A DNA stretch of 62,822 nt, counting the filler, from Stramenopiles sp. TOSAG23-2 (taxonomy: Eukaryota), in the NCBI GenBank assembly GCA_900128395.1. It is 7 parts of 7 records of this genome, joined end to end, with 100 filler letters (N's around TTAATTAATTAA, not from the genome) between each part and the next. Parts side by side here need not be neighbours in the genome. Positions count along the whole stretch, not along the records: positions 8,999 to 17,895 come from LT650150.1; 6 more parts are not named here. The stretch is one strand, 5' to 3'. Of this stretch, positions 1 through 62,822 are shown one piece after another. The notes under the pieces were generated by a model. It was not told the DNA's origin. It did no database searches and saw nothing but the letters and a program-made list of their open reading frames with translations. A program made the position numbers and the translations under genes. Position 1 is the stretch's first letter. The number at the start of each line of letters is the position of its first letter.

Positions 1-99
1 TCTTATATTGCCTAGTTGTGTCTTTTAAATCAATTACATTGATCTGTTCTTTTCTCTCTCTGTAACTTTACCGGTACCTTTTACGTCTCGTATACGAAT

Positions 100-1281
100 T
101 TATTTTATTACGTGTTGCCGTTTAGAAAAACCGACTAACCTAGCCTTTTCATCTTTTGGGTAAAAACTCTCTTTAAAATATTGGTATTTTGTATAATTGT
201 AGTTCTTCTCAACAATTGCATCATCTATTTCTTTTAATGTATCTATCAATATAGCTGGATAACCTATATATTTATCATCCTCTTTGTTATGCTCTAACTT
301 TTCCTTCTTTCTATTTTCTTTTAGCATAACTTTGTACGCACTGAATTTCATGCTTGAATTATTGCTTAAACGTTTCATGGCATTGTTGCTACTTAAATTA
401 CTGCTGCGTATTGGTGGTGATCTAAATATGTACGATTGTTCCTTCACTTCTGGTGTATCAGCTTGTGTAGTAGTATAATATTTATCCAAAGCGTTTCTAC
501 GAGCACACAGTAATAACCATATTAAAAAAACATCCAAACGCAAAGTTTCTTGATTTTTGTCAATTATTAAATGATATGAATTCAATAATCCTGTTATTGT
601 TGATCGACTAGTCCGTATACGGGCTGACTTTCTTAATTCCAAATGTATATTTTTGATATATATTTGTGTAAATACATGGTATTTTCCCATTTTTAGAGCA
701 TGTTTGTAAAATTTTGCTACTGCATTTGTCCAGTTTCCGTTGGTCACATGATGATCATGTATATTTTCTAATAAATAAATGGTTTTGTATACACGCATTG
801 TTATTTTTCGCTTATACATTCTATCTTTCACCACATTTTTCCATCTTTTTATCTCTTGTTTGTAATAAATCTGCTGGACTAAATATTTTCGCACATATTT
901 TTGAATGATTATTGCATTTTTTAATATCAACGCTTCTCTATAGTTTTTTACTAGTATATAAAATACCTTTGTTTTGATTTTGCTATCACGATTTTTCAAG
1001 CTCATTGTTACTACTTTTTCTCTATGCTTATTTAATTTAATTACATAGTTACGGAACGATTGAAATTGTATTCTATAAAGTTTGTGTAAATATACATATA
1101 CTTTCAAATTGTTAAATGTTGGTTTTACATATCGTGTAAAAAACATAAAATTTAATATTCTTTTTTTTTGCTTTAAACGTTCTTTGGTTTTACGTTTAAA
1201 TGTGCGAAAATAATATCGTATTTTGTTTCTCCATTTTGACTTCATAAAATTCATATACGCATACCTCAATAATTGTTCCAT
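100..1281 (-). CDS. Basic, helical IQ-motif-containing protein of unknown function
   Basis: 393-aa ORF; IQ-like motif AIIIQKYVRKYLVQ; K/R- and aromatic-rich helical segments. Confidence 0.6.
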   Translation of the reverse strand: MEQLLRYAYMNFMKSKWRNKIRYYFRTFKRKTKERLKQKKRILNFMFFTRYVKPTFNNLKVYVYLHKLYRIQFQSFRNYVIKLNKHREKVVTMSLKNRDSKIKTKVFYILVKNYREALILKNAIIIQKYVRKYLVQQIYYKQEIKRWKNVVKDRMYKRKITMRVYKTIYLLENIHDHHVTNGNWTNAVAKFYKHALKMGKYHVFTQIYIKNIHLELRKSARIRTSRSTITGLLNSYHLIIDKNQETLRLDVFLIWLLLCARRNALDKYYTTTQADTPEVKEQSYIFRSPPIRSSNLSSNNAMKRLSNNSSMKFSAYKVMLKENRKKEKLEHNKEDDKYIGYPAILIDTLKEIDDAIVEKNYNYTKYQYFKESFYPKDEKARLVGFSKRQHVIK

Positions 1282-1965
1282 GATGATGGTAGCTAGCTAT
1301 CGCAACCACCACACACTACATGCAGTATATTATATATTACAGTTTATATACATTCAACTCAATTAATTTCTGTTATTCTTATTATTATTATTATTATTAT
1401 TTGTGGTTTTAATATACAAATATATCATTATATATCATTCCTTGCATCTTGCATCCATTGTCATTTTTATATAATTTATATATATCGTGCTATCCATATA
1501 CAGTATATGCCATGTGTGTGTACGAATTTATAAAAAAAAATTTTTTTTACAATAATATTTTTTCTCCTTAAATAGAAGCCAATTTTTATCAAGTACAAAC
1601 TTTAGTAGTGTAATCGATATATCCAGAATTGGGTAAACGGAAACCCAAAAAATATATTTATTATACCTGGTATTAGTAGTATGTACTTGGTAGTATAAAG
1701 CGCGATTTTATTAATTTATTAACTGATATATTCGCAAAAACTCCAAAATATATTAATATATATATTAATAAATATATATTTAATTACATTTATGACGTAT
1801 GTATAGCTACATTTGTATCAATCGTATTTGCTATTTATTATGGTGGTGGTGTCTATGGCAACCAATAATATTATTAATTGTCTCTTTTTTTTTTTGTTTG
1901 GTCTTAGTATTAATTTAAATATATAAATATAAATTAATGAATAGACATATAAATATTGTGCACCA

Positions 1966-2160
1966 ATGGAAGTAAAAGATAATGATATTAATATTCATCC
2001 TCCATTTAAAATTGATATGGATGATGAGGATGATAATAGTTTAGACTTGGCAACATTTTTAGATGATGATGATGCTATATTAGGGATCGACAATATATTT
2101 GGTATTGATGGTGATTTAAATAATTATGGAAATGAGAATAGCAATGTACAAAAAGATGTA

Positions 2161-2192
<32 letters not shown>

Positions 2193-4860
2193 CAACGGCA
2201 ATTCTACAATTACAACTGATGATAATAATAATAATAATAATAATAATAACATTTGGGACGTAGATATAGAAAATGATGAGCAAACAACAAATGAGGAAAA
2301 TATCAGTTTTAAAGATATAGAAAACCAATTTAACCAGCTTTTATATCAGCCAAATAATACCGAAAAGATGAAACAAAGGAAGCAAAAGATATTAAAAACT
2401 ATACCGAAAATATCTCCTGCGCTTTCCAAATTAATAGGTATTAATTCTGTGGATGAAATAACTTTGAAAAATTTATTTGTAACATATAATTTAGGATATG
2501 ATGGTGAAATTGATTTGGTTGAATTTCATAACGTAATTGGTGTTCAGTCAACGCCATTTTCACGTAAAGCATTTCGATTTATGGATGATGATCATAGTGG
2601 TGGACTTGATTTTGTTGAATTTGTTAGTCATATCACTGGTTATGTCACCATGTCCAAATCACAAATTGCTAGTTTTGCATTTGAGATATATAGTAGATCC
2701 ATAGGTATTATTAATAACAACCATTTATTGAATAATAATAAAGAAGAAGATGGCGGCGGGGGAAAAGCAACAACACGAAAATTACCAATTGATCATATCG
2801 TTAGACTTGTTTGTGATACACATGAAGATTCACATGATAATGACTTAGTGACAGAAAAAAACGTTACAGATGCATTTAAAGAATTTCATGATAAAACAAA
2901 AACAGGTTATGTCACAATTGATGAGTTTGTCAACGCAGCAATAAAAAATGAGATATTAATTATGCCATTGTTAAAATTTAAAGAGCAAATTGTAAAAAAT
3001 ATTGTAAATGAAAAGTTTTGGAAAAAAATAATTGATCGTGTCAGTAAGCAAGAAAAAGAGAAAAATCAACAAAACGAAACAAATAAAATCGAAGTAGCAG
3101 AAACATCAAAAGATCTTGATGTTACTACAATAAACAACAATAACAACAACAACAACAACAATAATAATAATAACAATAACAATAAGACAATAATTGATGA
3201 AAATCATCATAGTAACTGGTTTAAAAAATTTGGCTTATCTTATCATCATGGTGGTGTTATAACACCTGTAAATACATTGACTGGATTTGCTAAAATTGCT
3301 CGCGATGCTGAAGTCAAATTAGAGGACAGATCAGGTAATCCTAGACGTGGATCTGTATGGGATAATTTTGAAAACAATATCCCTCCACCAGTTGTTGAAT
3401 ATAATAATCATACAATCAGAACTGGATATAATAAAAATAATCACATGCACCATCATCATCCATCATCCGCACCGAAATCTCGTCATCCACTACGTCATGG
3501 TCATCCAAAATTTAAATCAGCGAGTGCTGCAAATCTTGCAAATATTGCAGAATCACCATCAACATCATTATCTACAAATAACAATGGGAATAGCGATGCT
3601 AAGAATACGTCTAATTCATTCCCTGTGTTACCTGATATGCCACCTGTTGATGAGAAGAAACCGCCTATATTTGAACATGATGTAATACAACGTTGGAAAA
3701 AATTTACACATCATACAGAGGAAAACAAACAAAAGCCAAAAATGCAAGATGCAGAGACACAAACAAATGTAGATGCATCTACACAAACAAGAAGTAGAAA
3801 AGAACAGATCAATGTAATTGATTTAAAAGACACAACTAGGCAATATAAGATAACGCCTATTAAAACAAGTGGTCGCCGAGGTAAAAAAATTGTGAAAAGT
3901 TGGAAACGAACACCATGTGTTATTTGTGGTAAAGAAGGACATGTTTTGTATTCATGTCCACGTAGAGCGAAAAAAAATCTTGAACGTGACATTGATCATC
4001 AACTAGAATTAGATACGAAAAGATCGAAGGAAGAAAGGTGGAAAAATCGGCGTGAAAGAAAGCACATGTTATTATTGAGCAAAGCATCGCTGAAGAAAAA
4101 AACTAGTAAAGGAATCAAAATTAATAAGAAGAAAAAAAATAATTCATTAAAACCACGCCCAAGCTCTGCAAAAATAACTCGAATTGGTCAACGCCGAAAA
4201 AAACATCGGCATAATCATAGCCTCAAAAATAGCAATAGGATGAAAAAAAAGAATATTAGGGAAAATATTGTATCATTTTACCACATACCAATTGCACCGC
4301 TTGTCGATGTTAGTAAAAATAGGCCATTATCAGCACCCTTGCTTTTGCGTAGGGTTAAACCACCGGTAAGATATGATGAAATCAGAGCATTTGATATTGA
4401 TGAACCTAGTGCTGCTTCATTCAAATGGAAAAAATCTGTAATTGAATCCAATAAAGCAATGGATAAAATGAGACACAGCGAATGGAATGAACGTAAACGT
4501 GAATCGCAAAGGAAAAGTGCATCTTTATTTGCAACGTTAAATGATGAAGATCATGCCTTGCTTGGTCAATCAAGAAAACATTTAAACAAGAAAATTAAAA
4601 AATCAAAGTTGGAAAAAAAAGGTCCGAGAGATCGATTGCGTAATAAAAAGAGTTTTGCTGCCTTGGCATCTTCGGATATAAAATATCCGACTGGTTTTTA
4701 TGGTGGTAGTGTCAGTAAAGAGGAAGAATTAGACGAAGATGGATTTCCAAATTGGAAATTAGACGAAGTAGTGATGCGTAGGGATAATATTACGGATTCT
4801 TTTGGCGTTCGAATGATGAATGATTTGGAACAGTTTAAAATGAAGAAAAAAATGACGTGA
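1966..4860 (+). CDS. EF-hand (calcineurin B/CBL-like) protein with CCHC zinc knuckle and basic low-complexity C-terminus
   Basis: 964-aa ORF; EF loops NLGYDGEIDLVEF, DDDHSGGLDFVEF, DKTKTGYVTIDEF; CVICGKEGHVLYSC (CX2CX4HX4C) at 3916-3957; poly-Asn tracts. Confidence 0.75.
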
Positions 4861-4990
4861 GATGCAAGAGATGAACAGAAAAATAAACAAATGTATTACG
4901 TATAATTTTACAGACGAGAAGTACAAATGTAATTATTTTCGTACGTGTTTCGGTACGAATAATGTACGAATATTATATATATTTTAATAT

Positions 4991-6316
4991 TCAAGACAAT
5001 TGAGGGAATATTGGCTTTTCCTCTCCCTTTACTCCTGGTAATACTCCGCCTGCTTTTTTATTTCGGAGACATAAATTTTTCTTATTCAATAATTTTCTTG
5101 CTGCTCTTTTTTCATCATCAATTCGTCGAAGTACACCATTGATCCATGCTGTAAACTTTATACGTTTATAATATCTAGCACTCTCTGCAACATCACGTTT
5201 CATTTTGTTTTTTTGAAAAACATTTGCACCATGCCGTAACAACATTTTGCCACACTCAAGACTACCATGGATACCACACGTATTTAAAGGTGTATTCCCA
5301 CTTCGATCTTCTAATTCTATTTCCAATTTTCTATCCAATAAAAACTGAAGGCATTGTATTCGACGTTTCATAATATTAACATGCGTATCAGCAACACTGC
5401 ATACAACATGCAAGGCGGACATCTTGTTTTTATCAACAAAATTAATGTTTTGAGATGGTCGCAAAAGTGCAGCAACACACATTGGATGTGCGTTATATGC
5501 AGCATTCATTAGCGCAGTTCGACCTTCTGCATCAATTGCATCTAGTGGGGCATTGTTTCCCATTAAATATTCAACGATATGTACAAATCCAAATCGTGCA
5601 GCTAAGATAATTGGTGACCCATATTCATGACCAGCTTTTATATCAGCATTGTATTCTTCCGTTAATAATATTACTGATTCCATATTTCCACGACGACAAG
5701 CGGCTTGAAGCGCTGTGTATCCACCATCATCTAACGCATTTACTTGAACCGTTTGACTATTTAGTATATGTTTTATTGTATCTCTATCATTCCGTTCAGC
5801 TGCAAAAGTTAACGCATTGACATTGTCAACTGCATTCGCAACTTTAGCAGATTTCTGTTCAAAATCTTTTTGCAATGCTGTCATTTCCTTTATCGTATTT
5901 TCAAGCTCATTTTCTAAATTAGCTTTTGCTTCTTCTAATTCTTTTACAGTTGATAATGCATTTTCTTTCATAGCATTTGCAAATTTTGTATCTGCTTCTG
6001 CCTTATCTTTATTTTTCGTAGCCTCAGATGCTTCATTCAATGCTTCATCTCTTTCATTTGTCAAAGTTTCTACTTGTTCTTCTAATGCTTCTTTTTCATT
6101 TTCTAAATTATCTTGTTCATTTTCTAAATCATTAAATTGTCGTTGCAATTCCATTTTTTCATGTTTTTCTTTCTCTAATGCTTTTGATAATTCAACAATT
6201 TTATCCCTTGCCTTTGCCGCTTGGGCTTGCATACGATTGTTAATTTGTTCTTGAGACATGGAGCTTCCACCACTACCAGGTTTTTTTTTCGATCCAAATG
6301 ATTTAAATAGTGACAT
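4991..6316 (-). CDS. Coiled-coil plus ankyrin-repeat protein
   Basis: 441 aa; E/K-rich heptad N-half; ankyrin motifs GYTALQAAC, GSPIILAA, GRTALMNAA, MSALHVVC, GNTPLNTC. Confidence 0.85.
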   Translation of the reverse strand: MSLFKSFGSKKKPGSGGSSMSQEQINNRMQAQAAKARDKIVELSKALEKEKHEKMELQRQFNDLENEQDNLENEKEALEEQVETLTNERDEALNEASEATKNKDKAEADTKFANAMKENALSTVKELEEAKANLENELENTIKEMTALQKDFEQKSAKVANAVDNVNALTFAAERNDRDTIKHILNSQTVQVNALDDGGYTALQAACRRGNMESVILLTEEYNADIKAGHEYGSPIILAARFGFVHIVEYLMGNNAPLDAIDAEGRTALMNAAYNAHPMCVAALLRPSQNINFVDKNKMSALHVVCSVADTHVNIMKRRIQCLQFLLDRKLEIELEDRSGNTPLNTCGIHGSLECGKMLLRHGANVFQKNKMKRDVAESARYYKRIKFTAWINGVLRRIDDEKRAARKLLNKKNLCLRNKKAGGVLPGVKGEEKPIFPQLS

Positions 6317-6529
6317 GATGTATATTTATTTTTTTGTAATTTTAATATATTTTATATTGATTTGTTTAAATAATAAAATGTATAAATAATTCAATGTATT
6401 GAAACAAGAAAAAGAAATGTTAATACAAACACACATATATATATACATGGAATTTTTTATCCACATAAAGTATATAAGTAGTACTTATAAAAATGTGTAC
6501 CGAAAAAAAAAAATCGTATTTTTCCTTCG

Positions 6530-7073
6530 NNNNNNNNNNNNNNNNNNNNNNNNNNNNNNNNNNNNNNNNNNNNNNNNNNNNNNNNNNNNNNNNNNNNNNN
6601 NNNNNNNNNNNNNNNNNNNNNNNNNNNNNNNNNNNNNNNNNNNNNNNNNNNNNNNNNNNNNNNNNNNNNNNNNNNNNNNNNNNNNNNNNNNNNNNNNNNN
6701 NNNNNNNNNNNNNNNNNNNNNNNNNNNNNNNNNNNNNNNNNNNNNNNNNNNNNNNNNNNNNNNNNNNNNNNNNNNNNNNNNNNNNNNNNNNNNNNNNNNN
6801 NNNNNNNNNNNNNNNNNNNNNNNNNNNNNNNNNNNNNNNNNNNNNNNNNNNNNNNNNNNNNNNNNNNNNNNNNNNNNNNNNNNNNNNNNNNNNNNNNNNN
6901 NNNNNNNNNNNNNNNNNNNNNNNNNNNNNNNNNNNNNNNNNNNNNNNNNNNNNNNNNNNNNNNNNNNNNNNNNNNNNNNNNNNNNNNNNNNNNNNNNNNN
7001 NNNNNNNNNNNNNNNNNNNNNNNNNNNNNNNNNNNNNNNNNNNNNNNNNNNNNNNNNNNNNNNNNNNNNNNNN
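6530..7073. other. Intra-scaffold assembly gap (544 N)
   Basis: Run of N without the linker motif. Confidence 0.99.
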
Positions 7074-7101
7074 AAAAATATAATACATAATATAAATTAC
7101 A

Positions 7102-8898
7102 ATGAGTGAGAAAACACCTGATGATAATAATAATAATGATAATAATAATCCTGCGCTAAGACAAGTTGCATCTACGCCTATTATGCTTACTCCTTCGAAT
7201 TTACCAAGGACACCAAGTGTAACAACTGCATATGCATTTCATGCTTCCATTTATGATGTATTAATTGATAAATCAAATGAAACCAAACCAGTTGTTTATT
7301 ATATATTGCAAATGACTGGTGAGCTTGTTGGTAGTGGGGCGGAAAGTGTTGAATGGACAGTTTCGAGAAGGTACAGTTCGTTTGTACAGTTAAAAAGTGA
7401 GCTGGCAGTAATAGGATTTTCAGAATTACCTCCGTTACCACCAAAAACTTGGTTTATGGACCGTTTAAATACAGGATTAATTGAAAAAAGGAAAATTGAA
7501 TTAACAAATTTTGTTAATGCTATTATACGAAATAGGGAATTATTTAAAACCAGACTTGTACGTTATTTTTTAAAAACATCTGATTTTTTTAAAAAACGTT
7601 CTGCATCATCGATACGACGTAGTAATGCTTATCGTGGTAGTAGAGCAGAATCTATTGAAGAGGAAGAGGAAGAGGGGAAAGAAGACGGGCCACCTTCATC
7701 TGCTGGCACATCTTCGAATCGGATTAGTCGCTCTTCAAGGCTTGGACAAACTGTTTCTTTAATACCAAGTCCATCAGCATTATCAGCAATGAATCCTGAT
7801 CAGTCCAGGGAAGTTTATACCACATTACGTGCTGTCTCGTTTGATAATAATGGTGTAGATATAGATGCAAGATGGGGTGATCCGGTTACCTATGCATCAC
7901 CGAACAATAGTAGTAGTAGTGGTGGAGATAGTAGTATAACATCATGGATGCCACGTCAAATTCGATTACAAATGGAAAATGAAAAAGTATTTTTGACGAT
8001 TGATCCTGATAAATTCACTGAAACGGAATTATTAAATGTAGATGGTGTATGGATAGAAGTTGATAGCAATTCAATTGCAACTACAAGTTTAAATGGTGCT
8101 AAAATTAAATTGCTGGTACAAAGAGAAAGGTTGAGATCTTTTTCAAATAGTGGTAGTAGTCTTAATGACAACAATGGCGAAGGAAATTTAAGTATGTTAC
8201 CATCTATGTTTTTGTTGGTAATTATACCATTGTCATTGTCGTATTTGATATTATTTACTGAATATAATTCAAACATAGTATTAATGATTAGTGGTTTCGT
8301 GATCCTTTTCTCATTATACATATTAAAGGATATGTTACATGGTATGCCAGAAAAAAGTTCACAATCTGGAAGCAACAACAATAATATTGGAAATGAAGTG
8401 TTGCGTACATTAATTACATTTATTGATTGTGAGTTGAGCAGTAGCAGGTCTAATAATGACAATAATAATGTTGAAGAAGATATATCGTCCCAGACAGTTG
8501 CATCTCCACGTGCAGGTAGTGAAATACAAGAAAGCAAAGTATATATGAATCATTCTGGTACATGGATTGTCGATGCAAACCGCTCAAAAACTACGTATGA
8601 GCCTATGTTGATTGCCTTGGGAATTTCATGGCCGTTGCGCATGTTAGTCAGATCGTTAAAGACAGAAATGCGTGTGAAGCATACTTTAACGCATATAAAT
8701 CGTCGTGATCATTTTCAAAATGGTGGTAAACCAGTCGCTAAAGACAAAGACAATCATATTTTTCCACTTAATGGTAAAACATATTTTAAACGTGATGAAA
8801 AAAATGAAGATGTATACGTAACACATACATTTGAACCAGATAATGGCGGTTGTATACAATCAATTACCATTAATAAAACACAAAATATAAAAATTGTT
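7102..8898 (+). CDS. PX-domain, two-TM, FABP/lipocalin-like protein (3'-truncated at contig end)
   Basis: PX signature VYYIL...WTVSRRYSSFVQLKSEL...LPPLPPK...IEKRKIELTNFV; two hydrophobic helices at ~8195-8335; C-terminal HSGTWIVD..S...YEPMLIALGISWPLR resembles the FABP N-terminus. Confidence 0.75.
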
Positions 8899-8998
8899 NN
8901 NNNNNNNNNNNNNNNNNNNNNNNNNNNNNNNNNNNNNNNNNNTTAATTAATTAANNNNNNNNNNNNNNNNNNNNNNNNNNNNNNNNNNNNNNNNNNNN
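8899..8998. other. Artificial contig linker N44-TTAATTAATTAA-N44
   Basis: Palindromic 12-mer giving TAA stops in all six frames, flanked by 44 N each side; recurs six times. Confidence 0.98.
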
Positions 8999-9559
8999 AT
9001 AGTTTTTTTTAGTCATTTCTGTAAATTAATAATTTATTTAAGTACAAATTTTAATGTATAAATTTGATGCCAGAAATTCTGCTATCCCTAATTTCTGAAA
9101 ACAAGAAATGTCAAAATTATTTTGCCAATTGATAGGAAAAATAGTATACTAGTGGAGCCTAAGTTTAAAAAGCTATTTTCAATGTTTTTCCTTTGTTTTC
9201 ATGTAATGAAATGAAAAATCCAACATCACAACAAGGAAATAGAAGAATTTAGGTTGAAAATGTTAGTTTTAATGAAATTTGATGAAAAATATGCGCGATG
9301 TAATGGTATGTACTGTTAAACAGCCAGAACCAACACTAATTATAGATTTTTATAGAAAATGAATATGTACATATATATCAATAGTAGTATCCAAGATAAT
9401 ACATATAATGTTGCAAATACACATGCAAATGTGTTGGGATATATATAAATACGAAATACAATTTATATATATTTACGTAAATAAATTGAAATAGAAATAA
9501 TTACTCTTAATATCGTTGTAATATCGATATTATTACAACCTTTTTTTTTTTCTTCAACC

Positions 9560-12447
9560 ATGTCAAGATTATTATTAGAAGAAAATGTAGAAGAAAATAA
9601 AAAATGGGAAATTGATGCTAGTGCAATTGAAATTCTTGGATATATCGGACGAGGTGCATTTGCAGATGTACATAAAGGTACTTTATATGGAATGGATGTT
9701 GCAATTAAAAAACTTCATGCTCATACGAACGAAAAAGAGCGTGAACAAGCAAAATCATTATTACAGAATGAATTCAAAACGTTAAGTTTATGTCGACATC
9801 AAAATGTTGTACAAATATTAAATATTTGTTTCGAGCCACCTATGCTTATATTGGCATTTGCAGAAAAAGGAAATTTAAGAAACCTACTCGAACATGAACC
9901 AAACATGTCCAAAGAAAAACGCTGTCAACTTGCATGTGGCATATGTAATGGAATGGCAATGCTGCATAGTCGTAACATACTACATTTAGATCTAAAACCT
10001 GAAAATATTTTAATTAGCAAAGAGAATATACCATGGATATCAGATTTTGGATTGTCAAAAATTAAAACAATGTCTGCCGGGTCAACAAAAGGAGAGCGAG
10101 GGACAATACAATATAAAGCACCAGAACTTTTTAAACCACCGCATATGGGTGGACCGGTATATTTAAAAGCAGCTGATGTTTATAGTTTTGGAGTATTGAG
10201 TTGGGAATTATTTTCTGGTGAAAAAGCATTTTTAAACAAGCCGGAAACTGAGATCATGGCGATTCACATGGGAGCGTGGTTTGTCAAAGATTCTCACCCA
10301 GAACGTCCACCGATAGATGCAATAATAAGTCTAGAAGATACCGAAAAACAATTCATTATAGATTGTTGGGCTCATAAACCAGCGGATAGGCCAACATTTG
10401 AGAACTTGAGAAAATTATTGGATAAATGTATTGCTTCCTTACAAGAAAAAAACAACATTATCAACGAACCTGGTGCTTGGGATTATTTTATTTCACATGC
10501 TCAAAAAGATGGTGCTGCATTAGCTGAAGGGATTTGGTCACATATGAAATATGTAGAAAAAAAAACCTCTTGGTTAGATGTAAAAATGACTGAACGTGAC
10601 GAAGCAGCAATGAAGGAAGGTATACAAAATTGTAATGTAGTTTTGGTTATAGTAAGCGAATTGTATTTTAAGAGCGATTTTTGTATGAAAGAGTTACTCT
10701 GGGCTGCCCAATATAAAAAAGAAATAATAGTAGTAATAGATGTGAAATTGAAGAATGATATTGGGCGCTTATTAAAGAAATGTCCTGAAAATTTACGTAA
10801 TATTGGTAAAATTAATTTTATTGATTTAAATCGTGGGGATATCGATTATTGGGAAGTTGGCATGAATAAAATTATAAAAGCGCAAACACGCATATTAGAA
10901 ATACAACTGACTGAAGTAGACAAAAAAAAAGAGCACCTAGCTCAGCATAAACAAAAAGAAGATGATGAAGCTCGACGCCGTTCTGAAGTGGAGCGTAAGC
11001 GGCAGCAAGATACAAAAAAAGAGGAAATTAAACGTAAACGTGAAGAGGCGGTCAAACATAGACGACTGCAACAACAAGAAAAACCAACGGCGCAACAAGG
11101 ATGGGTAGATGTTCCATCTGGAATAGATGATAATAATATGTTTAAAAAGAATGAAAAAATACAGTCGTCAAAAAGTAAACAGACAAAATTGAAAGGGAAA
11201 GATAAAAAAGAAGATGGACTTGTACAGGTTGAACGTGATCATAATGAAATGGAAAACAAGCTTGTGGGAGGCAAGCAAGAAGTGGAAAGTGGAGTAGATA
11301 CGAAGAAAAGTGATGTATATATTAAATGGGAAAAAGAATTTGATGGGAAGACGATTGTGGATTTGAGTAATAAGAAACTCACGAATGAGGATGCATTAGC
11401 TATTGGTGAATTGTTAAAAACAAACAATACATTAACGAGATTGCACCTACGTAATAATAATATTACTGATGTACAAAGTATTGGTGAAGGATTAAAAACA
11501 AACAATACATTAACGTACTTGTACCTAGATAATAATAATATTACTGATGTACAAAGTATTGGTGAAGTATTAAAAGCAAACAATACATTGACATACTTGA
11601 ACCTAGATAATAATAATATTACTGATGTACAAAGTATTGGTGAATTGTTGAAAACAAACAATACATTAGAGACATTGTACCTGCATAATAATAATATTAC
11701 TGATGTACAAAGTATTGGTGAAGTATTAAAAACAAACAATACATTAACGATATTGTACCTAGGTAATAATAATATTACTGATGTACAAAGTATTGGTGAA
11801 GGATTAAAAACAAACAAGACATTAGAGGAATTGCACCTATATAGTAATAATATTACTGATGATGGTGGAATACAAAGTATTATTGATGCATTAAAAACAA
11901 ACAATACATTAAAGACATTGTCCCTACATAATAATCAACTTAGTTTACTGATGTACAAAGTATTGGTGAAGGATTAAAAACAAACAATACATTAACGTAT
12001 TTGAACCTAGATAATAATAATATTACTGATGTACACAGTATTGGTGAAGGATTAAAAACAAATAACACATTGACATTCTTGAACCTAAATAATAATAATA
12101 TTACTGATGTACAAAGTATTGGTGAATTTTTAAAAACAAACAATACATTAAAGATATTGTGGCTAAATAATAATATTATTACTGATGTACAAAGTATTGG
12201 TGAAGGATTAAAAACAAACAATACATTAACAACATTGCACCTATATGATAATAATATTACTGATGATGGTGGAATACAAAGTATTATTGATGTATTAAAA
12301 ACAAACAATACATTAAATGAATTGTACCTATGGAATAATCAACTTAGTGATAATATGAAATCACAATTAAATGCTATAGAACAATATAAAAAAGATGGAT
12401 CAAACGGGTATCAACAAGTGGAAGGAATGGATATAATCACATGGTAA
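9560..12447 (+). CDS. TKL protein kinase-TIR-coiled-coil-LRR protein; frame break at ~11945 (ORF track pieces 9560..11977 and 12001..12447)
   Basis: Kinase motifs GRGAFADV, VAIK, HLDLKPEN, DFG, GTIQYKAPE, DVYSFG, CW..RPTF; TIR_2-type WDYFISHAQKD...WLD...GIQNCNVVLVIVSELYFKSDFCMKEL; 12 RI-like LRRs IGExLKTNNTLxxLxLxxNNITDVQS. Confidence 0.88.
11402..12346 (+). repeat. Coding tandem array of 78-bp LRR units (12 units; two are 87-bp DDGG variants)
   Basis: Unit starts at 11402, 11480, 11558, 11636, 11714, 11792, 11879, 11962, 12040, 12118, 12196, 12283. Confidence 0.95.
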
Positions 12448-12638
12448 TTTATATATTTTTATATATTTATATACTACCAACTACAACACCCTATATATGT
12501 GTTATCATGAAAATATCTTTTTTCTTCTTCTTCGTCGGGTCTTTTGTGATTATAAAAAACAACTAAAACATGATATATAATATAATACAAGATGATGTGG
12601 CATATACATAGAAAACGTATAATAAATTAAATATTTAT

Positions 12639-12669
<31 letters not shown>

Positions 12670-12714
12670 TCGATCTACCTCAAATATACATATTATTTTT
12701 TTAAAAATAAAAAC

Positions 12715-14217
12715 ATGAGTGCAATGCTGGCGAAAAAAACCATGACGGAAGGTACGAATGAAATACCACATGCTGATTATGGTGGTGATCTTCTGGCTGG
12801 TGATGAGGTAAAAATAATTGGACTAACCTCAGAGACAGGACGTAAACTGAATGGTTGTACAGGCGTTATATGGTCACTCAACGACCGTCCAAATGATGGA
12901 ACATTCAACCCAACACTGGCATGCCGTCCTGATGGCAAATACCAAGTTCGGGTCGTGATTGACGATTCTTATCAACATAATGGACAACCTGGAACACATA
13001 TGAATCAGATTAAAACGAAAACTTACATTATGAAACGAAAGAATCTGGATCCTACAAATGTGTCTGTAGCTTCCATCAACCGTATGGAAGGTGGAAAAGC
13101 AGCTTTGAAAAAACAAAAAATGCGTGCGGGTACAACGGCAGAAATTGAGGCTGAGTTACCGGTAGATCTCAGAGGATTGTTTCCTGCAATACTGCATGGA
13201 GACCATGTTAAGCTTAGAAAGATCCTAGCGTACCTCAAGAAGACTCGCTCTTGTAATGATGTTGCAGATCACAATCTTGACGCTGCAGGAAACACTTCGA
13301 TATTTGGAGCTATTGAACATCATCATGTTGGAATTCTAAAAGTACTCATCGAGTACGGTGCAGATGTGAATCGACCCAACATGATGTCTTTTGTGCAGCG
13401 TTTAAAATTGACTCCGTTGATTATGGCACTTATGGTGATTGATATTGAGCATAAAATGGGCAATCGTGGAAAAGAATTATCAGAACGTATGGAAACTATT
13501 GTAAATTTACTTCTCGATGCAGGTGCAAATCCGTCTCATCCAAGTGGAAGAGGAACACCTTTGGTATTAGCATCTCATATCCCTGGTCAGCATGAAATGC
13601 GTCTTCGTTTGATCAAGCGACTTTTAGATGCTGGAGCAGATATAAACGAATTATATGTACCAGAAGGTGGCATGGGAAACACAACTTTATTGGCACAAGT
13701 CACTACCCTGAATACGGAGTTATATGCAACAGAGGAAGTTGTAGAAGTAGTTAAATTTCTTTTAAAAAACGGAGCAGATCCTGGCCAAATAATCAAGTCT
13801 AGTCCGTACGAGAAATGTACGGTTATCCAAATAATCGCTTCAATGAAACTGCCTGAAATATTGGAATGTATCCTTTCTTTTCCTAAAGGGCGTGCTGCTG
13901 TTGATATACGTCGTAGAGATTGCAGTCAACCAATACCTGGTCATAATAGAGGCGACAAGGAGACGTGTCTTGGGATGATGGTTATGGGCCATGATATTAC
14001 CAAGTATAAGTTAACAAGAAAATGTATTGTTATTTTGTTGAAATATGGTGCTGATCCTTCGCTTGAAGATGAAAATGGAATTTCTGCAAATAAATGGCTC
14101 AATTCTAGTCAAGCACATAAGGAACTTGGTAAATTGATTACAAAATCAAAGGATCAGGAGGATCCATTGACGTTTTGGGAGATGGATCCGGACGTCCAAA
14201 AATTTATAGAAGGATAG
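12715..14217 (+). CDS. Ankyrin-repeat protein with a small N-terminal beta (SH3-like) module
   Basis: 500 aa; GNTSIFGAI..LIEYGADVN, TPLIMAL..LLDAGANP, GTPLVLA..LLDAGADIN, LLKNGADP, LLKYGADPS; N-terminal VKIIGL.S..G.KLNG.TG.I motif. Confidence 0.8.
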   Translation: MSAMLAKKTMTEGTNEIPHADYGGDLLAGDEVKIIGLTSETGRKLNGCTGVIWSLNDRPNDGTFNPTLACRPDGKYQVRVVIDDSYQHNGQPGTHMNQIKTKTYIMKRKNLDPTNVSVASINRMEGGKAALKKQKMRAGTTAEIEAELPVDLRGLFPAILHGDHVKLRKILAYLKKTRSCNDVADHNLDAAGNTSIFGAIEHHHVGILKVLIEYGADVNRPNMMSFVQRLKLTPLIMALMVIDIEHKMGNRGKELSERMETIVNLLLDAGANPSHPSGRGTPLVLASHIPGQHEMRLRLIKRLLDAGADINELYVPEGGMGNTTLLAQVTTLNTELYATEEVVEVVKFLLKNGADPGQIIKSSPYEKCTVIQIIASMKLPEILECILSFPKGRAAVDIRRRDCSQPIPGHNRGDKETCLGMMVMGHDITKYKLTRKCIVILLKYGADPSLEDENGISANKWLNSSQAHKELGKLITKSKDQEDPLTFWEMDPDVQKFIEG

Positions 14218-14682
14218 GATCATCATCATCTTCCATGTCAATAGTCTGGGCAGTATATGTCATATAAAATATAAAATATAGATATCCAAATTCCAACTTA
14301 AATAACACTGCACACTATGGGAAAATACACTTCTTAAGAAATAAAAATAAAACTGCACACTATAGGAAAAAATTACTTTTAATCGAATCACACCACCAGA
14401 GAGACGCTGAAAATAAAAACCTTCTCTGTGAGAATCTCGTCCACACACCGCGGCCCCCCTCTCTATGCTATGTACCTGCTTTTCTGGTTTTAATAGGAAG
14501 CCTATCAAGTACAATATTCACTAGTGTATAAATTGTGATTCACCTGCCATCACCCGATCGACGCGTTCATTCAATTTTACATCACAAATTTAATCAAAAT
14601 ATATATATTTATAGACATTTAGATAGTAGAAGTAGAAAGAGGTTGAAAGACAACAGACGACAACAGACGACAACAGACGACA

Positions 14683-15648
14683 ATGAATATGATAAGAAAT
14701 ACGATCAAAATGAACAAAATGCTTCTTGCAAAACGTTGTTTGCATACAACTACAGCAACATCTGCAAAAGCAAGGATGACATTTAGGTATGGGAAAAGGG
14801 AACAAATTAATAAAGAATTAGGTTTATTATCCTCATCCAACAACAGCAACAACAACAACAATACAGAAACAAATAGTAATAGTTCAACAGAAAACATATT
14901 AGAATCTACAGCAAGTGCTGCAGTGTCATCACCAAATTCTCGTGGTAATCGTTTAAGAGAACGCACGTATACGGATGTAGCCACTTCCACAATGAGGAAA
15001 GTAATAGCAAAACGTTTAACAGAATCAAAAGCTATGATACCACATTATTATTCACGTATTGATTGCAAGTTAGATGCATTATTGGACTATAGGAAAACTT
15101 TAAAGGAAAATGGTATTAATGTATCGGTAAACGATATGGTTATTCGCGCTGCTGCATTGGCATTGAAAGATGTTCCACAAGCAAATGCACAATGGCAAGA
15201 TGGTGCTGGTGTTGTTAAAAATAATAGTGTTGATATCTCCGTTGCCGTTGCAACACCTGGTGGTTTAATAACACCAATAGTTAAAGATTGTGATTTAATT
15301 GGTATGCGAGATATTAATGCAAATGTTAGTGAACTTGCTGGAAGAGCTAGAGAAGGAAAATTGCAACCGGAAGAATATACAGGTGGTTCATTTACCATTT
15401 CAAATTTAGGTATGTTTGGTATTAAAGAATTTACTGCTGTAATTAATCCACCACAAGCATGTATATTAGCAGTTGGTGGTGGACGTAATGTACCACATCC
15501 AACTACTAGTGGCAGCTTGGAAAAGAAAACAGATATGACCGTCAATTTATCATCTGATCGAAGAGTTGTAAATGAAACAATTTCTGCACAATATTTATCT
15601 GCATTTCAACGATATATTGAAACACCAATGTTATTAGCAAATGTATAA
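14683..15648 (+). CDS. Mitochondrial 2-oxoacid dehydrogenase E2/E3-binding-protein-like core domain, with no lipoyl domain and the catalytic His lost
   Basis: MRKVIAKRLTESK..IPHYY, SVNDMVIRA, DISVAVATPGGLITPI, GGSFTISNLGMFGI..FTAVINPPQ; SSDRRVVN where active E2 has SCDHRVVDG; basic presequence-like N-terminus. Confidence 0.85.
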   Translation: MNMIRNTIKMNKMLLAKRCLHTTTATSAKARMTFRYGKREQINKELGLLSSSNNSNNNNNTETNSNSSTENILESTASAAVSSPNSRGNRLRERTYTDVATSTMRKVIAKRLTESKAMIPHYYSRIDCKLDALLDYRKTLKENGINVSVNDMVIRAAALALKDVPQANAQWQDGAGVVKNNSVDISVAVATPGGLITPIVKDCDLIGMRDINANVSELAGRAREGKLQPEEYTGGSFTISNLGMFGIKEFTAVINPPQACILAVGGGRNVPHPTTSGSLEKKTDMTVNLSSDRRVVNETISAQYLSAFQRYIETPMLLANV

Positions 15649-15958
15649 AATAATATAGTATATATAATATACATGTGGCAAATAGGCTAGTTATCTTCAA
15701 GTTGGTTTGAAATGATTTGTTATACAAGAGAGAGAGAGAGAGATGTTGCGTGTTTATAAATTTTATTTGTTAAATATATATTATATAATTTTTGATCTGC
15801 TGAAATTGTTATTTTTTATACCGGGTATGATGAAATTATTTATACTAAAATTGAAATATATACACTAAATGAATATATATACAATACACACGATACAGAA
15901 AATATAATATTATATATATATATATATATATATTACAGACACTTCATTATAGTAAATT

Positions 15959-17187
15959 ATGGCATCATTGAACACACCTCCTGCAAAACGACAACGGACG
16001 ACATTACAACCTGCAACGATTGAAGCGTTAAAAGAAAAACATGCAGAACCTATTAACATTGGTATATTAGTTTTACCAGCTGGAATTGAATCAACATGTG
16101 GTATATTGACAAATATACTTGAATATTTAGATATTAAAACATTATGTAATGTAAAACGATCTTCTTTGATACAACAATTTAGGAAAGCATATGGATCAGA
16201 CGATTTTGAACGTGTACGTGATGCAGCATTACAAATGGTATATGATAGAAGAAGTATCAATGAGATGATACAAACACATTCAGCGAGAAGACTTTATTTA
16301 TTAATTGAAAGATATAAAAGAGAGTTTCCACGTGCTGTAGAAAAGCATTTAGATGTGATGATTTTGAACGTGTACGTGATGAAGCATTGAGTATTGATTA
16401 TGAAGGTAGAAGAAGTATAAATGAGATGAGACTTTCACATCAAGCGAGAAGACTTTATTTATTAATTGAAAGATATAAAAGAGAGTTTCCACGTGCTATG
16501 ATCTTCAGGGATGCAATACCAACACCTATAATATGTGCATGTGATGAAGGCCGTATGGATGATGTAGAATTATTTATGAATCTTCATCCATTTCACAAGT
16601 ATATTACTAATCGTGATGTGAATGGCTACAGAGATGAGATGACATTGAAAGATTACGTGAATCAANNACCTATCGTATGTGCATGTGAACATGGACGTAT
16701 GGATGATGTAGAATTATTTATGAATCTTCATCCTTTTCACAAGTATATTACTAATCGTGATGTGAATGGCTACAGAGATGAGATGACATTGAAAGATATG
16801 ATGAGTCAAGTCGGTACAAATAGATATGGTGGTGATCGTTCACCTTTAATGGCAGCTGCAAAGTACGAACATTTCCAACTAGTTAAATATTTAATTGAAC
16901 AAGGTGAAGCTGATCCTAATATTGCAAATAGTGATGGAGAGAATGCATTACATTATGCAGCATGTTTTAGCAGAACGAATACGGAGTTGATTGAACTATT
17001 ATTAAATCACATGACAATTGATAGTATTAATAAGATGGCACCCGATGATGGAAACACTCCGTTAGACGATTGTTATGATGCCAATGATAGTCCAATTCGC
17101 CAAGAAATCATTGCACTTTTACGTTCAAAAGGTGGAATTGCAAATAAATATGATGAAAATGGTAATGAAATAGAGATACGAAGATGA
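15959..17187 (+). CDS. F-box-like N-terminus plus ankyrin-repeat protein, broken by internal duplications/frameshift (collapsed paralogs or pseudogene)
   Basis: NLS-like PPAKRQR; LP...ILTNILEYLDIKTLCNV F-box-like; ankyrin SPLMAAA..LIEQGEADPN, ENALHYAA, GNTPLD; two internally duplicated blocks, one separated by nn. Confidence 0.65.
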
Positions 17188-17507
17188 AGACGATTACGAA
17201 GATTACTAAAAATAAAGAGAGAGAGAGAGAGAAGTCACATCTTGCATGTTTAATATTTTGAATATATAATAATATAAAGATTTAACACCAAGCATCTCTA
17301 GATATATCTATATCTATGCACACCCACCCTCTTTCACTTGTTGTTGTGCATTTACAACCTCTCTTCATTCATATCTCTCCTCTCAATAAATCCTCTTTTT
17401 TCACCTTTCAATTAATTCATTTTTGATTCGAACTAAGAAATGTTGCAAATATTAATAGAAATAGAAATAGAAATATACACACACATATACATATATATAT
17501 ATACAAC

Positions 17508-17895
17508 ATGGCATCCACTACTACGACGAATCCAACAATACCTCCTGCAAAACGACAACGGACGACATTACAACCTGCAACGATTGAAGCGTTAAAAGAA
17601 AAACATGCAGAACCTATTAACATTGGTATATTAGTTTTACCAGCTGGAATTGAATCAACATGTGGTATATTGACAAATATACTTGAATATTTAGATATTA
17701 AAACATTATGTAATGTAAAACGATCTTCTTTGATACAACAATTTAGGAAAGCATATGGATCAGACGATTTTGAACGTGTACGTGATGCAGCATTGCAAAT
17801 GGTATATGATAGAAGAAGCATCAATGAGATGATACAAACACATTCAGCGAGAAGACTTTATTTATTAATTGAAAGATATAAAAGAGAGTTTCCAC
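17508..17895 (+). CDS. Tandem paralog of the F-box-like/ankyrin gene (3'-truncated at contig end)
   Basis: 17541-17895 matches 15977-16331 except two synonymous changes I could see; different first codons (MASTTTTNPTI vs MASLNT). Confidence 0.75.
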
Positions 17896-17995
17896 NNNNN
17901 NNNNNNNNNNNNNNNNNNNNNNNNNNNNNNNNNNNNNNNTTAATTAATTAANNNNNNNNNNNNNNNNNNNNNNNNNNNNNNNNNNNNNNNNNNNN
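17896..17995. other. Artificial contig linker
   Basis: N44-TTAATTAATTAA-N44. Confidence 0.98.
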
Positions 17996-19057
17996 TCGAG
18001 ATTTTTGCAAATTTTGTTTTAGCGATTGCTTTTAAAAAGGTAATAGCAACAGAGCAAAAATTACCACTATATCTATATTTAGCACTTTGTCCCTACGGCA
18101 TTGGCAAAAACATCATCTTCCTTCTTTTAGTGCTGTGTCCTGCTATTCTTTCATTCAATGCTAATGACCTGTTAAAGTGATACATAAACCCTACATCACA
18201 AACCAAAAATTGTTTCACCAACATTGAATTTCTACTAGAATGAAAACAAACTGTTAAGCGGGCCATTTTAATGTCATTTCTTATGGTAACAAATACAAAA
18301 AAAAAAACATAGAATTGTGATGATATGAGACCATTAAAAATATTATTTTTTAAAATTATTAAAAAATTCTTAATTAAATATTTACTCCAAACAATCGTGA
18401 CCATAATGGTAAGACATTTTTAGTGTTGATTTTTAAAAATTTAGGTAGTAAAAATATTTCAAAAATATTTCAAATTGTTACCACAAATGATGTAAAATAT
18501 TCTTAACTATTTTACATAATTTATTTCTCGTTTCCCACTGTTGAAAAGTTGTCGTAAGAAAACTTTTCCATTAATTTCATCATTTGTGACCAATTATCGT
18601 AAGAAATATTTACTCTTCAAATATGTCAAATTAACAGGTTGAAAATTTGGACTAAATTAAGGAGTTTTGGAGTTGATTAAGGAAAACAAAAATTATTTTT
18701 TCTGGCCAACAGGTAAATAGCAGGTGAAATGGAAAAAGTATTTTTGGCTATATCTTGGTATTATTGTTGTATATTACTACTCGAGAGCGAGAACAGCTTC
18801 CAATGCCCCTGTCGAGTATCAAAGCGATGGAAATTCAGCGATACATTAATGAACGCCAAGTGACGGCATCGACCCAACGCAAAATCCTCGTCACACTCAT
18901 ATGTTCGTATATTATTCCATTTTTCTATTATAAAAGCGTATTTTTATATATTTTTTACACTAAACTTAACATATACGAACTTCGTATTACAAACACACTG
19001 ATATTTTTCTGATAAAGATATACGAATAATTTTTAATTTTATGCGCATTCTCCTTCA

Positions 19058-20140
19058 TTATATGCGAATGGTATTTGTTGTTGGAAATGGACATTTTTCA
19101 AAAGGTGTACAACATCCTAAACAGTTGCACGCCATGGTGGCTGCAAAACTTGCAGTTACACCAGGCAAACTTCGTTTCAGTTTATTATTTAACTCTTCAC
19201 AATCCTCCTTCAATGATTTATGTGGGTGAACGCCCGGAAAACCAAATCCGTAATTTCTAGGACACCATCGTTCCCCCCAAGTACAATCAGGATCTTGTGC
19301 ATGTTCTGATACATATGCTTCTAATGGATTGCAAACTAAAGCTTTTGGGTAGACTTTAGCTTTTATTTTCCCTGCAATAGCAGCTTTACATTCACTACAT
19401 AAAGCTGCAGAAGCCTTTATATCAGCTGGGTTATGATTGCAAGCTTCCACTGTAATTGCTTGTTTGGGAAATAGTGCGCCGACAGTAGCCTCTTCCACAT
19501 AATTTTGCAGCTTATCGTCACTGTTGCAACAACCTGCTTTAACACATTGATGTGCTTCCAATATTCTACACAAAGCATCGGAGGTAGCTGGTTGGTTTAT
19601 CTCCTCAAAAGGCGCTGGAACGCCAGATACTTTGCAGTCAATTTCTGTTTTTAAACATAATGGTTCGCAATATAAATGATTGCATGAAGCCCGGATTGAA
19701 TTGCAGTTGTCTATTCCGGCCATATTCCACTCCTCCATGGTACATGGGTGGCATGTTTTAGGGACCAAACCAAAACAGTTACCACCGCCTTCTAAACCAA
19801 ATCTATTGAACTCAATGCCTTTAGCCTTGGAAAAACGTAACAGTTCATTAACATCTTTGTTGTTAATGTTACTATTGCTATTGTCATTAATTAGAGAGGA
19901 AGAAACTTGTGGTGAAATTCCAACATTTTCCAGTGCATCTTCCATCGCTTTTACATTAATATTTTTATGGTTCTTATTGTGGCTTCTAATGGAATTTGGT
20001 ATGTTTGCTCCATAGACTACATTACTTTGTTTATGAACCACTATTGCTATCAATATAATAAAGACTGAAAGATTAAGTGCTTTCATTTTGATAGTCTTAC
20101 TACGACACAAAAAAAGAAGCGTTATGCTGCGTAATACCAT
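19058..20140 (-). CDS. Secreted cysteine-rich protein of unknown function
   Basis: 360 aa; hydrophobic signal peptide (MKALNLSVFIILIAIVV, a plausible alternative start); many Cys in the mature part. Confidence 0.7.
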   Translation of the reverse strand: MVLRSITLLFLCRSKTIKMKALNLSVFIILIAIVVHKQSNVVYGANIPNSIRSHNKNHKNINVKAMEDALENVGISPQVSSSLINDNSNSNINNKDVNELLRFSKAKGIEFNRFGLEGGGNCFGLVPKTCHPCTMEEWNMAGIDNCNSIRASCNHLYCEPLCLKTEIDCKVSGVPAPFEEINQPATSDALCRILEAHQCVKAGCCNSDDKLQNYVEEATVGALFPKQAITVEACNHNPADIKASAALCSECKAAIAGKIKAKVYPKALVCNPLEAYVSEHAQDPDCTWGERWCPRNYGFGFPGVHPHKSLKEDCEELNNKLKRSLPGVTASFAATMACNCLGCCTPFEKCPFPTTNTIRI

Positions 20141-21011
20141 AATCTCAACACTTTTAGGTTACAATTACGGGTACTTGTGAATAAATACTAGTTTGGCTTC
20201 TGACTTCCGATATTGAAGTTCTGTTGGATTAATTGGCAGTATCCTAAAAAAAACAAACAAATCCTGGTTGTACAATTTACAGCTGTTTTTTTGTCCACTA
20301 TTAATAAATTACAAATATAATAATATAATAGATATATCTATGTTGCGCTCTTTTGTTGTTTGTTGATTTTCTAATTGAATGATTGTAGACGACTAGACTA
20401 CTATGAGGAATACAATAACCGTAGTATATGATATACAACCACATAGTCGTGTTTGATGCATATATATATATATATTCTATTTTAATGAAGGCTGGCAAAA
20501 TTCCTCTTTTTTTTACTTTCGTTGTTGACACCAAAATTAGACTTATCTTAAGTTATTCTAACCCTACTCTTTAACCCCATTTTATCTGGCCAAGTTGATT
20601 AGCACCTATGTGAGAGCTTCATCACGTAGGGCAAGCCCTGGGCATCGTTCGCTGCTCCTATAGTGTGTTCAATATTCGGGCGCTCCTCCACTTTATTATA
20701 ATTACCATCATCATCTTCTTCCATTTTTTTTTGTATTATGTTTATAATCCCCATGGTGTGTGCCTGCTAATTGAACCAATGGATGGTATCACTACAATGG
20801 CAAAAAAATTGGCCGGTACAAAAAGGCTAATGCTAATTAATGCTATACCCTTTGCTTCACGTTGTTTTGCAGGTAGTGTGATTATCTGAGAACAGTGTAA
20901 ATGTTCAGTAAATTGTATTATATATCTAAAACTATATTAGACCGTAAAAATAATGTGTTAAAACTGAAATCCCTTACATATTAATACCCAGGCAAACAAG
21001 AAAATAAAAAT

Positions 21012-21496
21012 ATGAACGTGTTAATATTATTATTGTGTGGTATAGTCGCGATAAATGGTGCACACCACAATTTAGAATTCTTAGTGGAAGACTGGGTGTA
21101 AGTTCTCACTCTATTCCCTAGCCCCTTCTGGCAATCCTCTCTAACACATCACTATTCATACGCTACGCTCCATAGAGTTGACTTTTTAAGACCGACTGTA
21201 CCGTTAAAGCCTAAAAAGGCAAAGAGGCAAACACCATTCTTTATACCGGATGCTAACAGAAAAGGTGCTATACTTGTGAATGGTCAATATCCTGGACCAA
21301 CTGTTGAGGTAGATGTGAATGATACCGTCTCAATTAACGTTATAAATAGTTTAATATCGGAGGCAACTACTATTCACTGGCATGGGATTCACCCCTACGA
21401 AACACCATGGACAGACGGGACAATTGGTGTAACACAAGCCGGTAAGTTAAAAACATTGTATTACAATGCAACATAAACGTTGGATCTATACTAACG

Positions 21497-21533
<37 letters not shown>

Positions 21534-23181
21534 CCTTCCAATTTTGCACAATAACATCACTGTAGGGATTCGCCCAGGCGAAAACTTCACATACACTTTC
21601 CGTGCATGGCCAGCAGGAACGCACTATTGGCATTCGCATATGGATGGAATGCAAAGCGCAAAAGGGTTGCGTGGCGCTTTCATTGTGCATGACAAGAACG
21701 AAGAGACCTATATGCCTCCATATGATGAAGAAAAAATTATAGTGCTTGCGGATGAATGGCGTGATCCAGAAGTTTGTTTAAAGTTAGAAGGTGCTATGGC
21801 TGGGAACGATGTTTGCTCCGATATTGATTATGCAAGTTTTAATGGCCAAGTTGCTTGGGGGGATATGCAAAAACCAGACTTGAAGAAATACCCATACCCG
21901 CTGTTAGAAGTCGAAGAAGGAAAATGTTATCGTTTACGACTGATTATGCAAGCATCAAACGCAGAGAATTACATTGTAACGTTTTCTGGCCATGACTTGA
22001 CACTGGTTGCGTTGGACGGCGTACCAGTTCGCCCTCTTCAAATCAGCCAGATTAACATGCATATCGGCGAAAGGGCAGATGTTATATTGTGCGCCGATCA
22101 ACCAAAAGGGTATTATGCAATTGAAATGATGTACGATTATGCATGTTCGCTGACAAAAGGACACTTCATCCCACCAGGATTCCACGCTGTGTCCAGTTGT
22201 AAATTTTACTCTTTTTTGTATTATTCAGGATATAAAGATTTACTTGGACCACCAACCTCACCAAAGGGCAAAGGCGGGGGTGCCTACCCAAAACCTTTAA
22301 GAGGCCCTCGTTTCGATTTGACAGACCCAGGAGACTGGAGATTGACGCAGCCGCTGGATTTACGGCCTGAACCCGAGGAACCAGATGCACGTTTCGTCAT
22401 GAATTTAGGTTTGAAGGGGCCAATATACGAGAGTCCTACAGATGAACCGTTGAGAAATGGGCGGTGGTATATGGATATTAATGGGCGGAAGGAAACTTGG
22501 AAAAAACCACTTACCCCGGCACTTCATACGAAAAATAAATGTGGTGTCAGTGGGGTGCCAATTTTAGACATCCCGGAGAATGCATCTTCGGTGGAAATTA
22601 TTTTAAATAATTTAAGTCCAACTGCACATGCTATCCATTTACACGGGTTATTATTTCAAGTAATTAATATTGCAAACTATTCATGGTGTAATGTTAACCG
22701 AACCGCGTGTTTTGTTATGCCGGAACAAATGAATCCATGCCCAGAGGAGGACCGACGCATGTCAGATATTAACCATATGAGTGGGTTAATGGACATGTAC
22801 TGGGGCTGTGTTTACAACGAAACAAAATATAAACGATTTCAAAACCTCAAAACTCCTTTACGAAAAGATAGTTTTCAACTTTGGCAACGAAGTTGGGCAG
22901 TTCTGCGAATACATGCTTGGGCACCGGGGATATGGCAGTTTCATTGTCACATGGAACAGCATATACCTCTCGGTATGATATCTGCACTGAATGTGCTTCC
23001 AAGTAAACAACCACCGATTCCAGAAAATCTTCCTACAGAAGGCCCGTGCCCTGTTTGGTCATGGAAAAATGAGACTCAGGTAGGGGCGTTGGAAAATCAT
23101 CAATTATTGCAAGAAAATGCTCGTCTTCAGCAACAAGTGGTTGAATTACAAAAAGAATTAAACAGTAAATGCAATGCATAA
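21012..23181 (+). CDS. Secreted multicopper oxidase (laccase/ascorbate oxidase family); exons 21012-21097, 21176-21441, 21566-23181
   Basis: Signal peptide MNVLILLLCGIVAING; Cu motifs TIHWHG, YWHSH, HAIHLHG, FHCHMEQHIPLGM; GT-AG introns (gtaagtt...catag, gtaagtt...tgtag) join three exons in frame; short C-terminal coiled coil. Confidence 0.92.
21098..21175 (+). other. Spliceosomal intron 1 of the multicopper oxidase (78 nt)
   Basis: GTAAGT donor, CTAAC branch motif, ATAG acceptor; removal keeps frame (EDWV-VDFL). Confidence 0.8.
21442..21565 (+). other. Spliceosomal intron 2 of the multicopper oxidase (124 nt, contains a (TA)n microsatellite)
   Basis: GTAAGT donor, GTAG acceptor; removal restores the conserved TQAGIRPGENFTYTF. 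Confidence 0.88.
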
Positions 23182-23439
23182 TTATATGGTTGAATGGAGA
23201 ATGCATAAAAATGTCACATCAGGGTGATGTGATGTTGGGAAGCAATTATTATCAAAGAAGTTCAACTCCACCTTTTTTAAGTTGGCAAAAAACAAAATAT
23301 ACATGTGATGGATACAACATTTGTGCATTGTACTTTATTTAATATTATTATGCGTACAATAAACGATAATGATGTTTTTTTTGTTCTTAGACAGTTTTTT
23401 TCCTTTATTTTACTTTACATTGAAATTGTAAGATCCTTT

Positions 23440-23745
23440 TACCAGAGTAAAAAATGTCGGTACTTGTTGGAGGTAAACGATGAAATATTTATGGAAGCTT
23501 TACATGGCCACATATGATAGATGATTTGAAACGAATTGGTATCATAAAAACAAATTCACAAGTTGCTTTTGCACACACCCTGGCAGATATCATACAAAGG
23601 AACTTACTTCAATATCATATTTCCCTTCTATTAAAGGTATGATTACATATTTAAAATTGAAACAACATTGCACAGGCGAAGAAGCGTCAACAAGAAGAAG
23701 AAAAAGAAGAAATTAAAGAACATTTAGACAACGGAAATTATTAGC
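23440..23745 (+). pseudogene. Possible decayed coding fragment (weakly SAM-domain-like)
   Basis: Protein-like pieces in different frames: EIFMEALHGHI*, IDDLKRIGII, KKRQQEEEKEEIKEHL; interrupted by stops and shifts. Confidence 0.2.
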
Positions 23746-24114
23746 ATAAACATCCATATATAAAATATTTTATTATCATAATACTAATATTGCGCTTCTG
23801 CCTAATTACAGTATACCTAAACATGATCTTAACTTTTCCTAACTGCCTTATTTATTATAGGTTTCTACACCTATGGACACAGCATTACTTAGTGATATTT
23901 CCATGCCAACTATTAGAACCTGGCTAACTATTAGAACCTGGCTAACTATTATCTTTCCAGCTTTTTCAGCCTTTGTAAGTTGTAAATATATATATATATA
24001 TATATATATACATATTATAGTGACAAAAAGAAACAAATTGAAAAAGAAAAGAAGACAACAAAAACTATTAAAGTCATTTAACAACATACAATAAATATAT
24101 AAGAAAGAAAAAAC

Positions 24115-24543
24115 ATGAAATCGTTCCTGTCTGTGCCACTAACAATTGTTGCTTTGTTGGCAATCACTACAATCGCTGCATCCTCGCCAGTGGGTGTTAT
24201 TGAAGATGCTCCAACAGGTTTGTTTTGCGGAAAAAAACTTGGAATTATATCTGAAAACATGACCATCTATGGGAATAACACATTTGAGTATCACAACTTG
24301 GTGACCCCACCCTTTGTGAAGAAAATACATATCAACTGTTATAATGAAAAGTTTATATGGGACAGCGAAAATAATGAGTTGAACTTGACAGCAGCAGCCT
24401 CAAATCCAAACGATTGTTTAACAAAAGCAGCAAAAGAATCGAAATCTGGCTTTCCTACATTTACATTTGATGGTACAAATATCAATAGTAAAAACAAATT
24501 TGGTTCATTGAAAATGAAACCATCGTCAACTGGTAGTTGTTAA
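24115..24543 (+). CDS. Small secreted beta-rich protein
   Basis: 142 aa; signal peptide MKSFLSVPLTIVALLAITTIAA; PTGLFCG motif; 4 Cys. Confidence 0.75.
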   Translation: MKSFLSVPLTIVALLAITTIAASSPVGVIEDAPTGLFCGKKLGIISENMTIYGNNTFEYHNLVTPPFVKKIHINCYNEKFIWDSENNELNLTAAASNPNDCLTKAAKESKSGFPTFTFDGTNINSKNKFGSLKMKPSSTGSC

Positions 24544-26887
24544 ATGCACCGTATAATGGGTTGATGATTGTGTGACCAGTACAAAATAGGAATGTAGAAC
24601 GCGTAGGTGTATCCAAGGAGACAAATACATATCATATTGATATCTGAAAAAAATGGGAAGAAAAGGAAAGGAAGAACCAAAGACGGAAAAAATTGAGGAA
24701 GATATGCAATATACTTTGTATAACTTTCTTAAGAGAGTTTGGATAAAGTATAAGGAAAATTGTGGTTGTATTCCATAAATTTTATTATTTGCTTTTTTGA
24801 GATGAGAAGTCAACATAAACTAGTGAAACAGAACTGCGTTGTGACGAAAACGTGCATTTTAAACCGTACCTGTCACATGAACAAAATATACATAGAATAG
24901 AATATAAAAATGAGACATCTCAAGATCAGCTGGTATACACAGCAGGCATTATAAAAAACTCATTGGTCTCTAACTATAGCTAAAATTGTGTAATTTACAG
25001 TTTTTACATGTTAGTTTTTTTGTGTATTTGTGTTATACACACACATGAATCACAAACAACATATATTTTACATTTTATACGCACACACTCTTTTTTTAAA
25101 TTATGATTCATTGTACGAAACCAACAATTGATGCGGTTGGTCAAAAATATTGAATCAAAATAGCATGTAGCCAAACAATATGATGTAGGACTGCCCAAGC
25201 TCGTGTCTTGATCCTGGCGTACCAAGTGAATCCAGGGATCTACTTCGTCCATCTTAATCAAATCTTTTGCAGGGAAGTGTGTGTTGGTTAAAAATTTGTA
25301 TTGATCGCACAAAATTGTATAGCACTGTTGGCAGCTATAGCTACAGAGAGAGAAACAATTTTTTATTCATTCATTCAATCATTAAATTCTTATGTAATGG
25401 ATATTTATTTATGGAAAGGCCAGCCCGACAGCCAGGTGGTGTGTTTATGGTGCATATAATAGTATCGTGGTAGGTGTGTTTATGGTCTAGTACGCTGTGT
25501 CTATGGTGGTTTAGCTAGGTGATGGTGGCGACGTGCTATGCCTATCGTGGCACGAGTTGGGTGCTATCCCTATGCTAATTAGCAGGCAAAAATCTGGAAA
25601 TTCAACTATAGTCTACTAACTATAGTCCACAACCCTAACTGTATATTGGCGTTCCAACACACACATCTATAGTGCTAGTGCATGTGGATTATTTAGTTGA
25701 ATATTCAGTAGTATTCAATTTGTGTTCACTATTCATTTTACTTCGTAGTATTGTTGTATTTATTACTGGAGTTATTATTTATTTATTTATTGAATTATTT
25801 ATGTATTCAATTATTTAATTATTTATTTAATTACACAGAAACTAAAAATACGTAAATTGTAACTTATATTTTTATGGAGATCGAGTATTCAGCATAGTAT
25901 TTACCACAATAGGCCAAACCTCTCTTCTTTTTTTGTCGTGACCCTAGTCCTAACCGAACTCATCGTTTATGCTATTAAGTGTCCACCAAGTTAAAAAAAG
26001 AACCCTACTGCTATCTGCAAACTGGGAAGAGTTCCCGTTCTGTTCCCAGTTGCTTAGACTATCGTGATTTTCAAGATCGGGTTATTTTAGGGTTATAGAC
26101 CAAAAATTCACAAAAATTTTCAAAATTTTTCAGAAATATCACCAAAATACAATATGAAGATTTTTTCTATCTAAATCCACTTTTTTGTTGATCTTCAAGC
26201 TCAACAATAGATTCATATATATATTTCTTCATGTGTAAAATCAATAAGAATTAGTATAACAGATATAATACATATATATCAGGGAAAAAAAAGAAAGGGT
26301 TAACAACCAAGAACACATAGACACATATTTCTCTACCGTGACAGCAATCATAATAATTAAATAAAAATATATAATTCAGAAATTATACAAATACACAATA
26401 AATAAGCAGTTAATAGAGAGAGAGAGAGGAATTAACCAAAAACATACTAACAATAATATAAATGGGTATATGGTTCACACGTCCTATTTTGTCCGTATAT
26501 TGGATATTGGCACTAGCTAATCAAAATGACAGGATTCTGGCGCATGAGTGAGTTTTAAAGTAATTTGGCCGTTGCCTTTTATTAAATATATTCATAATTG
26601 AAATAATTAGATGTGTCCATCGATCGACAGAATATGGTTTTTATAATAGTGCTATTTACCTGGCAGATAAATTTAGCACTACATAGCACTAAAAACAAGA
26701 TTTCAGGTGAAGAAAATTGACGAAAAAAATGCATCGCACCATCATTATTTGCAGCATTTCTATTTATCTATAATAGAATTTACGATGTTTTGATTTTCTA
26801 ATTTCGCCAATATATATAAATGAGTATGATCATATTTAAATCATTTTTGATTTGAGATGTTAATTTCCGGGAGTAAAAGAAATTTAT

Positions 26888-26987
26888 NNNNNNNNNNNNN
26901 NNNNNNNNNNNNNNNNNNNNNNNNNNNNNNNTTAATTAATTAANNNNNNNNNNNNNNNNNNNNNNNNNNNNNNNNNNNNNNNNNNNN
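26888..26987. other. Artificial contig linker
   Basis: N44-TTAATTAATTAA-N44. Confidence 0.98.
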
Positions 26988-27243
26988 CAATTGTGCTAAA
27001 ATTAATTGTCCCGCTGAATAAATATGTCCCACTTGGTAAAAACATTTTACCACCAACACCATTATATAATTTATCATTAATACACGTTTGAAATGCTTGT
27101 GTAATATCTGTCGTGCCGTCAGGTGTAATATTCTCACAATCTGTCACGACATTAAAATCGACAGGTTTATTACTGTTTGTTGCTGCTAATGTTAATGTTG
27201 CATTGACAAAAACAAGTAATAATATAATTAAAGAATGACTCAT
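26988..27243 (-). CDS. Secreted right-handed beta-helix (Pectate_lyase_3/GH55/GH28-like N-terminus) protein, truncated at contig end
   Basis: Signal peptide; FNVVTD...DGTTDITQAFQTCI...GGKMFLPSGTYLFSGTI is the typical N-terminal motif. Confidence 0.75.
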
Positions 27244-27723
27244 TTTTTAGATGATGATTTATTCAAAAAATAAATAAGTATATGTATGTGTGTGTGTGTG
27301 TGTGTGTATACATATATATATATTAATTTATAACTTTTTATTATGAATTTGTTTTGCTAATAATCGTACTAAATCGCAAATATACAAACTTTTCTTGATC
27401 CGTTTTATAATATTTTCTTTTACTGATTTCTTCTCTATATTTTCCTGTCTCTCTATAATTTTAATAATACTAATAATTCATAAGGCACTAAGGATTTATT
27501 TAATATAAATAAATAAATTATGAAGCAGCTGAAATGAAATGATACACTGTTATATTATAATATGATATATTATATTTTATGACGTACACACACAAAATTT
27601 TATCACATTCATACTTTTTAACTATTTTTAATATTTTAATTTAATTATATTATACATTTTTTTCGCATATATGTTTTTGATTTTGCAACTTTTTTCTTTT
27701 TTCTAAACTTAAACTTTTCAAAA

Positions 27724-28410
27724 TCAATCAAGCTGAGCAATCGAAGGATCCATCCAACTATCTAATTCTTTTATTTCTCTCAATGAATTAAAATTTCGAT
27801 TGCTTTCTTGCTGATTTCGTTGCAAACTTTCTCTTAAGAGACATACTTTTTTATTAGCTGGCTTTTTCATAATATTATTTTGTGGGGATGTATTTTTCAT
27901 TTCTATGTCCCCTTTACCATCATCATTATTGATCTTTGCGTTTGTTGATTTTTTCTTCCCCTCCTCCTCCTCCTCTTCCATTTTTTTATCATTATTTTTA
28001 TTTACATCAGTACTATAAAATTTATCAACATCAATTGTTCGAAAACGTTCCTTTAAAAAATCATAATTGTCTTCATTATGAAACAATTTTTCATTTACAA
28101 TGTTGTCAAATTTTTTATAAAATTCATCTTGGCTTGTATTCTTTGGCAATTTAATTAAAAAATCCATATATAAAATTGGGGTTATTTTGTTTGTATTAAA
28201 TTTATTTCGTATAATTGTTTGGATAACGTCCCACTGTTTGGAGGTCAACATTTGTTTGTCTTGGTTCATACATGCAATTAAATGTCTAACATGTTTAAAG
28301 AATAATGTTTTTGTAGTACCGTGTATGTAACAATTTAACTCCCAATATTGCTTTGAACCACCATTGTCCCTGTGGTCGTACGGCAATTCTTCCCAATCTA
28401 AACAGGCCAT
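27724..28410 (-). CDS. Hypothetical protein
   Basis: 228-aa ATG-initiated ORF with host-like codon use; no recognised motif. Confidence 0.6.
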   Translation of the reverse strand: MACLDWEELPYDHRDNGGSKQYWELNCYIHGTTKTLFFKHVRHLIACMNQDKQMLTSKQWDVIQTIIRNKFNTNKITPILYMDFLIKLPKNTSQDEFYKKFDNIVNEKLFHNEDNYDFLKERFRTIDVDKFYSTDVNKNNDKKMEEEEEEGKKKSTNAKINNDDGKGDIEMKNTSPQNNIMKKPANKKVCLLRESLQRNQQESNRNFNSLREIKELDSWMDPSIAQLD

Positions 28411-29254
28411 TTTATTATTTTAATATATATATATATGTACAAATGATGTAACTAATAAACTTAGTATTACTTTCTTTCTTTAAAAAAAAATGAATTAATG
28501 AATAACAGGGGTGGGTGGGGGATACAAACAAATAAATAAACAAGAATATAATACTATTATTTTCAACACGCAAAGATATATATATATATTTAAATTAGTA
28601 GTATATCGATAAAGAGTAATAATCTGATTTCTTGGATTCTGTATCTCTTCTTTTATTGTTTTGTTGGTTCAATGTATTTTCACACTTCCTACATGTAAAC
28701 ATTAACATAGTACATATATAACATTAAATAATAAATTAAAATAATAAATATTTTGTTGTGTAAAAATGTTAATTAATAATAATTCTAATACCTGCACTAC
28801 GAGCCTCGTATTCTAAATATAATACCGGTCTATGTATTATATTATAGTATAGCTACAGCACAGGGATTATAATAAAAAGATGGTTGTTGTCATAAATTTA
28901 AATTTTAATAAAAATTAAAATGTTGTTCATGCATCAATACTCATCTTTTTTTCAGATTCCCCTAACAAAAGTGTATATTAATATTCTGTGGTATAATAAA
29001 TAACAGGAACACAGCACTATTATACTTCAGAAAACAACAAAGTGGCCCAAATCGAAGGGGGGGGGGAGATTACCTCCTGGATTACGAATTACGAAAAACA
29101 ATAAATAATAGATAAATGAATAGATGAAACAACGTTGAAATGATGTATATGATTGTAATTATTAGAAAAGTCTTTCAAGAATATATTTAATTGAAATCAT
29201 CGTGCTTTATTATTGAAAACAACAACAAATAGTGTGTGGAATTTCTATTCAAGA

Positions 29255-29290
<36 letters not shown>

Positions 29291-29372
29291 TTCAACAAAG
29301 AATAATTACAAATTATAATCCAGTTTTTTTGTTTTTTTAACTATATAATTAAATAATAATTTGGTGAAAATA

Positions 29373-31141
29373 ATGTTACATATGATGAATACGAAAATAT
29401 TACATATAAAAGTGATATTGTTTGTAGTATTGCAATGTGTATTTATGTCTGCTGTAAATAGTGAGTATCCAATTTGTAAAGTTGGTGAAGCTCTTCCGAG
29501 TGGAGCTATACTTACATCTGGTCCTGCATCACAATGTAGTGGTCTATCTAAAATAACAACAGCAGCAGACTGTAAATTAGCAGCTAAATATAATAGTAAG
29601 AATAATATTGATAAAAATGGAGGATATGGAGGCGGAGGGAGTTGGCCGAGTAACCCACCTGGATGTGTTTATGATAGTAGTATTAATAAATATTATTGGA
29701 ATGACTACACAAAATCAACAACAAAATGTGGTAATATTTTGAAATGTATATGCAAAACAAAAACATGTATCAACTGTCCTTCCGGTACATATCAAGACGA
29801 AACAGGTTCTACTACGTGTAAAACCTGTGCGTCTGGGACGTACAATACCGAACAAGGACAAACTACTAAATCTAGTTGCAAAACATGTGAACCTGGACAT
29901 TCATGTACAAGCGGGAACGAGCAAATATGTTTGTCCGGTACATATCAAGACGAAACAGGTTCTAGTACATGTAAAACCTGTCCAACTGGAAAAGTATCTC
30001 CAAAAGGCTCAACAACATGTTACAATTTACAAAATATGTTACAAAACGTACAATCATTAAGTACACAACAAGGTGGTATCATCAAAGCTGTTGCATTATC
30101 CAATGCAAAATCCAACGAAGTGAAACAAAAAGCAAATGGTTTAATAGCAAAATTATCATTAAATTGGGCAACACAAGATGTAATTAACGAAGCACAAATA
30201 TTACGTGATCAATTATCAAAACTACCAGATTACAATGTTACACATCATTGCGAACAAGAAAAAGAACGATTAGCATATGGTGTATTACGAACTGGTGTTA
30301 TTGTACCACCCGATGCAGAAATTGATAATAAATATTGTTTAAATGAAAATCGTAATCGTTTAATAAGTTCATTTTGTAATTTTCGTCCACGATTTATTAA
30401 ATTATTAAAAGATAAATTAAATCCAGTATTACCATCGTTTCCGAAATATACAGGACAATATCAAAAAGACTTGGATCTGTTTTGTACTGGTTATGCTCAT
30501 ATTGATTTAAATCCTCCAGATACAGTTATTAATTTAGCTGTTATGAATATGCTCATATTGATTTAAATCCTCGAGATACAGTTATTAATTTAGCTGTTAT
30601 GACTCCATGGGATATACCAAAAAATATACTTTTTTTACTTGGTTCACGTAAACAAGGACGTTATGAAATTAGTGATGATTGTCCAACACCAATGTTTACA
30701 GCAAATGATATTTCATTACAAAATATTGATGGTATGGATTTATTTATAGTGAAATTAGATTCAACATCACCAAATGGATATTTAAAACGAGAATTACCAC
30801 AATGTGGTACAAGAAATAATATGGCATTTAAGCCGCATATACCAAGAACAACGATTGATGTAAAAATCTGGCTTGATCATAATTCATGTTGTCCAGATAC
30901 AAAAGATTATCAAGTATGTAAAAATATTGCTTGTGCACCTGCAGAAGATGGAAATGGTATTACAAAAGTAATTGATCCATGGACGAATCAACAAATTGGT
31001 TATAATTACAAAGTGACTGGTACAACCTTTAAAGCAACATGTGATAATAAACCAAATAGTCAACCATGTGGCAGTAGTAGTAATTCAAGACGTCGACGAT
31101 TGCTTCAAGATGAATATGGAAATAGTGGGGAGAGACTTTAA
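29373..31141 (+). CDS. Secreted Cys-rich surface protein with GCC2/GCC3 (ephrin-receptor-like) repeats; frame broken by a ~56-bp duplication at 30492-30602
   Basis: Signal peptide; CPSGTYQDETGSTTCKTC repeats; ORF 30599..31141 continues the frame after the duplication; ends RRRRLLQ...; exact start Met uncertain. Confidence 0.75.
30492..30602. repeat. Tandem ~56-bp duplication with one SNP
   Basis: tatgctcatattgatttaaatcctc(c/g)agatacagttattaatttagctgttatga twice. Confidence 0.9.
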
Positions 31142-31298
31142 AAAAATGTCTTTTAATAAAATCGAGAGACAGTGTGCCTGTGAACAAAGGGAGGACGTCG
31201 ACGATTGCTTCAAGATGAATATGGAAATAGTGGGGAGAGACTTTAAAAAAATGTCTTTTATTAAAATCGAGAGACAGTGTGCCTGTGAACAAAGGGAG
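31089..31298. repeat. Tandem 105-bp duplication with one SNP
   Basis: gacgtcgacgattgc...gaacaaagggag twice (tttaat vs tttatt). Confidence 0.92.
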
Positions 31299-31588
31299 AG
31301 TCTTTTTATACAATATATATATATATGAGTAAGAGAACATTTTATATAATAATGCTCAATATGCCTTCGTATCCTACTATAGTAAAAAGCTCTAAATTGC
31401 ACCTCTGCAAACTACGTACGAGTCGTAATACTCTACAAGCATGAGTAGGTTTTTATCCTTCCTTTCTTAACTCGTTGAACGAGCTGGATATATTAATAAT
31501 CTACCAAAGATAAAAAGATACACACACACACAAGGAATTGAGACGCAATTCAATAGAATGAAAAAATAGAAAAAAATATAGTGAAATA

Positions 31589-31820
31589 TAGGAAAATGAA
31601 CAAATACCAAAACGGGAAGGAGAGAAAAACAAGAAAAGATGATGCAATCATTCTTTAAAAATACAATAAAGCAATCTAGATGGTACAATGTATCACAATG
31701 TAAATAGGAAAATGAACAAATACCAAAACGGGAAGGAGAGAAAAACAAGAAAAGATGATGCAATCATTCTTTAAAAATACAATAAAGCAATCTAGATGGT
31801 ACAATGTATCACAATGTAAA
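31589..31820. repeat. Tandem 116-bp duplication covering the DnaJ gene start
   Basis: taggaaaatgaacaaatacc...tcacaatgtaaa twice. Confidence 0.9.
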
Positions 31821-32438
31821 ACAATGAGATGGATGAATACTACTACTACAACAACAAATAGAAATTTACTTAAAGCATATCGTGTTTTGAATGTCACTTC
31901 TGATGCTACTCAAGATCAAATTAAATTAGCATATCTGAAAAAAGTAAAAGCAACACATCCAGATCAAAACCCAGATTCTGAAACAGCGGCAGATGATTTT
32001 ATACAAATTAAAAATGCATATTTAACGCTTCAAGGTTTTGAAACGAACGATGAATTAAAAGTCGAGAAAAGTTTATTGACGCAAATAAAAGAAGCACAAG
32101 CTAGATCAGATACAAACTTTGGACTTGATTTACTGAGTGATTGTGTTAATGATGGCAAAAAATTAAATGCAACTGAAACGGAAGCATTATGTAAATTATT
32201 ATCATATTCAATTGATGATTGTTTATCATTTTACGAAGAATCTAAAGTTTTTATTAATAAAGAAGAGGAATCGTTAGGTTGGAATAATATTTTAAGAAGG
32301 ATTCGCTCTGAAAAACAAGAGACATCTGAAACAATGAATGAGTTATTGCAAATTCTTGATAAGATGGATAAATTAGGAATTGCACATGACTTGGCATTGC
32401 TGGAAAGCCAAATTTTTACTTTTTTCCCACTTCAGTGA
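31755..32438 (+). CDS. Mitochondrion-targeted J-domain protein with helical C-terminus
   Basis: AYRVLNV...QIKLAYLKKVKATHPDQNPD...FIQIKNAYLTL (HPD motif); presequence-like N-terminus. Confidence 0.88.
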   Translation: MMQSFFKNTIKQSRWYNVSQCKTMRWMNTTTTTTNRNLLKAYRVLNVTSDATQDQIKLAYLKKVKATHPDQNPDSETAADDFIQIKNAYLTLQGFETNDELKVEKSLLTQIKEAQARSDTNFGLDLLSDCVNDGKKLNATETEALCKLLSYSIDDCLSFYEESKVFINKEEESLGWNNILRRIRSEKQETSETMNELLQILDKMDKLGIAHDLALLESQIFTFFPLQ

Positions 32439-32524
32439 TGATGTGTGGTTATCACACCTTGGCATTGCTGGAAAGCCAAATTTTTACTTTTTTCCCACTT
32501 CAGTGATGATGTGGTTATCACACC
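32390..32524. repeat. Tandem ~68-bp duplication differing by a TG indel
   Basis: cttggcattgctggaaagcc...gatgat(gt)gtggttatcacac twice. Confidence 0.9.
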
Positions 32525-32705
32525 AAAAGACCACATTTAATTTTTTTATGTTCTTTTTATTTTTTAAATACGTATTATATTTAAATAAAATAAAAATACG
32601 CTCGTATTATTTTAAAAAAAGAAGTCTTTTTATTTTCTTTTTTCTTCAAAGAAAGTGTTACGATAATTTTAAAAATAAAACTTATATGCGGAGCATCACC
32701 CCCCT

Positions 32706-32932
32706 TTTTCTTCTACGATTCGTATAAACTACGAATATGCGTTGGTCGTCAACCCTGTAAATATATCAGAAAAATTCTCTCTCTCTCTTTAATTAGAATA
32801 TCAACACCCTAAGTGTGAGATCAGATATTATTTTGCTTCTCACTTATTGTTTTTCTTCTACGATTCGTATAAACTACGAATATGCGTTGGTCGTCAACCC
32901 TGTAACTATATCAGAAAAATTCTCTCTCTCTC
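32706..32932. repeat. Spaced ~80-bp direct duplication with one SNP
   Basis: tttcttctacgattcgtataaactacg...ctgtaa(a/c)tatatcagaaaaattctctctctctc at ~32706 and ~32851. Confidence 0.88.
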
Positions 32933-32962
32933 ATACACTCTCCCTCTCTCTCTCTTCAAAAT

Positions 32963-35878
32963 TCAAAACCCAGATGGTCCATTATCATATGCTTTGACAC
33001 CGCCACCATTTACTAAATCCCTATCTGCTAATTGATTGGTTACAATATTTTTTAATGCCACTCCCACATCATTATGCAATGCTTTCACAGTTATCCTATA
33101 TTTTAATGATTGTGGATTGCATTCTAAACGCATCATGCATCCTACAGAAACAGGATTGCCGGTTGGAGTTTTTTGTCCAGTCCTAAAAACACCACAACAA
33201 GAAATGGAATTTTGATTATCAAGTCCTTGTATGATCGCTAGTCTACATCCACCCGATAGAAGAGCACGAATTTTATCCATAGCAATTTGACCTTTTGCTG
33301 GGAAAATTTGTACCGTTTGCTTTTCTTCTGAAATTTGCATCCATCGTTGTTTAAAGACACTTGCTTCTATATTAGTACCTTCGAAAAAACGTGTAGCAAC
33401 AATTGGCAATCGCAATAAATATTCATAATTTTGTCCATCCAAATTCATTGTAATTTTTACTTGAGGTGGATTAACAAAAGGTCGCATAACCATGAATTGC
33501 ATCGAAAACTTGTATTGTGACTTTGGATTGACACTTTCACCTGGTTTCGTTGTTGGCGGTTGCTTGTTTTTACCCCAACTCAAATAATTAACGGATTGTA
33601 CATTGATGTTGAAATTCGTAAATGGACTGGATTGGTTTTTATTACCAATAAACAACATCACGCGCCCCATTGCACCTTGGTATTGCTGTTGTATACCAAC
33701 TTGTATTTCATTATCTTCGTACAAGATAGATTTCGGGCATACGCATGCATCACGGAAACATTTCATAACTTTTCCCATCATTTCTTTTGGTATTGTCTTT
33801 GGTTCAGAACTGCCACCAAAATCACCCAATAAATCATCATCGCCTCCTCCTCCATTCATATCATTATTAGTATTTCCATTCATCGAAAGTCCTAATAAAT
33901 CATCGTCACCACCATTACTATTATTACTATCACTATTGCCACGTCCTTCTTTCGTAGTTGTTTCTAAACCTAAAATATCTTCATCTTCGCTATTGTCTGA
34001 TCCAGATTCACCAGAAACAGAATCGCTGGCACTATCCTCACTGCCACTGTCATCACTACCATCATCCCGCTTATTAGTAATGGCTTTCTTTTTTCTTGAT
34101 TTCCTCTTTATCGATGCTCCATCATGTTTTTCCGCATCTTTATCTTCCTGCCCTTGTTTTTTTGCATCCAATATTGCTTCTAGTACCGAGGCACGATCTT
34201 CCGCATAATGTGGCATACTTTCCAATACATGTTCAATTAATTCTGGTTTGTTTAAGCTTGGCAAGGCAAGGTATTCTACTGCACGTTGTTGCACTTCCAT
34301 ATCAATATGACCACCCATTTCTTTGAATATTGGTAGAATTGTATTTCGGACATCATCATCATGCAAACTAACCATTTTTACATAGGATGATAACATCAAT
34401 GCCTGTGTTAATGGCATCAATTGTTTGGAGAAATGTGCATGGATCACATTAAATTGTTCCAAACCACTGACAGGGTTCACTTCTTTATCAGCCAATAAAT
34501 AACCAAACTCACCTAATACATATGCTCCAAGGCATATCAATGTTTCATCTGCTCCTGGCGGTATGATTGTTTCATAAATTTGTTGTGTAGCATATAATTG
34601 AATATCTTCATTATTGGTAACAATTTGCACGACACGATGCCAAATTTCTTTTGATATGTATGCACCAGCAACGCGTATCATTTGCAACACAGTATCTATG
34701 TACCAGTTTAAATTTTTAGCAAACCGTTCTGCTAAAATGGCTATTTTCAAAACCATTTCTTCTTTGATATCATATTCAGCAATGACAAGATGTTGCAATA
34801 ACTCCTCGACAACATCTTCTGAATTATTTGCATTACACATAGCAAACATCAATTCCAATGCACGACGTCGGATACTAATATCCCCATCTTTCAATGAAAA
34901 CAAAATACGTGATTTATGTTGATCAATATCCGTATCATTTGCAAACTTGGCCAATTTGCTCATCGAGGATAAGCCTAAGTAACGTATATTTGGTTCTCGA
35001 ACTGCAATATATTTACCTAATAATTCAACTGCTTTTGATCGTAACTTTTCATCACTGCGATATTCTTGATGTATAATCAAATTAATTGCTTCAAATAAAA
35101 TGGAATGATCTGAATTGTTTTTATTTACGCTCTTTGTAACTTCCGTACGTGATAAAATGCGCTCCAACACTTCATTTAAACGTCCAACCAACGTGGAATC
35201 TGTTGGCAATGGGAAATATTGCAACATTCGCAATAATTTAACTTGTAACCATGGGCATGCAGTATTGTAATACAAATAATCGGATGGACATGCTTTATGT
35301 ATTACTAATTGAGTCAAACACATGATACAACGTGGTACGCAATCTTCAAGGTATTGTGTACTGGAGGATACCATATTCAATAGTAAACTAACAACTGCAA
35401 TTCGCACTCCAATATTTTTTTGTTCCAATAAACCGATTAATGGACCTGCACTTTCCTCCAAATCAATAACAGTTTCGTCTATTCTATATAAACGTAACAA
35501 TGTTAATGCAGCTTTTTTACGTACAACATCACGTGTAGCAGGTGAAAGCAATACACGTTGTACATCAGCAGCAACTGCTTCCGTCAATTGTGTACCGCCA
35601 ATATTTGCAGTACCAGCTAATGCTAAACTTTGAACTGCATCGCTATTAGATTTTAAATCTTGGCGTATTGTATTGATAACAAGTGTCATCATATCATCCG
35701 TATTTTTTAATAATAAAGATATACCAACATATCCAACATGTTTCTCTGCATATTTAGATGCACTTAAACAATTAATCATTTCCATATGTCCGAAATCAAC
35801 TTCATATCCAAGCATAAACATGTATATCATTTTCCACACGTATTTCTTTCGACTGTAACTTTCCAATCGTTTTCCACT
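32963..35878 (-). CDS. AP2A: AP-2 complex subunit alpha (5'-truncated at contig end)
   Basis: YSRKKYVWKMIYMFMLGYEVDFGHME, PWLQVKLLRMLQY, EPNIRYLGL, DISIRRRAL, EVQQRAVEY; acidic hinge and appendage domain. Confidence 0.96.
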   Translation of the reverse strand, partial: SGKRLESYSRKKYVWKMIYMFMLGYEVDFGHMEMINCLSASKYAEKHVGYVGISLLLKNTDDMMTLVINTIRQDLKSNSDAVQSLALAGTANIGGTQLTEAVAADVQRVLLSPATRDVVRKKAALTLLRLYRIDETVIDLEESAGPLIGLLEQKNIGVRIAVVSLLLNMVSSSTQYLEDCVPRCIMCLTQLVIHKACPSDYLYYNTACPWLQVKLLRMLQYFPLPTDSTLVGRLNEVLERILSRTEVTKSVNKNNSDHSILFEAINLIIHQEYRSDEKLRSKAVELLGKYIAVREPNIRYLGLSSMSKLAKFANDTDIDQHKSRILFSLKDGDISIRRRALELMFAMCNANNSEDVVEELLQHLVIAEYDIKEEMVLKIAILAERFAKNLNWYIDTVLQMIRVAGAYISKEIWHRVVQIVTNNEDIQLYATQQIYETIIPPGADETLICLGAYVLGEFGYLLADKEVNPVSGLEQFNVIHAHFSKQLMPLTQALMLSSYVKMVSLHDDDVRNTILPIFKEMGGHIDMEVQQRAVEYLALPSLNKPELIEHVLESMPHYAEDRASVLEAILDAKKQGQEDKDAEKHDGASIKRKSRKKKAITNKRDDGSDDSGSEDSASDSVSGESGSDNSEDEDILGLETTTKEGRGNSDSNNSNGGDDDLLGLSMNGNTNNDMNGGGGDDDLLGDFGGSSEPKTIPKEMMGKVMKCFRDACVCPKSILYEDNEIQVGIQQQYQGAMGRVMLFIGNKNQSSPFTNFNINVQSVNYLSWGKNKQPPTTKPGESVNPKSQYKFSMQFMVMRPFVNPPQVKITMNLDGQNYEYLLRLPIVATRFFEGTNIEASVFKQRWMQISEEKQTVQIFPAKGQIAMDKIRALLSGGCRLAIIQGLDNQNSISCCGVFRTGQKTPTGNPVSVGCMMRLECNPQSLKYRITVKALHNDVGVALKNIVTNQLADRDLVNGGGVKAYDNGPSGF

Positions 35879-35978
35879 NNNNNNNNNNNNNNNNNNNNNN
35901 NNNNNNNNNNNNNNNNNNNNNNTTAATTAATTAANNNNNNNNNNNNNNNNNNNNNNNNNNNNNNNNNNNNNNNNNNNN
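35879..35978. other. Artificial contig linker
   Basis: N44-TTAATTAATTAA-N44. Confidence 0.98.
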
Positions 35979-36452
35979 TGTGTTTTTCTGCCATGTTTTC
36001 TGTTTTTCATTTCCTATCATATTTATACTTAATGTGGTCCTTTTCATATACTCAGTAGATTTGTAGTGTTTGATATATTTGATAGGACAGATTAGGTATT
36101 TTTTGTACTTGAGAGTAGATTGTTTTTTTTCGAATTTTTATCTTTTTTTTCCAAAATCTTATGCATCAGATAAAACATCGGCCCACCAGTTGTGGTAATC
36201 CTGTCTTTCTTTTTTTGCAAATAGTATTACCATAATACATGGACACACCATTGTTGTTATAAACTGGATTATGTACCAAAAAAAACTAAAAAAACCAAAA
36301 AAAACATATGGCACTTTGCTGTGTTATGGTTGCTTATATATATCATACACTAAAATAAATAAATAAAAGTACGTGTTCTCTCACAGACGACATACATACA
36401 ATACAATACACATAATTTGATATACAAAAAATATACAAATAGATACCCAATT

Positions 36453-38108
36453 ATGACGTCTACGATATTAAATACCGTAGCGAACTATGTATCTTCCACC
36501 AAATTGATTGCTAATGTAACTAAAGTGAGTTGTGTAGCAGAACCATGTAGTTTCTTAGATAATATGTGTTTAGATAATATTGATTATATCCCAAATAGTT
36601 TTCAACCGAATTGCCCTGGTAATAGTATTGGCATCTTTATAGAAATCTGCATGTTTTTATATGCAATGCTTGGTTTAGCCATCGTATGCGATGACTATCT
36701 ATGCGTAGCATTGGAGCGTCTGTGCGATGTATATAACATACGAGAGGACGTTGCTGGTGCAACATTTATGGCATTTGGTTCAGCTGCACCTGAAATTATA
36801 GTAAATGCAGTTAGTACGCTTAAACAAGCGAAAGCCAAGCCAGGCGATCTTAGTGCAATCGATGCTACAAATACCGGTGTAGGTGCTATTTTAGGCAGTG
36901 GAATGATAGCGTTCTTGATCATTCCAGGAGCATGCGCATTGTCAACAGATGATGGCATCCAGCTATTGTTAAAAAGAAGACCATTGTTACGGGATGTTGG
37001 AGCATATGCAATAGCACTTTTACTTTTATGCATATTTTTTCACGATGGAAAAATAAAACTTTATGAATCAGCAACGTTAGTTTCATTCTATATAGTATAC
37101 GTTATAGTAGTTGTATTTGCACCTACAGTACGCCGTGAATATCGCCATAGGATTTTGAAAAAGCCAAAGAAAAAGCGCAAAAGCTTCGTGAAGAAGAAAA
37201 GTGATGGTAGTAATTTAAGTAACGTGATGGATCAACCATTATTATCTGGAGATGATAGTAATGTTGAAACAAATGAAGTGCCAATTGATGATTCATACGG
37301 AAGCACGAGCGAAGAAGGCAATGATTCAAAACCTCGTGTTAGGTTCGGAGACCACGGCGATGATGGACCTCTTGATGTTACCATATTAGGCGATACAAAC
37401 GCTAAAGACGGAAACGAAGGACTAAGCTTAAACGGAGGTAGCTCCGATGACGACGACGATGATGAACCGAGTGGTCCTATTGGAAAATGTATTTCGATTC
37501 TTGCAAAGCCTTTGACAGTAATATTTGAATGGACATGCTTTCCATGCGAAGAAGGCAGTAAATATGAAAATTATTATCCACTAACTTTTCTCATTTCATT
37601 TATTTGGGTTTCATTTTTCAGTTTTATAATTGGAACATGCGTGCAACGATGGGTATTATTTACACCAGATTGGATGAAAGGAAGTTTTTTTGGTTTGATA
37701 ACAATAGCAATTGGTGCAGAGATTCCAGACACTATCCAATCGGTTACGATGGCGAAACGTGGTTATGGCAGTATGGCCGTATCTAATGCATTAGGCAGCC
37801 AAATTATCAATATATTAATAGGTCTTGGATTACCATGGTTATTAGTGGACTCTTTCGGCGGACGTGAAGGAGGTGTATGTGTGACTGACCATATAAGTTT
37901 ACAATTTGCTGCTAGTTTCCAATTCTGTGCCGTAGCAATGAATTTTATATTATTACTTGGTGTAGCTGTGTACCAACGTACTAACAAAGCACATTTAACA
38001 AAATTTAAAGGTAAAATTTTCCTTGGTGCATATGCTGTTGTAGTAATATCATATTGCTTGAGCGTCGCATTTGGAAGAAGAAATGCTAAGTCTCCGTGTG
38101 ATTTTTAA
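36453..38108 (+). CDS. K+-dependent Na+/Ca2+ exchanger-like (NCKX, CaCA family)
   Basis: Alpha-1 repeat DVAGATFMAFGSAAPE...GVGAILGS; alpha-2 GLITIAIGAEIPD...MAVSNALGSQIINILIGLGLPW; acidic central loop. Confidence 0.93.
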   Translation: MTSTILNTVANYVSSTKLIANVTKVSCVAEPCSFLDNMCLDNIDYIPNSFQPNCPGNSIGIFIEICMFLYAMLGLAIVCDDYLCVALERLCDVYNIREDVAGATFMAFGSAAPEIIVNAVSTLKQAKAKPGDLSAIDATNTGVGAILGSGMIAFLIIPGACALSTDDGIQLLLKRRPLLRDVGAYAIALLLLCIFFHDGKIKLYESATLVSFYIVYVIVVVFAPTVRREYRHRILKKPKKKRKSFVKKKSDGSNLSNVMDQPLLSGDDSNVETNEVPIDDSYGSTSEEGNDSKPRVRFGDHGDDGPLDVTILGDTNAKDGNEGLSLNGGSSDDDDDDEPSGPIGKCISILAKPLTVIFEWTCFPCEEGSKYENYYPLTFLISFIWVSFFSFIIGTCVQRWVLFTPDWMKGSFFGLITIAIGAEIPDTIQSVTMAKRGYGSMAVSNALGSQIINILIGLGLPWLLVDSFGGREGGVCVTDHISLQFAASFQFCAVAMNFILLLGVAVYQRTNKAHLTKFKGKIFLGAYAVVVISYCLSVAFGRRNAKSPCDF

Positions 38109-38470
38109 ATGTGTGTAATATATATCATATATATCTAGATCTAGATATATAAATATACATGTGTGCATGTATTGTATAAGGTTGCTGAAAGCATAATATT
38201 TATGATAGTTGTAGAGAAGGAACAGGTTAAAAAAATTGGTTTATATCGTATCATAAAAACATTACGAGTCGTGTACGCGTATTAAAATTTTTGTTGCGAG
38301 AGAGAGTAAAAATATATACCAGCAGGTGTAAAATATTACTTTTATTTCATAAAATGAAAAATAATTTCCTAGATCCTCTTTTTTTTATTAAAATCGTACG
38401 TAGATCTCCCTAGAGAATAAAAACTACGAACGTTTTAATTTAATTAATGATGTATCACCGCTAAAAATAT

Positions 38471-39943
38471 TTAAGTTTTTACTACCTTTGTACTTGTATT
38501 ACCCACTGTTTCATTTAACAATTTAAATTGTTTCTGATTTTCAGGATCTAGTTCCCTACCAGATTTGGCCTTTACCTTTGTACCATATGCAACAAATTTA
38601 TCGAATTTACTGGCTTGTAAATTTAAACTAAATTGATTTAATGTATCTACTTCTATATTTTGATCCCAACGATTACATAATGAATCAAATAATTCTTCTT
38701 CACTTATGCCTGCATTGTTTTCTATTTCTTCCGATTTTTCGTTCCCTTTAGCACCACTATTTGCACCATCTTCTATAACTCCAAGCAATACTGCATCAAC
38801 ACCTTCATTAGCTTCTGTATTTTGTTCACCATCTAAAAGTGATACATCATATTCCCAATTTTTATCTATATTATCACCTTTCTCAATATTAGGACTGTTG
38901 TTTAATATATTATTTACGTCAATACTATATTTGATACCTTCTGTTTCTCCGTAACGTGTTTTTTTCCAATCCACAATATTACTTTCTTCGAAGACATAAT
39001 AATTATTTACTTCCTTCATGCTTGCACGGTTCGATTCATCAACCGTTAAAAGACCTTTTATCAGTTCATGGAGCGGGCCATTGGCAAGCATTTTATCTGA
39101 TGGATTTATAGTAATTTCTGGTCTAACATTTTTTTGCGCTTCAATCGCCTCAGACGTATCTCCACCAAATAATGGTTTTCCATGAAAAAGTTGATATAAT
39201 ATTAATCCATAACACCACCAATCATCTTTTTGCGTGTATACCATCATGGTATCATCTCCGCTAGGTGATTCTGGTGGATCGAATCGAACATCATCTAATT
39301 TATAAAGATCTGCAACTCCACTGCAGAGTACCTCCACGGGATATAAACTTATTGATGCATGGCCAGTTGGAGTTATTAAAATATTTCCAGGCCTTAACTC
39401 ACCATGCACTTGTTCTGCTTTATGTAATGCTTCTAACCCTAATGCAATTTCTGCTCCTAATTGCTTGGCAACATTCGATTCCAATCCATTTTTCTGATTT
39501 GAATTTATATAATGTACCAGATCCATAATGAACGGAGACGTTCCTAAGTACCATATTCGGCTTGATGCACTGTGAAATGAATGATACAATCTTATAACGT
39601 ATAAATTTTCTATCTCAGCGGATGTTTCCGATGCATCAACTATTTTTTCTAACAACATGGTATTACCTTCTAATACTTCTTTTTTATATAACTTTAAACA
39701 TACTTTGCGATCACCTTGGCCATTAAATTTACACAATTTTAAAGACTCTGCAGGATTTTCTGTCCGTTTTATCAATTTTGTAGTTGAAAAATTTCCTGAT
39801 CCAATTATAAATTTGCTATTCCCATTTCCATTTTGGTTCATTCCATATTTACCACCACCTCCAGGCACAACCGGTAATTTACTACCTGGTGATTTAGGTG
39901 CAGGAAAATTATTATTTGATGATGAAGATGCACATAAACCCAT
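38471..39943 (-). CDS. N-acylated AGC-like pseudokinase
   Basis: MGLCAS start; GSGNFS loop, VCLK, HGELRPGNILI (catalytic D to E), DFG replaced by SLY, DWWCYGLILYQLFHGKPLF. Confidence 0.8.
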   Translation of the reverse strand: MGLCASSSSNNNFPAPKSPGSKLPVVPGGGGKYGMNQNGNGNSKFIIGSGNFSTTKLIKRTENPAESLKLCKFNGQGDRKVCLKLYKKEVLEGNTMLLEKIVDASETSAEIENLYVIRLYHSFHSASSRIWYLGTSPFIMDLVHYINSNQKNGLESNVAKQLGAEIALGLEALHKAEQVHGELRPGNILITPTGHASISLYPVEVLCSGVADLYKLDDVRFDPPESPSGDDTMMVYTQKDDWWCYGLILYQLFHGKPLFGGDTSEAIEAQKNVRPEITINPSDKMLANGPLHELIKGLLTVDESNRASMKEVNNYYVFEESNIVDWKKTRYGETEGIKYSIDVNNILNNSPNIEKGDNIDKNWEYDVSLLDGEQNTEANEGVDAVLLGVIEDGANSGAKGNEKSEEIENNAGISEEELFDSLCNRWDQNIEVDTLNQFSLNLQASKFDKFVAYGTKVKAKSGRELDPENQKQFKLLNETVGNTSTKVVKT

Positions 39944-40179
39944 TCTTTAGAAAATTTTTTGCTTCAAAGACAAAACCAAAATTTATGTATATATATATGA
40001 ACTATTCTTCTAAATTTACAAAGTTTATAAACATACACGATTCTAATATAATTCTTGATGTAAATTTGTGTTGTGTATATTAATAAAATAGTTATCGTTG
40101 TATGAATAATAATATTAATATTTATTCACACACAACGACTTTCTTCTGACTTTTGTGCACTTTCTTCTTCTTTGGCACT

Positions 40180-40254
40180 TTTGCCTGGTTTGCCTGTGGT
40201 TTTGCTGCCAGTTTGCTGGTTTGCCAGGTTTGCTGGTTTGCCAGTTTGCAACCA
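40180..40254. repeat. Short degenerate TTTGC(C/T)-rich repeat upstream of the pseudokinase
   Basis: About 8 copies of tttgc/gtttgc in 75 bp. Confidence 0.6.
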
Positions 40255-41102
40255 AAAAAAAAAAAGGCTGTCGTCACCTGTTGAGGTGTGATTAAGGTGA
40301 TTTTGAGCATTTCAACAGTCCTTTTTGCATTCTGCATTCTGCAGGTACATGACTCATGGCCTTGATAAAGTATATGATTATTCTTGAGATTGAGTATTGA
40401 GCATATTACTTAGCACGAGAAGTAAAATTATTATAGCTTAGATTTTAACTATCATATATTAATTATGTACACATATATTACGATATGTATAAATCTTTAT
40501 TTAAATTATTTATAATTTTTTTTAAAGAAAAAGAAAATTTTACTTCGTATTTGTTTCATATTTCAATTGTTTCTTTTCTATAAGATGTTTTTGTTTCTCT
40601 TTCTAATTTTATTATTATTCTTTATATATTTATATGGATACGTGTTGTAATATAATGTAATGGTTCATGATATTATTTCAATTATATGCATAACAATACG
40701 TTTTCTAGTACGTGAACGTGCGAACTTCAACATGCAGATATCGATATCTTTTCTGGCCATAGAAAAATGAATCTTCAACCTAGAACAAATTTATGACGCA
40801 GTGCTACCACTACTGACGACTGGTGGTAGGCTCTAATAGAGGCCGAAAGTGAACTGACGGCTAAATACCTTATTATGCAATACTTAATATTTAAAATTAT
40901 TTATATTACGCGATCAATATAACGAAAATTTATTACTTTTAATACATATTAGAACAAATGTATATAATACATATAACAACTACTCGAAGTATATCTTCAT
41001 TCCTCTTCTAAACGTTTCTCTACAAAATTTCTCCATGTTTTTAATTGTTTCTTTGCATCGACTTCTTCCAAATATTTATGCTCTGATAATATAATTTTTT
41101 TT

Positions 41103-44100
41103 TTAACCTGTTACATATTCATAATCTGTATCGAAATCCTCGTTCTTTGCTCTGCTGTAATATGCTACAACTGATCCACGTCGATGGCTACATCCATTAG
41201 GCAAATTATGAGATGCAAAATATGAACCTCTGAGCTCCACAATTGAATCCTCAGGAAATTGTTTTTGTGCAGCGGTAAGACAGTCTTCGTACAAAACGCT
41301 TTTGTCCTCAGTCGTTGTTGTAGTCTTAAATATCCTTTTCAGCTCTGGTATCTCGCTCGCCATGCAAAAGAACATGTTTTTTTGTTGTGGTGTGAATCGA
41401 CATCTTGTTGGATCGAAAAAAGTTATACCATTACCATAGCTCATGACATTAAGTGACATGAGAGTATTACCAGGATGCCTAACAGCCTTTATATGATTAT
41501 AACAGACTTCGTTGTCGCTGTCAGTGGTCTGAATCCCATTATAATCAATATCCATACCAATCTTACCGGCAAACCCTTTTTCTTCAACAAATCTTCTTTC
41601 TAGTTCAATAAGGTGTTTTAAGTAAACCTGTGGTATAGTACCGTCGTCCATGTACTTCTGCACAGCTTCCTTCAGTTTATCTGTTATTTTCAAATCAATT
41701 GGTTTATTCCAATCGTCTTCGTTCAAGGTTTGAGAGAGAAGGCCACGACGCTTCTTCTCCTTCTTCTCCTTCTTCTCCTTCTTCTCCTTCTTCTCCTTCT
41801 TCTTCTTTTGGCCTTTTTCCTCTTCGCCTTTTTCCTCTTCGCCTTTTTCCTCTTCGTCTATATCAACATCTCTAGAGCCGCCTGTGTCTACTGCATCACC
41901 AGATCCCAGGTTGACGTCTTCATCCATTACATACTCAACTTGTGTATCCATAAAGGTCAAGCCAACAATGCTGAATCCCTGCATATTTGGCTCAGGCGGG
42001 GTATCGGTGCAGTAATCACCAAGCATACCGTCAAAGCTAGAAAATTTTTCGTCGAACGATGTGCACTCGCAATTTTCAACATCTCTATCAATATGATGGG
42101 TATGTTGTATACCAAATACGTGCCCAATTTCATGGGCAAGAACCCGGCCTGCGTAAGGATATGTCCAACTTCCTTTATTTTCAAAAGCTTTCAAGCTCAT
42201 CCACACCCTTGGCTTCTTGTTAGTTTCGGGGTTATTAGCTACCCCAGCATATGGGTTCATATTCCAAAAAATCATGAGTCCAGTTACACCCTCAGATGCA
42301 AAAGACGCTTTTGCCTCGTCATAATGCTCGCGAGCTGCATCAAAACTATAATCTACCTCACTCTCTATGTGCCTTTCGTAATAATTGTAGAGTCCGTTGT
42401 CTACAATAGTATGAACAGAGAATTTACCAACAGTGATGCCCATATTCCTTTCAAAAATCTCTGAGCAGCGTGCTTGCGAATTTTCCAATAGCCCATCGAT
42501 ATCTGGTATTAGCGAGTCGCCCAGAATATCACCGGCCTCATTTGATATCAAAACATGAAATAAATTTATTGATCCTGATGGCTTACTATTTTTAAAACGA
42601 TTGCGATCTGCTGGGTCCGAACACAAGCCATTATATTTCATCGGAAAACTTAATTGTGGCTTACAAGTAGCATCAAAGTCTGTACTTGATGTTTTTTGTT
42701 TCTGGAAAACTTGCGTAAAACTAAAATCGCGTTTCCGAATATTTCGATACTTTACTCCTTTGACTTTCTCTTGCGAAGTCCCAGGTGCATGGTTTCTTTT
42801 CTTGCTCACGGACCCTGCAACTTGCCTTTTCCCTGATATTGTACTGGTCACAGGAGAACTTGTCCTCTGTCCGTTATCCCCTGAGCGTCGATCAAGCATT
42901 TGTTTTATCTGATTTGTATCGTCTGTACCTTCACCACTTTCGGCGATATTGTCTCCGTCACTCGTTTTAATTTCGTGCTCTTCAGCTGGTAAATTTTTCC
43001 TCTCTCTGCCATCCCCTGAGCGTTGATCAAGCATTTGTTTTATCTGATTTGTATCGTCTGCACCTTCACCACTTTCGGCCGTGTCGTCTTCGTCACTCGT
43101 TTCACTTTCGGGCTTCTGTGAGCTGGATGTGTGTTTACTTTCGACTTGCTCCTCGACGTCATCAGCATCGCCATCCTCGATCGTATCAAGATCATCAGAA
43201 TCCTCTTCCTCGATATATGGGACTGCAAAATAATCATCCAAGGAAGTATGATCTGACTTTGCTTTCTCGCCCTTTCTTTTTTTTGCAGCTAAGCGAGAAC
43301 GAACGTTTAACTCGACTTTATATTTACCATGTGGTTTACCCTGAAAGATGCATATACCATCCGCCCTCCGTCGCTTGTTTCCACATTTGTGCTCTTTGGG
43401 GCAATCTGCCGTGGATTTGCATATTCTTATATTTGTCTTGCACACACCTCTTTTCTTACCCAAATAGTAGCAACCGACTTGCCCACCTTTTAAACCATAC
43501 TTTGTACAGTCATTGTGACTTTGGCATGGATATTTCATCTTTGATTTGTTTTTCCTTCTCACTATCAATCGCTTTCGCTGTTGTTTACTTTGCTTTATCA
43601 ACACCTCCTTGCCATACAAACACTCACGGAATGGCTTCCCCTCTCTTTGGCGGGAGGAACACTTCGACATACACTCTTCTCGACTACTGTCAGCGATGAG
43701 CATTTTAATTTCTCGCGTTTTCGTTAACACAGTGCAGTCTTCTTTCTTCTTCATCTCTTTCTTCTTCTTCTTCTTTTTCTTCTTCTTTTTCTTCTTCTTT
43801 TTCTTCTTCTTTTTCTTCTTCTTTTTCTTATTCTTCTTCTTATTCTTTTTCCTCTTCTTCTTCTTATTCTTCTTCCTCTTTTTACCCTTCTTTTTCCTCT
43901 CAATATTTTTCCCTTTCTTTCTTTTGCTGTTGCGTTTACGTGAAGGCTGTCGCCTTGGCCTTTTGGGGCTCTTTCTGATGCTCCTCTTACTTTTAGACTT
44001 CTTTTTAGACACTTTCTTCTTGGCGCCAGACGTCTGTCCCTTCCCTTTGCTATTTCTCGTCACTTTCTTCTTGGCGCCAGATGTCTGTCCCTTCCCTTTG

Positions 44101-44693
44101 CTATTTCTCGTTCTTTTGCTGTTGCGTTTACGTGAAGGCTGTCCCCTTGGCCTTTTGGGGCTCTTTCTGATGCTCCTCTTACTTTCAGATGATTTTTTCT
44201 TAGCGCTAGGTGATTTTGGCTTCGTTGGACTCTTCTTGTTGCTCCTGGGAGGCAATGTTGGGCAAGTCGGATCTCGACCTTCTTTTTGGCCATTCATGAG
44301 GTAGTGCTGTTGTGCTTTCTCGCAGTCACTTCCGAATACATCTCGAAGATCTTTGTATCGTGTCAGGTAGCACTCGCAGTTGAAGCCCGCCGGGAGTTGC
44401 GCCGTTGCAGTGGAAGTTGATTTTACCGTTTTCTTCCCTTTTCCATTATTCGTATTTGATTTTTTTGTCGCAGGAGCTTTTTTATTCGGTCGTTTTTTAG
44501 GCTTTGACTTGTTACGACTGCCTTTCTTTTTGTTCTTCCTCTTCTTCTCCAGCCGCTCGATAAAGCTCGCAACCATACCATTATTTTCTCCTTGGCCATC
44601 GTGTCGCCGAGACAACAAACGCCTTGCGCTGGTGGTAGACGCGCCGAATGCAAGTAACACCAAACATGTTATGATTAAACAGTGTTTTTGCAT
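41103..44693 (-). CDS. Secreted M43 (pappalysin/ulilysin-like) metzincin protease with a very long Lys-rich N-terminal region
   Basis: Signal peptide plus RRLL; GRVLAHEIGHVFGIQHTH; GDYCTDTPPE; Met-turn NVMSYG; CRFTPQQ; poly-K tract at ~43741-43930. Confidence 0.88.
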   Translation of the reverse strand: MQKHCLIITCLVLLAFGASTTSARRLLSRRHDGQGENNGMVASFIERLEKKRKNKKKGSRNKSKPKKRPNKKAPATKKSNTNNGKGKKTVKSTSTATAQLPAGFNCECYLTRYKDLRDVFGSDCEKAQQHYLMNGQKEGRDPTCPTLPPRSNKKSPTKPKSPSAKKKSSESKRSIRKSPKRPRGQPSRKRNSKRTRNSKGKGQTSGAKKKVTRNSKGKGQTSGAKKKVSKKKSKSKRSIRKSPKRPRRQPSRKRNSKRKKGKNIERKKKGKKRKKNKKKKRKKNKKKNKKKKKKKKKKKKKKKKKKKKKKKKEMKKKEDCTVLTKTREIKMLIADSSREECMSKCSSRQREGKPFRECLYGKEVLIKQSKQQRKRLIVRRKNKSKMKYPCQSHNDCTKYGLKGGQVGCYYLGKKRGVCKTNIRICKSTADCPKEHKCGNKRRRADGICIFQGKPHGKYKVELNVRSRLAAKKRKGEKAKSDHTSLDDYFAVPYIEEEDSDDLDTIEDGDADDVEEQVESKHTSSSQKPESETSDEDDTAESGEGADDTNQIKQMLDQRSGDGRERKNLPAEEHEIKTSDGDNIAESGEGTDDTNQIKQMLDRRSGDNGQRTSSPVTSTISGKRQVAGSVSKKRNHAPGTSQEKVKGVKYRNIRKRDFSFTQVFQKQKTSSTDFDATCKPQLSFPMKYNGLCSDPADRNRFKNSKPSGSINLFHVLISNEAGDILGDSLIPDIDGLLENSQARCSEIFERNMGITVGKFSVHTIVDNGLYNYYERHIESEVDYSFDAAREHYDEAKASFASEGVTGLMIFWNMNPYAGVANNPETNKKPRVWMSLKAFENKGSWTYPYAGRVLAHEIGHVFGIQHTHHIDRDVENCECTSFDEKFSSFDGMLGDYCTDTPPEPNMQGFSIVGLTFMDTQVEYVMDEDVNLGSGDAVDTGGSRDVDIDEEEKGEEEKGEEEKGQKKKKEKKEKKEKKEKKEKKRRGLLSQTLNEDDWNKPIDLKITDKLKEAVQKYMDDGTIPQVYLKHLIELERRFVEEKGFAGKIGMDIDYNGIQTTDSDNEVCYNHIKAVRHPGNTLMSLNVMSYGNGITFFDPTRCRFTPQQKNMFFCMASEIPELKRIFKTTTTTEDKSVLYEDCLTAAQKQFPEDSIVELRGSYFASHNLPNGCSHRRGSVVAYYSRAKNEDFDTDYEYVTG

Positions 44694-44862
44694 CTTCTAA
44701 AGAAGAACTAAATGCAGTTCCTCGTCACGTACAAAATATATAGTTGATGGTTTCAATTCTTCTTTCAATTTTCATCTTCGTTTGTTTTGACGTTCCTGGT
44801 ATTGCTGGTCAATTTGATATATATATATATATGCCGTGAGGATAGGCCCCTTCTTTCTCAGT

Positions 44863-44962
44863 NNNNNNNNNNNNNNNNNNNNNNNNNNNNNNNNNNNNNN
44901 NNNNNNTTAATTAATTAANNNNNNNNNNNNNNNNNNNNNNNNNNNNNNNNNNNNNNNNNNNN
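44863..44962. other. Artificial contig linker
   Basis: N44-TTAATTAATTAA-N44. Confidence 0.98.
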
Positions 44963-45717
44963 TAAATTATTTCCTTTGTATTAAACAAAGGAAGTGTTTT
45001 GTTGATTGAATTAGAGGATCTATAAGGATGACTCGTTCTCTTATTATACAATCTGTCTTTTTTTACTGTAAACTGTATAATATTAATAATGAAGTGTACA
45101 TCTGCTGATGTATAATATTTTGTATTATACCTGGTAGTATTATTTTATTTTATGTATTGTGCTATTATCTTACTTCCTTTTTTACCTGGTACTTCTATAT
45201 TAGCTCCTGTATTACCAAGATATATAATACGTGCATACCTGGCATACAATCATCTTTTTGGTGTGATGGTATGTGAATGCTAATTACCTCATTAAAAAAG
45301 ATAAATCCGACGGCACACTTTTTCTTAAAAGATACTCTCTGTACTGTAGTTACTGTAGACTAGTATATCTTCTCCTATTAAATATCTCATCAGCGCGATC
45401 ACATCAGCGATTTAGATTATTTATTGATGATGGATCTATGAACCTTTCACAAGCCTATCTCTGATTCACCTCTAATACTGGGTGTCCTGGCTGTAGCAGG
45501 CGAAGATATTATAAAGGGGATCGAGTAATTCCAGGAATTCACCTCTATCGTCCTACTATCTATGTGTGTCTAATCGTTCAATTAGTGTTGCTAATATTGA
45601 TATATAGATATTGTAGCTGGAGGTAGGTAAAACAAACAGACAACAAGATTAGGAAAAGTACCATTCTTTTTGCGGACAACAGTCACAACAGTACTTCTCA
45701 TTCTCAACAACTACAAT

Positions 45718-46788
45718 ATGTCGCTTGGTGAACCCAATAATGGACATTGGTATTCTGGTATGGAAAATTTTATCAACAGACCAACCCCAACTCAATTAAA
45801 AGATAAAGATTTATTGAAAAAGATATTACTGGCAGATACTACTAAATTCATGGTGATACATAGGAACGCTGACAAACGTCAAAGATTAGAAGTACTTTAT
45901 AATGAAAATAGAGTCAAATGGGTTTCTAGAAAATATTTAAATGATCAGTTACACCTTCCAATCAATGATACGGAACAGACAACGGGCGGTGGCTTAGTTT
46001 TATTAATTGGTAGTGGTAATAATAATAATAATAATGATAATAATAATAATGATAATAATAACGAAGTATGGTATTTAGCAGTTGAATCAACAAAAACAAT
46101 AAAAGAAGGATTAGTTGCGAATGATAAATTTATATCTGGAAGGGAATTAAATAATTACGCATTTGATCAATGTGAAGTTGCTTCATGTGGTTTTGTCATG
46201 GCATTGATGAAATGGCATCAAGGAGCAAAATTTAGTGGAAAATCTGGGAAGCCAACGAAAAGCATACAAGGTGGGAGTAGACGCGAAGCACCAGGACGAG
46301 GTGATCGTTTGTATCCACGCGTAGATCCTGCTGTTATTATGGCTGTATTATCTCCTGATAATGATAAATGTTTATTAGGGCAATATGCTGGTGGTTCGTT
46401 TTTTACGTGTCTAGCTGGTTTTGTTGAACAAGGTGAAAGTGTTGAAGAAGCATGTAGGCGTGAAACTATGGAAGAAAGTGGAATTCGTGTTGGTAAAGTA
46501 TTATTACATTCAACACAACCATGGCCAATTGGTAGAGCTGGTGCTTGTGAATTGATGATAGGTTGTATGGCACATGCTATATCCACTGATATTAATGTAG
46601 ATACTGATGAAATAGGGGATGCTAAATGGTTTACTCGAGATCAAGTGAAACAAATGATTGAACGGACCGATGCTGGTAATGCAAAACCTTCAAAAGAGCT
46701 ACCATTGATACCAGGTAAAAATGCAATGGCGTATCATCTTTTACGTTGTTTTGCTGAAGGGTTTACATTTAATAATTTCAAGTTGTAA
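45718..46788 (+). CDS. NADH pyrophosphatase / NAD-cap decapping Nudix hydrolase (NudC/NUDT12 family)
   Basis: YPRVDPAVI, Nudix box LAGFVEQGESVEEACRRETMEESGI, TQPWP signature, ELMIGC; first in-frame ATG at 45718. Confidence 0.92.
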   Translation: MSLGEPNNGHWYSGMENFINRPTPTQLKDKDLLKKILLADTTKFMVIHRNADKRQRLEVLYNENRVKWVSRKYLNDQLHLPINDTEQTTGGGLVLLIGSGNNNNNNDNNNNDNNNEVWYLAVESTKTIKEGLVANDKFISGRELNNYAFDQCEVASCGFVMALMKWHQGAKFSGKSGKPTKSIQGGSRREAPGRGDRLYPRVDPAVIMAVLSPDNDKCLLGQYAGGSFFTCLAGFVEQGESVEEACRRETMEESGIRVGKVLLHSTQPWPIGRAGACELMIGCMAHAISTDINVDTDEIGDAKWFTRDQVKQMIERTDAGNAKPSKELPLIPGKNAMAYHLLRCFAEGFTFNNFKL

Positions 46789-47088
46789 AAAATATATATA
46801 TGATATTGCAGTGTTAATAAAATTTTTACGAGTGCGTATCATAAAAAATACTTTTGGAAACGTGTCATATTTTTAAGTGTAGCGTGATATTTTTATCATG
46901 GAGACTTAAATGGGAACATATTAGTTGTGTGTTAACATACACAAATTATAAAATATACTACGCCTCGTAAAATTCGTACGTGCTTAATTTTTAATGATGA
47001 ATGTGTACACATATAATTTGTTTTTTTACTAGTATTGACTCACAAATATTATATGATATTTTCCTACTCTCCACAAAAGAATAATATT

Positions 47089-48111
47089 TTAATCCAATTT
47101 GGCAATTACATCAGCTGTACCGATACAACATCGTGTCACCAAACCTGCACATGTAAATACGCCACCAATAATTGCACATGCACTTGTTAAAAATTCCATA
47201 AACGATTTTCGTTCCTCCGTAAATTGTACCATGATTGGTGAAAAATCATATTTAAAGAATACACCAGGGTGTGGGAAACCACCCATAAAAATACCATTTG
47301 CTTGTGTCACTAATCTGACATGTTCCGTAAATGAAAATTGATTGGAGTATTTTTTTTTACCATATAACGGTTCATATTCAGTTGCAACAACTTTGATAAA
47401 ATATTGATATTGAGCAGTTTTTGCATTATTTGGTAACATTTTTGTTGTATTATCAAGTGGATAAATACCATCATTCGCCTGGTTGTTACTATTACTCAAT
47501 GCACTCTTTTTTTTATTACCAACAACATCATCTAAACGACCAAAATCAAGATGATGAATAATATGCGATGTATTAAAATGTGCTATATCTTTAAAACTAA
47601 ATTGATATTTTGGTGTATTTGATGTATGTGTAACACCTTTTTGACTGGCCATTAAATTTTTCCCTAGGGCAATATGAAAGTTACCAGCAACTTTTCGTAA
47701 TTTAAATGTGCCGCTAATGGAGCAACCAGGGGCATTTTTATTTAACAACTCTTGTGTCAAATATTTTTGTGGTTCTATTGCCTTATCAATTGGGTGTACA
47801 TACGGTATTTTTTCCATATTGTTATCTACATGTATATCATGGTGTCCACTTCTATCATCAATATCAATATTCACATTTTTACATTTCAATTGTAAAAAAG
47901 ACATGGATAAATTGGCTGATATAATTTGTTCCCCATACGCTGGATCAATGGTCATATGATCCGCAACACGTATTTCCTTGTATGCACCATATTCCGATAT
48001 AAACAAGAAAAACATAAAAATGGAACTAACAAGTGTTATTAAAGCACCTGTAGTTGTTTTTTGTTGTACCATTGAATCCGCTTTTGTATATACATCAAAA
48101 CTTTTAAACAT
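47089..48111 (-). CDS. ER-Golgi intermediate compartment protein (Erv41/Erv46/ERGIC family)
   Basis: FDVYTK...TTTGALIT, GC.ISG...RKVAGNFHI, FNTSHIIHHLDFG, YQYFIKVV, PGVFFKYDFSPI, CAIIGGVFT. Confidence 0.93.
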   Translation of the reverse strand: MFKSFDVYTKADSMVQQKTTTGALITLVSSIFMFFLFISEYGAYKEIRVADHMTIDPAYGEQIISANLSMSFLQLKCKNVNIDIDDRSGHHDIHVDNNMEKIPYVHPIDKAIEPQKYLTQELLNKNAPGCSISGTFKLRKVAGNFHIALGKNLMASQKGVTHTSNTPKYQFSFKDIAHFNTSHIIHHLDFGRLDDVVGNKKKSALSNSNNQANDGIYPLDNTTKMLPNNAKTAQYQYFIKVVATEYEPLYGKKKYSNQFSFTEHVRLVTQANGIFMGGFPHPGVFFKYDFSPIMVQFTEERKSFMEFLTSACAIIGGVFTCAGLVTRCCIGTADVIAKLD

Positions 48112-48131
48112 GATGATGGTTTGTTGTTATA

Positions 48132-48167
<36 letters not shown>

Positions 48168-48493
48168 ACGATATATATATAATCTACATATAAAATCTAT
48201 CTCGATATTGATTTTAATGTCTATACAGTATTATATATGACATTGTTGTATCCCATACTCTGTTTCCAAAGACTATATTTATTCATTTCTTATGTTGAAA
48301 TTAAAATGATCAACGGTGGTGAGGAATGTGTGTCTGGATGATAGGAGAAATACGTTACATTAGTATATTAAAAGTACAAAATAGACCAGGATTTATCCAT
48401 ATCCATACCTAATAAAATAACAAAATATATTATATAGAAAAAGAAGAAATTATACATGTCACTATACTCATCTCATAAGAGCTACAACTTGTA

Positions 48494-49732
48494 CTACATA
48501 ATCTTTGTTTCTTGAATTTGTTGGCATTTGCGATATGAATATGCAACAAAGATGATCATTAAAATAATCAATATTAAAAATGGCATACGCCATGATTGCT
48601 TTCCTAATTCATGTTCTTTTTGAACATGTGATAAATGATGCCCAGTCAATTCCTCTAAACGTTTCAATTGCTCCGTCATTTCTTCCTCTTGCGCCTCCAA
48701 TTTACCTATCATACTTGATAAATGTGCATTTAAACCTTTTACTTGATTTTCCAAATGGTATTTAATATCAGTGATTCTTTCTTGGTGTTCATCACCTTGT
48801 ACTTTCAATGCTTTTACAATACCAGTTTCCTTTACAATATTATTAATACCTTCCATTTCATCCTCTGTTGGCGCATCTGGATCCACTGCATGGGTGCTAT
48901 CTTCCCCAGATTTTGGTGCACGTTCACTACGGAAAGTTAATGAAAATATATCATGTTTATCTGTTAAATCACCTGTAGATGCAGTTAAACCAAAATAATA
49001 ACCACCAGCTGGTAAATATACGCCATTTACATCAACACAACGTGTCCACGTGTCTGAATTATGCAGATTCACATCAACAATTAATTTTGGTTTGGAATAA
49101 TGAATTCGCACCGTTGACAATTGCTGACTATTTGGTCCATCGCTATGGGAACGAAATAAACTATGACATGCTGGGATACCATGTTGTAAACCACCATCAC
49201 CATGTACATAACTTAACGTTCCATCATTCGTCATGACAGATATGTAAGGATGATTTTGACGATCACGATTGCCATTATCAAACGTATCAAAAAATACACC
49301 TAAACCAGTCCAATAATCCCTTGAACCAAATACAGGTCCATATTCATTTGCTTCACTTGTATACCAAAACGCAAAGCCATCGCCAAAAAAATCAACACCT
49401 GTACCATGTACTTTAAACTTAATAGTCACTTCCCACTCTTCCCCTAACGTACTCGCTGATATAGAGCTATGTGTCCACAATGAACCGTGTTGACTTTGTA
49501 GTTCTGGAGTCAAACGCAAAAAATCCTCTGATACAGTAGTGCTGCCTGACATAGTCCACATTTCATATAAACGTCCGTCATTATATGGTGTTTGATCTAA
49601 CGATAGTTCGTCATGTCGGTTCATCTCTCCAGCTTTTACTATGGATATTTGTTGACTAAACATGATGATAAGAAATATAGCAGTTAACATAATGTTGAAT
49701 GAATCATTTACATATTTTTTAAATATCATCAT
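48494..49732 (-). CDS. L-type lectin cargo receptor (VIP36/ERGIC-53 family)
   Basis: LRLTP...GSLW, GDGFAFWY, GPVFGS.D.W.GLGVFFDTFDN, YFGLTASTGDLTDKHDI; coiled coil, TM helix, short tail. Confidence 0.93.
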   Translation of the reverse strand: MMIFKKYVNDSFNIMLTAIFLIIMFSQQISIVKAGEMNRHDELSLDQTPYNDGRLYEMWTMSGSTTVSEDFLRLTPELQSQHGSLWTHSSISASTLGEEWEVTIKFKVHGTGVDFFGDGFAFWYTSEANEYGPVFGSRDYWTGLGVFFDTFDNGNRDRQNHPYISVMTNDGTLSYVHGDGGLQHGIPACHSLFRSHSDGPNSQQLSTVRIHYSKPKLIVDVNLHNSDTWTRCVDVNGVYLPAGGYYFGLTASTGDLTDKHDIFSLTFRSERAPKSGEDSTHAVDPDAPTEDEMEGINNIVKETGIVKALKVQGDEHQERITDIKYHLENQVKGLNAHLSSMIGKLEAQEEEMTEQLKRLEELTGHHLSHVQKEHELGKQSWRMPFLILIILMIIFVAYSYRKCQQIQETKIM

Positions 49733-50469
49733 GTTACCTATTGTTGTTATTATTATTATTATTATAATTATTCTTTACGATGGCCTATATATACTGTAAA
49801 ACCATCTGTTGCTGTGTACAATATTCTTTTTTTGAATATTATTAATGATAATACTTCATTTATAAATTATTAAAAATTCATCAACTTCTTCTTCTTTTAG
49901 CTCTATTCATTTTTTTTTTCCCATGTTGTGTTATTGTGTTGTATACAATGCCAGGAATGCCCATCAACAACTTAACTGATCCCCTACTATTACAAGAATC
50001 ATATATGATGGTATTATATTACTATACAGTATAATAATAGGTCACTTCGTAGTACCTAGACACTACAATATTCTTCCTCACACTTCCTATTACAACCCAA
50101 AACCTGCCAAAACACAGGACCCATCATCATAGTCGTCTACTCATAGTATCATTGCACCATTCGTTTCCATCCTCCATCATCTACTTGGCACTCCAGCACT
50201 CTCTGGCACTGGCACACTATAATACTGCACCACCACAAGAATCATCTATAGAGCTCTTAGCATGATGATGGAATCTATAGTCTAGACTATGGATGGTGCG
50301 ATGGAATTAATTCTAGATAGAATAGAGTAAAATCAATTATTTTATATATTATTAATCTAATTAACATCATCATCGTTCATCATCAGAAAAAAAAAAGTAT
50401 AATAGAATATACTTGTTTGTATGTAGATATTATACAACAGAGAAAAATTAAAAATTGATAACAGCAACA

Positions 50470-52359
50470 ATGAAAGAGAAAAAATTTAAAAAAAAGAAAA
50501 GCAAAAAGAAAAAAAAGAGAAAAAAAAGTAAGAAAGAAGAAAATGATGTAGTAATAGAGGACAATAATAATAATATAAATGATAATAATAGTGTTACAAA
50601 TGATATTGAAAATTCACTTGAGGATGATGCAAAGTTATGGTCAATTGATTCTCGTATTGTACATGGATTAAAACAAAATAATATTAAACGGTTTTTTACA
50701 ATTCAACGTAAATCGCTTCCATACATATTGCGTGGTGATGAAAATAGAACTGGAAAACATGAGGATGTATGTGTATCAGCACCAACTGGTAGTGGTAAAA
50801 CATTAATATTTGTCATATCAACATTACAAATGTTATTGGATAGGGTATTAACTAGGTTACGAGCATTGGTTGTCCTTCCATCAAGAGATTTAGCAATACA
50901 AGTAAAATCCGTTTTTGATTGGTTTTGTGATGATGCATCAGTCAATTATGTAGACAGAAAAAGTATAACAAAACTATCAGTTGGTCTAGTAGTAGGATTA
51001 AAACCTTTAAAAGATGAACAAAATGAAATTGTGAATATGGAAAAATGGAAATTATATAATAATAATAACGGCGGTGGTACAAAAAGTATGAATGGATTTA
51101 GTCGAGTAGATATATTAGTCTGTACACCAGGTCGTTTAATGGATCATGTACGGCATACACCAGGATTTACATTACAACATTTACGTGTATTAGTAGTAGA
51201 TGAAGCTGATCGTTTAATGGCACAATCATATCAAGGTTGGGTATCAAGTGTTTTAAATGCATCCCGAGGTGTTCAAAATATTTTACCTAGTCGTATTATA
51301 GATTGCAATAATAATAATAATAATAGTAATACAGAATATTATTTTGATTCATCTACATTACCAGAACGACAATATGATGGAACAGATTCCGAAAAAACAC
51401 TTCGTGTATTAAGTGGTCATTTACGTAAATTACTTTTTTCTGCAACATTAACAAATGAACCTGATAAAATGGTTGCAATGAATTTAGTAAATCCACGATT
51501 TATATCATTGCAACAGGTAAGCAAAAAAAATGCTATTAGTATTACTAATAATAACAATAACGATGGTGATGATGATAACAACAAAAATAATGATACAGTT
51601 GATAATGTAAAACATAACAAAAACAAGGAAAAAAATAATATGTATAAATTTCATGTACCAGATGGACTAACTGAACATGTTGCAATTAGTGAAAGTAGAG
51701 ATAAACCAATTGTTTTATTTCATTTATTAGAAGATTTAATATATAAAGCACAACGTACGTTAGTGTTTGTTTCATCTGTTGAATCAACCCATCGTCTATG
51801 TACACTAATGAAAATCATTGAAGAAAAATTTGATACTATAAAGTCTACGGCAACGGTTTTTGCTGAATATTCAAGTCGGTTATCACGTTCCAAACGTTCA
51901 TTCGTTTTACAACAATTTCGAGAAGCGAAATCATCCATTAATGTATTAATATGTTCAGATGCCATGGCACGTGGTCTTGATATTGAACTTGTTGATAATG
52001 TAATTAATTATGATTTGCCGATGCGTCCAGAAACATATATTCATCGTGTTGGCCGTGCTGCAAGAGCAGGTAGATCTGGTAACAGTTATACATTTTTAAA
52101 ACCATCACAAATGCAGGCATATAAGAAATTAATTGAAGATATTAAGTTGAATGAGAAATTAGAATATGAAATTGATTCAGAACGATTAGGTAATGCGATA
52201 CCAAAATATGCAAAAGCATTAAAAACTTTGAAAGATAGACTTGAAAATGGGTATACTGATGATGGAAACAATGGCAGTAATAGTAACAACAATGAAGGTA
52301 ATAATGATGTAAATTCACTGGTGAAAAAACGTAAATGGAATATAGATCTTAGTTTCTAA
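50470..52359 (+). CDS. DBP6: DEAD-box RNA helicase DBP6/DDX51
   Basis: DVCVSAPTGSGKT, LRALVVLPSRDLA, DILVCTPGRL.DH...GFTLQHL, DEADRL, LFSATLT, SDAMARGLD, YIHRVGRAARAG. Confidence 0.92.
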   Translation: MKEKKFKKKKSKKKKKRKKSKKEENDVVIEDNNNNINDNNSVTNDIENSLEDDAKLWSIDSRIVHGLKQNNIKRFFTIQRKSLPYILRGDENRTGKHEDVCVSAPTGSGKTLIFVISTLQMLLDRVLTRLRALVVLPSRDLAIQVKSVFDWFCDDASVNYVDRKSITKLSVGLVVGLKPLKDEQNEIVNMEKWKLYNNNNGGGTKSMNGFSRVDILVCTPGRLMDHVRHTPGFTLQHLRVLVVDEADRLMAQSYQGWVSSVLNASRGVQNILPSRIIDCNNNNNNSNTEYYFDSSTLPERQYDGTDSEKTLRVLSGHLRKLLFSATLTNEPDKMVAMNLVNPRFISLQQVSKKNAISITNNNNNDGDDDNNKNNDTVDNVKHNKNKEKNNMYKFHVPDGLTEHVAISESRDKPIVLFHLLEDLIYKAQRTLVFVSSVESTHRLCTLMKIIEEKFDTIKSTATVFAEYSSRLSRSKRSFVLQQFREAKSSINVLICSDAMARGLDIELVDNVINYDLPMRPETYIHRVGRAARAGRSGNSYTFLKPSQMQAYKKLIEDIKLNEKLEYEIDSERLGNAIPKYAKALKTLKDRLENGYTDDGNNGSNSNNNEGNNDVNSLVKKRKWNIDLSF

Positions 52360-52496
52360 AAAATATTTTTTTCATATACGAAGTAATAAAAAAAAAAATT
52401 ATACACGAACATGCAAAATTTTTTACGAAACAATATATATACACACACTTTTTTTTACTAGTTTCGTAGTATATCTTTTCATTTTTTTTAATTTTA

Positions 52497-53390
52497 TTAC
52501 GATTGAACAGTCTTCTGTTCGCATTTTCCATTATTGAAATCATCCACAAATGTTTGAACAAATTCTTTTGTAAAGTTTACTTCACTACCTTCACCAACGT
52601 TTGGTAAATAAAATTTTCCACCAGCAGCTAAATCAAGAATTGCTATTTTTGGTGTTTTATCGCTATCACTTAATGTATCTTCAGCTTTCGTTTCTAAATT
52701 TGGAAACCCTAATAACATGCGTACCCTTGAAGCTGGCCCACCACCTTTTGCAGTGAAAAATTTAGTAACTTTACTTTTTGGATCTGTTTTCTTCATTTCA
52801 CTGGTAGCTATCTCTGTTAAAAAGGTAGTAACATCAATTTTAACATTATCATCAGCACTTTCCATCATAACAATTAAGCTTTTTTCAGTTTGAATGCCAC
52901 TTAAATTAGCTGATATGTCGTTTACAGGTTTCGGGTGATATGGAAAATCTTCAAGAAAAGAGGGAGCGCTGATAGATGCTCGCCCTTCCGTAGTGATTAA
53001 TTTACCAGTTTTACCATCAATAAATATTAAGGCTGGAATCCCTCGTACTTTGTATTTTTCACTCAATGTTTCTTTTAACCTACTGTTGGAAAATGGTGAA
53101 GCAAGGAACGACATAGTTTTATGATATTCATTAAATGCATTTTGATCATGATCTGACGATAAGAATACCATTTCAACTTTTTTACCACTTTCTTTTAATT
53201 TTGTATATCTCTCACTAAGCTTTGGTGTAAAACCACGGCACGGGGGGCACCAATGCGCTGAAAAATATAGTCCAACTGCATCAACATTATTCAAAGCTTT
53301 ACTTGTTTCAATAGTACTTCCATCATTTTTCAATAATGTTTTGCCAAATATATTTTTTGGTGGTACATCATCATTTAATAATGAACTCAT
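52497..53390 (-). CDS. Nucleoredoxin/tryparedoxin-like thioredoxin
   Basis: VGLYFSAHWCPPCRGFTPKL, EMVFLSSD, YKVRGIPAL; second redox-inactive domain. Confidence 0.93.
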   Translation of the reverse strand: MSSLLNDDVPPKNIFGKTLLKNDGSTIETSKALNNVDAVGLYFSAHWCPPCRGFTPKLSERYTKLKESGKKVEMVFLSSDHDQNAFNEYHKTMSFLASPFSNSRLKETLSEKYKVRGIPALIFIDGKTGKLITTEGRASISAPSFLEDFPYHPKPVNDISANLSGIQTEKSLIVMMESADDNVKIDVTTFLTEIATSEMKKTDPKSKVTKFFTAKGGGPASRVRMLLGFPNLETKAEDTLSDSDKTPKIAILDLAAGGKFYLPNVGEGSEVNFTKEFVQTFVDDFNNGKCEQKTVQS

Positions 53391-53842
53391 CGTGTATGTG
53401 TGGTATTTTATACGTGTTTATCTATCTTTGGTATATATATGATCACACAGTCCCTCTCTCTCTATCTCTCTCTCTCTCTCTCATATATATATAAGCTTTA
53501 TGGATTTATTTTTAGATTATTGTTCGTGAAGAATAAGAACGACGAAGAGTAGTGCTAGCCAGCTTAGTCGTCTAGCACAGTGCTGGTGGAGAGTGCCTGG
53601 CCTTAGGCCTGGAGTGCGATACTAATACCTTAACCTGGTAAGCTCCATAAATATGTATGGTTTTTAATATATATATTAAAGAAGAAGAATAATAATGGTA
53701 TGTAAAAATATAAATAGAAACACTAGCTGTAGCTCCTCGAATAAAGAACCAAGTAACGTATAGTCTCTAAATTGAAACATCACCTTCTGATACAACATTT
53801 CTCATTTCCACAATATTTCGTATCATGAATGAACCACCGTTG

Positions 53843-53942
53843 NNNNNNNNNNNNNNNNNNNNNNNNNNNNNNNNNNNNNNNNNNNNTTAATTAATTAANN
53901 NNNNNNNNNNNNNNNNNNNNNNNNNNNNNNNNNNNNNNNNNN
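53843..53942. other. Artificial contig linker
   Basis: N44-TTAATTAATTAA-N44. Confidence 0.98.
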
Positions 53943-54532
53943 TGGGATAGAATTGAAATAATTTGCAAACACTTGTGGTTAAAAGTTTTGTACGTATGGA
54001 AGTAAATGTTTCGTATATTTACACATATATACGCGATGAACTTAGATATATATTAACAAGGTGTGAGGCGGTGCATTAACGAAGAAAAGAAAGAAGAAGA
54101 AAAAAATTATTAGGAGAATAAGAGTGATTGAAAGAAAAGAAAAAGAGAAGTATATTATATGTGTAGCGTGTGATAGTGTGTTTGTTTTAAAAATATACCA
54201 CACACGTATTTAAAAAAATTACACCACATAAATAAAGAACTTAAGTTTTTTGGTCTCTTATAAAAATATTAAAAAAATTGTACTCCGTAAACCTAATCAT
54301 AGTCATATCATAGTGTAATGACAAGTTCTCTAGACCATTCTAGTAAAAAACACCATGTACACACCTCGCGCTCCTTCAGTCACACACACCCAGGTACTTC
54401 TTGTAAAAAATATCAAACATACGCGATGCACTTGTTCCATTGTAACTCTTCACACTTCACACACACATTTATTAAAATCCTCACAGAGAGATCTGATTGG
54501 ACATCTCGGCGCAACCATTTTCACACATATCC

Positions 54533-62822: not shown

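Follow-up and report, generated by a model that had tools for sequence, protein, structure and literature searches.

A leucine-rich repeat array with a near-identical DNA framework and hypervariable surface codons in a kinase-TIR gene of a marine stramenopile

A gene of Stramenopiles sp. TOSAG23-2 carries an array of leucine-rich repeat (LRR) units that share almost the same DNA framework and vary at a few codons of the repeat surface. This array probably serves as the sensor domain of one protein within a large birth-and-death family of genes that turns over rapidly, in which repeat units are exchanged and diversifying selection acts on the variable positions. Among the marine stramenopiles, the host lies close to MAST-4, and the family members appear to be NOD-less LRR sensors, probably intracellular. 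By analogy with other repeat-bearing receptors, a role in recognition or immunity is suggested, and with it the "recognition repertoire" proposed in a first-pass annotation of the same DNA. All coordinates refer to the + strand of the window, i.e., the whole 62,822-nt stretch of DNA that was analysed.

The repeat array and the gene that carries it

Positions 11402-12360 hold 12 RI-like LRR units, of which eight measure 78 nt, two measure 87 nt, and the remaining two are cap units. Tandem Repeats Finder reported a tandem array at 11401-12265 (period 78, 10.9 copies, score 1134) together with a higher-order period of 404 over 11401-12348. An 18-nt framework word, allowing up to three mismatches, was matched 13 times against 0.98 expected, a count reached in 0 of 100 shuffles, and 12 of these 13 matches lie inside the array. 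The units start at 11402, 11480, 11558, 11636, 11714, 11792, 11879, 11962, 12040, 12118, 12196, and 12283, and the pattern TLxxLxLxxNNI is present in all of them. Three unit types can be distinguished: the standard 78-nt unit (units 1-5, 11402-11791; units 8-10, 11962-12195, in a second frame), the 87-nt "ITDDGGIQS" type, which is penultimate in relatives (unit 6, 11792-11878; unit 11, 12196-12282), and the cap type ending in NNQLS (unit 7, 11879-11944; unit 12, 12283-12348), which in all relatives examined precedes the tail and not more units. Ahead of the units lies an N-terminal cassette cap (11301-11401) with the motif KWEKEFDGKTIVDLSNKKLTNEDALA, which is also found ahead of the units in the proteins P0125, P0135, and P0191; DNA similarity to locus L077 begins at 11301, and high contig depth sets in at the bin 11266-11326. 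Behind the units, the conserved C-terminal tail DNMKSQLNAIEQYKKDGSNGYQQVEGMDIITW and its stop codon occupy 12349-12447, and the tail DNA is nearly identical in loci L030, L077, L093, L106, and L035. The 3′ flank (12448-12498) can also be aligned with paralogues, as megablast alignments to L030 and L093 reach 12497/12498, although this similarity is weak evidence because the region is AT-rich.

The framework of the 12 units had been described in the first-pass annotation as almost identical, synonymous sites included, and this description stands. Among the eight standard units, mean nucleotide identity is 88.0% and rises to 96.5% once five variable codons are set aside; the corresponding amino acid identities are 82.6% (range 73-92%) and 96.4%. 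The variable codons, which change in nearly every unit, are those of x2, x3, x5, and x7 in LxxLxLxxN plus one helix codon outside the β-strand, the x of GE-x-L, which encodes L, G, V, F, or A; x8 is mostly N in the array units. Differences between blocks 2-7 and 8-12 likewise fall chiefly at x codons. The x residues listed earlier, from TR-H-RN through NE-Y-WN, match exactly in all 12 units, and every codon named for x5 (CAC, TAC, AAC, TCC) and x7 (CGT, GAT, CAT, GGT, TAT, AAT) is present, with TGG in addition at both positions. The accompanying claim that codon position 3 is kept holds for x5, x7, and x8 and less so for x2 and x3. Codon bias was considered as a cause of the framework identity and rejected: the framework leucine codons (TTA, TTA, TTG, and CTA) differ between positions, yet each is fixed at its own, which points to identity by descent or homogenisation.

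An AlphaFold2 model (pLDDT 94.7) predicts alternating strands and helices with the β-strand on x3-L-x5, followed in the tail by a helix (residues 117-132) and then a strand (residues 144-146). Using Foldseek, matches to the NOD2 LRR (rmsd 1.7 Å over 120 columns), NLRP1, and leiomodin/tropomodulin were obtained, and sequence matches in the PDB comprise RI-like proteins, NOD2, ribonuclease inhibitor, and NLRPs. Both the LxxLxLxxN/CxL strand motif and the α-helical convex side of the RI-like class are found. Units of this class are 28-29 residues long; those described here have 26 residues, and the penultimate ones 29, and they thus represent a short variant of the class.

Units 1-7 form the C-terminal part of ORF A (9560-11977, 805 aa), which further encodes a kinase, a TIR domain, and a charged linker, and whose stop is made by a frame break considered below. 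The protein kinase domain is TKL-like (aa 25-286, 9632-10417; Pfam PK_Tyr_Ser-Thr 7.7e-47, Pkinase 1.4e-43) and apparently active; VAIK, HLD, and DFG motifs are found in its translation. It is followed by a TIR domain (aa 310-432, 10487-10855; Pfam TIR_2 2.4e-10) bearing the motif SELYFKSDFCMKEL. A PDB sequence search with the TIR region returned none at E ≤ 0.01 and weak TIR alignments only (E 0.1-0.8); weak alignments to the bacterial TIRs TcpB, PdTIR, and Cat1 (E 0.1-0.5) set SELYFKSDFCMKEL on their motif. The same TIR module occurs in TIR-TPR and CBM9-DUF5916-TIR proteins with 63-72% identity. The translated Lys/Glu/Arg-rich linker (approximately 10880-11300) is without a Pfam match and is probably a coiled coil, and Pfam LRR_4, LRR_6, LRR_1, and LRR_8 match the LRR units. 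A Pfam scan of ORF A found neither NACHT or NB-ARC nor ROC or COR. The sole hydrophobic peak of the kinase-TIR protein lies inside the kinase fold, and Pkinase and TIR are combined without a transmembrane segment. Generic kinase-LRR clusters only were returned by a Protein Atlas search, neither window ORF was present in an exact look-up in a protein collection, and Rfam and tRNA scans of the window gave no match.

The wider family and the probable exchange of units

The array belongs to a portable cassette, made up of N-cap, units, cap pair, and conserved tail, that recurs behind unrelated N-terminal domains. These partners are kinase, kinase-TIR, caspase C14, ankyrin, SF2 helicase, TIR plus helicase, Schlafen-like helicase, and an XK-related membrane protein; the cassette protein of L030 has two hydrophobic segments. 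In keeping with the first-pass reading, the array is not a fixed single-copy feature. Framework DNA was found in at least nine other metagenome loci (9 of the 118 loci listed held related arrays), about 43 database proteins carry the framework with 3 to ~10 units each, and the short contigs of four sequencing runs that bear it number in the hundreds. The metagenome DNA scan relied on a 17-nt AT-rich word with at least 119 matching stretches, mostly chance matches, and given these limits the family is under-sampled. A search with cap plus tail recovered the tail in ~19 of the best 150 matches, among which generic LRR proteins predominate, a figure that is not a family count. Neither NACHT nor NB-ARC was found in 15 cassette-bearing relatives (18 proteins scanned), and NACHT was seen only in distant LRR matches with 30-43% identity.

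Contigs placed in the four runs numbered 177, 808, 636, and 363. In run X1, individual framework contigs have depths of 118-2075 against 22.3 for the single-copy flank, and this depth, measured in one run whose amplification may be uneven, suggests that the units make up the family of one genome. For expression, the evidence is a single metatranscriptome contig (160 nt, 6 differences), which belongs to a relative, plus framework contigs.

The proposed shuffling or gene conversion of units receives support. The framework distance between units of the same array (0.044) matches that between units of different arrays (0.043; permutation p = 0.56), and a mosaic unit is seen in the comparison of window unit 7, a cap unit, with unit 3986 of L030, a standard unit: their x codons differ at 0 of 15 nt and their frameworks at 7 of 48 nt. 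In another example, L041 and L093 have one 66-nt unit in common, letter for letter, in different contexts. These data suggest that exchange is an ongoing process; a recent amplification burst would also equalise the distances. Birth and death of members is apparent from broken copies, L093 having a stop within its frame, L037 an indel, and P0397 a tail shifted in frame, and from the orphan units of L109; L035 contains orphan units too.

Evidence for selection on the variable codons, the frame break, and alternative explanations

Variation at the x codons lies above the neutral yardstick, as expected from the diversifying selection proposed at the outset. By the Nei-Gojobori method, the window x codons have a pN of 0.49-0.52, compared with 0.09-0.13 for framework pS and 0.016-0.07 for framework pN, a strong contrast that depends on framework synonymous sites as the yardstick; inside the x codons alone, pN/pS is no higher than 1.3-1.5 because multi-step codon paths inflate pS. 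A pooled set of 34 units was assembled from the window and eight metagenome contigs, which may stem from more than one species. In this set, nucleotide diversity is 0.56 at positions 1-2 of the x codons and 0.086 at framework third positions, the former being ~6.5 times higher. Parsimony assigned 114.8 nonsynonymous and 7.2 synonymous events to the x codons and 16 and 10, respectively, to the framework (Fisher p = 4.6e-5), these counts being approximate since the tree derives from 66-nt recombining sequences. Relative to an expected fraction of 0.19, synonymous events are in deficit at the x codons (binomial p = 2.4e-5), and per codon they are about equally frequent there and in the framework (1.2 vs 0.9). 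Codon 15 reads NNC in 31 of the 34 units and codon 17 NNT in 30, and none of the 34 contains a synonymous variant at codons 15, 17, or 18.

A broader sample of 100 distinct units (42 of 45 sequences) gave entropies of 3.4-3.6 bits at x3, x5, and x7, 2.0-2.2 bits at x2 and x8, and at most 1.7 bits elsewhere in the unit, the next highest being the helix position with 1.67. In addition, all 13 in-array variant places in the contigs of the four runs fall in the hypervariable codons 4, 12, 13, 15, and 17. Per-site entropy and the comparison of nonsynonymous with synonymous change thus both peak at the x positions, and neither a framework-like ratio at these positions nor a fixed single-copy array was observed. 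The reported enrichment for Y, W, and H was likewise recovered: these residues make up 16 of 36 window residues at x3, x5, and x7 and 73 of 300 in the 100 family units, whereas the N-terminal regions of these proteins contain 6.6% (p = 1.6e-22; 2.6- to 4.8-fold enriched), which suggests a directional choice at the x positions.

Exposed x positions are the least constrained sites of any LRR, and a recent burst of amplification with relaxed constraint could leave young units whose exposed residues drift without positive selection or ongoing exchange. The equal framework distances within and between arrays would fit such a star-like burst. However, the neutral rate is a ceiling for drift, and the ~6.5-fold diversity at x-codon positions 1-2 exceeds it; the parsimony counts, with their synonymous deficit, the absence of synonymous variants at codons 15, 17, and 18, and the enrichment for Y, W, and H also speak against drift, which we consider quite unlikely. 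Alternatively, a targeted process, such as DGR-like adenine mutagenesis or a deaminase hotspot, might write NNC and NNT codons directly, as adenine mutagenesis of AAC/AAT templates yields precisely these forms. The fixed third base (NNC at codon 15, NNT at codons 17 and 18) and a stop at one hypervariable codon (TAA, L093) would agree with this proposal. Yet framework adenines at synonymous sites (the third bases of TTA, AAA, ACA, and CTA) are unvarying, with diversity ≤0.21, and the similar numbers of synonymous events per codon imply that mutation input is not raised at the x codons. Moreover, the 25 window ORFs scanned contain no reverse transcriptase of the kind that accompanies a diversity-generating retroelement, and no template repeat is known; hypermutation is accordingly very improbable.

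As assembled, the array is not one open frame. The stop at 11975-11977 closes the ORF begun at 9560, the encoded protein stops after seven units, and units 8-12 lie in another frame that is open from 11944. At the junction 11944|11945 (11941-11949), CAACTTAGT is joined out of register to TTACTGATG, unit 7 measures 83 nt, and the frame is shifted. An intron was tried as the source of the break, and two GT...AG candidates both fail: excision of the 18-nt one, its length being divisible by three, would not mend the frame, and the other, of 29 nt, would leave an 18-residue unit. None of the contigs listed from the four runs spans the junction, the run contigs breaking at 11346, the repeat start, and no other scanned protein of the family has further high-conservation units behind an internal cap unit; therefore, the 12-unit array may be a pseudogene or an assembly chimera. 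Two further joints, 11421>12307 and 11549>12269, skip units and are each seen in single low-depth contigs, probably from shorter paralogues.

The possibility that the locus is a non-working gene, either a pseudogene in which a complete array was followed, through an illegitimate join, by a second one or a chimera that arose when a high-copy repeat was assembled, is a serious one, to which we give somewhat less than an even chance. Besides the unbridged junction and the lack of scanned relatives with an internal NNQLS cap, it is favoured by the 83-nt unit 7, in which the sequence of a cap unit runs into the middle of a unit with a register offset of 5 nt, by the broken members L093, L037, and P0397, and by four near-exact two-copy tandem duplications elsewhere in the window that break an ORF and may themselves be assembly artefacts. 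A chimera built on shared k-mers would, however, join in register, and this junction is without a shared word. Arrays standing in frame behind arrays occur in P0121 and L041, and most differences between blocks 2-7 and 8-12 sit at x codons, a pattern that two once-selected arrays explain better than neutral decay after duplication. Should the locus be non-working, the pattern would belong to the family and not to a functional 12-unit receptor at this site, an outcome compatible with the family-level explanation. It is unlikely that the family consists of ordinary scaffolding or cytoskeletal LRR adaptors without non-self recognition, with variability arising from many endogenous partners. Such a role would suit the fold and sequence neighbours, which include axonemal LRR proteins (DRC5, LRRC34, dynein light chain 1), actin-capping LRR proteins, and leiomodin/tropomodulin. 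LRR adaptors with housekeeping functions are encoded by conserved genes present in one copy, whereas the present family shows a nonsynonymous excess and pseudogene turnover. Its cassettes are, furthermore, fused to TIR, caspase, kinase, and helicase domains, a set that, in the available part of a fungal survey, recurs in immune and death signalling (PMC4986451).

Proposed function and related systems

In the preferred reading, that of a sensor family shaped by unit exchange and diversifying selection, a shared 3′ cassette (N-cap, a variable number of 26-residue RI-like units, a 29-residue unit, a cap unit, and the tail) would be fused to differing signalling or effector heads, here kinase and TIR. 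The units of all members would form one pool, being duplicated, lost, and swapped within and between genes, and this pooling would keep the framework near-identical even at synonymous sites. Diversifying selection would meanwhile retain amino acid changes at four concave-face β-strand positions and one helix position, so that many binding surfaces would be generated on one scaffold. By analogy, binding of a ligand to the concave face may switch on the N-terminal effector, be it TIR, kinase, caspase, or helicase.

MAST-4-like flagellates, an uncultured heterotrophic lineage that dominates surface-ocean bacterivory, are among the commonest bacterial grazers of the ocean. There is an outside chance that they run NOD-less intracellular receptors in which one LRR cassette is continually recombined among dozens to hundreds of genes that differ in their effector heads (TIR, kinase, caspase, or helicase), with orphan non-coding units as donors. 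If so, the order and number of units would differ between cells or clonal lines, and the repertoire would be driven by gene conversion, nearer to VLRs or trypanosome-style cassette switching than to ordinary multigene families. More generally, sensor families of an innate-immune-like kind, and of considerable size, may exist in these tiny marine predators, and the present family provides concrete genes for asking how flagellates tell food from infection by viruses or digestion-resistant bacteria. A full-text literature search returned no paper tying MAST-4 or heterotrophic flagellates to such LRR families, and the words leucine, kinase, and immun- are absent from a comparative MAST-4 paper, supplements aside (PMC8237690).

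Near-identical repeats with few hypervariable surface positions are a signature of fungal non-self-recognition genes and of brown-algal candidate receptors. Its occurrence on a NOD-less LRR wired to TIR, kinase, caspase, and helicase domains would mean that this repertoire-building strategy has arisen repeatedly. The available portions of two fungal studies describe the WD repeats of het-d/het-e, which offer a mechanistic precedent (PMC1805685; PMC4986451). Like the window family, the fungal high-internal-conservation (HIC) repeats they cover (het-d/het-e and NWD WD, ANK, and TPR) have near-identical units exchanged within and between paralogues, few surface positions per unit under diversifying selection, varying unit number, pseudogenes, and freely combined N-terminal effectors (PMC1805685; PMC4986451). 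In the stramenopile family, selection at few interaction-surface positions is seen at x2, x3, x5, and x7 in the N/S counts and diversity, and concerted evolution with repeat-number variation is supported by the equal distances, the mosaic unit, and the range of unit numbers. As defined in the same source, HIC requires >85% identity between repeats over ≥100 aa, and the 82.6% mean amino acid identity of the window units falls just below this; furthermore, the window repeat is an LRR, whereas the available part of the HIC survey found none (PMC4986451). Unlike fungal NLRs, the window protein has no NACHT or NB-ARC between effector and repeats, its host is a stramenopile, and no RIP-like process is known.

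Animal NLR LRRs (NOD2, NLRP1, NLRP3) and ribonuclease inhibitor resemble the window array in LRR class, fold, and probably intracellular setting. The window protein differs from animal NLRs in lacking NACHT, in having 26-residue units and not alternating ones of 28 and 29, and in its extreme DNA identity; the central NACHT or NB-ARC of NLR/STAND proteins is absent from ORF A and from the 15 cassette-bearing relatives. Another comparison is offered by the LRR-ROCO and NB-ARC-TPR candidate receptors of Ectocarpus, also a stramenopile, which, in the available text, share selected concave-face LRR residues, gene birth and death, and non-coding orphan LRRs with the window family (PMC3341825). There, the LRRs are attached to a ROC-COR GTPase, and every one of them has a 72-nt exon to itself, with shuffling by way of the introns (PMC3341825). 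The window units, by contrast, are of 78 nt, contiguous in one ORF, RI-like, and attached to kinase-TIR, caspase, ankyrin, or helicase domains, and ORF A has no ROC or COR match. VLRs likewise present a hypervariable concave LRR face on a conserved scaffold in a cassette-built receptor. They are extracellular and assembled somatically from flanking donor cassettes. In the window family, the orphan units of L109 and L035 give no more than a hint of somatic assembly.

For the N-terminal part, a "Kinase TIR" architecture has been described in choanoflagellates and, in the available text of that study, called unique to them within its data set (Richter et al. 2018, PMC6040629). The window protein is alike in architecture, with Pkinase followed by TIR and no transmembrane segment, and differs from the choanoflagellate proteins in its stramenopile host and in the LRR cassette at its C-terminus (PMC6040629).

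Anatomy of the repeat array and its kinase-TIR gene

A tandem repeat of period 78 was located by Tandem Repeats Finder at 11401-12348 in the window (10.9 copies, score 1134), together with a higher-order period of 404. An 18-nt framework word, allowed up to three mismatches, gave 13 matches against 0.98 expected, a number reached in 0 of 100 shuffles, and 12 of the 13 fall in the array. Unit-by-unit reading resolved 12 LRR units, starting at 11402, 11480, 11558, 11636, 11714, 11792, 11879, 11962, 12040, 12118, 12196 and 12283, with the consensus IGExLKTNNTLxxLxLxxNNITDVQS. The repeat observation of the first-pass annotation is confirmed, its 12 units and x residues (the x positions of LxxLxLxxN) matching exactly; what it had overlooked are two 87-nt units of the type ITDDGGIQS, two cap units ending in NNQLS, the length of unit 7 (83 nt) and a break in frame. 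Owing to this length, the ORF beginning at 9560 (ORF A) is terminated by a stop at 11975-11977, and a different frame, open from 11944, holds units 8-12. The eight standard 78-nt units share 88.0% DNA identity, or 96.5% once five hypervariable codons are set aside (x2, x3, x5 and x7, plus the residue in GE-x-L), so the framework is indeed nearly identical at the DNA level.

ORF A encodes 805 aa, with the LRRs at its C-terminal end according to Pfam. A protein kinase domain (aa 25-286, Pfam E = 7.7e-47), in whose translation the VAIK, HLD and DFG motifs can all be read, is followed by a TIR domain (aa 310-432, TIR_2, E = 2.4e-10) and a Lys/Glu/Arg-rich linker leading to the LRRs. Alignment of the TIR motif SELYFKSDFCMKEL with its counterpart in bacterial TIRs is weak (E 0.1-0.5); the Glu of SELYFKSDFCMKEL is presumably the NADase catalytic residue. 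ORF A has no N-terminal hydrophobic segment, and its product is therefore probably cytosolic. The TIR domain, too, has been shuffled as a module: close copies with 63-72% identity occur in TIR-TPR, CBM9-DUF5916-TIR and TIR-helicase-LRR proteins from marine metagenomes, among them the database proteins P0024, P0012 and P0191.

An AlphaFold2 model of units 8-12 and the tail, built on a 25-sequence alignment (pLDDT 94.7), predicts short strands on x3-L-x5 alternating with helices, then a tail helix and a final strand. Foldseek matched this model to the NOD2 LRR (rmsd 1.7 A), NLRP1 and leiomodin/tropomodulin, and sequence matches in the PDB were RI-like proteins, NOD2, ribonuclease inhibitor and NLRPs. 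Fold and sequence place the array among the RI-like LRRs; its 26-residue units are unusually short for this class, whose units have 28-29.

The window DNA is from a eukaryote, contains few introns and has a GC content of about 32%. Its AP-2 alpha subunit shares 99% identity with one metagenome protein and 80-82% with two others, compared with 64% for a protein labelled Stramenopile-MAST_4 and 37-46% for oomycete and diatom proteins. Parts of the window sequence are present in 20 runs from 13 studies, every labelled one marine.

Hypervariable codons in a frozen framework

In the window units, Nei-Gojobori estimates of pN reached 0.49-0.52 at x codons, against a pS of 0.09-0.13 and a pN of 0.016-0.07 in the framework, placing x-codon variation above the framework yardstick for neutrality. 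Inside the x codons pN/pS was merely 1.3-1.5, a low value because pS is inflated by multi-step codon paths. When the window was pooled with eight metagenome contigs (34 units), codon 15 (x5) was NNC in 31 units and codon 17 (x7) NNT in 30, in keeping with the earlier remark that changes mostly affect codon positions 1-2 while position 3 is kept. Codons 15, 17 and 18 comprised 8, 13 and 7 codon types, respectively, each with its own residue and with zero synonymous variants among the pooled units; nucleotide diversity was 0.57 and 0.55 at x-codon positions 1 and 2 versus 0.086 at framework third positions.

Parsimony on a FastTree phylogeny of the 34 units, weak given short, recombining sequences, assigned 114.8 nonsynonymous and 7.2 synonymous events to six variable codons versus 16 and 10 to eleven framework codons (Fisher p = 4.6e-5; x-codon synonymous deficit p = 2.4e-5). 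Synonymous events per codon were similar (1.2 for x, 0.9 for framework); thus, mutation input at x codons is not raised, and amino-acid changes have instead been retained. The four framework leucines are TTA, TTA, TTG and CTA, each position-specific and fixed, which points to common descent or homogenisation, not to codon bias, as the cause of the frozen synonymous sites.

The same pattern was found in independent sequences. Of 7344 candidate proteins for a query of units 8-12 plus the tail, 134 matched at E <= 1e-10. The 43 with at least 59% identity, combined with the window's two ORFs, formed a set of 45 sequences, 42 of which yielded 102 ungapped units (100 distinct). Entropy peaked at x3, x5 and x7 (3.4-3.6 bits), followed by x2 and x8 (2.0-2.2 bits), and stayed at or below 1.7 bits at all remaining positions, the next highest being a helix position (1.67). 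The proposed enrichment of Y, W and H was recovered as well, these residues filling 73 of 300 places at x3, x5 and x7 versus 6.6% in these proteins' own N-terminal parts. In contigs of four public runs aligned to 10900-12700, all 13 in-array variant places fall in codons 4, 12, 13, 15 and 17.

A shared cassette, the probable exchange of its units and its decay

Related arrays occupy at least nine loci (81-93% DNA identity) among 118 metagenome loci listed by a DNA-word scan, whose matches were mostly chance. The array belongs to a cassette consisting of an N-cap (KWEKEFDGK...EDALA), n units, an 87-nt unit, a cap unit and the tail DNMKSQLNAI.QYK.DGSNGYQQV.GM. This cassette stands behind unrelated N-terminal parts: a protein with two hydrophobic segments (contig locus L030, protein P0122), a caspase C14 domain (L077, P0126), a kinase (P0135), ankyrin repeats (P0130, P0165, P0210 and others), an SF2 helicase (P0132), TIR plus helicase (P0191), a Schlafen-like helicase (P0220) and an XK-related membrane protein (P0143). 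Proteins carry from 3 to about 10 units. In one sequencing run, X1, depth was 22.3 at the single-copy flank versus 118-2075 for individual framework contigs, and between 177 and 808 contigs aligned per run; the depths exclude single-copy sequence and are not copy numbers. The array is accordingly no fixed single-copy element.

Among the relatives, the cassette is most often joined to ankyrin repeats. The LRR gene is itself flanked by three ankyrin-repeat genes, at 4991-6316 (minus strand), 12715-14217 (plus) and 16387-17187 (plus), one of which has at its start two imperfect two-copy repeats (161 and 144 nt; 16180-16797). Downstream of the LRR gene, at a distance of 2.2 kb, is an ORF for a 2-oxoacid dehydrogenase acyltransferase (14683-15648) that starts like a presequence and includes the catalytic domain but lacks a lipoyl domain. 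In P0121, from a different contig, a Biotin_lipoyl domain passes straight into high-conservation LRR units, which may mean that an E2 gene acquired a cassette by insertion, or that gene models were fused.

The shuffling or gene conversion with diversifying selection proposed in the first-pass annotation is supported by the nonsynonymous excess and by signs of exchange. Standard units differ in their framework by a distance of 0.044 within arrays and 0.043 across arrays. Window unit 7 (cap type) and the L030 unit at 3986 (standard type) have all x codons in common (0 differences in 15 nt) and differ at 7 of 48 framework nt, a case of a mosaic unit, and one 66-nt unit is identical between L041 and L093 in different contexts. 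Degenerate members are common, the window's own copy among them: L093 (19-96) has an in-frame TAA stop at hypervariable codon x3, L037 (61-180) an indel in the tail and P0397 a frameshifted tail, while L109 (208-354) holds two orphan units between flanking stops and L035 (3850-4035) one isolated cap unit with its tail, preceded by AT-rich sequence, a possible intron.

The integrity of the window's LRR copy is doubtful. At 11944/11945 the cap sequence CAACTTAGT is joined to TTACTGATGTACAAAGT, 5 nt longer than an in-register join, and the frame is shifted. Units 2, 3, 4, 6 and 7 appear to pair with units 8, 9, 10, 11 and 12, respectively, which would make the latter a second block behind a complete array. 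That this copy is a pseudogene or an assembly chimera has a little less than an even chance, and the family-level result is unaffected by it. Such a reading agrees with the lack of a bridging contig among those listed from the four public runs, and with the absence of an internal cap followed by further units in the other family proteins scanned; against it, P0121 and L041 each carry an in-frame array behind another LRR domain. Caution about the assembly also comes from four near-exact two-copy tandem duplications elsewhere in the window that break an ORF, at 30492-30602, 31089-31298, 31588-31820 and 32390-32524 (56, 105, 116 and 68 nt; 54/56, 104/105, 116/116 and 60/68 identical). An Ephrin_rec_like gene, split into several ORFs, is no more than 2 kb away, and when one copy of every duplication was deleted in silico, ORFs of 405 and 202 aa became a single ORF of 578 aa. 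Whether very recent duplications or assembly artefacts, they counsel caution for the whole window. A further 70-nt tandem repeat (3.7 copies, 96% matches) lies at 60154-60415.

Relation to described repeat systems

The closest described process is that of the fungal het-d/het-e WD-repeat family. Concerted evolution across members is reported for it, with units exchanged within and between genes, diversifying selection on four surface residues per repeat, and pseudogenes (PMC1805685). Fungal ANK and TPR repeats follow the same pattern, whereas a search of fungi for LRRs of this kind found none (PMC4986451). The window family works in the same way but differs in repeat type (LRR), in lacking a NOD domain, in its stramenopile lineage and in its effector set. 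A recognition function is plausible for the family.

In Ectocarpus ROCO LRRs, the concave face is positively selected and single-LRR exons are shuffled (PMC3341825). Identity as an Ectocarpus-type ROCO gene or as a DGR target was rejected in membership tests, with no reverse transcriptase among the 25 window ORFs scanned, as was identity as an NLR, since Pfam finds no NACHT or NB-ARC domain in ORF A. Kinase plus TIR without a membrane segment was reportedly choanoflagellate-only in the data set of PMC6040629; the same combination occurs here in a stramenopile. Full-text literature searches gave no description of such an LRR family in MAST-4 or other heterotrophic flagellates. LRR proteins of intracellular bacteria (Neptunochlamydia, Rickettsia endosymbionts, Rickettsiaceae and Legionella; P0129, P0136, P0164, P0172, P0184 and P0196) share 36-50% identity with the cassette LRRs, as close as most eukaryotic matches, a hint that LRRs of this class passed from host to symbiont.
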